Shown here: piece by piece, positions 1 through 64,000 of the stretch
Layout: every line of letters begins with the position of its first letter
Position numbering within the stretch: position 1 is the stretch's first letter
NCBI GenBank assembly: GCA_963759655.1
Contig: CAVXAG010000039.1
Coordinates: 29,010 to 93,009 of the forward strand
Direction: 5' to 3'
Origin: an uncultured Actinomycetota bacterium
Lineage (GTDB): Bacteria > Actinomycetota > Actinomycetes > Mycobacteriales > Mycobacteriaceae
DNA: 64,000 nt
Notes under the pieces: model-generated
Told to the model about the DNA's origin: nothing
What the model saw: only the letters and a program-made list of their open reading frames with translations
The model's database searches: none
Translations under genes and position numbers: made by a program

Positions 1-1456
<1,456 letters not shown>

Positions 1457-1460
<4 letters not shown>

Positions 1461-2272
1461 GCGAGGACACTTCGGAGCCGATGACGCCGCGTCCGGCCGC
1501 GACCGTGATGCTGGTGCGCGACGCGGCTGGCGGGGTAGAGGTCTTTCTGCTGCAACGACATTCGCGGATGGATTTCGCGCCCGGCACAACGGTGTTCCCA
1601 GGCGGCGGCGTCGACGACCGGGATCGCAACGCCGACATCGCGTGGGTCGGGCCGGGGCCGGCATGGTGGGCGGCGCGGTTGGGTATCGACGAGGACCTGG
1701 CACTGGCGCTGGTGTGCGCCGGGGTGCGCGAGACGTTCGAGGAGTGCGGCGTGCTGCTGGCCGGGCCAGCCGGCGATCCCGCCGCGCTGGTCAGCGAGGT
1801 GACCTCCTATCACGGCGCGCGGGAGGAACTGGCCAATGGCAGCCTGGCGTTCAGCGACTTCCTGCGACGGGAGAACCTGGTGCTGCGCGCCGACCTGCTA
1901 CGGCCGTGGGCGAACTGGGTGACCCCGGCACGGGGGCACACCCGCCGCTACGACACGTACTTCTTCGTCGCCGCGTTGCCGGCGGGCCAGCACGCGGACG
2001 GCCAGACCAGCGAGGCCGCGTCAGCGGGATGGTCGCTGCCGGCCGCCGCGATCGAGGACTTCGGTGCCGGCCGCACCTTCCTGCTGCCGCCCACCTGGAC
2101 GCAGCTGGACACGCTGGGAAAGTTCGGCAGCACGGTGGAGGAGATTCTGGGCGCCGAGCGCGAGATCGTCGCGATGAGAACCGAAGTCATCGGCACCGAA
2201 GGAAACTGGAGCCTGGAGTTCTTCGATGTCGAGCGTTACGACCAGGTCCGGCGCGGGCGGCCCTGGTCGTGA
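1457..2272 (+). CDS. NUDIX hydrolase (Rv3040c-like)
   Basis: [16 protein letters not shown] and RETFEECG typical of this Nudix subfamily; ATGA overlap with upstream gene. Confidence 0.85.
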
Positions 2273-3030
2273 ATGAGTTCGTCAGTGTGTACGTCGGCGA
2301 CGAGCGTCCCGGCGTCGGCACGGTCGTGCTGTCGAGACCACCGAGCAACACACTGACCCGGCACGCCTGCCGGGAGATCATTGCGGTCGCGGGCGAGGTC
2401 GCCCATCGCGACGACATCGCCGCTGTCATTCTGTTCGGCGGGCATGAGATCTTCTCCGCCGGGGACGACCTCGCCGAACTGCGAACACTCAGCCCGGCCG
2501 ACGCCGAGACGGTCGCCCAGTTGCGTCAGGACGCGGTCGCCGCCGTCGCCGCAATCCCGAAGCCAACCGTCGCCGCGATCACCGGATACGCGCTGGGCAG
2601 CGGACTGTCCCTGGCGTTGGCCGCCGATCGGCGAGTCAGCGGCGACAACGCCAAGCTGGGTTTCACCGAGATCCTGGCCGGGCTGATCCCCGGCGGCGGT
2701 GCCACGCAGCGACTGCCCCAGCTCGTCGGGGTCAGCACGGCCAAAGACCTGGCGTTCTCCGGGCGATTCGTCGACGCCCGGGACGCGCTGGCGATGGGCC
2801 TACTCGACGAGATGGTGGCGCCCGACGCTGTGTATGACGCCGCCGCCGACTGGGCCGCTCGTTTCGTCGGCGCCCCGGCGCGCGCGCTGGCGGCCGCCAA
2901 GGCGGCAATCAACGGCGGACCCGATGCCGATGCGCTGGCGCGCGAGCGACGCCTTTACGCCGACGTGTTCGGGGCGGCGGACCGGCGGTACGTGGCGGAC
3001 GAGGGCGTCGATAGGCTTTCCGGATTATGA
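2269..3030 (+). CDS. echA17: Enoyl-CoA hydratase/isomerase family protein (EchA17-like)
   Basis: GTG start at 2269 overlapping the upstream stop; crotonase motifs [26 protein letters not shown]. Confidence 0.85.
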
Positions 3031-4046
3031 CGACGAACGATCCGCTGCCACGGCCGCACGCCAGCGCCGAACAGGTCGAGGCGGCCCGGCATGACAGCAA
3101 ACTCGCGCAGGTGCTCTACCACGACTGGGAGGCCGAGAGCTACGACGACAAATGGTCGATCTCGTATGACAAGCGCTGCGTCGACTACGCGCGGGACCTT
3201 TTCGACGCGACGGTGCCCGGCCAAGAGCAACTCAGATTGCCCTACGACCGGGCGCTTGAGCTGGGCTGCGGCAGCGGGTTTTTTCTGCTGAACCTGATCC
3301 AGGCCGGGGTCGCGCGGCGCGGTTCGGTGACCGATTTGTCGCCGGGGATGGTGAAGGTGGCCGTCCGCAACGGCCAAAATCTGGGCCTGGAGATCGATGG
3401 CCGGGTCGCCGACGCCGAAGGCATCCCGTACGACGATGGCACCTTCGACCTGGTGGTCGGTCACGCGGTGCTGCACCACATTCCGGACGTCGAGCTGTCG
3501 CTGCGGGAAGCGGTGCGGGTGCTCAAGCCGGGCGGGCGGTTCGTGTTCGCCGGTGAGCCGACCACCGTGGGCAACGGTTACGCCCGTGCGCTTTCGACCG
3601 CGACGTGGCGCGCGGTGACCAACGCGACCAGGCTGCCCGGGCTCACCGGCTGGCGGCGCCCGCAGGCCGAGCTCGACGAGTCGTCACGCGCGGCCGCGCT
3701 CGAGGCGATCGTCGACCTGCACACCTTCGAGCCTGGTGACCTGGAGGGAATGGCGCGCAACGCAGGCGCCGTCGACGTCTCAAGCGCCACCACGGAATTC
3801 ACGGCCGCGATGCTGGGCTGGCCGCTGCGGACCATCGAGGCGGCCGTACCGCCCGGGCGGCTCGGCTTTGGTTGGGCGAAGTTCGCGTTCGGCAGCTGGA
3901 TCACGCTGAGCTGGGTCGACAACAACCTGTGGCGTCGAGTGATCCCGAAGGGCTGGTACTACAACGTGATGGTGACCGGGGTCAAGCCCCTTCCTTCCTC
4001 CCCCCTCGCTTCGCTCGACCCCCAGGGACCTTCCCCCCTCACTTAG
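3027..4046 (+). CDS. Class I SAM-dependent methyltransferase (Rv3038c-like)
   Basis: Motif [23 protein letters not shown]; low-complexity C-terminal extension from a local repeat. Confidence 0.9.
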
Positions 4047-4058
4047 ATCGACCCCCAG
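4000..4058. repeat. Degenerate tandem duplication, 2 x 26-nt core with 33-nt period
   Basis: CCCCCCTCGCTTCGCTCGACCCCCAG (4000-4025) vs CCCCCCTCACTTAGATCGACCCCCAG (4033-4058), 23/26 identical. Confidence 0.75.
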
Positions 4059-5224
4059 TGGCCGTAACTTTCACCCTCGACGACGTTGCCTACCTCCGAT
4101 CCTCAGCGGGCGCCGACGCGCTGGCCGCGGTGACGGCGTATCCGCTCACCGACGCCACGCGGATCGCAGACGTCGCCGCTGTCCGCGCCTCTTTCGGGCA
4201 ACGGACGGGCGTGCTCGTCGAGACCGTGTTGCTGCGCCGCCGCGCCGCGGCCAAGCTCGACGATGCCGGGCGCTGGCTGTTCACGAACGAAGCGCTGCAG
4301 CAAGCCACCGCGACCCCGGTGGCTGCGCACCGGGCCCGGCGACTCGCGGGGATGACGGTGCACGACGTCACCTGTTCGATCGGCACCGAGTTGGCGACGC
4401 TGCGGTCGACCGGCGACGTGCTGGGCAGCGACATCGACCCGGTTCGCCTTGCGATGGCGCGGCACAACGTCATCGGGGTGCCCCTCGTTCGTGCCGATGC
4501 GCTGCGCCCGGTCAGCCGAGGCACCGTCGTGCTCGCCGATCCAGGGCGGCGCGGTGCGGGCGGCCGGGTGTTCAAGCCCCGCGATTTCAGCCCGCCACTC
4601 GACGTGCTACTCGACACGTACCGGGACCATGCGCTGGTCGTAAAATGTTCTCCCGGAATCGATTTCGATCGACTCAACTGGTCCGGTGAAGTGGAGGTCA
4701 CCTCGCTGGCCGGTGACGTGCGGGAGGCGTGCCTGTGGTCGGCCGAACTGGCGGAGCCGGGGGTATCGCGGCGCGCCACCGTGCTTGGCGCAGACGGACG
4801 CGCCGAGCAGGTGACGGACGCCGAGCCCGACGACTGCCCGGTCGCGGCTGCGGGGCGATGGATCATCGATCCCGACGGTGCGGTGGTGCGTGCCGGGCTG
4901 GTCCGTCACTACGCCGCGCGGCACGGGCTGTGGCAACTCGACCCGAAGATCGCATACCTGTCCGGCGATCGATTGCCGCCGGCAACGCGCGGCTTCGAGG
5001 TCCTCGACAACATCCCGTTCGGAGAGCGGCGGTTGCGCCTGGCGCTGGCCGAGATGGACTGCGGCGCAGCCGAAATCCTGGTCCGGGGGGTCGACGTCGA
5101 CCCGGCGCAGCTGCGGCCCCGGCTGAAGTTGCGTGGCACGCGATCGCTGTCGGTGGTGATCACCCGGATCGGCGCGGGATCGGGTGCGCGGGCGAGGGCG
5201 TTCGTTTGTCGTCCGTCTCGCTGA
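4058..5224 (+). CDS. SAM-dependent methyltransferase with THUMP-like C-terminus (Rv3037c-like, MGLP cluster)
   Basis: GTG at 4058 (VAVTFTLDD); EALQQAT, DVTCSIGTEL, ADPGRR, VKCSPG motifs; synteny. Confidence 0.85.
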   Translation: MAVTFTLDDVAYLRSSAGADALAAVTAYPLTDATRIADVAAVRASFGQRTGVLVETVLLRRRAAAKLDDAGRWLFTNEALQQATATPVAAHRARRLAGMTVHDVTCSIGTELATLRSTGDVLGSDIDPVRLAMARHNVIGVPLVRADALRPVSRGTVVLADPGRRGAGGRVFKPRDFSPPLDVLLDTYRDHALVVKCSPGIDFDRLNWSGEVEVTSLAGDVREACLWSAELAEPGVSRRATVLGADGRAEQVTDAEPDDCPVAAAGRWIIDPDGAVVRAGLVRHYAARHGLWQLDPKIAYLSGDRLPPATRGFEVLDNIPFGERRLRLALAEMDCGAAEILVRGVDVDPAQLRPRLKLRGTRSLSVVITRIGAGSGARARAFVCRPSR

Positions 5225-5268
5225 AGGCACGGGGTAACCTGGCGCTCAACTCGTTCCAAGGACGGTCG

Positions 5269-5970
5269 ATGACACGCTCATTCAGGGTGGCCGCGTTCCT
5301 GGCCGCCGCGGTGGTCGGGTTGGCGGGCAGCGCCGGAGCGGCTGCGCAATCGCCGTGTGTGGACTTCGGCGGAGCCCTCGATGGCAACACGTGCCGCGTG
5401 CACACCGGCACCGATGCCTATCTTGTCGACATCGCCTTCCCGGTCGACTACGCCGACGTCCAACCGATGATGGACTATCTGAGGCAGACCCGCGACGGGT
5501 TCCTCAACGTCTCGCAACTGCCGGGTTCCACCGGCCTGCCGTATTCGTTGGACATCACCAACGATGAATTCCGGTCGGGCCGCCCGCCGGGGGGCACCCA
5601 GAGTGTGGCGCTGAAGATCTACCAGAATGTCGGCGGCGCCCACCCGCTGACCTGGTACAAAGCGTTCAACTACAACCTCGACACGCATCAGCCGATCACG
5701 TACGACACACTGTTCACCCCGGGCAGCAAACCGTTGCCGGAGATCATGCCGATCGTGCAGAAAGAAATCGACACGCAGCTCGGCTACCACGTACCCGTCT
5801 CGGACGGCCTCGACCCGTCGAACTATCAGAACTTCGCGATCACCGACAGCGAGCTCATCTTCTACTTCGGCCAGAACGAGATGCTCCCGTCCGCGGCGGG
5901 CGCAATGGTCGTGCATGTGCCGCGGTCCGCCGTCGCGCCGATGCTCGTCCCGCTTCCGGCGCCTGCTTAG
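5269..5970 (+). CDS. Secreted DUF3298/RsiV-like protein (TB22.2/Rv3036c-like)
   Basis: Signal peptide MTRSFRVAAFLAAAVVGLAGSAGAAA; GGAHP, FNYNL, ITYDTLF, YQNFAIT. Confidence 0.85.
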   Translation: MTRSFRVAAFLAAAVVGLAGSAGAAAQSPCVDFGGALDGNTCRVHTGTDAYLVDIAFPVDYADVQPMMDYLRQTRDGFLNVSQLPGSTGLPYSLDITNDEFRSGRPPGGTQSVALKIYQNVGGAHPLTWYKAFNYNLDTHQPITYDTLFTPGSKPLPEIMPIVQKEIDTQLGYHVPVSDGLDPSNYQNFAITDSELIFYFGQNEMLPSAAGAMVVHVPRSAVAPMLVPLPAPA

Positions 5971-7277
5971 GCCGGGTCGAACCCGTACACCTGGCCGTCG
6001 CTGGTCGCAGTGATGACACGACGATCAAGTGCGACCGAGACCCCGACCGGCCAGCCGCTGGCCTGCGGCAGGGGATAGGTGTTGACAGTGCGCCCGTCAC
6101 TCGTGCGGAAGACAAGCAATGCCAGCCCTTTGTCCCCGGAGCGGACGACGGTGTAGCCGATGTCGGCGCCGGCCTGACTGGTCGTGCACAGCGTGTTGAG
6201 GTCGTCGCGGCGCCACACCACGTCGCCGCGCTGCCCGTCGTCGCGGACCGCCACCAGCTTGGCGTCCGGTCCACCACCCGACACGATCAGGCCTCTCGGC
6301 GCCACAGATGGCGCCGTTTGCGGTGAAAAATCCAGCGGTACAGACCATTTCGGCTTTCCGTCCTTGGCGGCCAGAGCCCAGAGGGTGCCGTCTCGGCTGT
6401 TCACGTACACCGTGGAGCCGTCGTTGGAGAACACCGGACTGCCCAGCACACCGCTCTTCACCGCGTCGGTGCTCCACTGCGGCGTCAATAGCTGGCTGCC
6501 GTCGGCGCGATACCTCAGCGCGGTCAGCGTGGCCGCCGGCGCGTTCGGCTGCCAGACGCCGATGACGATCAGCCCGGTCGATGGCGAAAGGGCGGGCGCG
6601 GCCGCGATCGGACAGCGGGGGCCGGCCGGCTGGCAGTCGGTGAGACCGCGTTCGCTGTCGGTGGGGTTGACGCCCTGCACCAGGTCCACCGCCGACCCGA
6701 TCATCTCGCCGCGATGGCTGTCGACCACCTGAACCTGACCGAGATGGGTGACCACCAGCAACCGTCCGCCGCCGAGAAAGCGCGGGGTCAGCGGCATCCC
6801 GATGACCGGATGGCGCCAGCGCACCCACTGCGTCGGGGGGAACGACAGCATGGTGCCGGGCTGGCCGACGTAGACGTTGTCGAACTTGTCGAACAGCGGG
6901 CCGGCGAACCCGCCACCGAGCACCAGTCGGGTGCACCAGCGTTGCCTGCCGTTGTTGTCGAACTCCCAGACCATGAGTGAGCAGCCAGCCGCCGTTTGGG
7001 CGTTGACCGCGAGGTAATCGCTGGCCCCCAGCGCTGCCGACGCGTACAAACTGCCCTTGACCGACCGGCTCCACTGCAGCTTCAGCGCCTCGGCGCCGGC
7101 AGTGGGGGTGTAGCTGCTGTTGGCGGCGTCGGCGTATTGCGATGACCAGCCCGCGGCCGGCGCCGCGTCCACCCAGGTGTCGGTGTTCCCGCACCCAGCG
7201 GCCATCACGACGAGAAGGGCTGTGCCCGCGAGTGCCGCCAGTCGCCGAGGCGTGCAGCGCCGATGTCGCGAGAACAC
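5967..7277 (-). CDS. PQQ-like beta-propeller lipoprotein (Rv3035-like)
   Basis: Lipobox MAAGC; repeated W-containing blade motifs (LQWSRS, QRWCTRL, PKWSVPL); start codon uncertain. Confidence 0.8.
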   Translation of the reverse strand: MFSRHRRCTPRRLAALAGTALLVVMAAGCGNTDTWVDAAPAAGWSSQYADAANSSYTPTAGAEALKLQWSRSVKGSLYASAALGASDYLAVNAQTAAGCSLMVWEFDNNGRQRWCTRLVLGGGFAGPLFDKFDNVYVGQPGTMLSFPPTQWVRWRHPVIGMPLTPRFLGGGRLLVVTHLGQVQVVDSHRGEMIGSAVDLVQGVNPTDSERGLTDCQPAGPRCPIAAAPALSPSTGLIVIGVWQPNAPAATLTALRYRADGSQLLTPQWSTDAVKSGVLGSPVFSNDGSTVYVNSRDGTLWALAAKDGKPKWSVPLDFSPQTAPSVAPRGLIVSGGGPDAKLVAVRDDGQRGDVVWRRDDLNTLCTTSQAGADIGYTVVRSGDKGLALLVFRTSDGRTVNTYPLPQASGWPVGVSVALDRRVITATSDGQVYGFDPA

Positions 7278-7328
7278 ACCAGAGGGTAACCCGGCCGGTC
7301 ATGGCGCCCAGCGATAGGCTTTCCGGCC

Positions 7329-8066
7329 ATGACGACGATGTGGGGCGCGCCGTTGCACAAACGGTGGCGGGGTTCGCGGTTGCGGGATCCGCGGCAAGCG
7401 AGGTTTCTCACGTTGGCGTCACTTCGTTGGGTGCTTGCCAACCGCGCTTACACGCCCTGGTACCTGGTCAGGTATTGGCGGCTGCTGAAGTTCAAGCTGG
7501 CCAACCCACACATCATCACGCGCGGCATGGTGTTTCTCGGCAAGGACGTGGAAATCCACTCAACCCCAGAGCTGTCGGAGTTGGTGATCGGTCGATGGGT
7601 GCACATCGGCGACAAGAACACCATCCGCGCGCACGAGGGCTCGCTGCGCTTCGGAGACAAGGTGGTCCTCGGCCGCGACAACGTCATCAACACTTACCTC
7701 GACGTCGAGCTGGGGGACTCGGCGTTGATGGCCGACTGGTGCTACGTATGCGACTTCGACCACAAGATGGACGACATCAACATGCCGATCAAGGACCAGG
7801 GCATCGTCAAGAGCCCGGTGCGGATCGGGCCTGACACCTGGGTCGCGGCCAAGGTCACGATCTTGCGCGGCACGATCGTGGGGCGTGGGTGCGTGCTCGG
7901 CTCGCACTCGGTGGTCAAGGGCCTTATCCCGGACTACTCGATCGCGGTGGGCGCCCCGGCGAAGGTGGTGAAGAACCGCAAGCTCGCGTGGGAGACAACG
8001 GCGGCCGAACGCGCCGAGGTGGCTGCGGCGCTGGCCGACATCGAGCGCAAAAAGGCCACCCGGTAA
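7329..8066 (+). CDS. Hexapeptide-repeat acyltransferase (Rv3034c-like, MGLP cluster)
   Basis: Left-handed beta-helix repeats VHIGDKNTI, VRIGPDTWV, TIVGRGCVLG; IAVGAPAKVVK. Confidence 0.9.
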   Translation: MTTMWGAPLHKRWRGSRLRDPRQARFLTLASLRWVLANRAYTPWYLVRYWRLLKFKLANPHIITRGMVFLGKDVEIHSTPELSELVIGRWVHIGDKNTIRAHEGSLRFGDKVVLGRDNVINTYLDVELGDSALMADWCYVCDFDHKMDDINMPIKDQGIVKSPVRIGPDTWVAAKVTILRGTIVGRGCVLGSHSVVKGLIPDYSIAVGAPAKVVKNRKLAWETTAAERAEVAAALADIERKKATR

Positions 8067-8072
8067 GGCCCG

Positions 8073-8888
8073 TCAGGGCAGCAGGCTGCGCGGATCGTCG
8101 GGGATCTTCGGCTTCTCCGGTTGCGGGCTCGACTCCGGCGTGGACTTCTCCAGGAATCGGAGCAGTTCGACGGGGAACGGCAGTATCAGCGTGGAGTTCT
8201 TCTCCGCCGCGACCTCGACGACGGTCTGCAGGAGCCGGAGTTGAAGTGCGGCCGGGTGCTCCGCCATGATTTCGGCGGCCTGGGCCAACTTCTGTGAGGC
8301 CTGCAGTTCACCGTCGGCGGTGATGACCCGGGCCCGTCGTTCGCGTTCCGCCTCGGCCTGGCGCGCGATCGACCGCTTCATCCCGTCGGGTAGGACGACA
8401 TCTTTGATCTCGACACGGTCGATATGAATGCCCCAGCCCGCCGCGGGGCTGTCGAGCATCAACTCCAGGCCTTGATTGAGCCCCTCGCGGTTAGAGAGCA
8501 GGTCGTCGAGTTCGCTCTTACCGATGATCGAGCGCAGCGACGTCTGTGCGACCTGGCCGATCGCGGAGTTGTAGTCCTGGATGTCGACGGCCACCCGCAC
8601 CGGGTCCGCGACCTTGAAGTAGATGACCGCGTCGACGCGGACCGTCACGTTGTCGCGGGTGATGCCGTCCTGGGCGGGCACCGGCATCGTGATGATCTGC
8701 ATGTTGACCTTCTGCAAGCGATCGGCAACCGGCATCAGCATCATGAGCCCGGGTCCGCGAACGCCCTTCTGCACGCGCCCGAATCGGAAGATGACGCCTC
8801 GTTCGAACTGCTTGACGACGCGGAGGGTCGTCGCCAGCCAGAAAACAGATGCGCCAATCGCGCCAGCCAGTGCGTAAAAAATCATCAT
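8073..8888 (-). CDS. SPFH/stomatin (slipin) family membrane protein
   Basis: N-terminal hydrophobic helix; ITRDNVTVRVDAV, RVEIKDV, ARQAEAERERRA, ALQLRLLQT; GAGG RBS. Confidence 0.92.
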   Translation of the reverse strand: MMIFYALAGAIGASVFWLATTLRVVKQFERGVIFRFGRVQKGVRGPGLMMLMPVADRLQKVNMQIITMPVPAQDGITRDNVTVRVDAVIYFKVADPVRVAVDIQDYNSAIGQVAQTSLRSIIGKSELDDLLSNREGLNQGLELMLDSPAAGWGIHIDRVEIKDVVLPDGMKRSIARQAEAERERRARVITADGELQASQKLAQAAEIMAEHPAALQLRLLQTVVEVAAEKNSTLILPFPVELLRFLEKSTPESSPQPEKPKIPDDPRSLLP

Positions 8889-8931
8889 GACCTCGATTCC
8901 CCATCAATCTTTCCACTGGCAGGGAGGCGCC

Positions 8932-9277
8932 TCAAGGACGGGGCGCCTTCGTGCCCTCGCGCAGGGAACGGACTGGTTTCGGCGGCGCCATGCGCACCAG
9001 TTGCTCCAACAGCTCACCGACCTGTGGGCCGGCCAGCCGGTAGTAGCGGTGCCGGCCATGGGTTCGACGGTCAGCAGTCCCGCGTCGGTCAACTTCGTGA
9101 GATGGCTACTTGCGGTGGAGCGGGTGACGCCGGCCTCTTCGCGAGGACGCTGGCCGGCAGCGCGCGGCCGTCGTCCAGCGCCAGCAGCACCGCGCACCGC
9201 GCCGGATCGGCGAACAGGGCCGCGACCGCCGCGATGTCCGCGTCACCGACCGAGGGGAGTTCGGCGGCGTCACGCAT
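8932..9277 (-). pseudogene. ArsR/SmtB-family regulator, two -1 frameshifts and probable C-terminal truncation
   Basis: Restoring 1 nt at ~9140 and 1 nt at 9060-9062 gives ...LFADPARCAVLLALDDGRALPASVLAEEAGVTRSTASSHLTKLTDAGLLTVEPHGRHRYYRLAG...SLREGTKA, with stop at 8932. Confidence 0.8.
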
Positions 9278-10638
9278 GGCACACCTCCCTGGACTCCGAC
9301 ATCTGCTTACTCGACGCCCACCGGAGTACCACGGCCGCTCCCATCAATTCGACCACCGCGCCGGCAAGAAGCGCAGGCCGCACCCCGTCGAGCGCCATCA
9401 CGGTGCCGAGCGCGGCCACACCCACCGTGATACCCACCAGCCTGGCCAGGTTCGCCACACCGGAGGCCAATCCCGCCGGGTCAGCGGCATGGCCGACATC
9501 GCCAGCCCGACGGCCGGCCCGGTGTTGAACGCCAGTCCGGCGCCCGTCAACACGAAGCCAGCCTCGAGAAGCACGATATTGCCGTTGGGCCCGGCCAGCG
9601 CATACACGAGCATGCCCGCTGCCATCAAGACCAAACCGGTCAGCATCGGCAACCTGGGCCCGGTCCGGTGCGCCACGACGTTGACGATGGGGATAAGCGC
9701 CAAATACGTCAGCGGCATCGGCAGGAACGCCGCCGCGGTAGCCAGCGCACTCTCGCCTCGTTGTTGTTGGAACGCGAAGCTGTTCACCATCAGCATCCCG
9801 TAGGTACCGAATGTCATCGCGAATGTCGCGATCAGCGCCGCGACCAGTTGGCGGTTGCGCAGCAGCCCAAGCGGAAGCATGGGGTTGTTGACCCGGCCTT
9901 GAGTCCAGAAGAACAGGCCGATGCCTGCGGCTGCGACGACGGCGAGGGCCAGTGTCCATTGCGGCCCCATCGTGCGCCCCTGAACCAGGACGAGCGTCAG
10001 CGGGCCAGGCCGAGGATCGCGAACGCCTGTCCGGGCAGGTCGATGCCGCGGGCGGCCGGGTCGCGCGACTCCGACAGATAGCGGTGCGTCATCAATAGCG
10101 CCGCAAGCCCCACCGGAATGTTGATCCAGAAGATGTAGCGCCAACCCACAGTGTCGGTCAGCACGCCGCCAAGGACCGGCCCGATGGCGGCGCTGGTCGC
10201 CGCGGCGACGGCCCACGCGGCGGTCGCGCGCGCGCGATCGACCGACTCGGGAAACGCGTGGGCCGCGATGGCCAGACCCTGCGGCAGCATCAGCCCGGCG
10301 CCGACCCCCTGCACGGCCCGCGCCGCCAAGAGTGGCGGCAGTGACGGCGCAGCAGCGCACGCCAGCGACGCGACGACGAAGGTGGTCAAGCCGAACCGCA
10401 GCAGTGCGCGCCTGCCGAATCGGTCGCCGAGAGATCCGGCGGTCAGCAGAACCGCGGCGAACGCAACGTTGTAGGCATCGATCGTCCACTGCGCACCCGA
10501 AATGCCGCCGCCCAGATCGGCGCGGATCGCCGGCAAGGCCAAGTTGACGGCGTTGGCATCGACGAGTCCAACGAAAAGGCCCAGGTATGCCGCGATCAAC
10601 GTGACGATCGATGAGGAATTGATCCTGCTGGGGGTCAT
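9270..10638 (-). pseudogene. DHA2-type (14-TMS) MFS transporter, two -1 frameshifts
   Basis: Motif A GSLGDRFGRR and motif C GPVLGGVL; sequence continues across ORFs 9997-10638, 9398-10489 and 9270-9959 with shifts at ~10004 and ~9476; restored length about 456 aa. Confidence 0.82.
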
Positions 10639-10678
10639 GTCCCGACGCTAGGTGCGAAATGATTTGAAGATCGAACAG

Positions 10679-11902
10679 TCACCTGTCCGGCAACCCGCGT
10701 TCGACGATGATTGGCCGCGGCAGCGGTTCGCGCTCGCGGCGCTTGGCGGCCAAATAGGCCTGGGCGGTGTCGGTCGCGACCGTGCCCCAATCGAAATCGG
10801 CGGTCAGACGTTCCCGGGCGGCGAGCGCGCGCCGCTGGGCCTTTTCGGGATCGTCGACGACCTGGCGCACGGCCGTCGCCAAACCCGGCAGGTCCCTCGG
10901 CGCGAACGAGATTCCCGTCTGTCCGTTGATCACCAACTCGCCGAGCCCGCCGACGTCGGACGTCACGAGCGGCGCACCGGCCGCGGCGGCCTCCAGCGCG
11001 GCGATCCCGAACGGCTCATAATGGCTGGGCAGCACCACCGCGTCCGTGTTATGCAGTGCGTCAAGCAATTCGGTGTGATCGAGATGACCGCAAAACGTCG
11101 TGGCTTTGAGTACCCGATGTCGCCGCGCCTCTTCGATCAGCCAATCCAGTTGTGTCCCTTCGCCGGCGATGGTCAGCGTGGTGCCTGGATGGGTGCGTCG
11201 GATCCGCGGAAGCGCGGCGATGAGGTCGTGGATTCCCTTCTCGTACTCCAGCCGTCCGACATAGAGGAGCCGCGCCGGACCGGCGTGCTTCTTGCGCGCG
11301 GCGAAAGGCCAACGGGCAACCTCGATTCCGTTGGGTATCACGTGGACATCGGGCTTGAACGGGCCGAAGAGTGTGGTGATCTCGTCACGCATCGACGCCG
11401 AGCAGGTGATCAGCGAGTCGGATTCGCGTGCCAGCCACGATTCCAACGCGTGCACCTGCCGGCTGACCGACCCGTTGATCCAGCCCGAATGTCGTCCCGC
11501 CTCTGTCGCGTGCAGCGTGGAAACCAACGGCGCATCGAAGAATTCGGCGAGTGCGACCGCCGGGTGGGCCACCAGCCAGTCGTGGGCGTGGACCACGTCG
11601 GGGACGAAGCCGGCGGCCAGACCGGACCGGAGCATCGAATGACCCATCGCCAACGCCCACGCCATCATGTCCGCGCCGAAGTCGAACTCGTGCGGGTCCT
11701 GCGCAGCGGCGACCACGCGGACGCCCTCGTGGACCTCGTCGGTGGTCGGGTGCGTGCTGGGATCGGTGTCAAACGGACGGCGGCTCAGCACCATCACCTC
11801 GTGACCGGCCGCCGCCAACGCGGTCGCCAGGTGGTGTACATGCCTGCCGAGCCCGCCAATGACCACCGGCGGGTACTCCCACGACAACATCAACACCCTC
11901 AC
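10679..11902 (-). CDS. GT4 alpha-(1,4)-glucosyltransferase (Rv3032-like, MGLP/glycogen)
   Basis: SWEYPPVVIGGLGRHV, VHAHDW, YEPFGIAALEA. Confidence 0.93.
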   Translation of the reverse strand: MRVLMLSWEYPPVVIGGLGRHVHHLATALAAAGHEVMVLSRRPFDTDPSTHPTTDEVHEGVRVVAAAQDPHEFDFGADMMAWALAMGHSMLRSGLAAGFVPDVVHAHDWLVAHPAVALAEFFDAPLVSTLHATEAGRHSGWINGSVSRQVHALESWLARESDSLITCSASMRDEITTLFGPFKPDVHVIPNGIEVARWPFAARKKHAGPARLLYVGRLEYEKGIHDLIAALPRIRRTHPGTTLTIAGEGTQLDWLIEEARRHRVLKATTFCGHLDHTELLDALHNTDAVVLPSHYEPFGIAALEAAAAGAPLVTSDVGGLGELVINGQTGISFAPRDLPGLATAVRQVVDDPEKAQRRALAARERLTADFDWGTVATDTAQAYLAAKRREREPLPRPIIVERGLPDR

Positions 11903-13425
11903 GGGCGCGGCAGTCTCCTGGCGTCCAGTGCGCCGAACAGGCCGTCGGCGCGGTTCCAGCCGTCGGCCAGCCGCTGCGCGGTGTCGCGGTGACCGGAGGC
12001 CAATGCGGTGGCGATCTCCCGGGTGGCATGGGCGTGCAGATGCGCGCGATAGCGCGCGTAGTCGGCGGCGGAGTCCTTGCTGACCATGAACGGCCAGTCG
12101 CTGGACACCGTCAGCAGCGTCTCGCGCAGGATCTGGTCGGCGACGAAGTCACGGGCGTGCGGCGAATCGGTCTGCTCGAGCGCCTTGTCCACTGTCGTCA
12201 GCGCGGTGTCGACCACCTCGGCGTTCAGCCACACCAGGTCGGCCACCTGCTCGCCTGCCCAGACCTGCCAGTCCTTGCCGGAACCCCAAGAGCTGGCCGG
12301 CAATTCGACGGGCGAGGCGACGAATCCCGCTGCGCGCGCGTCGCTCAGCGTGCCAATCCGCACGCCGGACTCCGGCAGCGCCCGTAAGACGCGCTCCAGC
12401 CACATCGGCCCCTCGTACCACCAGTGGCCGAACAACTCGGTGTCGAATGCGGCGATGACGTGTGCGGGCCGGCCGATGCGTTCGCTCTCCGCGCGGAGGC
12501 GCCGGTGCACGGTGACGATGAAATCGGCGACGTGTGCGTTGACGGCCTGCTCCGCGCGCGCCGGGTCATACGGCGCTTTCTCGTCCGACGGTACGTTGCG
12601 ACCTGTCACGCGTGCGGGCTTCAGCCCGGTGTGGTGGTCGTAGGTGTGGAAGTCGCGGTATGCGACGTGGCCGGGGTAACCCGACTTCGGCGACCACACC
12701 CGGTAGCTGACCTGCAGGTCGCGGCCGAACGCGACGACGTCGGAGAGGCCGACCGGCCTGCCAAGCGCCGTGTCGCCACGCAGTGACGGGCCGTCGACCA
12801 TGAAGTGGCCGATTCCCGCTGCGGCGTAATCGTTTTCCATCCCGGGCGCATACGCACACTCCGGCGCCCAGATGCCTGCGGGCGTGTAGGCGAAGCGCTG
12901 CTGTGCGTCGGCTAGCCCCTCGCGAAGCGCGAACTCACGCAGCCGCGGATGCAGCAGCGGCTGGAACGGGTGGGCAAGCGGACCGCCGAGCAGCTCGATG
13001 GTGTCGGTGTCGATGAGCTCGCGCAGGAGGGGGCTGGCGCCGTGCTGCCAGAGGGTCGCGAAATCGTCCAGCGCCTGACCGGCTTCGTTGTACTCCCGAA
13101 TCCCGATCTCCCGCAACGAGTCCCGGTCACTCAGCGTGGTCGCCTCCAGCGCGCGCAGCTGCCAGTTGGCCAGCCAGTGGTGCATGCTGTCGAGGCAGTA
13201 CGGGTCGTCGAGCTGGGCGGCCACCACCGGTGTGATGCCCAGCGTGAGCAGCCCGCGACGGTCCTCATCGGCGAGGGTCCGCAGCACGCGCATCAGCGGC
13301 AGGTAGGCCGCCGACCACGATTGATACAGCCACTCCTCGCCGACGGGCCAGCGACCGTGATGGGCCAGCCACGGGAGGTGGGTGTGCAGGACAAGGGTGA
13401 ACATCCCGGGGGTGTGTTCTGTCAC
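11899..13425 (-). CDS. GH57 glucan branching enzyme-like protein (Rv3031-like)
   Basis: LHTHLPW, GIWAPEC, FDTELFGHWWYEG, SSDWPF. Confidence 0.93.
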   Translation of the reverse strand: MTEHTPGMFTLVLHTHLPWLAHHGRWPVGEEWLYQSWSAAYLPLMRVLRTLADEDRRGLLTLGITPVVAAQLDDPYCLDSMHHWLANWQLRALEATTLSDRDSLREIGIREYNEAGQALDDFATLWQHGASPLLRELIDTDTIELLGGPLAHPFQPLLHPRLREFALREGLADAQQRFAYTPAGIWAPECAYAPGMENDYAAAGIGHFMVDGPSLRGDTALGRPVGLSDVVAFGRDLQVSYRVWSPKSGYPGHVAYRDFHTYDHHTGLKPARVTGRNVPSDEKAPYDPARAEQAVNAHVADFIVTVHRRLRAESERIGRPAHVIAAFDTELFGHWWYEGPMWLERVLRALPESGVRIGTLSDARAAGFVASPVELPASSWGSGKDWQVWAGEQVADLVWLNAEVVDTALTTVDKALEQTDSPHARDFVADQILRETLLTVSSDWPFMVSKDSAADYARYRAHLHAHATREIATALASGHRDTAQRLADGWNRADGLFGALDARRLPRP

Positions 13426-14189
13426 GGCCGCACCGCAATCGCCACCAGGTCGAGGCTGTCATCGATGTCTGGGTTGTTGCGTCCGCCAGCCTCGGTGAGC
13501 TCGAAGTCGTCGATGGTCACCGAGGCCACGTCGGCCAGCAGGTCGGGCGGCCACGGTGCGTCGGCGAGCGCGCGCTCGACCTGGGCGTCGATGATCGATC
13601 CGCCGTGCTTTGCATCGAGGGCGGTCAAGCCGGGACCGTGGAACACCCCGCTCATCGACGTCACCGCGAAGCCACCGTCAACCAGCAGCTCGGTCAGCTC
13701 CTGTGCGTTGAGCTCGCGGGTGTGGAACGGGTTGACCGGGGTGTCGCGACCGGGGGAGAACGTGATCCTGTTCGGGGTCGACATCAGCAGCACACCGCCG
13801 GGCCGCAGCACCCGCGCGCACTCGGCCACGAACTGCGGCTGGTCCCACAGGTGCTCAATGACCTGGAAGTTCACCACCACGTCGACCGACGTGTCCGGCA
13901 GCGGCAGCGCCGCGAGGTTGCCGTGGCGCACGTCGACCCGTGGATAGCAGGCGCGCACGTGGGCGACCGTCAGCTCGTCGTAGTCCAGGCCGATGACGCG
14001 TGCGGCGACGTCGGCGATCAGGTCGGCGCCATAACCCTCGCCGCAGCCGGCTTCCAGCACGTCGCGGTCCGCGCAGCGGTCGGCCAGCCGCCGGTAGACC
14101 ACCTCGTGGCGGCGGAACCAGTAGTTCTCCTCGGCCAGCCCCGGCACCGTTCGCTCGCCGGTCAGCGCCAGGGAGTCATGCGCACTCAT
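13422..14189 (-). CDS. SAM-dependent methyltransferase (Rv3030-like, MGLP)
   Basis: LTGERTVPG, VLEAGCGEGYG, FQVIEHLWD, NPFHTREL. Confidence 0.93.
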   Translation of the reverse strand: MSAHDSLALTGERTVPGLAEENYWFRRHEVVYRRLADRCADRDVLEAGCGEGYGADLIADVAARVIGLDYDELTVAHVRACYPRVDVRHGNLAALPLPDTSVDVVVNFQVIEHLWDQPQFVAECARVLRPGGVLLMSTPNRITFSPGRDTPVNPFHTRELNAQELTELLVDGGFAVTSMSGVFHGPGLTALDAKHGGSIIDAQVERALADAPWPPDLLADVASVTIDDFELTEAGGRNNPDIDDSLDLVAIAVRP

Positions 14190-14286
14190 CGCAAGGCAGG
14201 CTATCCCGATCCCCCCGTCGGTGAGAGGTTGCGGGCAACGCGCAGTCAGATCACCTGCACCGACCGGCTATGGTGTACGGGCGAAC

Positions 14287-14318
14287 CACGCAAAGTTACC
14301 AATGAGTAACATCGCGTG
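14287..14318. promoter_or_regulatory. Candidate operator (32-bp dyad) between the Rv3030-like gene and fixA
   Basis: CACGC-aaa-GTTAC-caatga-GTAAC-atc-GCGTG, symmetrically spaced. Confidence 0.5.
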
Positions 14319-14392
14319 CGGGCGAATCGTGACATAGCTGGACGTTGGCCGGCCGGGTGATGCCGGCGATTTCGAGGAGGGCAAACCAGACC

Positions 14393-15193
14393 ATGACGAA
14401 CATCGTGGTGCTGATCAAACAGGTCCCGGACACGTGGTCGGAGCGGAAGCTGAAGGACGACGACTACACGCTGGACCGCGACGCCGCCGACGCGGTGCTC
14501 GACGAGATCAACGAGCGAGCGGTCGAAGAGGCGCTGCTGATCAAGGAGAAGGAAGACGCCGACGGCGCCGCGGGCACCGTCACCGTGCTGACCGCGGGCC
14601 CTGAGCGTTCCACCGAGGCGATCCGCAAGGCGCTGTCGATGGGCGCCGACAAGGCCGTCCACGTGCTCGACCCGGGCATGCACGGCTCCGACCTGGTGCA
14701 GACCGGATGGGTGCTGGCCAGGGCGCTCGGCACGATCGAGGGCACTGATCTCGTGATCGCGGGCAACGAGGCCACCGACGGTGTCGGCGGGGCGGTGCCG
14801 GCGATCATCGCCGAATACCTCGGCCTGCCACAGCTCACCCACGTGCGGAAGCTTTCGGTCGAGGGCGGCAAGGTCACCGGCGAACGCGAGACCGACGACG
14901 GCGTGTTCACGCTCGAGGCGCCGCTGCCGGCCGTGGTGAGCGTCACCGAGAAGATCAACGAGCCCCGGTTCCCGTCGTTCAAGGGCATCATGGCCGCCAA
15001 GAAGAAGGAAGTGACCACGCTGACGCTGGCCGAGATCGGCGTCGAGGGCGAAGAGGCCGGGCTGGCCAACGCGGGATCGAAGGTGCTGCAGTCGCAGCCG
15101 AAGCCGCCCAAGACCGCGGGCGAGAAGGTCGAGGACGACGGCGAGGGCGGCAACAAGATCGCCCAGTACCTGGTTTCGCAGAAGATCATCTAA
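14393..15193 (+). CDS. fixA: Electron transfer flavoprotein beta subunit
   Basis: MTNIVVLIKQVPDT, ALSMGADKA, PRFPSFKGIMAAKKK. Confidence 0.96.
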   Translation: MTNIVVLIKQVPDTWSERKLKDDDYTLDRDAADAVLDEINERAVEEALLIKEKEDADGAAGTVTVLTAGPERSTEAIRKALSMGADKAVHVLDPGMHGSDLVQTGWVLARALGTIEGTDLVIAGNEATDGVGGAVPAIIAEYLGLPQLTHVRKLSVEGGKVTGERETDDGVFTLEAPLPAVVSVTEKINEPRFPSFKGIMAAKKKEVTTLTLAEIGVEGEEAGLANAGSKVLQSQPKPPKTAGEKVEDDGEGGNKIAQYLVSQKII

Positions 15194-15213
15194 GAGAAGG
15201 CGAATGAGCACGC

Positions 15214-16170
15214 ATGGCTGAAGTACTTGTTCTCATCGAGCACGCGGAGGGTGCCCCCAAAAAGGTGAGCCTCGAATTGCTCACCGCCGCGAGGGTATTG
15301 GGTGAACCGTCTGCAGTTGTTGTCGGCACGCCCGGAACCGCCGGGCCATTGGCTGACGCGTTGAAGGCGGCGGGCGCGGCAAAGATCTACGTCGCCGAGG
15401 CCGACTTCGTCAACGACTATCTGATTGTCCCTCAAGTCGACGTGCTGGCAGCACTGGTCGAGTCGGCCAGCCCGGCGGCGGTGCTGCTGGCCGCCAGCGC
15501 GGACGGCAAGGAAATCGCCGGCCGGCTCGCGGCGCGCATCGGCAGCGGCGTGCTGGTCGACGTCGTCGAGGTGGAGGCCGGCAACAAAGGCGTGCACTCG
15601 ATCTTCGGTGGCGCCTACACCGTCGAGGCGGAGGTTGAGGGCGACGTCGCGGTCATCACGGTGCGGCCCGGCGCGGTCGAGGCCGAGCCCGCCGAGGGCG
15701 CAGGCGAGCAGGTCAGCGTCGAGGTGCCGCAACCGGCCGAGAATGCGACCAAGATCACGGCGCGCCAGCCCGCGGTGGCGGGTGACCGCCCGGAGCTCAC
15801 CGAAGCCACGATCGTGGTGTCCGGTGGTCGAGGCGTCGGCAGCGCCGAGAACTTCAGCGTGGTCGAGGCGTTGGCCGACTCACTCGGCGCGGCGGTAGGC
15901 GCATCGCGCGCCGCGGTGGATTCCGGCTACTACCCCGGTCAGTTCCAGGTCGGCCAGACCGGCAAGACCGTGTCGCCGCAGCTGTACATCGCGCTGGGCA
16001 TCTCCGGTGCGATCCAGCACCGCGCGGGCATGCAGACCAGCAAGACGATCGTTGCCGTCAACAAGGACGAAGAAGCGCCGATCTTCGAGATCTCCGACTA
16101 CGGAATCGTGGGCGACCTGTTCAAGGTGGCTCCGCAACTGACGGACGCCGTCAAAGCCCGCAAGGGGTAG
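15214..16170 (+). CDS. fixB: Electron transfer flavoprotein alpha subunit
   Basis: [42 protein letters not shown]. Confidence 0.96.
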
Positions 16171-16296
16171 ACCCGCGGGGGTGGTCCCGGTTGGCCGAGT
16201 TCGCACGCATGCGCGGGCCCAATTCGTCATCTAGCGTGCACGGACACGTCACACACACGATGCCATCCCGAGATGCGGGCGGGCGACCGTGCAGCC

Positions 16297-17058
16297 ATGA
16301 GCACTGCATCTGTCCTGCTTGCCACCGACCGACAAGAGGCCGCGGCACCCAAGTACACGTTGCTGCTGTCCACCGACCCCACACTCATCGAAGAAGCGCA
16401 GCGGCTGCGCTACGAGGTGTTCACTTCCGAGCCCGGGTTTGAACTCACCAGCACCACCGACGCCGACCGCTTCGACGAGTATTGCGACCACCTGCTCGTG
16501 CGCGAGGACACCACCGGTGAGCTCGTCGGGTGCTACCGGATGCTGCCGCCGCCGGGCGCGATCGCGGCGGGCGGGCTCTACACCGCCACCGAATTCGACG
16601 TCGGCGCCCTCGACCCGCTGCGGCCGTCGCTGGTCGAGATGGGCCGGGCGGTGGTCCGCGAGCAACACCGCAACGGCGCGGTTGTGCTGCTGATGTGGGC
16701 CGGAATCCTGGCCTACCTGGACCGCTGCGACTACGACTACGTGACCGGATGCGTCTCGGTGCCGCTGCCCGACGCCAGGGGAGTGCGGGACTTCGTGCTG
16801 CGGCGTTATCCCTCGGCCTACCGGGTGCGACCATATCGGCCGGTCCCGCCCGACGACATGCGCGTGCCGGACCGGGTCTCGGTGCCGCCGCTGATGCGCG
16901 GTTACCTGCGGCTCGGCGCGCGGGTGTGCGGTGAGCCGGCCCACGACCCGGACTTCGGGGTCGCGGACTTCATGGCGCTGCTGGACAAACGCGAGGCCGA
17001 CATCCGCTACCTGAAGCGGCTGAGATCGGTTGGCGCAGCTGCTGAGGCGATGAAATGA
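16297..17058 (+). CDS. GNAT N-acyltransferase, OlsB-like (Rv3027c-like)
   Basis: AQRLRYEVF, DRFDEYCDHLLV, VEMGRAVV, PPLMRGYLRLGA, DPDFGVAD. Confidence 0.85.
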   Translation: MSTASVLLATDRQEAAAPKYTLLLSTDPTLIEEAQRLRYEVFTSEPGFELTSTTDADRFDEYCDHLLVREDTTGELVGCYRMLPPPGAIAAGGLYTATEFDVGALDPLRPSLVEMGRAVVREQHRNGAVVLLMWAGILAYLDRCDYDYVTGCVSVPLPDARGVRDFVLRRYPSAYRVRPYRPVPPDDMRVPDRVSVPPLMRGYLRLGARVCGEPAHDPDFGVADFMALLDKREADIRYLKRLRSVGAAAEAMK

Positions 17059-17882
17059 CGGACGTCCACGCCTGGCTGCCGCGTGCCTCCTGCGACGCGA
17101 GCTGCGTGCGTCTCGAACCGGTCGGCGCATGCGGATCGGTGGTGCGTGTACTGCGCGGGGCCGCCCGCACTCTTCTGTTGTTGACGTTGCTGCCGGCAAT
17201 CCCGGTGCTGGCGATCCCGCAGCCGGGTCAGGCCCGAGCGGTTCGGTGGTACTGCTGGCTCGTGCTGCGGTGCATGGGTATGCGAATCACCAAGTCGGGC
17301 GGCCCTATTCGCAACGTTCCCGGCGTGCTGGTGGTCAGCCCGCACATGTCGTGGGTGGACGCGCTGGTGATCTATTCACTGGTGTCGGGTGCGTTCGTCG
17401 CGAAGTCCGAACTCATCGACTGGCCGGGGCTCGGCCGGATCGCACGCATCATGAACGTCATCCCGATCGACCGGGCCAGGCTGCGGCGGCTTCCCGATGT
17501 GGTGGGGACGGTGGCCGCGAGGCTGCGTTCGGGCCAGACCGTGGTCGCATTCCCGGAAGGCACGACATGGTGCGGGCTGGCGCACGGCGGGTTCCGGCCC
17601 GCGATGTTCCAGGCCGCGATCGACGCGGGCCGCCCAGTGCAACCGCTACGGCTGAGCTATCACCAGCGTGACGGCCGGCCGTCGACGATTCCCGCGTTCG
17701 TCGGCGACGACACACTGCTCAGTTCGTTCCTGCGAGTGGTGTCGGCGCCGCCGGTTATCGCGCACGTGCACGTCGAGGAGCTGCAGTTGCCCGGGGAGCA
17801 CCGCCGCGACCTGGCCCAGCGTTGCCAGCAAGCCGTTCGAGACACCGCCCGGGCCCGTCATGAGCACGCGCTGGCCGCCTGA
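17055..17882 (+). CDS. Lysophospholipid acyltransferase, PlsC/OlsA-like (Rv3026c-like)
   Basis: Catalytic HxxxxD (HMSWVD), FPEGTT; ATGA overlap with the GNAT gene. Confidence 0.88.
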   Translation: MTDVHAWLPRASCDASCVRLEPVGACGSVVRVLRGAARTLLLLTLLPAIPVLAIPQPGQARAVRWYCWLVLRCMGMRITKSGGPIRNVPGVLVVSPHMSWVDALVIYSLVSGAFVAKSELIDWPGLGRIARIMNVIPIDRARLRRLPDVVGTVAARLRSGQTVVAFPEGTTWCGLAHGGFRPAMFQAAIDAGRPVQPLRLSYHQRDGRPSTIPAFVGDDTLLSSFLRVVSAPPVIAHVHVEELQLPGEHRRDLAQRCQQAVRDTARARHEHALAA

Positions 17883-17928
17883 GCGGCCGACTGGGCGTCG
17901 AGCCGGCGACGGCTAAGCTGGACGGGCC

Positions 17929-19119
17929 ATGAGCCCTGCCCGACCGGTGTATCTGGACCACGCCGCCACCACCCCGATGTATCCCGATGCGATCGAGGCG
18001 ATGACGGCTGCGCTGGCCACCGTGGGGAACGCGTCATCGCTGCACACTTCCGGCCGGGTGGCCCGCCGCACGATCGAGGAGTCGCGGGAGACGCTGGCCG
18101 AAAAGCTCGGTGCGCGACCGTCGGAGGTGATCTTCACCGCCGGCGGCACCGAGAGCGACAACCTCGCCGTCAAGGGCATCTACTGGGCACGCCGCGACGC
18201 GGACCCCTGCAGGCGGCGGATCGTTACCAGCGCCGTCGAGCATCATGCCGTGCTCGACGCCGTTGAATGGCTGGCTGAGCACGAGGGCGCGGACGTCACC
18301 TGGCTGCCCACCAACGCCGACGGCCTGGTCTCGCCTGCGGCTCTGCGGGATACGTTGCAGCGCCACGACGACGTGGCTCTGGTGTCGGTGATGTGGGCCA
18401 ACAACGAGGTTGGCACGATCATGCCGGTCGCCGAGTTAGCTGCGGTTGCAGCGGAATTCGATGTGCCGATTCACAGTGACGCGGTCCAGGCGATCGGGCA
18501 GCTGCCGGTCTCGTTCACCTCGAGTGGGCTGTCTGCGATGAGCATCGCGGCACACAAATTCGGTGGACCGACCGGCGCGGGCGCGCTGGTGCTGCGCCGC
18601 GACACCGCGTGCGTTCCGCTATTGCACGGCGGCGGTCAGGAGCGTGACGTGCGTTCCGGCACGCCGGATGTGGCAGGTGCGGTCGGCATGGCCGTGGCGG
18701 CCAGGCGTGCGGTGGATGACGTGGAGACACACAGCGAGAAGCTGACGGCGCTGCGCGATCGACTGATCGACGGCGTGCTGTCGGCTGTCGATGACGTGCG
18801 GCTGAACGGACCCCGCGACGGCCGACTTCCGGGCAACGCGCACTTCACCTTTGCCGGGTGTGAGGGCGATTCGCTGCTGATGCTGCTGGACGCCAACGGG
18901 ATCGAGTGCTCCACGGGGTCCGCCTGCACGGCGGGGGTTCCTCAGCCGTCGCACGTGCTGTTGGCGATGGGCGCAGACTCGGCGGCCACGCGCGGCTCGA
19001 TACGGTTGTCGTTGGGGCGCACCAGCGTGTCCGAAGACGTCGATGCGGTGCTCGACGTGCTACCGGCGGCGGTCAGGCGTGCCCGGCAGGCCGCACTGGC
19101 GAGTGCGGGGGCGAAATGA
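17929..19119 (+). CDS. iscS: Cysteine desulfurase
   Basis: [23 protein letters not shown] (PLP lysine), STGSACTAG. Confidence 0.95.
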
Positions 19120-20180
19120 GAGTGCTGGCCGCGATGAGCGGCGGGGTGGATTCGTCGGTGGCCGCAGCGCGAATGGTCGATGCCGGGCACGACGTGGTCG
19201 GCGTGCACCTCGCGCTGTCGTCGGCGCCGGCCACATTGCGAACCGGGTCGCGAGGCTGCTGCTCGAAGGAGGACGCCGGTGATGCGCGGCGGGTGGCCGA
19301 CAAGATTGGAATCCCGTTTTATGTCTGGGATTTCGCCGATCGTTTCAAAGAGGCGGTGATCGACGACTTCGTGTCGTCATACGAACGTGGCGAGACTCCC
19401 AACCCGTGTGTGCGGTGCAACGAGAAGATCAAGTTCTCGGCGCTCGCGGCGAGGGCGCTGGCTCTGGGTTTCGACGCGGTGGCCACCGGTCATTACGCGA
19501 GGCTGTCCGACGGCCGGTTACGACGCGCGGTGGACGCCGCGAAAGACCAGTCGTACGTGTTGGCGGTGCTGACGGCCGAGCAGCTTCGGCACGCGGTGTT
19601 CCCGGTCGGCGACACCCCCAAGCCGCAGATCCGGGCCGAGGCCGCCGAGCGTCGGCTCGCGGTCGCGGACAAGCCCGACAGCCATGACATCTGCTTCATC
19701 CCGTCGGGTGACACGCAAGCGTTCCTCGGCGAGAGGATCGGCGTGCGCCGCGGCGCGGTCGTCGACGCGGCGGGGACCGTGCTGGCAGAGCACGACGGCG
19801 TGCACGGCTTCACCGTCGGCCAGCGCAAGGGCCTGCGCATCGCCGGACCCGGGCCGGACGGGCGGCCGCGGTACGTCACCGCGATCGACGCGCGGACCGC
19901 GACGGTGACGGTCGGCGACGCTACGGATCTCGAGGTGCGGCGGGTGTCGGGGGAGCGGCCGGTGTTCACGTCCGGCGTTGCGCCCGTGGGACCGGTCGAG
20001 TGCGTGGTGCAGGTGCGCGCCCACGGCGGGGTGGTCGACGCGGTCGCCGAGCGCGTCGGGGACCGGCTGGAGGCCCGACTGCGCCGGCCGCTGCGGGGCG
20101 TGGCGCCGGGCCAGACGATGGTGCTGTACCGGCCTGACGCCGACGGCGACGAAGTGATCGGCAGCGCGACGATCATTTAG
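19116..20180 (+). CDS. mnmA: tRNA 2-thiouridylase
   Basis: [38 protein letters not shown]. Confidence 0.96.
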
Positions 20181-20811
20181 CAGCGACCCGCGCGGCGATG
20201 CGCGCCGCGACGAGGTCGGGGACGACACGGCTGCGGTAGCCGCAGTAGGTGACTTCGATCAGCACCGTGGACTGCAGCCGATAGACGCGACCGCAGTCAC
20301 CGGAACTTTCGGCCCGCAACGTCTGCTGATCGGCGGTCCAGTCGTAGACGTATCCGGAACCTGTTGCGTTGCAGGTCGTCACCAGATCGGTGATGTTGTC
20401 GAACGCGTGCAGCGCGGTGTCGGCGTCGTTGTAGGCAGCGGCGGCCTCGGACAGCAGAGCTTGCTCTGGCGGTGTCTGAAAGCTCGTCTTGTGGAACTGC
20501 TTGACATCTGGGCCGAAGACCGCGCTCTCGCGGAAGACGAACTGGCATTCGGGTGGCGCCGAGCCGACGAGCAGGTCGTCGTCGACCGGTTGTCTCGAGT
20601 CCATCCCGGGCACGCCGTTGAGATCGGGGCCTGCGCCGGTGAGATCGCGCAGCTCCGGCGTGGTGAGCAGCAGGTCGTCCACGTTCATGCCGCTGAGGTA
20701 GGGGCCCGCGGCCGGCGGCATCAGCGCGATACCGCCGACGACGTGCGTGCATCCGCCGGCGAGCGTCACCGCGGCCAGGCAGGCGAGTACCGCGCTGCCG
20801 CGTCGGGCCAT
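20173..20811 (-). CDS. PknH-like sensor-domain lipoprotein (LpqA/Rv3016-like)
   Basis: Signal with lipobox LAGGC; paired Cys (PPECQF; C...C...VTYC); synteny next to the Rv3015c-like gene. Confidence 0.72.
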
Positions 20812-20847
20812 GATGAGGCTCAGAGTAGACCGAATACTGTTGGGCAC

Positions 20848-21858
20848 GTGAACGCTTTTGCCGCCGCGACCGGGGTCGGGTCCTGGCCCGGCACCTCGGC
20901 GCGGCAGGCCGCCGAGGTGATCGTGGGCGAGTTGCATACGTTGCCGCATCTGGCGGAGTTGCCTGCGCGGGGCGTGGGCGCGGACATGATCGGCCGGGCC
21001 GGGGCGCTGCTGGTGGACATTGCGATTGACACCACGCCGCGTGGCTATCGGGTGGCGGCGCGGCCGGGAGCGGTGAGCCGGCGGGCGCGCAGCTTTTTGG
21101 ACGAGGACATCGATGCGCTCGAGGAGGCGTGGGAGCGCGCTGCGCTGCGGGGCCGCGACCGGGCGGTGAAGCTGCAGGCGCCAGGCCCGGTGACGTTGGC
21201 GGCGCTGCTGGAACTGCCGAACGGCCACCGGGCGATTACGGATTCTGGTGCGCTGCAGGATCTGACGTCGTCGCTGGCCGAAGGTGTTGCGGCACACCGG
21301 GCTGAGGTGGCCAGGCGGCTGGAGTGCCCGGTGGTGGTGCAGTTCGATGAGCCGTGGTTGGCCGCCGCGCTGGCGGGCAGACTCACCGGCGTGACCGCGT
21401 TTACGCCGGTTCATCCGGTGGACGAGACCGTTGCGGTGAATCTGTTGGACGAATGCGTTGCCGCGGCGGGAACCGAGGTGGCCGTGCATTGCTGTTCATC
21501 GGAACTGCCGTGGGGGGTATTGCAGCGCAGCGGTATTCATGCGGCGGGGATTGACATGTCCGTGTTGCACAGCGCCGCGCTGGACGGCATCGGCGAGTTC
21601 GTCGACAGCGGGCGCACCTTGCTGCTGGGAATGTTGCCGTCAACAGCGCCGGAGCTCACGCCGTCGACCAAGCAGTCGGCCCAGATGGCTGCCACGCTCA
21701 CGGACCGGCTGGGGTTCGCGCGGGAGCTGCTCGCGGAGCGGTTCGGTGTCACGCCTGCGTGCGGGCTGGCCGGCGCGACACCCGAATGGGCGCGCACCGC
21801 GGTCGAATTGACGCAGAAGGTCGCAGACGCATTCGCGGACGCCCCGGACGCGATCTAG
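20848..21858 (+). CDS. Cobalamin-independent methionine synthase-like single-domain protein (Rv3015c-like)
   Basis: ATGVGSWPG, LAELPARG, QFDEP, HCC and PACG zinc ligands; TACTGT -10 lies 7 nt before the GTG. Confidence 0.88.
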   Translation: MNAFAAATGVGSWPGTSARQAAEVIVGELHTLPHLAELPARGVGADMIGRAGALLVDIAIDTTPRGYRVAARPGAVSRRARSFLDEDIDALEEAWERAALRGRDRAVKLQAPGPVTLAALLELPNGHRAITDSGALQDLTSSLAEGVAAHRAEVARRLECPVVVQFDEPWLAAALAGRLTGVTAFTPVHPVDETVAVNLLDECVAAAGTEVAVHCCSSELPWGVLQRSGIHAAGIDMSVLHSAALDGIGEFVDSGRTLLLGMLPSTAPELTPSTKQSAQMAATLTDRLGFARELLAERFGVTPACGLAGATPEWARTAVELTQKVADAFADAPDAI

Positions 21859-22256
21859 CGGCTGTCAAGTTCCTTGATCAGCTTCTTCGGCGCCACCAAT
21901 CGGTAGGACGCGTCAACGAGCTCGCGCACCTCCGCCCAGTCCACATCGGCGGCCGTGAAATCCAGTCCCAGCCATCCGGACGGACCCATGTACGCGGGGT
22001 AGTAGAAGCGGCCGTCCTGCTGGAGCGCCCGGTGGTCGGAGTCGTCGACCTTGACCAGCATCGAGTACGGGTACGGCGTCATGTCCCCGATGTCCGGGCC
22101 CTTGACGTTTCCGCCGTACATCACAAAGATCTTCGGCGCACAGAACACCGGCCGCCCCCAGGAGATCTTTTCGAACGCACCGGGAAAGCCCAGCGCGATC
22201 TCCCGCACGTCGCGCAGGCCGAAGTCGTCGTCGCGAAACATGATCGGATGCGGCAC
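21855..22256 (-). CDS. MmcQ/YjbR family protein
   Basis: EKISWGRP, FYYPAYMGPSGWLG, ELVDASYRLVAPK; TACGCT -10 lies 6 nt before the GTG. Confidence 0.85.
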   Translation of the reverse strand: MPHPIMFRDDDFGLRDVREIALGFPGAFEKISWGRPVFCAPKIFVMYGGNVKGPDIGDMTPYPYSMLVKVDDSDHRALQQDGRFYYPAYMGPSGWLGLDFTAADVDWAEVRELVDASYRLVAPKKLIKELDSR

Positions 22257-22304
22257 CGCTACAGCGTATCGACGGCCCGCGGTGGTGTCGGTGTGCTCCG
22301 ATAG

Positions 22305-24371
<2,067 letters not shown>

Positions 24372-24457
24372 TCGCTTAACGGCCGGGGCAAGCATCATGT
24401 TTACGCCGCAGCCGAGTCGGTGGCGGTCGATGTGAGGTCATCGCCTCGGCTTGTCTG

Positions 24458-25468
24458 CTAGGCAGGCACTCGCCGGTTGATGAGCAGGGCGAGCAGGCCG
24501 GCAAGGGTGGCGAGGAGCACCGCGAGGCGCAGCCAGCCGGCGGTGGCGGGTCCCTGCACGACCTGGTAGCCGACCTGCTGTTGCACAGCGCTGTAGTTGT
24601 TGGCCAGCTGATCGACGGTGGACGCGCGGTAGGCCTTGCCGCCCGAGAGTTCGGCGATCTTTTTCATCATGGAGTCATCGACGGGCACCGCGACGGATCG
24701 TCCTTGTACGTCCACATGTCCGGTGGGGGTGCCGAACGAGATCGTCGCGATCGGAACGCCTTTGTCCTTGGCGGCACGCGCGGCGGTGTAGGCCCCTTGT
24801 GGGCTGTTGGGATTGTCGGGTTTGTTCTCCTTGCCGTCCGACAGCAGCACGATGCGCGCGGGCGGGGGGGTGGGCTCACCCGCGCCGATCACCGCGGCCA
24901 CCGTGGAAATGGAGTCCAGCGCCGCGAAGATCGCCTGGCCGGTGGCCGTGGAATCCGCGGGCCGCAGATTGGCCAGCGCGGCCACGGTGGCGTCGTGGTC
25001 GGGAGTCGGGGACACCAGCACGTTGGCGTCGCCGGCGAACGAGATCAGACCCAGATTGACCCCGGGGGTGAGTTGTCGGGCGAAGCCCTTGGCGGCCTCA
25101 CGGGCAGCATCGAGCCGGCTGGGCGGCACGTCGGTGGCGCGCATGGACTGCGACACGTCGACCACAAGCATGATGACGGCCCGGTTGCGCGGGGTCTGGA
25201 TGCTGCGCGTCGGGCCGGCGATCGCCACCGTCAACACGACCAGCGACATCACCAGCAGCGCCACAGGCAGGTGACGCCAGCGGGGCGGAGGATGCTTGGC
25301 CACTGTGCCGATCAGCTCTGGGTCGGCGAACCGGCGCATCCGGGCCCGCCGGCGCGCCCCGGCCAGCAGGTACAGGGCCAGCACACCGATCGGTGCCAGC
25401 ACCGCCACAAACCCCGACGGATGGGCAAACCCCGACACAGACAGCACCCCGAGCACCGGCAGCGTCAC
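24458..25468 (-). CDS. vWA-domain membrane protein, Rv1481/BatA-like (paralog 1, 336 aa)
   Basis: GTG start (VTLPVLGVLSVSGF); MIDAS DVSQS, TATG, SDG; N- and C-terminal TM helices; ends LLINRRVPA. Confidence 0.88.
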   Translation of the reverse strand: MTLPVLGVLSVSGFAHPSGFVAVLAPIGVLALYLLAGARRRARMRRFADPELIGTVAKHPPPRWRHLPVALLVMSLVVLTVAIAGPTRSIQTPRNRAVIMLVVDVSQSMRATDVPPSRLDAAREAAKGFARQLTPGVNLGLISFAGDANVLVSPTPDHDATVAALANLRPADSTATGQAIFAALDSISTVAAVIGAGEPTPPPARIVLLSDGKENKPDNPNSPQGAYTAARAAKDKGVPIATISFGTPTGHVDVQGRSVAVPVDDSMMKKIAELSGGKAYRASTVDQLANNYSAVQQQVGYQVVQGPATAGWLRLAVLLATLAGLLALLINRRVPA

Positions 25469-25803
25469 GGCGACCCCCACATCGCGACGCCGCAACCGGG
25501 CTCCGGTGGGCTGCACGCCGGCATGGCCTGCCCAGCCTGTTGCGGGATGGGACTCAACCTTCCTTCGACGGCGCTCGTCGGCCGGACGCGCAAACAGTTC
25601 TGTGTCTGTCATACCGAATACTGCGATTGGCACCGAAAGTACCAAGCAGAAATGCCGGTTGCCCGTCACCGCGCGCCGAGAACAGTTGTCCGTTCGTTTG
25701 ACGGTATCGGGTGCACCGCGTCTACTGAACTCATGGCCTTCGGCGAACAGTGGTGGCCCACCCCCGCGCGCCACATGGAGATTACCGTCGCCGGGGCGTG
25801 GCG

Positions 25804-26814
25804 ATGACCGTACCGGTGGTTGGTCTGCTGGCCGCGTCAGGGTTCGCCAACGCGTGGTTTTTCCTGTATTTGCTGGTCGTCGCCGCGCTGATCGGGCTGT
25901 ATGTGGTGGTTATGCGGCTGCGCCGCAAACGGGTGATGCGGTTTGCCAACATGGAGCTGCTCGAGCGGGTGGCGCCGCCGCGCGCCCCCGCCCGCTGGCG
26001 CCACCTGCCCGTGGCCCTGCTGGTCGCAGCGCTGGCACTGCTGACCACCGCAATGGCCGGGCCCACCCACGATCTGCGGGTGCCGCGCAACCGCGCGGTG
26101 GTGATGCTGGTGATCGATATCTCCGAATCCATGATCGCCACTGATGTGGCGCCAAGCCGGATCGAGGCGGCCAAAGAGGCCGGCAAGCATTTCGTCGACG
26201 TGCTCAGCCCGGGCATCAACCTGGGCCTGGTCTCGTTCGCCGCCAACGCCGTGCTGCTGGTGCCCCCGACCAACGACCGCGACGAGGTCAAACGCGCGAT
26301 CGACACCCTGCAGCCGGCTCCCCGTACCGCCACCGGCGAAGGCATCTTCACCGCGCTTCAGGCGATCACCACAGTCGCCTCGGTGATGGGCGGGGGCGCT
26401 GGGCCCCCGCCGGCGCGCATCGTGGTGGAGTCCGACGGCAAGGAGACCGTGCCCGCCGACCCCGACCAGCCTCGGGGCGAATTCACCGCCGCGCGTGCCG
26501 CCCAAGCCCAAGGGGTGGAGATCTCCACCATCTCCTTCGGCACCCTTGACGGGTTCATCAACATCGAAGGCCAGCAAGTGCCGGTGCCGGTCGACGATGT
26601 GTCGCTCAAAACCCTCGCCGACATGACCGGCGGGCAATTCTTCAAGGCCACCACCCTGGGGGAGCTGAGCAGCGTCTACAGCGCCCTGCAAGACTCGATC
26701 GGTTACCAGATCATCCGCGGTGACGCCAGCGACGGCTGGATACGACTCGGAGCCGCGCTCCTCGTCGCAGCCGCAGTCGCGGGCGTGCTGATCAATCAGA
26801 GGCTGCCGCACTGA
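25804..26814 (+). CDS. vWA-domain membrane protein, Rv1481/BatA-like (paralog 2, 336 aa)
   Basis: [14 protein letters not shown]; MIDAS DISES, TATG, SDG; ends LINQRLPH. Confidence 0.88.
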
Positions 26815-26833
26815 GCAACCATGCACCGCAGCT

Positions 26834-28072
26834 TCACGTTGCCACCAGCATCTTGTATTGAGCGGCGGTTTGTTCACGGGCGCCGCGGGGATCGGCGTCG
26901 TGCGTTTCGATGGTGTAAATACCGGCCGGGGCGAAACAGGAATACCGAACTGGGCTGTTTGATGTCGGGCCAGCGGATTGCACGCATCGGCTGCTGGGTA
27001 TGTTGTCGACACCGTCGACAGGTCCGGCTGACGGTTGTTTGATGACCGCGTCGGCGAGATCGGCTGCCAGCTGGGCCGCGGCTGCCGCGTCGCGGGCCGT
27101 GTAGACGATGGTGTGGTTGTAGGACATCAGAGCCACGCCGGCGGTTGCAAACGCCGCGGCCGCGCTGGGGGGATCGTTTTGCAGATGCAGGGCGCCGTGC
27201 GGTTGGTATACACCGATTTTCGGGTTGGCCGGGGCCGCGGTTTGAGGTTCGGGCCACATGGGTGCCGGCATAGTGTGCGCCAGCAGCCCCGTCGGGTCGG
27301 CCGGCAGATCGGCGAACAGGGTGGGGTCGGTGGGCACGAATTGGTCGATGAGAAGTGTTTGCAAATCGAGGGTCTTGGCGATCAGCTCGGTGGCGGTGTC
27401 AATGTCGGCGGCTTGGGAGGTTTGACACAGCACGTATGCGCCGTGGGCGGTGAACGCGATCCCCGTCATGGGGTGTGGGTCCCTCGTGGAGAGGGTGGTG
27501 CTGTAGAAAACGGCGCGCGTGTTTTGATGACCCGGAATCTGTACCGTCGCTCGGCTGGGGTCGGGCTGGTCGGCCGCTGCGGCAACCGCGGCCATGTCGG
27601 CGGCGGCCGCGGCGGCTGAGGCGGGGTCGGCGAACCGCAGCACCGCGTTCATCAGCCGGAGTTCGGACATGTCTTGTCGGTCGGAGGCGAATCCGTTGAT
27701 GAAGTTGTGGGCCTGGGCCGCGCTGGCCATCCCGGCCATTGGCTCGATCAGCGCCACCCCGGCGACGTTGTTGAAGACTGTGGCGCGCTGCGGGCTGGGG
27801 GTGGTGAGTGCAGGGTCGACTTCCCAGGGACCCACCACGTTGTCGGCCATGCGCCTGGCCTCGATCAGGGAGCCCTCCGGCGCGGACCCGGCGGTGCGAA
27901 GGGGCGGGGCGGGCTCGGTGGGGAAGTTGCCGGTGTCGAGCCGATTGATGGCGGGGTGCGGGCCGTCGGAGGCGGCTACCGGGACACCCGGGGTGGTCAC
28001 CGAGCAGCCTGCCGCCGCGAGCGGCACGGTCACCGCGAGCGCGGCGAGCACCCGGTTTGGCCGTCGCCACAT
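26834..28072 (-). CDS. Putative lipoprotein (DUF7373-like mycobacterial family)
   Basis: GGAGG RBS 7 nt upstream; lipobox AAAGC; LDTGNFP motif recognised from memory; family call unverified. Confidence 0.65.
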   Translation of the reverse strand: MWRRPNRVLAALAVTVPLAAAGCSVTTPGVPVAASDGPHPAINRLDTGNFPTEPAPPLRTAGSAPEGSLIEARRMADNVVGPWEVDPALTTPSPQRATVFNNVAGVALIEPMAGMASAAQAHNFINGFASDRQDMSELRLMNAVLRFADPASAAAAAADMAAVAAAADQPDPSRATVQIPGHQNTRAVFYSTTLSTRDPHPMTGIAFTAHGAYVLCQTSQAADIDTATELIAKTLDLQTLLIDQFVPTDPTLFADLPADPTGLLAHTMPAPMWPEPQTAAPANPKIGVYQPHGALHLQNDPPSAAAAFATAGVALMSYNHTIVYTARDAAAAAQLAADLADAVIKQPSAGPVDGVDNIPSSRCVQSAGPTSNSPVRYSCFAPAGIYTIETHDADPRGAREQTAAQYKMLVAT

Positions 28073-28201
28073 GTGCATTCCTCCGCACCCGAGCACGTTG
28101 TTTGCGAACAGTGAACCGCGCGGGCGAACCCGCGGCGATGCCACAAGCGTATTAGGTCGGAGTAATAGGGGCACGGGTGACGATCAGCCGAGATGCCAGG
28201 C

Positions 28202-28867
28202 TTACCGCAGAATCGTGGCCACGATGCCGGCCAGGTAGCCCAACCTGGCCACCTCCGAGGGGCGGAAATCCGGCCCACCGGGACGGCCGAGCATCACCGC
28301 GCAGCCCGGGTCGCCCAGCGGCGCGGCCGCCAACGTGGTGTCCATGTCGCGCCACAGCTGCGGTACCCAGCCGGCGCCGGCATCTAGTGCCGCCGCGCGC
28401 TCGAGCGGCAGCCACGGTGCCGATTCGGCAACGGTCTCCGGTGCGCCCGAACTGCCGACAATCCGCTCGAACCCGTGGTCGTGCAGCCGGACCACGGTGC
28501 ACCAGCCCACCCGCAACACCCGTGGTGCCTCGTCGGCGAGCACCTGCAATTTGCCCAGTCGATCGGCCCCGGCGGCGATGTGATCGATCAACTCGAGCTC
28601 GCGGTGCGCCTCGAGCAGGCCGGTGTGCGGCCGGATGCTGTCCACGCGGACGCCGTTCAGCGCCTCCGCCGCGGTGATCAGCGTGTCCGGCATAGCGCCG
28701 GGCGGCAGATCCACGACCAGATCGTCGATCGCCAGCCCGGACACCCGCTCCACCACATCCAGCGACAGGATGTCGGCCCCCACCGAGCCGAGCGCCACGG
28801 CCAGGGAGCCGAGGCTGCCCGGCCGGTCGACCAGCTGGACCCGCAGCAGATACGAAGGCACGGGCAC
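28202..28867 (-). CDS. ACT-domain amino-acid-binding protein (Rv3013-like)
   Basis: [28 protein letters not shown] motif; [16 protein letters not shown]; divergent from gatC. Confidence 0.88.
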
Positions 28868-28923
28868 ACTGTCGCACAGCGCGCTGCGCCCGGCATTCCC
28901 ACCGGCGGCTAGGCTCTGGCGAC

Positions 28924-29223
28924 GTGGCCCAGATCTCCCGCGACGAAGTCGCCCGGCTGGCGAAGCTGGCGCGCCTCGCGCTCACGGATGCGGAGCTGGA
29001 CAGCTTCGCGGGGCAGCTCGACGCGATCCTGGGCTACGTCAGCCAGGTGCAGTCCGTCGACGTGACCGACGTCACGCCCACCGGCAACCCGCTCAAGGAC
29101 GTCAACGTGACCCGTCCCGACGTCGAAGAGCCGTGCCTGACGCAGCGGGACGCGCTGGCCGAGGCGCCCGCAACGGTCGACGGGCGGTTCGCGGTGCCGC
29201 GGATCTTGGGGGAGCCGGGATGA
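28924..29223 (+). CDS. gatC: Asp/Glu-tRNA amidotransferase subunit C
   Basis: [15 protein letters not shown]; FAVPRIL. Confidence 0.95.
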
Positions 29224-30710
29224 CCGGGACGACCGAGCTGATCCGGCTCGACGCGGCGACGCTGGCCGAGAAGATCACCGGCGGCGAAGTGTCGTCGGTG
29301 GAGGTGACGCGGGCCCATCTGGACCAGATCGAGACCACCGACGCTCGCTATCACGCCTTCCTGCACGTGGCGGCCGAGCAGGCGCTGGCCGAAGCGGCGC
29401 GGGTAGACGCCGCGGTGGCCGCCGGTGATGAGCCGGCCTCGCCGCTGGCCGGTGTGCCGCTGGCGCTCAAGGATGTGTTCACCACCAAGGACATGCCGAC
29501 GACCTGCGGCTCGAAGATTCTTGAGGGCTGGCGCTCGCCCTACGACGCGACGTTGACGGCAAAGCTCCGCGAAGCGGGCATCCCGATCCTCGGCAAGACC
29601 AACATGGACGAGTTCGCCATGGGCAGTTCGACCGAGAACTCGGCATACGGCCCGACCCTGAATCCGTGGAACGTCGAGCGCGTGCCAGGCGGGTCCGGGG
29701 GCGGCAGTGCCGCGGCGCTGGCCGCGTTCCAGGCACCGCTTGCGATCGGTTCCGACACCGGCGGTTCCATTCGCCAGCCTGCGGCCCTGACCGCGACGGT
29801 GGGCGTCAAGCCCACGTACGGCACGGTGTCGCGGTACGGGTTGGTGGCGTGCGCATCGTCGCTCGATCAGGGCGGCCCGTGCGCGCGCACGGTGCTCGAC
29901 ACTGCGCTGCTGCACGCGGTGATCGCCGGCCACGATCACAAGGACTCCACCTCGGTGGAGGCGGCGGTGCCCGACATCGTGGCCGCGGCCCGCGACGGCG
30001 CGGCCGGCGACCTGAAGGGGGTGCGAATCGGCGTTGTCAGCCAATTGCGCGGCGACGGTTACCAACCGGGCGTGCTCGCGTCGTTCAACGCCGCGGTCGA
30101 GCAGCTCACCGCGCTGGGCGCGGAGGTGAGCGAGGTGTCCTGCCCGCATTTCGACGATGCGCTTGCGGCCTACTACCTGATCCTGCCGTCGGAGGTGTCG
30201 TCGAACCTGGCCCGGTTCGACGGGATTCGGTACGGCCTTCGTGTCGGCGACGACGGCACGCACAGCGCCGAAGAGGTGATGGCGCTGACGCGCGCCGCCG
30301 GATTCGGCCCGGAGGTCAAGCGCCGCATCATGATCGGCACATACGCGCTGTCCGCCGGATACTACGACGCCTACTACAACCAGGCGCAGAAGGTGCGCAC
30401 GCTGATCGGGCGGGATCTGGACGAGGCGTACCGACGCGTCGATGTGCTGGTGTCTCCGGCGACGCCGACCACCGCGTTCCCGCTCGGGGAGAAGGTCGAC
30501 GACCCGCTCGCGATGTACCTGTTCGACTTGTGCACGCTGCCGCTGAACTTGGCCGGACACGCGGGGATGTCGGTTCCGTCCGGGTTGTCGCCCGACGACT
30601 CGTTGCCGGTCGGGCTCCAAATCATGGCACCCGCGCTGGCCGACGACCGGTTGTACCGGGTGGGCGCCGCTTACGAGGCCGCGCGCGGGCCCCTGCCCGC
30701 TGCCATCTGA
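29220..30710 (+). CDS. gatA: Asp/Glu-tRNA amidotransferase subunit A
   Basis: Amidase signature [33 protein letters not shown]. Confidence 0.97.
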
Positions 30711-30754
30711 GCATCGGGGCTGCCCGAGCCGAGTGAAGGGGGCAGGATAAGAAC

Positions 30755-31786
30755 ATGCGGATCGGAATTCTCACCGGCGGCGGCGACTGTCCCGGCTTGA
30801 ACGCCGTGATCCGCGCGGTGGTTCGCACAAGCGACTCCCGGTACGGCTCGTCGGTCGTCGGATTCCAGGACGGGTGGCGTGGTCTGCTGGAGGACCGGCG
30901 CATCCAACTTCAGAACGACGAACGAAACGACCGGCTGCTGGCCAAGGGCGGAACGGTGCTCGGCACCGCCCGGGTTCATCCCGACAAGCTGCAGGCCGGG
31001 CTGGATCAGATCAAACAGACGCTCGACGACAACGGCATCGATGTGCTGATCCCGATCGGCGGCGAAGGCACGCTGACGGCCGCACATTGGCTCTCCGAGG
31101 AGAACGTCCCGGTGGTCGGGGTGCCGAAGACGATCGACAACGACATCGACTGCACCGACGCGACGTTCGGACACGACACCGCACTGCAGGTGGCCACCGA
31201 TGCCATCGACCGGCTGCACTCCACGGCCGAGTCGCATCAGCGCGTGATGCTGGTCGAGGTGATGGGCCGGCACGCCGGGTGGATCGCTCTGAACGCGGGG
31301 CTGGCGACCGGCGCGCACATGACACTTATTCCCGAGCAGCCGTTCGACGTCGAAGAGGTGTGCCGGCTGGTCAAGCGGCGCTTCCAGCGTGGCGAATCGC
31401 ATTTCATCTGCGTGGTCGCCGAAGGCGCCAAGCCGGCGACGGGCTCGATGAAATTGCAAGAGGGCGGCACCGACGAGTTCGGCCACGAGAAGTTCACCGG
31501 CGTGGCCGCGCAGCTGGCGCTCGAGGTCAACAAGCGCATCAACAAGGAAGTGCGGGTCACCGTGTTGGGGCACGTGCAGCGCGGCGGCACCCCCACGGCG
31601 TACGACCGCGTGCTCGCCACCAGGTTCGGCGTGAACGCCGTCGACGCCGCGCACGCCGGCGAGTACGGGATGATGGTGTCGCTGCGGGGCCAGGAGATCG
31701 GCCGGGTGTCGCTGGCTGAGGCCACACGTCAGCTGAAGCTGGTTCCGCAGAGCCGGTACGACGACGCGGTGGCGTTCTTCGGCTGA
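30755..31786 (+). CDS. pfkA: ATP-dependent 6-phosphofructokinase
   Basis: [37 protein letters not shown]. Confidence 0.96.
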
Positions 31787-31809
31787 TCAGCCCCACTAAA
31801 CTGGATTTC

Positions 31810-33315
31810 ATGACCCTGGCTGCTACCGCGGAACTGCTCGACTACGACGAGGTCGTGGCGCGCTACGAGCCGGTGCTCGGCCTCGAGGTGCACGTCGAGC
31901 TGTCGACCACCACCAAGATGTTCTGCGGGTGTCCCACCGCTTTCGGGGCCGAACCGAACACCCAGGTGTGCCCGGTCTGCCTGGGTCTGCCCGGCGCGCT
32001 GCCGGTGCTCAACGAGGCAGCGGTGGAGTCTGCGGTGCGCATCGGCCTTGTGCTGAACTGCGAGATCGTGGACTGGTGCCGGTTCGCCCGGAAGAACTAC
32101 TTCTATCCGGATATGCCGAAGAACTACCAGATTTCACAGTACGACGAACCGATCGCGATCAACGGCCACCTCGACGTTCCGCTTCACGACGGGACCACCT
32201 TCCGAGTCGACATCGAGCGGGCCCACATGGAGGAAGACACCGGCAAGCTCATGCACCTGGGCAGCGAAACGGGCCGGATCGAAGGCGCCACGGGGTCGTT
32301 GTTGGACTTCAACAGGGCCGGCGTGCCGTTGATCGAGATCGTGACGAAGCCGATCGTCGGCGCGGGCGTGCATGCGCCTGAGATCGCGCGCACGTACGTC
32401 ACCGCGCTACGAGACCTGTTGCGCGCATTAGGGGTTTCCGACGTTCGGATGGATCAGGGCTCGATGCGCTGCGACGCCAACGTGTCGCTGATGCCGATCG
32501 GTGCAAAGGAATTCGGGATTCGGACGGAGACGAAGAACGTCAATTCGCTGAGAAGTGTCGAGGTGGCGGTGCGTTACGAGATGCGCAGGCAGGCCGCGAT
32601 TCTGGCCGCCGGCGGCCGGATTGGCCAGGAAACCCGTCATTTCCACGAGGACGGCTACACCTCGCCGGGCCGCAGCAAGGAATCCGCGGAGGACTACCGC
32701 TACTTCCCCGAACCCGACCTAGAGCCAGTCGCGCCGAGCGCCGAATTGGTGGAGCGACTGCGGGGGACGCTGCCCGAGCTCCCATGGTTGCGGCGCAAGC
32801 GGATTCAACAGGAGTGGGGGGTCTCCGACGAGGTGATGCGCGACCTGGTCAACGCCGGCGCGGTCGAATTGGTGGCCGCGACAGTGGAGCACGGCGCATC
32901 CAGCGAGGGGGCGCGGGCCTGGTGGGGAAACTTCTTGGTGCAGAAGGCCAACGAGGCGGGTGTCGAGTTGGACGCGCTGCCGATCACGCCCGCGCAGATC
33001 GCCGAGGTGGTCAAGCTGGTCGACGACGGCAAGCTGTCGAACAAGCTGGCGCGGCAGGTCGTGGAGGGCGTGCTGGCCGGTGAGGGCGAACCCGAGCAGG
33101 TGATGGCCGCGCGCGGACTGGAAGTGGTACGCGACGATTCCGCGCTGCAGACCGCGGTCGACGAGGCGCTGGCCGCGAATCCCGACGTGGTGGAAAAGAT
33201 TCGCGGCGGCAAGGTGCAGGCCGCCGGCGCGATCGTCGGGGCGGTGATGAAGGCGACCAAGGGCCAGGCTGACGCAGCGCGGGTCCGCGAACTGGTGCTG
33301 GCGGCCTGCAGCTAG
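31810..33315 (+). CDS. gatB: Asp/Glu-tRNA amidotransferase subunit B
   Basis: [43 protein letters not shown]. Confidence 0.97.
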
Positions 33316-33330
33316 CCTGAGCGGCTCGCG

Positions 33331-34464
33331 CTAAACCAGATCGTCCTTCGGCCGCGGGAAGCCGCCGCCGCTCTTGAACAGCGGGAACACCACGTCGTCC
33401 AGCTGCATCGCGTCGCCGAACGTCTTGTTGACCGTGGCACCCCAGATGTTCCCGTCGGGAGACACTGCCAGTGCCCAGGCGTGCCCGTGCTCGTCCTGGC
33501 GCATCACCTCGGGTTCACCGGTCACCGAGCCGGAGTCCGGGGCCATCCGCACCGCGACGGTCTGCTTGGTGTTGACCAGGTTCACCAGAATCGTGCCGGC
33601 GAGCGCCGCGCAGCCCGCCACACCGGGCTTGTCCGGCCATGTCCACACCGTCGACGTCTTCGAATCCGCCGTGATCCGCTGCAACCGGTCCGCGGTGGGC
33701 GTGCGGTCGGTGATGTATAGCGAGTTGTCGGTCGGATCGACGCACAGACCGCCGGCCGACCCCATGTTCGACATCGCCGTGGTGATCGGCGCCTGATTGA
33801 CGGTGGTGGGCTGCTCGATCCGAATCACCTTGCCCGCAAGCGAGTTCGGGTCGGCTGCCAAGGCGGGGTTACCCGCATCGCCAGTCAGCACAACAAGAGT
33901 GGTGGGACTGGTGAAGGTCAGCGCGCCGGTGTTGCCGGTGGCGCCTTTCGGGATTCCGGTGAGGATGTCTTTCGGCACGTCGCCCTCCGCGATGCGGACG
34001 ACGCGATTGTCGGTGGGAGTGCTGATGTATGCGTACATCAACCGGTCCTCGTCGTAGGTCGGCGACAACACGATGTCCATCAGTCCGCCGTCACCGGACG
34101 GGTCGACGGGGATGACGAGCTTGACCTTGGGTTCGGCGTTGACCGCCACTTGTTTGACCGCGCCGGTGGTTCGCTCGGCCACCAGCGCGGACTTGCTGTC
34201 CGGGCCCATGATCAACCCGCTCGTGCTCTCCAGGCAGCCCTGCATCACACCCGGGGCGGGGCACTGCTTCGGGAACGGATTATCGGGCAGCGGCGGCGGC
34301 GGCGGCGGAGTCGAGGTCGGGGGCGGTGCCAACTTGGGTTCGGTGGTGAACGGCTGGGACGCGGAGTCGTCGAACTTCGCGCAGCCGGTGGCCACCAGGG
34401 CGGCCGCGAGCAGCGCTGACAACGTCTTTGTCGCAGCCACCCGCACCGGTCCGCGCATATGCAT
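33331..34464 (-). CDS. lppZ: PQQ-dependent sugar dehydrogenase-family lipoprotein (LppZ-like)
   Basis: Lipobox VATGC; Pro-rich linker; GDGGLMDIVLSP; synteny. Confidence 0.82.
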   Translation of the reverse strand: MHMRGPVRVAATKTLSALLAAALVATGCAKFDDSASQPFTTEPKLAPPPTSTPPPPPPLPDNPFPKQCPAPGVMQGCLESTSGLIMGPDSKSALVAERTTGAVKQVAVNAEPKVKLVIPVDPSGDGGLMDIVLSPTYDEDRLMYAYISTPTDNRVVRIAEGDVPKDILTGIPKGATGNTGALTFTSPTTLVVLTGDAGNPALAADPNSLAGKVIRIEQPTTVNQAPITTAMSNMGSAGGLCVDPTDNSLYITDRTPTADRLQRITADSKTSTVWTWPDKPGVAGCAALAGTILVNLVNTKQTVAVRMAPDSGSVTGEPEVMRQDEHGHAWALAVSPDGNIWGATVNKTFGDAMQLDDVVFPLFKSGGGFPRPKDDLV

Positions 34465-34588
34465 GCCCGCCAGGTTACGGATAATTGGCCGCCTACCGCC
34501 ACGCGGACAGGCTTCGGAGCGGTAAAGGTGCGGTGACGGCCCGGTACAAATCCGCGACGCAGGGGTTACTTGCGCTTACGCTGGCATT

Positions 34589-35422
34589 ATGCACCCGCAT
34601 GACCCGCGCTCCTGGCAACGGCCCGCCGACTCGGTGCGGTTCGCGCGCCCCGCGTCGGCACGCCTGGTAGACCCCGAGGATGACCTGCCGTCCGCGACCT
34701 ACGGCGGCGACTACGAAACAACCAGAATCCCGCACTACGGTGCGGCCGACCCGATATCAGGCCCGTCGGGACTCGAGCTGCTCGCGGACCCGGTGCCGCT
34801 ACCGTACGTAGACCCCACCCTCTCCGGTCGACACGCCGCGCCGGACTGGCACGCGCAAACCGACGACCGCGCCGACCCGTGGGTAGCCGCCGACGGGCGG
34901 CGGGGCACCCAAGACCTCGGGCTGCTGCTGTTGCGCGCGGCCGTGGGCGCCATCCTCGTCGTGCACGGATTGCAGAAGGCGTTCGGCATCTGGGGCGGCC
35001 AGGGTCTCGACTCGTTCAAGAACTCGTTGTCCGGCATGGGGTATCAACACGCCGACGTGCTGACGTATGTGGCCAGCGGCACTCAACTGGCGGCGGGTGT
35101 GCTGTTGGTCCTCGGCCTGTTCACGCCGTTGGCCGCCGCCGCGGCGCTGGCATACGCGATCAACGGGCTGGCCGCCAGTGTCGCCACCCAGCACGACGCC
35201 GGCTACACCGGGTTCTTCCTGCCCGGCGGCGACGAGTATCAGATGCTGCTGACCGTCGCCCTGGTGGCGATCATTCTGGTCGGCCCCGGTCGCTATGGAT
35301 TCGACGCGGGCCGGGGGTGGGCCCGGCGGCCGTTCCTGGGCTCGTTCGCTGCCCTGCTGCTCGGCATCGGTGTCGGGGTGGGAACCTGGATGGTGCTGAA
35401 CGGCACCAATCCGTTCGGCTAA
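34589..35422 (+). CDS. DoxX family membrane protein (Rv3005c-like)
   Basis: RGTQDLGLLLLR, HGLQK, GPGRYGFD; several TM helices. Confidence 0.88.
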   Translation: MHPHDPRSWQRPADSVRFARPASARLVDPEDDLPSATYGGDYETTRIPHYGAADPISGPSGLELLADPVPLPYVDPTLSGRHAAPDWHAQTDDRADPWVAADGRRGTQDLGLLLLRAAVGAILVVHGLQKAFGIWGGQGLDSFKNSLSGMGYQHADVLTYVASGTQLAAGVLLVLGLFTPLAAAAALAYAINGLAASVATQHDAGYTGFFLPGGDEYQMLLTVALVAIILVGPGRYGFDAGRGWARRPFLGSFAALLLGIGVGVGTWMVLNGTNPFG

Positions 35423-35850
35423 CCGGTTACCGGACCGTACGGGTTCGGCACCCGTCCTGCGCTGACCTCCGTCAGCCGCGGCAGCGACGCGAAAGTGACC
35501 GCGGGCAACCGTAAGGCCGAGCCCGACGTCAGTTCCGCGCGCGCCCACGACCCCTTGACGAACCGCAGCCCCTTGATTTCGGCCCAATCGACCGTGCGAC
35601 TACCCAACAGGGTGCGGGCGGTGACCGTCTGCGCGTCGGCCACGGTCCGCAGCCGCACGATCATCGCCGAGGCAATGACTGGAATGACCAGCAGCGGAGC
35701 GGTCCACGGCACCGCGAGCACCACCGCGAGGATGCCGAGCGCGCCGAAACCCGACGCGAAGTGTGCCGTCGGGGAAATCCGCAACACAACGGTGGGCGCG
35801 GCGTCCCGGTGCCCCGGCGCGTCCGTTTCCTCCGACTCGTCGCTGGTCAT
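35419..35850 (-). CDS. PH-domain membrane protein (Rv3004/Cfp6-like)
   Basis: Two TM helices, then RTVADA...W.EIKGL...LPAVTF. Confidence 0.78.
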   Translation of the reverse strand: MTSDESEETDAPGHRDAAPTVVLRISPTAHFASGFGALGILAVVLAVPWTAPLLVIPVIASAMIVRLRTVADAQTVTARTLLGSRTVDWAEIKGLRFVKGSWARAELTSGSALRLPAVTFASLPRLTEVSAGRVPNPYGPVTG

Positions 35851-35913
35851 CCCACCATCATCGCATCGGGCAGGAATTTGACCTTTGACCAGTGCGGAGG
35901 CTACCGTCGAGCT

Positions 35914-35967
35914 ATGCAGGTCCGTGGATTGCTCGTAGTAATTAGTCGGCGCGTTGGTGCCGTGTAG
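35914..35967 (+). CDS. ilvB operon leader peptide MQVRGLLVVISRRVGAV
   Basis: 17-aa ORF with a LLVVI run of branched-chain codons, upstream of a terminator/antiterminator. Confidence 0.8.
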   Translation: MQVRGLLVVISRRVGAV

Positions 35968-36003
35968 TTTAGGCCTGGGCCTAGCCAAGCATCCACCGAC
36001 GCG

Positions 36004-36040
36004 ACCCTCGTACAGCAGCCGAGCTGACGGGGGTTTTTTC
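36004..36040 (+). terminator. Attenuator terminator upstream of ilvB
   Basis: ACCCTCGT-a-CAGC-loop-GCTG-ACGGGGGT followed by a T run. Confidence 0.85.
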
Positions 36041-36104
36041 TTGCCCAACACCGCGAAACAATCCAGACAGCACCGTCGAGACGACACAACACGAAGAGGA
36101 CACC

Positions 36105-37955
36105 GTGAGCGCACCCACCACGCCACCACAGGAATGGTCTGCGCGCGAGCAGCCCGCCAACGGCGGAGCCGACGGGAGTCGCCAGCCGAGCCACACGAAA
36201 AGAATTGCGCCCCAACAACTCACCGGAGCCCAGGCCGTGGTGCGGTCATTGGAGGAGCTCGGCGTCGAGGTCATCTTCGGAATTCCCGGTGGCGCAGTGC
36301 TTCCCGTTTACGACCCGCTGTTCGACTCGCGCAAGCTGCGTCATGTGCTGGTGCGTCATGAGCAGGGCGCCGGTCACGCCGCGAGCGGCTACGCGCACGC
36401 CACCGGCCGCGTCGGGGTGTGCATGGCGACCTCCGGTCCTGGCGCCACCAACCTCGTCACCCCGATCGCCGACGCGCAAATGGACTCGATACCCGTCGTG
36501 GCGATCACCGGGCAGGTCGGGCGGCCGATGATCGGGACCGACGCGTTCCAGGAGGCCGACATCTCAGGCATCACGATGCCGATCACCAAGCACAACTATC
36601 TGGTCCGCAACGGCGACGACATCGCACGCGTGCTGGCCGAGGCGTTCCACATCGCCGCCACCGGGCGTCCGGGCGCGGTGCTCGTCGACATCCCGAAGGA
36701 CGTGCTGCAGGGGCAGTGCACGTTCAGCTGGCCGCCGGTGATGGAGTTGCCCGGCTACAAGCCCAACACGAAGCCGCACGCCAAGCAGATTCGCGAGGCC
36801 GCCAAACTGATCACCGCGGCGAGCAAGCCGGTGCTGTACGTCGGTGGCGGCGTGATCCGTGGCGACGCCAGCGCACAGCTACTGGACCTGGCGGAACTGA
36901 CCGGGATCCCCGTGGTGACCACGCTGATGGCCCGTGGCGCCTTCCCGGACAGCCATCCGCAGCATCTCGGCATGCCGGGCATGCACGGCACGGTCGCCGC
37001 GGTGGCCGCCCTGCAGCGCAGCGACCTGCTCATCGGGCTCGGCACCCGCTTCGACGACCGCGTCACCGGTAAACTGGCCACGTTCGCGCCCGAGGCCAAG
37101 GTGATCCACGCCGACATCGATCCGGCCGAGATCGGCAAGAACCGCAACGCCGATGTGCCGATCGTCGGGGACGTCAAGGCCGTCATCACCGATCTGATCG
37201 AGGCGCTGCGAAAGACCGGCGGCGGACCGGAAAGCCTGGACGACTGGTGGGCGTACCTGAGGGGCGTGCAGAAGACGTACCCGCTGAGCTACGGCCCGCA
37301 GAGCGACGGCAGCCTCAGCCCGGAATACGTGATCGAGACGCTCGGCAAGATCGCGGGCTCCGACGCCGTGTACGTCGCCGGCGTCGGCCAGCACCAGATG
37401 TGGGCCGCGCAGTTCATCTCGTACGAAAGGCCCCGCACCTGGATCAATTCCGGCGGGCTCGGCACGATGGGTTACGCGATCCCGGCGGCGATGGGCGTCA
37501 AGCTCGCCCGCCCGGATGCAGAGGTGTGGGCGATCGACGGCGACGGCTGCTTCCAGATGACCAACCAGGAGCTGGCCACCTGCGCGATCGAGGGCGCGCC
37601 GATCAAGGTCGCGGTGATCAACAACGGCAACCTGGGCATGGTGCGGCAGTGGCAGATGCTGTTCTACGGCGAGCGCTACTCGCAAACCGACCTGGCCACC
37701 CACTCGCATCGCATTCCCGACTTCGTCAAGCTGGCCGAGGCGATGGGTTGTGTCGGATTGCGCTGTGAGCGTGAGGAAGACGTCGTTGACGTGATCAACC
37801 AGGCGCGGGCGATCAACGATCGGCCGGTGGTGATCGACTTCATCGTCGGCGCCGACGCGCAGGTGTGGCCGATGGTGGCGGCCGGTACCAGCAACGACGA
37901 GATCCAGGCCGCGCGCGGGATCCGGCCGTTGTTCGACACGGAGGACCTGGTCTAG
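36105..37955 (+). CDS. ilvB: Acetolactate synthase large subunit
   Basis: [24 protein letters not shown] motif [10 protein letters not shown]...[12 protein letters not shown]. Confidence 0.97.
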
Positions 37956-38461
37956 TGACGATCTCCACGCACACCCTGTCGGTTCTGGTCGAGGACAAAC
38001 CCGGTGTCCTGGCCCGCGTCGCGTCGCTGTTCTCGCGGCGGGGCTTCAACATTCAGTCGCTGGCCGTCGGCGCCACCGAACAGAAGAACTTGTCGCGGAT
38101 GACGATCGTCGTCGCCGTGGAAGATCTGCCGCTCGAACAGGTCAGCAAGCAGCTCCACAAGCTGGTCAACGTGATCAGGGTGGTGGAGCAGGAGGACGAC
38201 CACTCGGTGGAGCGCGAGCTCGCGCTGATCAAGGTGCGGGCCGACGCCGGCACCCGCGGTCAGGTGATCGAGGCGGTGAACCTGTTCCGCGCCAAGGTCA
38301 TCGACGTCTCCACCGAGTCGCTGATCATCGAATCGACCGGTACGCAGGCAAAACTGGAGGCGTTGCTGCAAGTGCTCGAGCCCTACGGCATCCGTGAGAT
38401 CGTGCAATCCGGCGTGGTGTCGATGACTCGCGGTCCGCGCAGCATCACCGGCAGCAAGTGA
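37955..38461 (+). CDS. ilvN: Acetolactate synthase small subunit
   Basis: VEDKPGVLARV, FSRRGFNIQSL; GTG overlaps the ilvB stop. Confidence 0.96.
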   Translation: MTISTHTLSVLVEDKPGVLARVASLFSRRGFNIQSLAVGATEQKNLSRMTIVVAVEDLPLEQVSKQLHKLVNVIRVVEQEDDHSVERELALIKVRADAGTRGQVIEAVNLFRAKVIDVSTESLIIESTGTQAKLEALLQVLEPYGIREIVQSGVVSMTRGPRSITGSK

Positions 38462-38480
38462 GTGCTTGCGCAAAGAGTAA

Positions 38481-40125
<1,645 letters not shown>

Positions 40126-40163
40126 CGCGGTCCTTTCCGATGCCGATACAGTAACATACGTAC

Positions 40164-42540
<2,377 letters not shown>

Positions 42541-42570
42541 CTCACAAGTAGACCCCATTAGGCTGGCCGG

Positions 42571-44157
42571 GTGAGCCTGCCTGTTGTGTTGATCGCTGAC
42601 AAACTCGCCGAATCCACGGTTGCGGCGCTTGGTGACCACGTCGAGGTCCGCTGGGTCGACGGACCGAACCGGGAGAAGCTTCTGGCCGCGGTGCCGGAAG
42701 CCGATGCGCTGCTGGTGCGGTCGGCCACCACCGTCGACGGTGACGTGCTGAACGCCGGCGCCAAGCTCAAGATCGTCGCCCGCGCGGGTGTCGGCCTGGA
42801 CAACGTCGACGTCGACGCCGCGACCGCGCACGGCGTGCTGGTGGTGAATGCGCCGACCTCGAACATTCACAGCGCCGCCGAGCATGCGGTGGCGCTGCTG
42901 CTCGCGGCTGCGCGCCAGATCCCGGCCGCCGACGCGTCGCTGCGCGAGCACACCTGGAAACGCTCGGCGTTCTCCGGCACGGAGATCTTCGGCAAGACCG
43001 TCGGCGTGGTGGGGCTGGGCAGGATCGGCCAGCTCGTTTCGCAGCGGCTGGCAGCGTTCGGTGCCCACGTGGTGGCCTACGACCCGTACGTGGCGGCCGC
43101 CCGCGCGGCGCAGCTCGGTATCGAGCTGCTGAGCCTGGACGAGCTGCTGAGCCGCGCCGACTTCATCTCGGTGCACCTGCCGAAGACGCCGGAGACGGCC
43201 GGGCTGATCGGCAAGGAAGCGCTGGCCAAGACGAAGCCGGGGGTGATCATCGTCAACGCCGCCCGCGGCGGGCTGGTGGACGAGGCCGCGCTCGCCGACG
43301 CCGTCACGAGCGGCCACGTACGCGCGGCCGGGATCGACGTGTTCGCGACCGAGCCGTGCACAGACAGCCCGTTGTTCGACTTGCCGCAGGTCGTCGTGAC
43401 GCCGCACCTGGGCGCGTCCACGTCGGAGGCGCAGGACCGCGCCGGCACCGATGTGGCGGCCAGTGTGAAGCTGGCGCTGGCGGGCGAATTCGTTCCTGAC
43501 GCGGTGAACGTCGGCGGCGGGGTCGTCGGCGAAGAGGTGGCGCCGTGGCTGGACCTGGTGCGCAAGCTGGGGCTGCTGGTCGGCGCGCTGTCGCCCGAAC
43601 TCCCGGCCTCGCTGTCGGTGCAGGTCCGCGGCGAGCTCGCGTCCGAAGAGGTTGGGGTGCTTCGGCTTTCGGCGTTGCGGGGGCTGTTCTCCTCGGTGAT
43701 CGAGGATCAGGTGACGTTCGTGAACGCGCCCGCGCTGGCAGCAGAGCGAGGCGTGGAGGCAAGCATAAGCACCGCCACCGAAAGCCCGAACCACCGCAGC
43801 GTCGTCGATGTGCGGGCGGTCATGTCCGACGGATCGGTGGTCAACGTCGCGGGCACGCTGTCGGGCCCGCAGTTGGTGCAGAAGATCGTCCAGATCAACG
43901 GCCGCAACTTCGATCTGCGGGCCGAGGGCGTCAATTTGATCGTCAACTACGTCGATCGGCCCGGTGTGCTGGGCAGGATCGGCACGGTGCTCGGCGAGTC
44001 GGGCGTCAACATCCGCGCGGCACAGCTGTCGGAGGACGCCGAAGGTCCCGGCGCGACGATCCTGCTGCGGCTCGATCAGCGGCCACCGAAGGAGGTGCTG
44101 TCCGCGATCGCGCCTGCTGTCGGTGCGAACATGCTCGAGGTGGTGGACTTGTCGTGA
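42571..44157 (+). CDS. serA: D-3-phosphoglycerate dehydrogenase
   Basis: [35 protein letters not shown]; C-terminal ACT domain. Confidence 0.97.
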
Positions 44158-45164
44158 AGCTGGCGATCATCGCCGGCGATGGGATCGGCCCCGAAGTCGT
44201 CGGCGAGGCTGTCAAGGTGCTGGACGAGGTGCGTCCCGGAATCCAGAAGACCAGCTACGACCTCGGGGCGCGCCGATACCACGCGACCAACGAGGTGCTG
44301 CCCGACTCGGTGCTCGACGAGTTACGCGGGCACGACGCAATCCTGTTGGGCGCCATCGGCGATCCGTCGGTGCCCAGCGGCGTGCTCGAGCGCGGACTGC
44401 TGCTGAAGATCCGCTTCGCACTGGACCACCACATCAACCTGCGGCCCGCGCGGCTGTATCCGGGGGTCTCCAGCCCGCTGGCGGGCAACCCGGACATCGA
44501 CTTCGTGGTCATCCGCGAGGGAACCGAGGGGCCTTACACGGGCACGGGGGGAGTGATCCGGGCCGGCACCGTGCACGAAATCGCCACCGAGGTCAGCATC
44601 AATACCGGCTACGGTGTGCGCAGGGTGGTGCAGGATGCGTTCCAGCGGGCCGCGCAGCGCGGTAAGCACCTGACGCTGGTGCACAAGAACAATGTGCTGA
44701 CGTTCGCCGGCGATCTCTGGTGGCGCAGCGTGCAGGAGATCGGCCAGGAATACCCGGACGTCGAGGTCGATTATCAGCACGTCGACGCCGCGACCATCCA
44801 CATGGTCACCGACCCCGCCCGCTTCGATGTGATCGTCACCGACAACCTGTTCGGCGACATCATCACCGACCTGGCGGCCGCGGTGTGCGGCGGCATCGGA
44901 CTGGCGGCGAGTGGCAACATCGACGCCACCCGGGTGAACCCGTCGATGTTCGAACCGGTGCACGGCAGTGCACCAGACATCGCGGGGAAGGGGCTGGCCG
45001 ATCCGACCGCGGCGATCATGTCGGTCGCGATGCTGCTCGATCACAGCGGGGAGCCGGAAGCCGCGGCGCGGGTGGACAAAGCGGTGGAGGAGCATCTCGC
45101 CAGCCGTGGCGACGGCACGTTCTCGACGACCGAGGTCGGCGAGCGGATCCTCGCGCGACTGTAG
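44154..45164 (+). CDS. leuB: 3-isopropylmalate dehydrogenase
   Basis: [31 protein letters not shown]. Confidence 0.95.
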
Positions 45165-45178
45165 GCGATTTCGCGTCC

Positions 45179-46384
45179 TTACTCGACGTTTCGCCGCCGA
45201 ATCGCGGTCTCGGCGCTGACGGGGACGAGCGGCAGTGCCAGTAAAGGGAACGCCGCGCACGCCGCGAATGCGCCCGGGTAGCCGGCCACTGCGATCAGCG
45301 CACCGAAGATCGGCGGCGCGATTCCCGCCGTCAGTAACTGGCTGGTGTTCTGCGTGCCCAGCGCGCGACCGCTCCAGAACGGCCCTGCGATTTCGGCGAC
45401 CGCGGTGAACGCGAGGCCGTTGTCGCTGACCGTGATCACCGACGCGAGGATCATCACCCCGATCGACAACGGCGATCTGAGCTCGTCGGTGAGTGCCAGC
45501 ACGGCCATCGCGATCGCCGCCCCGACGGCGATCGTCCGGATCGGACGCAGCCGTGACCCGACCCGGTCGGACCACACGCCTGCGCCCACCCGACCCAGCG
45601 CACCAAGGACCTGCGCGCCGGTGACCAGCGCCCCCGCCGAGGCGGCGGACCATCCGCGATCTGCCATCAGCCACACCAGCGTGAACGTCCACACCACGAC
45701 CTGCGGCACCACGAGCAGCACCGACACCCCGTGGATACGCCACAACACCGACGATCCGCGGTACGGGCTGGCCAGATGTTCCTGCGGCGCCTGCTCGCGC
45801 GGGGGTCGCGGCGGGTCCAGCACGCCGACCGCGCACACCATTGCGGACACCGCGCACACGATCGCGGGGAACAGCAGCGCCGCACCGATGCCGTGACTTT
45901 GCGCCAGCCTGGGAATCACCAATGCGCCCAGCCCCACTCCGAGCGGCTGCGCGGTCTGGCGGATACCCATCGCCAGGCCACGGCGCTCCGGTGGGAACCA
46001 GCCGATCACCAGCCGGCCGCTGGCCGAATTGCTGCTTGCGGCCGCCATCCCGCCGAGTAACAAGAACGCACCTGTCAGCACGAGGGATTCGGACGCGGCC
46101 GCGGCGAACGCAGCGGCCGCCGTCAACGCGGACCCGAGCGCGAGGACAACGCGTTCGCCGAGCCGATCCACCGCATAACCCCAGGCGATCAGCGTGAAGA
46201 CCATGCCGATGCTGGGCGTCGCCGACAGCAGACCGGCCTGGGCCAGAGCCAGCCCGCGACCTTGATGCAGGGTGGGAATGAGAAAGGCGGCGCCGTTGAT
46301 GAACACGTTCGCGAACAACGTCGACGACAGCGCGATTGCCAGCATCGACCACCGCCGCGCGATGCTGATGGTGTCGGCGCCCAC
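45179..46384 (-). CDS. MFS transporter (Rv2994-like)
   Basis: About 12 hydrophobic helices; DRLGER, RGLAMGIRQTAQPLG. Confidence 0.88.
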   Translation of the reverse strand: MGADTISIARRWSMLAIALSSTLFANVFINGAAFLIPTLHQGRGLALAQAGLLSATPSIGMVFTLIAWGYAVDRLGERVVLALGSALTAAAAFAAAASESLVLTGAFLLLGGMAAASSNSASGRLVIGWFPPERRGLAMGIRQTAQPLGVGLGALVIPRLAQSHGIGAALLFPAIVCAVSAMVCAVGVLDPPRPPREQAPQEHLASPYRGSSVLWRIHGVSVLLVVPQVVVWTFTLVWLMADRGWSAASAGALVTGAQVLGALGRVGAGVWSDRVGSRLRPIRTIAVGAAIAMAVLALTDELRSPLSIGVMILASVITVSDNGLAFTAVAEIAGPFWSGRALGTQNTSQLLTAGIAPPIFGALIAVAGYPGAFAACAAFPLLALPLVPVSAETAIRRRNVE

Positions 46385-46437
46385 CGTCCAATCGTGGCAC
46401 GGCGTAGCTGGTGGCAGCGGCCGCTAGGCTTTTCCGA

Positions 46438-47217
46438 ATGCGCCTTGGACGAATTGCGAGCCCGGACGGAGTTGCCTTCGTCGCGATCGAAAGGCAGGAC
46501 GCCGACGCGATCGTTCGGGAAATCGCCGAGCATCCGTTCGGCACTCCGACGTTCACCGGCCGGCAGTGGCCACTGGCCGACGTGCGACTGCTGGCGCCGA
46601 TTCTGGCGAGCAAGGTGGTGTGCATCGGGAAGAACTACGCCGCGCACGTCGCCGAGATGGGCGGCGACCGGGTCGAGAATCCGATCATCTTCATCAAGCC
46701 CAACACCGCGATCATCGGACCGAACGCAGCGATCATGCTGCCCGCGGATGCAGACCCCGTGCATCACGAGGGCGAGCTCGCCGCGGTGATCGGCCGGCCG
46801 TGCAGGGATGTCTCCGCTTCGCGGGCGGCGGAGAACATCCTGGGATACACCATCGCCAACGACGTGACTGCGCGTGACCAGCAACGCCAGGACGGGCAAT
46901 GGACCCGAGCCAAGGGCCACGACACGTTCTGCCCGGTGGGGCCCTGGATTGTCACCGACATCGACCCGTCCGATCTCGACATCCGCACCGAGGTGAACGG
47001 CGAAGTGCGCCAACACAGCCGGACCTCGATGATGATCCACGACGTCGGCGCGATCGTCGAATGGATCTCGGCGGTGATGACGCTGCTGCCGGGTGATCTG
47101 ATCCTGACCGGCACGCCGGAGGGAGTGGGACCGATCGAAGATGGCGACACGGTAAGCGTCACCATCGAGGGCATCGGGACGCTGACGAACCCCGTTGTGC
47201 GCAAGGGAAAGTCATGA
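46438..47217 (+). CDS. Fumarylacetoacetate hydrolase family protein (Rv2993c-like)
   Basis: [40 protein letters not shown]. Confidence 0.92.
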
Positions 47218-48683
47218 AGGTCCGGGTCCGCTTCTGCCCGTCGCCAACCGGCGTCCCGCATGTCGGGCTGATCCGCACCGCACTGTTCAACTGGGCCTGC
47301 GCGCGGCATTGCGGCGGTGATTTCGTCTTCCGCATCGAGGACACCGATGCCCAGCGTGACTCCGAGGAAAGCTACGCGGAACTGCTCGACGCGTTGCGCT
47401 GGCTCGGACTGGACTGGGACGAGGGGCCGGAGGTCGGTGGACCGTACGGCCCATACCGACAATCCGAGCGGACGGAGATCTACCGCGACGCGCTGGCGCG
47501 GTTGTTGGCGTCGGGCGAGGCGTACGAGGCGTACTCGACGCCCGAGGAGGTCGAAGCGCGGCACCTCGCCGCCGGCCGAAATCCCAAACTGGGCTATGAC
47601 AACTACGACCGCACCCTCACCGACGAGCAGCGCACGGCATACCGCGCCGACGACCGGCACCCGGTGATCAGGCTTCGGATGCCCGATGACGATCTCGGGT
47701 GGCATGACCTGGTGCGCGGCGATATTTCGTATGCGGCGGGCAGCGTGCCGGATTTCGCGCTGACCCGGGGTAACGGAGAGCCGTTGTACACCTTGGTCAA
47801 TCCCGTTGACGATGCGCTGATGAAGATCACACATGTGTTGCGCGGCGAGGACCTGATGCCGTCGACACCGCGCCAGATCGCGCTATACCAGGCGCTCATC
47901 CGGGTCGGGTTGGCCGACCGAATCCCCGAATTCGCCCATTTGCCAACAGTTCTGGGTGAAGGGACCAGGAAACTGTCAAAGAGAGATCCGCAGTCCAACC
48001 TTTTCGCTCACCGTGAGCGGGGGTTCATCCCCGAGGGTTTGCTGAATTACCTTGCTCTGCTGGGCTGGTCGATCGCGCCGGACCGGGATGTTTTCAGTCT
48101 TGACGAGATGGTGGCGGCGTTCGACGTCGCCGACGTCAATGCGAATCCGGCACGCTTCGACCAGAAGAAGGCCGATGCGATCAACGCCGAGCACATTCGG
48201 CTGCTCGACGCTGACGACTTCACCGCGCGGCTGTCCGCCTACTTCGCCGAGCACGGCCACGACCTGGGCCTCGGCGACGCGCAGTTCGCCGAGGCCGCGC
48301 GGCTCGTACAGACCCGCATTGTCGTTCTGGGCGATGCGTGGGAATTGCTGAAGTTTCTCGACGACGACGCTTACGCCATCGACGAGAAGGCGGCCGCCAA
48401 GGAACTGGGCCCCGATTCCGGCCCGGTCCTGGACGCCTCGCTGGCCGCGCTGGACGGCATTGGGGACTGGTCCGGTGAGAACATCGAGACGGCACTCAAG
48501 ACGACGCTGATCGACGAGATGGGCCTCAAACCGCGCAAGGCGTTCGGGCCGATCCGGGTGGCGGCGACGGGGTCATCGGTGAGCCCGCCACTGTTCGAGT
48601 CGTTGGAGCTGCTCGGCCGCGACCGCAGCCTGAACCGATTGCAGCACGCCCGCCACCGGGTGGCCGGCGCGCAGGCGGGATAG
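47214..48683 (+). CDS. gltX: Glutamate--tRNA ligase
   Basis: PSPTG.PHVG (HIGH), RIEDTD, HVLRGED, KLSKR. Confidence 0.97.
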
Positions 48684-48774
48684 GCGCACCCGGAATCTTT
48701 GGTAGTCTGCACGTCGGCCCGCGAACTCCGGTGGCAGCCCAGTTGTGGCTCTGACCAGCGATTATGGCGGCCAA

Positions 48775-48846
48775 TGGGGTATGGTGTAATTGGCAACACA
48801 GCTGATTCTGGTTCAGCCATTCTAGGTTCGAGTCCTGGTACCCCAG
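48775..48846 (+). tRNA. tRNA-Gln (anticodon CTG)
   Basis: Cloverleaf; acceptor TGGGGTA/TACCCCA (U1-A72); anticodon arm GCTGA-TTCTGGT-TCAGC; GGTTCGAGTCC. Confidence 0.96.
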
Positions 48847-48908
48847 CCCAGAACGGATTAGTGTCGGCCTCCGTCCGTCGGTTATGCTGACGAGCCGGAT
48901 TTGTTCAT

Positions 48909-48981
48909 GGCCCCGTCGTCTAGCGGCCTAGGACGCCGCCCTCTCACGGCGGTAGCGTGGGTTCGAATCCCATCGGGGCTA
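48909..48981 (+). tRNA. tRNA-Glu (anticodon CTC)
   Basis: Acceptor GGCCCCG/CGGGGCT; anticodon arm CCGCC-CTCTCAC-GGCGG; GGTTCGAATCC. Confidence 0.96.
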
Positions 48982-49032
48982 CAAAGTTTCAAGCAGGTGC
49001 CAAGTGGCAATTCCAGTGGCATGGTAGTGAAC

Positions 49033-49443
49033 ATGAAATCAGCGACACGAATGTTTGTGGCTGGTGCGGCTGCGACCGCGGTCCTGGCAGCCCCGATGGC
49101 TGCCGTTATGTGGACCGATGCGACGACGGGCGGCACCAACGTGACGACCTCGGCAGACCCGGGCTGCACTGACCCCAACGGCGCCCCCTGCGGGCCGGGG
49201 AACGCCAACATCAGCGCGCCTGGCGCCAATGCGAATGCCGGGCCGGACAACGCCAGCGCCAGCGTGCCTGGCGCCAACGCGAGTGCCGGGCCGAACAACG
49301 CCGATGTCAGCGTGCCTGGCGCCAACGCGAATGCCGGGCCGAACAACGCCAATGCCAGCGTGCCTGGCGCCAACGCGAACGCCGGACCGGGCTACTTCAA
49401 CGGCTGCATCAACGGCTGGTGCTGGAACGGGAACTCTGGGTAG
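49033..49443 (+). CDS. Hypothetical secreted Asn/Ala/Gly/Pro repeat protein (136 aa; alternative start 49021)
   Basis: Sec-like signal (MKSATR plus hydrophobic core); CTDPNGAPC, 4 x 16-aa repeats, GYFNGCINGWCW; repeat differences sit at synonymous or conservative positions. Confidence 0.78.
   Translation: MKSATRMFVAGAAATAVLAAPMAAVMWTDATTGGTNVTTSADPGCTDPNGAPCGPGNANISAPGANANAGPDNASASVPGANASAGPNNADVSVPGANANAGPNNANASVPGANANAGPGYFNGCINGWCWNGNSG
49198..49389 (+). repeat. Coding tandem repeat, 4 x 48 nt
   Basis: GNANISAPGANANAGP / DNASASVPGANASAGP / NNADVSVPGANANAGP / NNANASVPGANANAGP. Confidence 0.92.
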
Positions 49444-49939
49444 TCGTCGCGGGCGCGGTAGAACCCGCAAGCGGCATCGGCGGCATCCCGAGCTTCCGGT
49501 GATCCCACGAACGGATCCGTTCGATCACCAGACGAACGGCGATGCGATTGTTCATCATCATGTCCACTGCCGTCTTTACGTCGTCGGTGTACGGCCCGGT
49601 GTAGCGCTCCCACACGCTCACACCCACCCGGAAGATCGTGTCGGGGTCATCGACGATCTCGGCTGTGCCCTCGAACGAGACTCCGCGCAAGGTGTCGTAG
49701 GTATCGCCGTCCTCTAGCAGAAACGTGATCCGGGGGTCGCGCCGGATGTTGACCGCCTTCTGCGACTTGGCCTTCGTCTCGAACCAGATCTCGCCGTCGA
49801 CCACGCCATACCACATCGCGGTGAGGTGTGGTTGCCCGTCGCGGTCGACCGTGGCCAGTGTGCCGCCGCGGCTGGATACGACGAAGTCGTGGATCTCGGC
49901 CTGCGACATGACGATCTGCGCGCGTTCATTCTTGCCCAC
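49409..49939 (-). CDS. PNPOx-like, probable F420-dependent oxidoreductase (Rv2991-like)
   Basis: GTLATV..DGQPHLTAMWY, KSQKAVNIRRDPR, LRGVSFEG, SWDHRKLG. Confidence 0.9.
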   Translation of the reverse strand: MGKNERAQIVMSQAEIHDFVVSSRGGTLATVDRDGQPHLTAMWYGVVDGEIWFETKAKSQKAVNIRRDPRITFLLEDGDTYDTLRGVSFEGTAEIVDDPDTIFRVGVSVWERYTGPYTDDVKTAVDMMMNNRIAVRLVIERIRSWDHRKLGMPPMPLAGSTAPATTTQSSRSSTSR

Positions 49940-49960
49940 GACGGTCAGTCTGTCAGGTGG

Positions 49961-50662
49961 TCAGAGCCGGCGGGTGAGCGCCTCCGATGCGGCCAGCAGA
50001 TCGGCCGCCCAGCGGGCGCCCGGGCGGCGCCCCATTCGATCGATCGGGCCCGACACCGAAACGGCGGCAATCACATTGCCGCGCCCGTCGCGCACCGGCG
50101 CCGAGATGCTGGCCACTCCCGGCTCGCGTTCCGCCGCGCTCTGCGCCCACCCACGGCGCCGCACCTCGGCCAGTGTTCTCTCGGTGAACATCGCTGTCGG
50201 CAGGACGGCCTGCTGGGTGGCGGAATCGCTGAAGGCCAGCAGAACCTTGGCTCCCGAGCCGGCCGTCATCGGCAGCCGAGTCCCCACCGGCACGGTATCG
50301 CGCAGGCCCGCAGGTGGTTCCATGGCTGCCACGCACACGCGCCAGGTGCCCTCGCGCCGGTACAGCTGCACGCTCTCGCCGGTGATCTCGCGCAGCCGAG
50401 GCAACACGGCCGTCCCGGCGGCCAGCAGCGGATCGTGCACCTGGCCGGCCAACTCGCTCAGCGCGGGCCCCAGGCGCCAGCGGCCCTGCCCATCGCGGGC
50501 CAGCAGCCGGTGCGTCTCGAGCCCGGCGGCGAGCCGGTGGGCGGTCGCGCGGGGCAGACCGGTGCGTTCGCACAACTCGGCCAGGCCGCAGGGTGACTCG
50601 GCAACGGTGTGCAGCACACCCACCGCTTTGTCCAGCACGCCGATGCCGCTATCCTGTCTCAT
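49961..50662 (-). CDS. IclR family regulator (Rv2989-like), divergent from leuCD
   Basis: [32 protein letters not shown]; TAGTAT -10 lies 6 nt before the ATG. Confidence 0.93.
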
Positions 50663-50701
50663 ATCGAGATACTAACTTCCCAGAATGTGAGAACGCTAGA
50701 G

Positions 50702-52132
50702 ATGGCCAGTCCCGATCGCCCCCGCACGATGGCGGAGAAGCTGTGGGAGTCTCATGTCGTCGCCGCCGGCGCAGGTACCGGCGGGTCGCGCGAGCCCGAT
50801 CTGATCTACATCGACCTGCACTTCATTCACGAGGTGACAAGCCCGCAGGCGTTCGACGGGCTGCGCCTGGCCGGTCGGCCCGTTCGACGGGCCGACCTGA
50901 CGATCGCCACTGAGGACCACAATGTGCCGACGATCGACATCGACAAGCCGATTGCCGACCCCACCTCGCGCACACAGGTGGAGACGCTGCGGCGCAATTG
51001 CGCCGAGTTCGGCATCCGGCTGCATCCGATGGGGGACGCCGAACAAGGCATCGTCCATGTCATCGGGCCTCAGCTGGGACTGACCCAGCCGGGTATGACG
51101 ATCGTCTGCGGCGACAGCCACACGTCGACTCATGGTGCGTTCGGCGCTCTGGCGATGGGCATCGGCACGTCGGAGGTCGAGCATGTATTGGCCACTCAGA
51201 CGTTGCCGCTGCAGCCGTTCAAGACGATGGCGGTGAACGTCGACGGCGAGTTGCCGCCGGGCGTAGCCGCGAAGGACATCATCCTGGCCGTCATCGCCAA
51301 GATCGGCACCGCCGGCGGGCAGGGACACGTCATCGAATACCGCGGCAGCACCATCCGATCGCTGTCGATGGAAGGCCGGATGACGATCTGCAACATGAGC
51401 ATCGAGGCAGGTGCACGCGCAGGCATGGTGGCGCCGGACGAGACGACGAACGAATATCTGCGGGGCCGCCCGCATTCGCCGTCGGGTGCGCAGTGGGAGA
51501 TCGCGGTCGCCGAATGGGATCGGCTGGGCACCGATGACGGTGCGGAATTCGACACCGAGGTGTACATCGACGCAACGACGTTGAGCCCGTTCGTCACGTG
51601 GGGAACCAATCCCGGGCAGGGCGTTCCGCTGTCGGAGTCCGTTCCGGACCCGGAACTGATCGCCGACGAGGGCCGGCGCCACGATGCCGAAAAGGCATTG
51701 GCATACATGGATCTTCGGGCCGGTACGCCGATGCGCGACATCGCCGTCGACGTCGTGTTCGTCGGCTCGTGCACCAACGGCCGGATTGAGGATTTGCGCG
51801 TGGTCGCGGACGTGTTGCGCGGCCGGAAGGTGGCCGACGACGTGCGAATGCTGATTGTGCCGGGGTCGATGCGGGTGCGTGCCCAGGCCGAATCGGAGGG
51901 CCTGGGCAAGATATTCAGCGCCGCCGGGGCGGAGTGGCGGCAGGCGGGCTGTTCCATGTGCCTGGGCATGAATCCGGATCAGCTGTCGGCCGGTGAGCGG
52001 TGCGCGTCGACATCGAACCGGAATTTCGAGGGCCGGCAGGGCAAGGGCGGCCGTACCCATCTCGTTTCACCCGCGGTGGCCGCCGCAACCGCTGTCCGCG
52101 GCACATTGTCGGCACCGGCGGACTTGAACTGA
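50702..52132 (+). CDS. leuC: 3-isopropylmalate dehydratase large subunit
   Basis: [46 protein letters not shown]. Confidence 0.97.
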
Positions 52133-52169
52133 GTAGTAGTCGCGGCCGCAAATTTAGGAGATATAGGCA

Positions 52170-52766
52170 ATGGAAGCGTTCCGCACACACACTGGAATCG
52201 GAGTTCCGCTGCGCCGGTCCAATGTCGATACCGACCAAATCATCCCCGCGGTCTATCTGAAGCGGGTCACCCGAACAGGATTCGACGACGGCCTGTTTGC
52301 CGCTTGGCGCACCGACCCGAGTTTCGTATTGAACCTCGCGCCGTTCGACAGGGGGTCGGTATTGGTCGCCGGGCCCGATTTCGGCACCGGGTCATCTCGT
52401 GAACATGCCGTGTGGGCGCTGATGGACTACGGGTTCCGCGTGGTCATCTCGTCGCGTTTCGCCGACATTTTCCGGGGCAATGCCGGCAAGGCGGGTCTGC
52501 TGGCGGCCGAAATTGCCCAACCCGATGTGGAACTGCTTTGGAAGCTCATCGAGCAGAATCCGGGCTTGGAAATCACTGTCGATCTTCAAGATCGAACGGT
52601 GTCCGCTGGAACCGTGGTGGTGCCGTTCGAGATTGACGATTACACGGCCTGGCGACTGCTCGAAGGTCTCGACGATATAGGCCTTACGCTGCGGAAACTC
52701 GACCAGATCGAAATTTTCGAGGCCGCCCGGCCGGACTGGAAACCGTCCACTTTGACGGCTCCCTGA
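52170..52766 (+). CDS. leuD: 3-isopropylmalate dehydratase small subunit
   Basis: [27 protein letters not shown]. Confidence 0.97.
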
Positions 52767-52964
52767 CCGATCAAGATCACCCAAAAATGGGGCTCTCAGC
52801 GCCGTTTCGGGACCCGTCAGCCACCTGTAAAGCGCGCCAACCGGATTCCTGAGAAATTCGCTGAGTTCGGTCGAAATTGCGCGTGGCTCTTGGAAATCAG
52901 CATGTTAAGGGTTTACCGTGTCCTCTAGTCGGTCCAGAAAGGACCACCGGCTTGGAGGGTATGA

Positions 52965-53618
52965 ATGAACAAAGCAGAGCTCATCGACGAACTCACAAAG
53001 AAAATGGGCTCAGATCGTCGGCAGGCAACTGCGGCGGTAGAGAACGTCGTTGACACCATCGTGCGTGCGGTGCACAAGGGTGACAGCGTCACGATTACCG
53101 GGTTCGGTGTTTTCGAACAGCGCCGTCGCGCGGCCCGGGTTGCGCGTAATCCCCGTACCGGGGAAACGGTGAAAGTGAAGCCGACATCCGTTCCGGCATT
53201 TCGGCCGGGCGCCCAGTTCAAGGCTGTTGTGTCTGGGGCACAGCGTCTCCCATCGGAAGGCCCAGCGGTCAAGCGCGGCTCGGGTGCCGGTGGCGGCGTG
53301 CGGAAGGCCGTCAAGCGGGCTGCGGTGAAGAAGGCCGTCAAGCGTGCAGCGGTGAAGAAGGCCGTCAAGCGGACCGCCGCGAAGAAGGCCGTCAAGCGTG
53401 CAGCGGTGAAGAAGGCCGTCAAGCGTGCAGCGGTGAAGAAGGCCGTGAAGCGCACTGCCGCGAAGAAGGCCGTCAAGCGGACCGCCGCGAAGAAGGCCGT
53501 CAAGCGCACTGCCGCGAAGAAGGCCGTCAAGCGGACCGTCGCGAAGAAGGCCGTGGCGCGCAAGGCAGTCACAAAGCGCGCAGCCAAGAAGGCTCCGGCC
53601 AAGCGAGGCCGCAGGTAG
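52965..53618 (+). CDS. hupB: Histone-like protein HupB (HU domain plus basic tail)
   Basis: [30 protein letters not shown]; Lys/Ala/Arg-rich tail. Confidence 0.96.
53301..53543 (+). repeat. Coding tandem repeat, 9 x 27 nt, in the hupB tail
   Basis: (R/K)KAVKR(AAV/TAA/TVA) x 9. Confidence 0.92.
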
Positions 53619-53629
53619 TTCAGCGACCT

Positions 53630-53665
53630 CTAACCGCCGCGGGTTAATGCGCCCGCGGCGGTTAG
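53630..53665. terminator. Probable bidirectional terminator between hupB and mutT1
   Basis: Perfect 14-bp stem CTAACCGCCGCGGG / CCCGCGGCGGTTAG with an 8-nt loop. Confidence 0.85.
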
Positions 53666-53698
53666 AGTCTGCTTCTCCCGACTCTCAAGCCCGCGCGG

Positions 53699-54592
53699 TC
53701 ATTCCGGCGGCAACGGGCTTGCGATGTGGTCCGCGTCGATCAGCTTTCCGGCGTGCATCGACAGCACCCAGGTACTTCCCTTGCCGTTGCGCGACTTGTC
53801 CGGTTTCACCCGGTCGCGCTCACACCACCACTGGATCAGGTCCGGGATGACCTTTCCCTGAGTGCAAATCACTGGCGTGCCATCTGCTGCGGCGATCTCC
53901 AGAACCCGTTGACGGGCTTTGCGGCGGTTCTGCCAGTACGCTTCCTCGGTCAGCGTCGGCTCCAGGGCGATGTCGAGGCCGAGTTCGTCGGCGAGGGGCT
54001 CGATGGTCTGAATGCACCGCAGCCGATCGGTGGCGTACAGGGACGTCGGGCCGAACGCCAGCAACTGGCCGACGAGCAGCTCGGCCTGCGCGCGACCGTG
54101 CTTGTCCAGCGGCCGGTTTCGGTCGTCGCCCTTGTACCGCTTCTTGCGGCCGGCCGTGCCGTGGCGGACGACCAGCACCGTCTTCGTGTCGGCGGGCACC
54201 CTGGTGAACCGGCGCAACACCTTCCGGTCGTGCGGGTAGGACATCTTGCCCATCGCGTCCTTCGCGGGCAGCCACACGAGATCGTCAACCTCCGCGGTGG
54301 CGGTGAAGTCCCCGCCGAGGTCGCGGGCCGCCCAATACCGTACGCGTTTGACGTCCTGCACTACCTGATAACGCACCGAGCCCAGGGCGTGACCGAGATG
54401 CGCACGGTGCCCGGTCTCCTCGTGGATCTCGCGTACCGCGGCGGCGGGTTCGGTCTCGCCCGGGTCAACCTTGCCTTTGGGCAGAGACCAGTCGTCATAC
54501 CGCGGACGATGGATGATCGCGACCTCTAGATTCGACGAACCCTCGACGGATCGCCACACCACGGCACCTGCCGCGAGGATGGGTTTGGCCAT
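53699..54592 (-). CDS. mutT1: Nudix plus histidine-phosphatase protein MutT1
   Basis: Nudix box [22 protein letters not shown]; RHG motif; TGATG coupling to ppk1. Confidence 0.92.
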
Positions 54593-56790
54593 CAGGGGTG
54601 CCGGTGCCGCTCCATCAGCCATACCTGGTGATCGCGGACCGTATGGCCGGCCTGAGGTGCGGCGGTCCATTGACCGTCGGGTCCAAGCTCCCAGCATCGG
54701 GTCGATGGATCCAACGTCGACTCGAAGATCTCGTTGAGCTGAGCGGTCAGCTTCGGATCCTTGACCTGAGCCATCACTTCGACGCGCCGGTCGAGATTGC
54801 GGTGCATCATGTCGGCGCTGCCGATCCAGTACTCGTCGATCGCGCTGAAGTGGAAGATTCGCGAGTGTTCGAGGAACCGGCCGAGAATCGAGCGCACGGT
54901 GATGTTCTCGGAAAAACCTGCGACACCCGGCCGCAGCGCGCAGATGCCGCGCACCACCACCTCGACGCGCACTCCGGCCTGCGACGCCCGGTAGAGCGCG
55001 TCGATCACCTGCTCGTCGACAAGGGCGTTGGCCTTGCAACGGATTCGGCCCTCGGCGCCGCCACGTGCCGCCTCGATCTCGCGCTCGATGCGCTCGATGA
55101 TTCCCTTGCGGATGCCGTACGGGGCGACGAGCAGATTGCGGTACGTCATCTTCCTGGAGTAGCCGGTCAGCGAATTGAACAGGTCGGTGAGGTCGGCACC
55201 GATGTCCGGCGCGGCGGTCAGCAGACCCATGTCTTCATACAGACGCGCGGTTTTCGGGTTGTAGTTCCCGGTGCCGATGTGGCAGTAGCGGCGGATGGTC
55301 GATCCTTCACGCCGCACGACCAGACATGTCTTGCAGTGCGTCTTGAGCCCGATCAGTCCGTACACCACGTGCACGCCCGCCTGCTCCAGGGCGCGCGCCC
55401 ATTTGATGTTCGCCTGCTCGTCGAAGCGGGCCTTCAGTTCGACGAGCGCGACCACCTGCTTGCCGGCCTCGGCAGCGTCGATCAACGCGTTGACGATCGG
55501 CGAATCACCGGAGGTGCGGTACAGGGTCTGCTTGATCGCCAGCACGTTCGGGTCTGCGGCGGCCTGCTCGATGAATCGTTGCACGCTGGTGGAGAACGAG
55601 TCGTACGGGTGGTGGACGAGCACATCGCCGTCGCGCAGAGTGGCGAAGATGCTCTTCGGCGTCTCGCGTTCGCCGAACGCGGGATGCGTCGCCGGGACGA
55701 ACGGCGGGTCCTTCAACGCCGGGCGGTCCACGCCGTAGATCTGCCACAGGGAGGACAGATCCAGCAGCCCGGGCACCTCGATCACGTCCCCGGGATCGAC
55801 GTCCAGTTCGCGCAACAGTAGTTCGAGCATGCGCTCGGTCATGTCGTCGGACACTTCCAGCCGCACCGGCGAGCCGAACCGGCGCCGGGCCAGCTCGCGT
55901 TCGAGCGCCTGCAGCAGGTCCTCGTCGCGATCCTCTTCGACTTCCATATCGGCGTTGCGGGTGATGCGGAACGCATGGTGTTCCGCGATCTCCATCCCGG
56001 GGAACAGCACCGGCAGGAAGGCGGCGATCAACTCTTCCATCGGGAGGAACCGCACCACGCCCTCGACGCCTGGACGGCTGCCGAGCTCGACGAACCGATC
56101 GACATTGTCGGGCACTTTGACCCGGGCGAAGTGCTGGCCGCCGTCGTCGGGATAGATGACCGTCACCGCGAGGTTCAGGCTCAGGCCGCTGACGAACGGA
56201 AACGGGTGAGCGGGATCGACGGCCAGTGGCGTGAGCACCGGGAACACCTGCTCGTGGAAGTAGGTGGACAACTCGGCCCGCTCGTCGTCGTCGAGGTCGT
56301 CCCACGTCACGATCAGGATGCCCTCGCCGGCCAGTGCCGGCCGCACCGAGTCGAGGAACACCCGGGCTTGGCGGCTGGCCAGTTGTTGCGTCCGCTCCCC
56401 GATGCGGCGCAGCTGTTCGCGCGGCGTCAGCCCGTCGGCGGAGCGCACCGACAGGCCCATCTCGTCGCGACGTTTCAGTCCCGCCACCCGGACCATGTAG
56501 AACTCGTCGAGGTTGGACGCGAAAATGGCGAGGAACTTCGCACGTTCCAGCAGTGCAAGCGAGGTGTCGGCGGCCAGCGCCAGCACCCGGGCGTTGAAGT
56601 CCAGCCAGCTAAGCTCGCGATTGAGGTAACGGTCCTCGGGCAACGCGTCGACGACCGTTTCCGCCGTTTCCGCCGTGGCCGCCGGTGGCGCCTCCGGGGC
56701 CGACGTGCCTCCGTCCGCGATGTCGGCGGACGGCCACTCGGTGCCACCAGGACTAGCTTGGGCTTCGGTCTCGGTCACCTTGTCGATCAT
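54592..56790 (-). CDS. ppk1: Polyphosphate kinase 1
   Basis: [42 protein letters not shown]. Confidence 0.97.
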
Positions 56791-56863
56791 TCCTCATCAG
56801 CAGTCACACAGGCTACTTACACATGAAGATGTGACCATAGGCAACCAGCTGTTGGATTGCCGT

Positions 56864-58548
<1,685 letters not shown>

Positions 58549-58567
58549 CCGGTAGCCTCTCTAGCTT

Positions 58568-59695
58568 GTGACTGCCACCAACCCGCCGGGTGCCACGCGC
58601 AAGATCCGCGTCGCCGTGGTCTATGGCGGGCGCAGCGACGAGCACGCCATCTCATGCGTGTCGGCCGGCAGCATTCTTCGCCACCTGGACCCACAGCGGT
58701 TTGACCCCGTGCCGATCGGCATCACCCAGCAGGGCACCTGGGTGCTCACCGACGCGGACCCCGACAGGCTCGCGATCGAGGCAGGTCGACTGCCGCACGT
58801 CAACGCGTCGTCGGGCGCAGAACTGGCGCTGCCCGCCGACCCGCAGCGACACGGCGAGCTGATCGCACTCGGCCGGCGCCTCGGGGAGGCGCTCGCGTCG
58901 GTTGACGTCGTCTTTCCGGTCTTGCACGGGCCATACGGGGAGGACGGCACGATCCAGGGTCTGCTCGAGCTGGCCGGTGTGCCGTATGTCGGAGCAGGGG
59001 TGTTCGCCAGCGCGGCCGGCATGGACAAGGAGTTCACGAAGAAGCTGCTGGCTGCCGAGGGATTGCCGATCGGCGATCACGCGGTGCTGAGTCCCCGCCA
59101 GGCCTCGCTGACCGAACACGACAAGGAACGCCTGGGGCTGCCCGTGTTCGTCAAACCGGCCCGGGCCGGCTCGTCGATCGGCGTGCGCCGGGTGTCGACC
59201 TGGGCGGAACTACCCGCAGCCATCGCCGAAGCCCGTCGTCACGATCCGAAGGTGTTGGTGGAAAAGGCGATTCGCGGCAGGGAACTTGAATGCGGCGTTC
59301 TCGAGCTGCCCGACGGCTCGGTCGAGGCGAGCACGGTCGGGGAAATCCGGGTCGAGGGTGTCCGGGGTCGCGAGGACGGGTTCTACGATTTCGCGACCAA
59401 ATACCTCGATGACGGAGCCGAACTCGACGTACCCGCAAAGATCGACGACGATGTCGCCACCCGGGTGCGCGAGCTCGCCATCCTGGCGTTCCGTGCGATC
59501 GACTGTCAGGGCCTCGCCCGCGTCGACTTCTTCCTGACCGAGGACGGCCCGCTGATCAACGAGATCAACACCATGCCCGGCTTCACGACGATCTCGATGT
59601 ATCCGCGGATGTGGGCTGCCAGCGGCGTGGACTATCCGACCCTGCTGGCTGCGATGGTCGACACCGCGCTGGCCAGGGGCGTCGGGCTGCGCTGA
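58568..59695 (+). CDS. ddl: D-alanine--D-alanine ligase
   Basis: [42 protein letters not shown]. Confidence 0.97.
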
Positions 59696-59699
59696 GGCG

Positions 59700-60257
59700 T
59701 TATCGGGGCGGTCCCGGCCTGATCGGCACCGCGGGCAGTTTCGCGGCGACGACGTCCGACACCTCTTGAATAGGAGTGGGTCCCGTCCCCTGCGGCAACG
59801 TCAATGCGACATTGACGGGCCGGTCGACGACGAACCATGTGGTGTCGCCGCTGCCCTGTTCGGTCACGCGAAACCACTGGACGGTGTCGACGATCTGAAT
59901 CGCCGCGCCGACAACGAAATCCGCGGACTGGCTGACTCCGCAGCGCAGCACGATCGGCTCGTCATCAACCGAGCGCCATGCGGCGGCGGCGGGCGGAACC
60001 GGGGCCGCGGGCGTGGCCCGCTGGTAGTCGCCGAGGCGCTGCGGGAGCGCGGCCATCAGCGTCGCGCATTCGGGGCTGTCCGCGTGCGGCGCCGGGGCGG
60101 CGGGTATCACCAGCGCCCGGTCCTGCTGCGGTTTCGCGCGCAGCGCCGCGATCACCAGCACCGCCGCCGTCGCTGCCACCGCGACACAGACCGCGGCGAT
60201 GAGCAGCGCCCGCGGTGGACCGTCGGTCAGGGCTGAGCCTTGCTCGCGATCAGGCAC
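59700..60257 (-). CDS. DUF3515 secreted/membrane protein (Rv2980-like)
   Basis: N-terminal hydrophobic helix; C..L...LP, LRCGV, VQWF; start uncertain (overlaps the upstream gene). Confidence 0.78.
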   Translation of the reverse strand: MPDREQGSALTDGPPRALLIAAVCVAVAATAAVLVIAALRAKPQQDRALVIPAAPAPHADSPECATLMAALPQRLGDYQRATPAAPVPPAAAAWRSVDDEPIVLRCGVSQSADFVVGAAIQIVDTVQWFRVTEQGSGDTTWFVVDRPVNVALTLPQGTGPTPIQEVSDVVAAKLPAVPIRPGPPR

Positions 60258-60469
60258 GTCAGTGTGCGGGTGATGCCGGTGGTCTGCTGCACGCTGGGCA
60301 CGATGTCAGCCTGCAGCCGCTCATCGGTGTCGGCGCCGATACGGACGATCACGTCGTAGGGCCCGGTCACGTATTCCGCGGTGAGCACGCCGGGCAGCGT
60401 TGCAAGTTGCTTGGCGACGACCTCGGCGCGGCCCACCTCGGTCTGGACCAGCATGAAAGCCTCGACCAC
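60227..60469 (-). CDS. Stand-alone Lrp/AsnC ligand-binding (RAM) domain protein
   Basis: VEAFMLVQTEVG, YVTGPYDVIV, GITRTLTC. Confidence 0.88.
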   Translation of the reverse strand: MVEAFMLVQTEVGRAEVVAKQLATLPGVLTAEYVTGPYDVIVRIGADTDERLQADIVPSVQQTTGITRTLTCLIASKAQP

Positions 60470-60619
60470 CCGCGCCTCTCCTCTGCTGCGTTTTCTTCGT
60501 TGGGCTTATCGCCGCAATACACTGACCGGTGCGTCCGGCCGGCAGAGATCAAAAGTACCCCAGGTGACAGCGTTGTTCAGGGCGCTGGGGATACCGCACG
60601 TCCACGGGGAGAGTGAGGT

Positions 60620-61570
60620 ATGAGCGACGAGCCGACGCTGGCCGACCTGGGAGAGTTCGCGGTGATCGACAGGCTGGTCGCGGGGCGCCCGTACACCCCG
60701 AAGACGCTGCTCGGGCCCGGTGACGATGCGGCGGTGGTGGCCGCAGGCGACGGCCGGGTGGTGGTGTCCACCGACATGCTCGTCGAGTCCAGGCACTTCC
60801 GGCTGGACTGGTCCACGCCGCACGACGTCGGACGCAAATCGATCGCGCAGAACGCGGCCGACATCGAGGCGATGGGCGCCACGGCGATCGGCTTCGTGGT
60901 GGCGTTCGGCGCGCCGGCCGACACGCCGGCGACGACAGTCGACGAGTTGGCCGACGGGATGTGGGAGGAGGCGCGCCGGGTAGGGGCCGACATCGTCGGC
61001 GGCGATCTGGTCAGCAGTCCGCAGTGGGTGCTGTCGGTCACCGCGCTTGGCGATCTTTCCGGCCGCGCGGCGGTAACGCGCGGCGGCGCGACACCTGGCT
61101 CGGTGGTCGCAATCCGCGGGCAGCTCGGGTGGTCAGCAGCGGGTTATGCCCTGTGGGACAACAACGTTCGCGGATTCGATCACCTGCGGCGCCGCCACCT
61201 GGTGCCCGAACCACCGTACGGTCAAGGGGTAGTCGCGGCCAACGCCGGCGCCGGCGCGATGACCGATGTGTCGGACGGGCTCGTCGCCGACCTGCGGCAC
61301 ATGGCCGACGCGTCGGGTGTCGCCATCGAGCTGTCGGCCGCGGCGCTGGCGGCCGACCGGGACGAGGTGCTCGAGGCGGCGCGGGCGGTGGAGCTCGACG
61401 CTTGGGCGTGGGTGCTCGGCGGCGGAGAGGACCACGCCCTGGTGGCGACGTTCGATGGCGCGGTGCCCGACGGCTGGCGCGTGATCGGCGCGGTGGTCGA
61501 CGGCCCGCCGCGGGTGCTTGTCGACGGCGCCGAGTGGGGCGGATCGGCGGGCTGGCAGTCGTTCGGCTAG
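60620..61570 (+). CDS. thiL: Thiamine-monophosphate kinase
   Basis: GEFAVI, GPGDDAA, DMLVE..HF, NAADIEAMG, TDVSDGL, GGGEDH. Confidence 0.95.
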   Translation: MSDEPTLADLGEFAVIDRLVAGRPYTPKTLLGPGDDAAVVAAGDGRVVVSTDMLVESRHFRLDWSTPHDVGRKSIAQNAADIEAMGATAIGFVVAFGAPADTPATTVDELADGMWEEARRVGADIVGGDLVSSPQWVLSVTALGDLSGRAAVTRGGATPGSVVAIRGQLGWSAAGYALWDNNVRGFDHLRRRHLVPEPPYGQGVVAANAGAGAMTDVSDGLVADLRHMADASGVAIELSAAALAADRDEVLEAARAVELDAWAWVLGGGEDHALVATFDGAVPDGWRVIGAVVDGPPRVLVDGAEWGGSAGWQSFG

Positions 61571-61616
61571 GTCGCGGTGGTGCAGCTCGTGAAGGGACTG
61601 GCGTAGGTTGTCGGCC

Positions 61617-62306
61617 GTGACGGCACGCCCGCTGGCAGAACTCGTCGATGACGGCTGGGCAAAGGCGTTGGAGCCGGTGGCCGACCAGGTCGCGGCGATG
61701 GGCGACTTTCTGCGCGGCGAGCTCGGGTCCGGCCGCCGGTACCTGCCGGCGGGATCGAATGTGTTGCGCGCGTTCGCGTTTCCTTTTGACGAGGTCCGGG
61801 TCCTGGTGGTCGGCCAGGACCCGTATCCCACGCCGGGGCACCCGGTGGGGCTGAGCTTCTCGGTGGCTCCCGACGTGAGACCGTTGCCGCGCAGCCTGGA
61901 CAACATCTTCACCGAGTACTGCGCCGATCTCGGCTACCCGACGCCGTCCACCGGCGACCTGACACCGTGGGCGGAGCGCGGGGTCATGTTGCTCAACAGG
62001 GTGCTGACGGTACAGCCGGGGAATCCGGCGTCGCACCGCGGCAAGGGCTGGGAAGTGGTCACCGAGTGCGCGATTCGAGCGCTCGCGACCCGTGCAGAGC
62101 CACTGGTCGCGATCTTGTGGGGACGCGACGCGTCGACGCTGAAGCCGATGTTGGCAGCGGGCGACTCGCGCGTCGCGACGATCGAATCCGCGCATCCGTC
62201 ACCGCTGTCGGCGCAACGAGGATTCTTCGGGTCGCGGCCGTTCAGCCGCGCCAATGCGCTGCTGGCCGAGATGGGCGCCGCATCCGTCGACTGGCGGCTG
62301 CCATGA
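61617..62306 (+). CDS. ung: Uracil-DNA glycosylase
   Basis: [25 protein letters not shown]; TAGGTT -10 lies 7 nt before the GTG. Confidence 0.96.
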
Positions 62307-62403
62307 ACGGCAGGCACATTCGCCGACGTGGCACAGGACTTCCCGGCGTGCCCTGGCCGACCCATAGTCGCTGGTGCCCGGCGACTTACCGCAAAGGACC
62401 ACG

Positions 62404-63813
62404 ATGAGCATGACCCCGACCGTCGCCAACCGTCATCACGTCGTCGTCGTCGGGTCCGGGTTCGGGGGTCTGACCGCGGCTAAGACGTTGAAGAGGGCAG
62501 ATGTCGATGTCACCCTCATCTCGAAGACGACGAGCCATCTGTTTCAGCCACTGCTCTATCAGGTCGCCACCGGCATATTGTCGGAAGGCGAGATCGCACC
62601 GAGCACGAGGTTGATCCTGCGGCGGCAGACGAATGTCAGGGTGTTGCTGGGTGACGTCGATGCGATCGACCTGACGGCGCAGACGGTGACGTCAAGGCTG
62701 ATGACCATGCAGACGGTCATCCCGTTTGACAGCCTCATCGTCGCCGCCGGCGCTCAGCAGTCCTATTTCGGCCACGAGGAGTTCGCCACGTTCGCACCGG
62801 GCATGAAGTCCATCGACGACGCCCTGGAGCTGCGCGGCCGGATCCTCGGCGCGTTCGAGGCGGCCGAGGTGACCACCGACCAGGCCGAGCGCCAGCGCCG
62901 CCTCACCTTTGTGGTGGTGGGCGCGGGCCCGACCGGCGTCGAGCTGGCCGGGCAGATCGCCGAACTCTCCGAGCGCACCCTGGCCGGGGCGTTTCGAACC
63001 ATCGAGCCAACCGATTGCCACGTGATCCTGATGGATGCCGCCCCGGAGGTGCTGCCGCCGATGGGCGAGAAGTTGGGCCTGATGGCACGGCGCCGGCTGG
63101 AGAAGATGGGCGTCGAGATCCAGCTCAACGCGATGGTGACCGCCGTCGACTACAAGGGGATCACCGTCAAGGACAAGGACGGTCCCGAACGCCGCATCGA
63201 ATGTGCGTGCAAGGTGTGGGCCGCGGGGGTGGCGGCGAGTCCGCTGGGCAGGATGCTCGCCGAGCAGTCCGATGGCACCGAAGTCGACCGCGCCGGGCGT
63301 GTCGTCGTGGAGCCCGACCTCACCGTCAAGGGACACCCGAACGTGTTCGTCGTCGGCGATCTGATGTCGGTGCCCGGGGTGCCCGGCATGGCGCAGGGCG
63401 CGATCCAGGGCGCGAAATATGCGACCAAGTTGATCAAGCACTCCGTCAAGGGCAGCGACGATCCCGCCAACCGCGCCCCGTTCAGATACCGCGACAAGGG
63501 CAGCATGGCGACGATCTCCCGAAACAGCGCCGTCGCGCAGGTCGGCAAGCTGGAGTTCGGTGGCTACTTCGCATGGCTGGCCTGGCTGGTCCTTCACCTG
63601 TGGTACCTGGTCGGGTTCAAGAACCGGTTCACCACGGTGATCCACTGGTTCGTGTCGTTCATGGGCCGCAGTCGCGGTCAGATGGCCATTACCAGCCAGA
63701 TGATCTATGCCCGGTTGGCGATGAACGAGTTGGCGCAGCGCACGGATGCGCTATCGGCTGTCGAGGAAGCCGAACACGTCGAACAAGACGCGTCCGCCGG
63801 CGGTGGTCAGTAG
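62404..63813 (+). CDS. ndhA: Type II NADH:quinone oxidoreductase, NdhA-like
   Basis: GSGFGG, FQPLLYQVATG, GAGPTGVE, AQGAIQ, KGSMAT; distinctive KGSDDPANR and GTEVDRAGR segments as I recall from NdhA. Confidence 0.85.
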   Translation: MSMTPTVANRHHVVVVGSGFGGLTAAKTLKRADVDVTLISKTTSHLFQPLLYQVATGILSEGEIAPSTRLILRRQTNVRVLLGDVDAIDLTAQTVTSRLMTMQTVIPFDSLIVAAGAQQSYFGHEEFATFAPGMKSIDDALELRGRILGAFEAAEVTTDQAERQRRLTFVVVGAGPTGVELAGQIAELSERTLAGAFRTIEPTDCHVILMDAAPEVLPPMGEKLGLMARRRLEKMGVEIQLNAMVTAVDYKGITVKDKDGPERRIECACKVWAAGVAASPLGRMLAEQSDGTEVDRAGRVVVEPDLTVKGHPNVFVVGDLMSVPGVPGMAQGAIQGAKYATKLIKHSVKGSDDPANRAPFRYRDKGSMATISRNSAVAQVGKLEFGGYFAWLAWLVLHLWYLVGFKNRFTTVIHWFVSFMGRSRGQMAITSQMIYARLAMNELAQRTDALSAVEEAEHVEQDASAGGGQ

Positions 63814-63822
63814 AGCGGCGGG

Positions 63823-64000
63823 TCAGCCGCGAGTGACCTTGCCGGCCTTCAGGCACGAGGTGCACACGTTCAGGCGCTGTTTGTTGCCGCCGGGGCGCGC
63901 CGCGGTGCGCACGGTCTGAATGTTCGGGTTCCAGCGACGGCTGGTCCGGCGGTGCGAGTGCGACACCCGCTTGCCGAAGCCGGGACGCTTCCCGCAGATC
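63823..64000 (-). CDS. rpmB: 50S ribosomal protein L28 (Cys-containing form), 5' end beyond the window
   Basis: Hand translation: [30 protein letters not shown]...[14 protein letters not shown]. Confidence 0.95.

Follow-up and report, generated by a model that had tools for sequence, protein, structure and literature searches.

A small exported Mycobacterium protein with cysteine caps and 16-residue repeats, probably a flat hairpin sheet and apparently expressed from a SigF-type promoter

In the window, that is, the whole 64,000-nucleotide stretch of mycobacterial DNA analysed here, the open reading frame (ORF) in the region 49033-49443 is a real gene, and it encodes a small exported mycobacterial protein of an uncharacterised family. 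Our best explanation is that the gene is transcribed by SigF as a leaderless mRNA, that its product is exported by Sec and acquires two disulfides, that the repeats fold into a sheet of β-hairpins, and that the protein has a surface role in the envelope; taken as a whole, we give this account about an even chance of being right. The features on which it is built are collected in Table 1. All sequence features named by a first-pass annotation of this region were found (a signal, the Cys pair CTDPNGAPC, repeats, and an aromatic cap).

Table 1. Features of the repeat-protein locus, numbered from the first letter of the window
Feature	Position	Strand	Details
tRNA-Gln	48775-48848		upstream of the repeat-protein gene
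tRNA-Glu (CTC)	48909..48982	+	ARAGORN; Rfam tRNA 59.2 bits; left border of the inserted gene
Lineage-specific insertion, ~456-463 bp	48983..49445	+	contains only promoter and ORF
SigF-type promoter (predicted)	48986..49009	+	GTTT 48986-48989, 15-nt spacer, TGGCA 49005-49009, 11 nt to ATG 49021
Coding sequence	49021..49443	+	140-aa precursor, TAG stop 49441-49443; ORF listing and translation
Alternative starts of the coding sequence	49033 (first-pass annotation), 49051 (public annotation)	+	
Signal peptide, Sec-type	49021..49155	+	K/R n-region, h-region FVAGAAATAVLAAPMAAV, Thr-rich stretch ending TSA before DP
N-terminal cap DPGCTDPNGAPC	49156..49191	+	C-x7-C loop (CTDPNGAPC)
Four 16-aa repeats, 48 nt each	49192..49383	+	TRF, in-frame register, position-specific composition, AlphaFold2 strands
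C-terminal aromatic cap GPGYFNGCINGWCWNGNSG	49384..49440	+	C-x4-C; predicted hairpin YFNGCI / WCWNGN
Convergent PNPOx-family (Rv2991-like) gene	49409..49939	-	Pfam PF01243, E = 4e-22

The precursor opens with the layout of a Sec signal peptide: MVVNMKSATR is followed by FVAGAAATAVLAAPMAAV and then by ...TSA/DP, hydropathy peaks at residues 13-22, and the family alignment retains A-x-A plus (D/N)P directly before the first Cys. We predict, with good support, that Sec exports the product and that cleavage occurs near A-x-A/DP. The exact cleavage site is ambiguous, since a stretch of 14 residues separates the h-region from TSA/DP. What remains after the signal peptide is small, acidic, and free of Lys and Arg. 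TRF detected a 48-bp tandem array at 49191-49390 (4.2 copies, 87% matches), which in frame gives the units GPGNANISAPGANANA, GPDNASASVPGANASA, GPNNADVSVPGANANA, and GPNNANASVPGANANA, with the consensus G-P-x-N-A-x-A-x-V-P-G-A-N-A-x-A. In the repeat region, Ala accounts for 30% of residues, Asn for 23%, Gly for 14%, and Pro for 12.5%; it was described earlier as almost uncharged, and it indeed has no Lys or Arg and two Asp. Of the cysteines that flank it, the first is invariant in alignment A1, the second is kept in at least 90% of members (N-terminal loop of 4-7 residues across the family), and both C-terminal ones are invariant, with a loop of 4-5 residues in all members. In the AlphaFold2 model, the mature chain has strands at residues 80-85 and 88-93 within the C-terminal cap. 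The prediction that oxidation of the product gives two local disulfides likewise has good support.

Alignments A1 and A2 and a table of Cys spacings define a new, unnamed family of Mycobacterium secreted proteins with Cys caps and 16-aa repeats, as judged from sequence. Its members, the window protein among them, have a signal peptide, (A/G)(D/N)P...C-x4-7-C, n x [GPxxAxAxVPGAxAxA], and C-x4-5-C near the C-terminus. About 50 homologues keep all four Cys and the architecture, and homologues at 45-94% identity retain the four Cys together with the PGA motif. With the family profile, hmmsearch gave E-values down to 4e-51, and the family amounts to 55 clusters among 1.84 billion representatives. 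In our searches its members came from Mycobacterium alone, one of the 34 genera of the taxonomic family; its carriers are mycobacteria from soil metagenomes and MAGs, with Mycobacterium sp. URHB0044 as an example of a cultured one, and every member is annotated as hypothetical. The earlier statement that no family could be recognised agrees with our searches of Pfam, NCBIfam, and PDB. The Pfam scan of the repeat protein (P0001) gave no family at E <= 1, the NCBIfam scan gave no match, and the PDB sequence profile search gave chance matches only (dihydropteroate synthase, E ~0.8).

Mapping conservation onto the repeat separates what is common to the family from what is local to one clade. Of the six alternating positions, 3, 5, 7, and 12 are Ala in 89-94% of cases, 14 is Ala or Val, and 16 is Val in 89%, the last two being mostly Val; the even positions otherwise vary. 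What the family conserves is the Ala/Val alternation on one face together with the PG/GP turns, not Asn. At the relevant positions Asn reaches only 26-33% family-wide, with Gly, Asp, Thr, or Glu often in its place, and it rises to 82-93% at two repeat positions within the clade of the window protein. The "Asn ladder" by which the protein had been characterised is therefore a feature of that clade and not a family trait. The number of repeats varies, as had been anticipated: in the Asn-rich clade the spacing between Cys2 and Cys3 equals 16n+7 with n = 1-5, so that close alleles differ between 1 and 5 units; the family maximum corresponds to ~8 repeats.

Gly and Pro are still more abundant in a sister subfamily, some of whose database entries are auto-named "PE-PGRS family protein"; these names look like mislabels driven by composition. 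Like Erp (PGLTS repeats) and the PE_PGRS proteins, members of the present family are restricted to the genus, exported or at the surface, and built of tandem repeats that are rich in Pro and Gly and differ in number from species to species. The window protein differs from both in its 16-aa period and Cys caps, and it lacks the PGLTS motif and a hydrophobic C-terminal anchor. PE_PGRS proteins have an N-terminal PE domain ahead of GGA/GGN repeats; Pfam found no such domain in the window protein, whose N-terminus is a Sec signal peptide. Several long proteins that match the repeat profile (P0042, P0046, P0053, and others) were set aside as look-alikes in repeat composition, with unrelated Pfam architectures. 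A lipoprotein type among the paralogues might correspond to the Thr-rich lipoprotein Rv0679c of M. tuberculosis. Literature searches on an Asn-rich mycobacterial secreted repeat protein and on Mflv_1054, the sister-subfamily member of M. gilvum PYR-GCK, returned nothing relevant, and a search for literature with the sequence of Rv0679c found none.

The alternation of residues noted earlier has the periodicity of a β-strand, and in the window protein it produces two different faces: on one, 24 of 24 residues are Ala, Val, or Ile; on the other, 16 of 16 are polar (9 Asn, 6 Ser, and 1 Asp). The best AlphaFold2 model (mature part, 39 sequences) has a pLDDT of 80.6 and is an antiparallel array of hairpins, with one strand of 5-6 residues per half-repeat. 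According to this model, each 16-aa unit would be a β-hairpin, AxAxV-PG-AxAxA, closed by a GPxN turn, and the mature protein would form an antiparallel single-layer sheet of ~10 strands, with an Ala/Val/Ile face conserved family-wide and a variable Asn/Ser face. Disulfide-stapled caps would close both open edges of the sheet. A first AlphaFold2 run had reached a pLDDT of 49.5, and three of the five models of the second run fell below 50. Foldseek found no significant match in the PDB (best E = 0.067); the nearest folds were the single-layer sheets of OspA, a phage baseplate chain, and MORN-repeat proteins, and the top 50 contained no β-solenoid and no antifreeze protein. Against a viral library there was one borderline match, to an uncharacterised iridovirus protein. 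We suggest, with moderate support, that the protein is probably a flat hairpin sheet, not a solenoid or an amyloid. If this prediction is true, the protein would be a minimal natural single-layer β-sheet of use for protein design, and a model for how edge caps prevent aggregation.

In the model that follows the first-pass annotation, each 16-aa unit would be a coil of a two-sheet β-solenoid, with an Ala core and ladders of Asn, and the protein would polymerise into a functional amyloid or surface fibre under the regulation of the caps. The exact 16-residue period and the small/polar alternation give the same inside/outside assignment here as in hairpins, the short PG and GP arcs suit β-arcs, the abundance of Asn in the window clade fits ladders, and the AlphaFold2 models are not unanimous. 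L-Pro-Gly, moreover, is not the ideal two-residue hairpin turn, and for that reason a solenoid of two sheets, in which the inside and outside residues would be the same ones, keeps some of its probability. We nevertheless consider this proposal unlikely, since the confident AlphaFold2 model is antiparallel, Foldseek returned neither class of fold in its top 50, and most of the family carries Gly, Asp, Thr, or Glu in place of Asn. As for the amyloid part, no curli, Fap, or chaplin domain matched in Pfam, and the neighbourhoods showed no genes for amyloid export, nucleators, or other partners, and no conserved neighbours. The disulfide caps, conserved at both edges of the predicted sheet, fit the blocking of open-ended growth better than its promotion. 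What is supported of the original interpretation is a real, exported, Cys-capped repeat protein without a characterised family; its solenoid/amyloid reading has partial support.

A slightly less probable reading takes the repeats as a disordered, elastin- or silk-like Pro/Gly spacer without a fixed fold, serving within the envelope as a filler or tether that is flexible or hydrated, with only the Cys loops structured. The low-complexity Ala/Asn/Gly/Pro composition, the still more Gly/Pro-rich sister subfamily, and the low pLDDT of the first AlphaFold2 run and of most second-run models would all suit a spacer of this kind. VPG and GPG motifs resemble the turn motifs of elastin and spider silk, and both point the same way. 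A spacer, however, hardly explains the strict two-residue alternation, the ~90% Ala at fixed positions, and the exact 16n+7 spacing, and the best model does reach a confident pLDDT.

Comparison with known systems places the predicted hairpin sheet nearest to the central sheet of OspA and to MORN repeats, which share a long up-and-down antiparallel sheet of consecutive hairpins; in OspA, terminal elements close the open sheet edges, as predicted here. There is no sequence relation to either, however, and the fold matches are those non-significant ones given above. MORN repeats are ~23 aa long as opposed to 16 aa, the window repeats have no aromatics and one whole face of Ala/Val, and small disulfide loops take the place of globular domains as caps. 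Curli CsgA and Pseudomonas FapC are likewise secreted, rich in Asn, Gly, Ala, and Ser, and made of strand-turn-strand repeats. Curli repeats, however, span 19-23 aa with the pattern Ser-x5-Gln-x-Gly-x-Gly-Asn-x-Ala-x3-Gln and need csgB/E/F/G, whereas Asn/Gln is not conserved in the window family and its predicted sheet is antiparallel and capped. The Curlin_rpt profile of Pfam was unmatched in P0001, no csgB/E/F/G-type genes occur at the window locus, and the neighbours of homologues are unrelated. For the β-solenoid class (pentapeptide, hexapeptide, RTX, ice-nucleation, and antifreeze proteins), no match was obtained in Pfam, in PDB sequences, or among the top 50 Foldseek results, the fold used for the latter being a prediction. 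Rhagium-type insect antifreeze proteins and the GAGAGS crystallites of silk are flat, silk-like β-structures with cores of small residues. The window protein resembles them in its alternating small residues, flat packable faces, opposing polar array, and disulfides, but it lacks a Thr-x-Thr ice-binding motif, and Foldseek gave no match to folds of this kind.

Upstream of the gene lies a motif, GTTT-N15-TGGCA-N11-ATG, that corresponds to the published SigF consensus GTTT-N14-19-GGGTA, of which GGGCA variants occur in the M. smegmatis regulon and many sites of which sit 8-11 nt from the start codon (PMC4694148). Position by position, the window copy reads TGGCA where the consensus has GGGTA. The arrangement GTTT-N15-17-(G/T)GGTA, 10-12 nt before ATG, recurs at 20 of 22 family loci and at all 7 sister-subfamily loci, the SigF-type motif occurs only 183 times in the 11.1 Mb of this genome, and the genome encodes a SigF-type sigma factor (TIGR02980, 301 bits). 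A scan of the region for sigma-70 promoters and intrinsic terminators gave no match. These in silico data give good support to two predictions: that SigF, a SigB-like sigma factor of stress and stationary phase, turns the gene on, and that its mRNA is leaderless. The promoter geometry is that of the M. smegmatis SigF regulon, in which members of the repeat-protein family are not reported; SigF dependence here is a clear prediction that lends itself to testing.

The same spacing bears on the start codon. Homologues begin MLVNMKSATR and the promoter spacing suits ATG 49021, so the start at 49021 (MVVNMKSATR...) is more likely than that at 49033. Translation from 49033 on the + strand gives MKSATRMFVAGAAATAVLAAPMAAV..., which still holds an n-region and a hydrophobic core, and the start in the public annotation is later than both and yields a product of 130 aa (P0073).

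Putting promoter, export, and fold together, a mycobacterial cell under stress may release an amphipathic, silk-like sheet into its envelope. The flat methyl face could pair with a second copy or settle on a hydrophobic surface, be it the mycomembrane or another, in a surface-active or coat role like that of a hydrophobin or chaplin; the face might grow with the number of repeats, and the caps might prevent open-ended, edge-to-edge aggregation. Chaplins and hydrophobins are also small, Sec-exported, Cys-paired, and amphipathic, the window protein comes from an actinobacterium with a hydrophobic surface, and action at a hydrophobic/hydrophilic interface is, for the window protein, a proposal. 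Chaplins differ in having one hydrophobic domain of ~40 aa in place of 16-aa tandem repeats; neither Pfam nor NCBIfam gave a chaplin match, and there is no rodlin/chaplin gene cluster. Neighbours (loci of three distant members) and domain scans gave no clues to function. If the protein is surface-active, it bears on how hydrophobic soil mycobacteria are, how they aggregate, and how they survive stress, and few small structural or surface-active proteins are known in mycobacterial envelope biology. The family, restricted to one genus and without a Pfam/NCBIfam model, has a clean architecture for experiment, in which identical hairpins, variable in number, stand between two caps and present an alanine face. 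A broader proposal, which we offer tentatively and regard as doubtful, is that the gene is the founding example of Mycobacterium-specific, SigF-induced, leaderless single-gene cassettes, which would encode disulfide-capped amphipathic single-layer sheets with an all-alanine face for coating the mycomembrane or for pairing on it, as a bacterial surface modifier akin to silk or hydrophobins. Their size would be tuned as 16-aa hairpins are gained or lost, and the genes would hop from one chromosomal site to another with their own promoter.

Two other functions seem improbable. In the first, ice or ordered water would bind to the flat Asn/Ser/Thr face, and soil mycobacteria would induce the protein under stress to act as an antifreeze, to inhibit ice recrystallisation, or to protect against desiccation. 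The regular Asn/Ser array, the soil metagenome and MAG origin of the carriers, and the predicted stress sigma factor accord with this idea. Bacterial ice-nucleation repeats have a 16-residue period, the same as here. The polar face is nevertheless the variable one in the family, Pfam, the PDB profile search, and Foldseek gave no sequence or fold match to ice-binding proteins, and the typical Thr-rich ice-binding motifs are absent. In the second, and the less probable of the two, the cell would secrete the protein as a peptide with antimicrobial or signalling activity, with the C-terminal Y-F-N-G-C-x4-C-W hairpin as the active part and the repeats as its carrier. Pediocin-like bacteriocins carry a YGNGV-C-x4-C box, and the product is small, secreted, disulfide-stapled, and Trp-rich at its ends; the C-terminal motif is the best-conserved element outside the repeats, and the gene is a single mobile unit inserted at different sites. 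Yet no immunity, ABC-transporter, or processing genes lie beside the members examined, no bacteriocin family matched in Pfam, and the likeness to the pediocin box is short.

Several lines of evidence show that the reading frame belongs to a real gene. First, GC by codon position in the ORF (0.58/0.66/0.81) resembles that of neighbouring genes, and the GC3 of 0.81 is confined to the coding frame. Second, dN/dS is 0.21-0.29 against three homologues (L001 0.24, L013 0.24, and L004 0.29), from which the ORF differs mostly at third codon positions; purifying selection thus acts on the frame. A non-coding 48-bp VNTR (MIRU-like) beside the tRNA, with a spurious ORF of the kind common in high-GC DNA, is barely credible and we reject it: six frames are all open across the repeat and a tandem DNA repeat does sit at a formerly intergenic position, but the codon statistics and conservation contradict it, the signal peptide and four Cys being kept at 45-55% protein identity with DNA only ~59% identical, and the promoter being conserved at a fixed distance from the ATG. 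Contigs of a soil metatranscriptome (X11) map onto the ORF at 49141-49255 and 49294-49371, and these are the only X11 contigs lying fully on 18 kb of the window. The X11 signal consists of a few contigs of low depth, and its source could be a close relative.

Finally, alignment with relatives shows that an insertion of ~456 bp, placed between tRNA-Glu and the Rv2991-like gene, brought the gene to this site. Only ~40-60 nt separate tRNA-Glu from the PNPOx gene in three relatives (G011, G012, and G013); the alignment with them is identical up to 48982, then breaks, and homology resumes just past the TAG stop. The insertion holds the promoter and ORF only, in agreement with the earlier remark that the gene stands alone between the tRNA pair and the Rv2991-like gene, and it shows the spread of such a gene as a self-contained unit. 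Adjacency to tRNA-Glu is limited to the closest relatives of the window gene, and the gene neighbourhoods of three distant family members share no neighbours. Rfam found nothing in the region beyond the two tRNAs. On the far side, the 3' ends of the repeat-protein and PNPOx genes overlap by 35 nt. PNPOx homology to relatives stops near 49446-49452 and the ORF continues to 49409; approximately the last 12 codons of the PNPOx gene are read from the antisense strand of the inserted gene.

Because all six reading frames are open across the repeat, a coding origin for the ORF had to be weighed against a non-coding VNTR. GC content at its three codon positions is 0.58/0.66/0.81, the third-position value being like that of gltX (0.83) and of the PNPOx gene (0.83). 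Compared with its DNA homologues L001, L013, and L004, the ORF has dN/dS values of 0.24, 0.24, and 0.29, respectively, and substitutions are skewed to third codon positions (e.g., 13/14/31 by position versus L001). The signal peptide, the four cysteines, the PGA motif, and the C-terminal hairpin are all kept in ~50 protein homologues of 45-94% identity. The earlier description of a secreted, beta-type repeat protein was correct. Five contigs of a soil metatranscriptome (X11) fall on 49141-49255 and 49294-49371 with 0-4 mismatches, and within 18 kb of the window only these ORF stretches are covered in full; at low depth, these contigs suggest, in a supporting role, in situ transcription of this gene or of a near-identical allele. 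Hence, base composition, selection, conserved architecture, and transcripts together identify the ORF as a real gene and counter the VNTR reading. Every sequence element listed in the first-pass annotation was found at its reported position.

Features of the locus, with positions in the window
Feature	Position	Remarks
tRNA-Gln	48775-48848	upstream of ORF
tRNA-Glu	48909-48982	between tRNA-Gln and ORF
Promoter element GTTT	48986-48989 (+)	followed by N15
Promoter element TGGCA	49005-49009 (+)	followed by N11
ATG, favoured start	49021 (+)	
ATG, first-pass start	49033 (+)	product from here: MKSATRMFVAGAAATAVLAAPMAAVMWTDATTGGTNVTTSADPGCTDPNGAPCGPGNANISAPGANANAGPDNASASVPGANASAGPNNADVSVPGANANAGPNNANASVPGANANAGPGYFNGCINGWCWNGNSG
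48-bp tandem array	49191-49390	4.2 copies, 87% matches (TRF)
Four exact 16-aa units	49192-49383	in frame
ORF stop codon TAG	49441-49443 (+)	
PNPOx-family (Rv2991-like) gene	49939 to 49409	convergent; 35-nt overlap with ORF 3' end
IclR regulator and leuC		beyond PNPOx gene

In-frame translations upstream of many homologues recurrently read WYS/WYP..M, which pointed to conserved DNA in this region. The upstream DNA of 22 secreted-type loci, the type to which the window gene belongs, yielded GTTT(C/T)(A/G)-N-(G/T)GGTA; the arrangement GTTT/GGTT-N15-17-(G/T)GG(T/C)A-N10-12-ATG is found in 20 of them, with one-base variants in the other two. Both elements and their distances are preserved despite diverged spacers. 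The motif also precedes 7/7 sister-subfamily loci examined and is absent from all five lipoprotein-type loci examined; three lipoprotein-type copies share cagaatcgag before the ATG. It agrees with the SigF consensus of M. smegmatis, GTTT-N14-19-GGGTA, for which GGGCA variants are tabulated, with no more than 8-11 nt between many of the sites and the start codon (PMC4694148). The window's own genome carries 183 instances in 11.1 Mb (both strands), and a single SigB/F/G-type sigma factor encoded there passes the curated cut-off (301 bits). Neither a sigma-70-type promoter nor an intrinsic terminator was found at the locus.

The public record holds the gene as an unnamed 130-aa product (P0073) starting at 49051, the third in-frame ATG (MFVAG...), which deprives the signal peptide of its positively charged n-region. 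The likely start is 49021, favoured by promoter spacing (GTTT-N15-TGGCA-N11-ATG) and by the homologues. With the promoter 11 nt before this ATG, the mRNA is predicted to be leaderless, as is common in mycobacteria. The same geometry, GTTT-N15-TGGTA-N11-ATG, precedes a small secreted Cys-rich ORF elsewhere in this genome (G000:C40:80783, + strand; 85 aa, MKNLARVAASTVVMTVGLGLG...PDYHWCPGDFWDPGWGFNWDGGRCHDDFYYDGEP), a candidate for a second secreted protein of the leaderless SigF type.

Relatives have ~5-80 nt between the tRNA pair and the PNPOx gene. Alignment to three relatives' genomes (G011, G012, and G013) is identical up to the last base of tRNA-Glu (48982) and resumes at ~49446-49452, leaving ~456 extra bases in the window that are exactly promoter plus ORF. 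Distant members occupy unrelated sites, where neither a tRNA nor any common neighbour is present, and G012, the closest relative by flank, has its own family copy on a different contig. Given this exact insertion and the unrelated sites of distant members, the gene behaves as a self-contained promoter-plus-ORF unit inserted at different places. The PNPOx ORF gains ~12 codons from the antisense of the insert (49409-49446, - strand), while in relatives it ends a few codons past the end of homology; in G011 this gene end has an inverted repeat (AATCGCCCGG...CCGGGCGATT), which the PNPOx gene end of the window lacks. A soil-metagenome contig (run X4) joins 48982 to 49548, skipping 565 nt, with 29 letters on the shorter side of the joint, and is possibly, on this slender overlap, from an empty-site relative.

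The repeats are quantised. Spacing between the second and third cysteines is 16n+7, with n = 1, 2, 3, 4, or 5 in the Asn-rich clade and a spacing equal to ~8 repeats in the widest member, L007; the first and second Cys loops span 4-7 and 4-5 residues. Near-identical alleles differ solely in repeat number (P0004 with 4 versus P0014 with 1; P0003 with 5 versus P0007 with 3), although short-read assembly collapse may account for these pairs. The proposal of a variable copy number was right. Alanine occupies positions 3, 5, 7, and 12 in 94, 89, 92, and 89% of units, position 14 is Ala or Val, position 16 is Val in 89%, and Pro-Gly and Gly-Pro mark the turns, percentages somewhat favoured by a collecting regex that limits these positions to small sets. 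The positions between these vary: across the family, position 4 is Gly (54%), Asn (33%), or Asp (11%), position 6 takes Asn, Thr, Ser, Ala, or Val, and Ser, Gly, Asn, Thr, Glu, Phe, or Tyr occurs at positions 13 and 15. In the window protein the odd face is 24/24 Ala/Val/Ile, and the even face has 9 Asn, 6 Ser, and 1 Asp. The importance earlier given to Asn found no support: Asn dominates only in the window protein's clade (82% at position 4, 93% at position 11), so the "Asn ladder" is clade-specific and the alanine face the family constant. Several members from MAGs or metagenomes (L005, L006/L027, P0011, P0016, P0022, P0041, and P0089) have a frameshift within the repeats (e.g., ...VPGAGAVAGPEGAGSDRPRRWRH...); such frameshifts could stem from homopolymer errors in long reads or could mark true pseudogenes or phase variants.

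AlphaFold2 modelled the full precursor poorly (25 sequences; pLDDT 49.5). For the mature part (49156-49440; 39 sequences), pLDDT rose to 80.6 in the best model (pTM 0.54) and was 69.6, 47.3, 45.2, and 42.4 in the other four. Ten strands, each 5-6 residues long, make up the best model: one for every 8-aa half-repeat and those of a terminal hairpin, YFNGCI/WCWNGN, in which the last two cysteines face each other. Foldseek with this model found no significant match in the PDB, where the top hits were to a phage baseplate chain (TMq 0.61), unassigned ciliary-complex sheet proteins (TMq 0.60), and OspA single-layer-sheet variants, and a viral library returned MORN-repeat and uncharacterised proteins. 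The predicted fold is thus an antiparallel hairpin array and not a solenoid, albeit from split models.

We propose that SigF would drive leaderless transcription in stress or stationary phase, followed by Sec export, cleavage close to A-x-A/(D/N)P (in this protein either behind the h-region or at TSA/DP), formation of two local disulfides, and folding into a predicted amphipathic single-layer hairpin sheet with edge caps. The conserved methyl face might be the working surface, perhaps pairing face-to-face in the manner of silk crystallites or resting against the mycomembrane or a hydrophobic substrate, with the variable polar face possibly exposed to solvent. The strongest rival is the beta-solenoid or amyloid fibre of the first-pass annotation, of which the beta-type repeat stands and the solenoid or amyloid part found no support: neither Foldseek top 50 contains a solenoid, pentapeptide, RTX, or antifreeze fold, and conserved caps at both edges speak for a defined, soluble unit and against a fibre with open ends. 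A two-sheet solenoid is only down-weighted, since it would yield the identical inside/outside pattern and the models are split. Further rivals to the hairpin sheet are a spacer that is disordered and elastomeric, a protein that binds ice or water, and an antimicrobial peptide. The hairpin sheet under SigF control gives a clear, testable hypothesis on regulation and structure for a genus-restricted family.

The family was rightly called uncharacterised: the window protein had no match in Pfam (E <= 1), NCBIfam (E <= 10), or a profile search over all PDB sequences. A full hmmsearch of 1.84 billion cluster representatives gave no more than 55 proteins at E <= 1e-3, with 29 reaching E <= 1e-10; the long proteins among them resemble the family in repeat composition, have unrelated domains, and were rejected. 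Where a source is named, it is a Mycobacterium MAG, a soil metagenome, or Mycobacterium sp. URHB0044. With a cut-off of E <= 1e-8, just one of the 34 genera within the taxonomic family has members, this being Mycobacterium in its broad sense, and at a loose per-genome threshold 112/301 genomes of the genus have matches, a count that takes in two related types. The sister subfamily has a 17-aa unit (GPGGASGAIPGGPAGEA) with the same caps and is carried by Mycolicibacterium holsaticum, diernhoferi, fortuitum, aromaticivorans, and gilvum (Mflv_1054), annotated throughout as hypothetical, with some auto-named PE-PGRS. The lipoprotein type has a lipobox and a Thr-rich linker, together with GPGGASAxVPGAGAGA repeats and, at the C-terminus, C-x-G-G-x-C. 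The window's genome has one copy outside the window (L009; G000:C17:156278-156466, about 1380-1698 in L009), in which the lipobox reads LTGAC, the linker is Thr-rich, the repeats read GPGGASASVPGAGATA, and the C-terminal loop is GACAGGVCVGTGGR, and several other Mycobacterium genomes carry it (L023, L024, L025, and L028). The family is genus-restricted and previously undescribed, and falls among small secreted tandem-repeat beta proteins. One member, L003 (JBLNEK010000229.1), comes from a contig whose bin is labelled "Candidatus Sericytochromatia" (Cyanobacteriota), probably a binning error because its sequence and signal peptide look mycobacterial.
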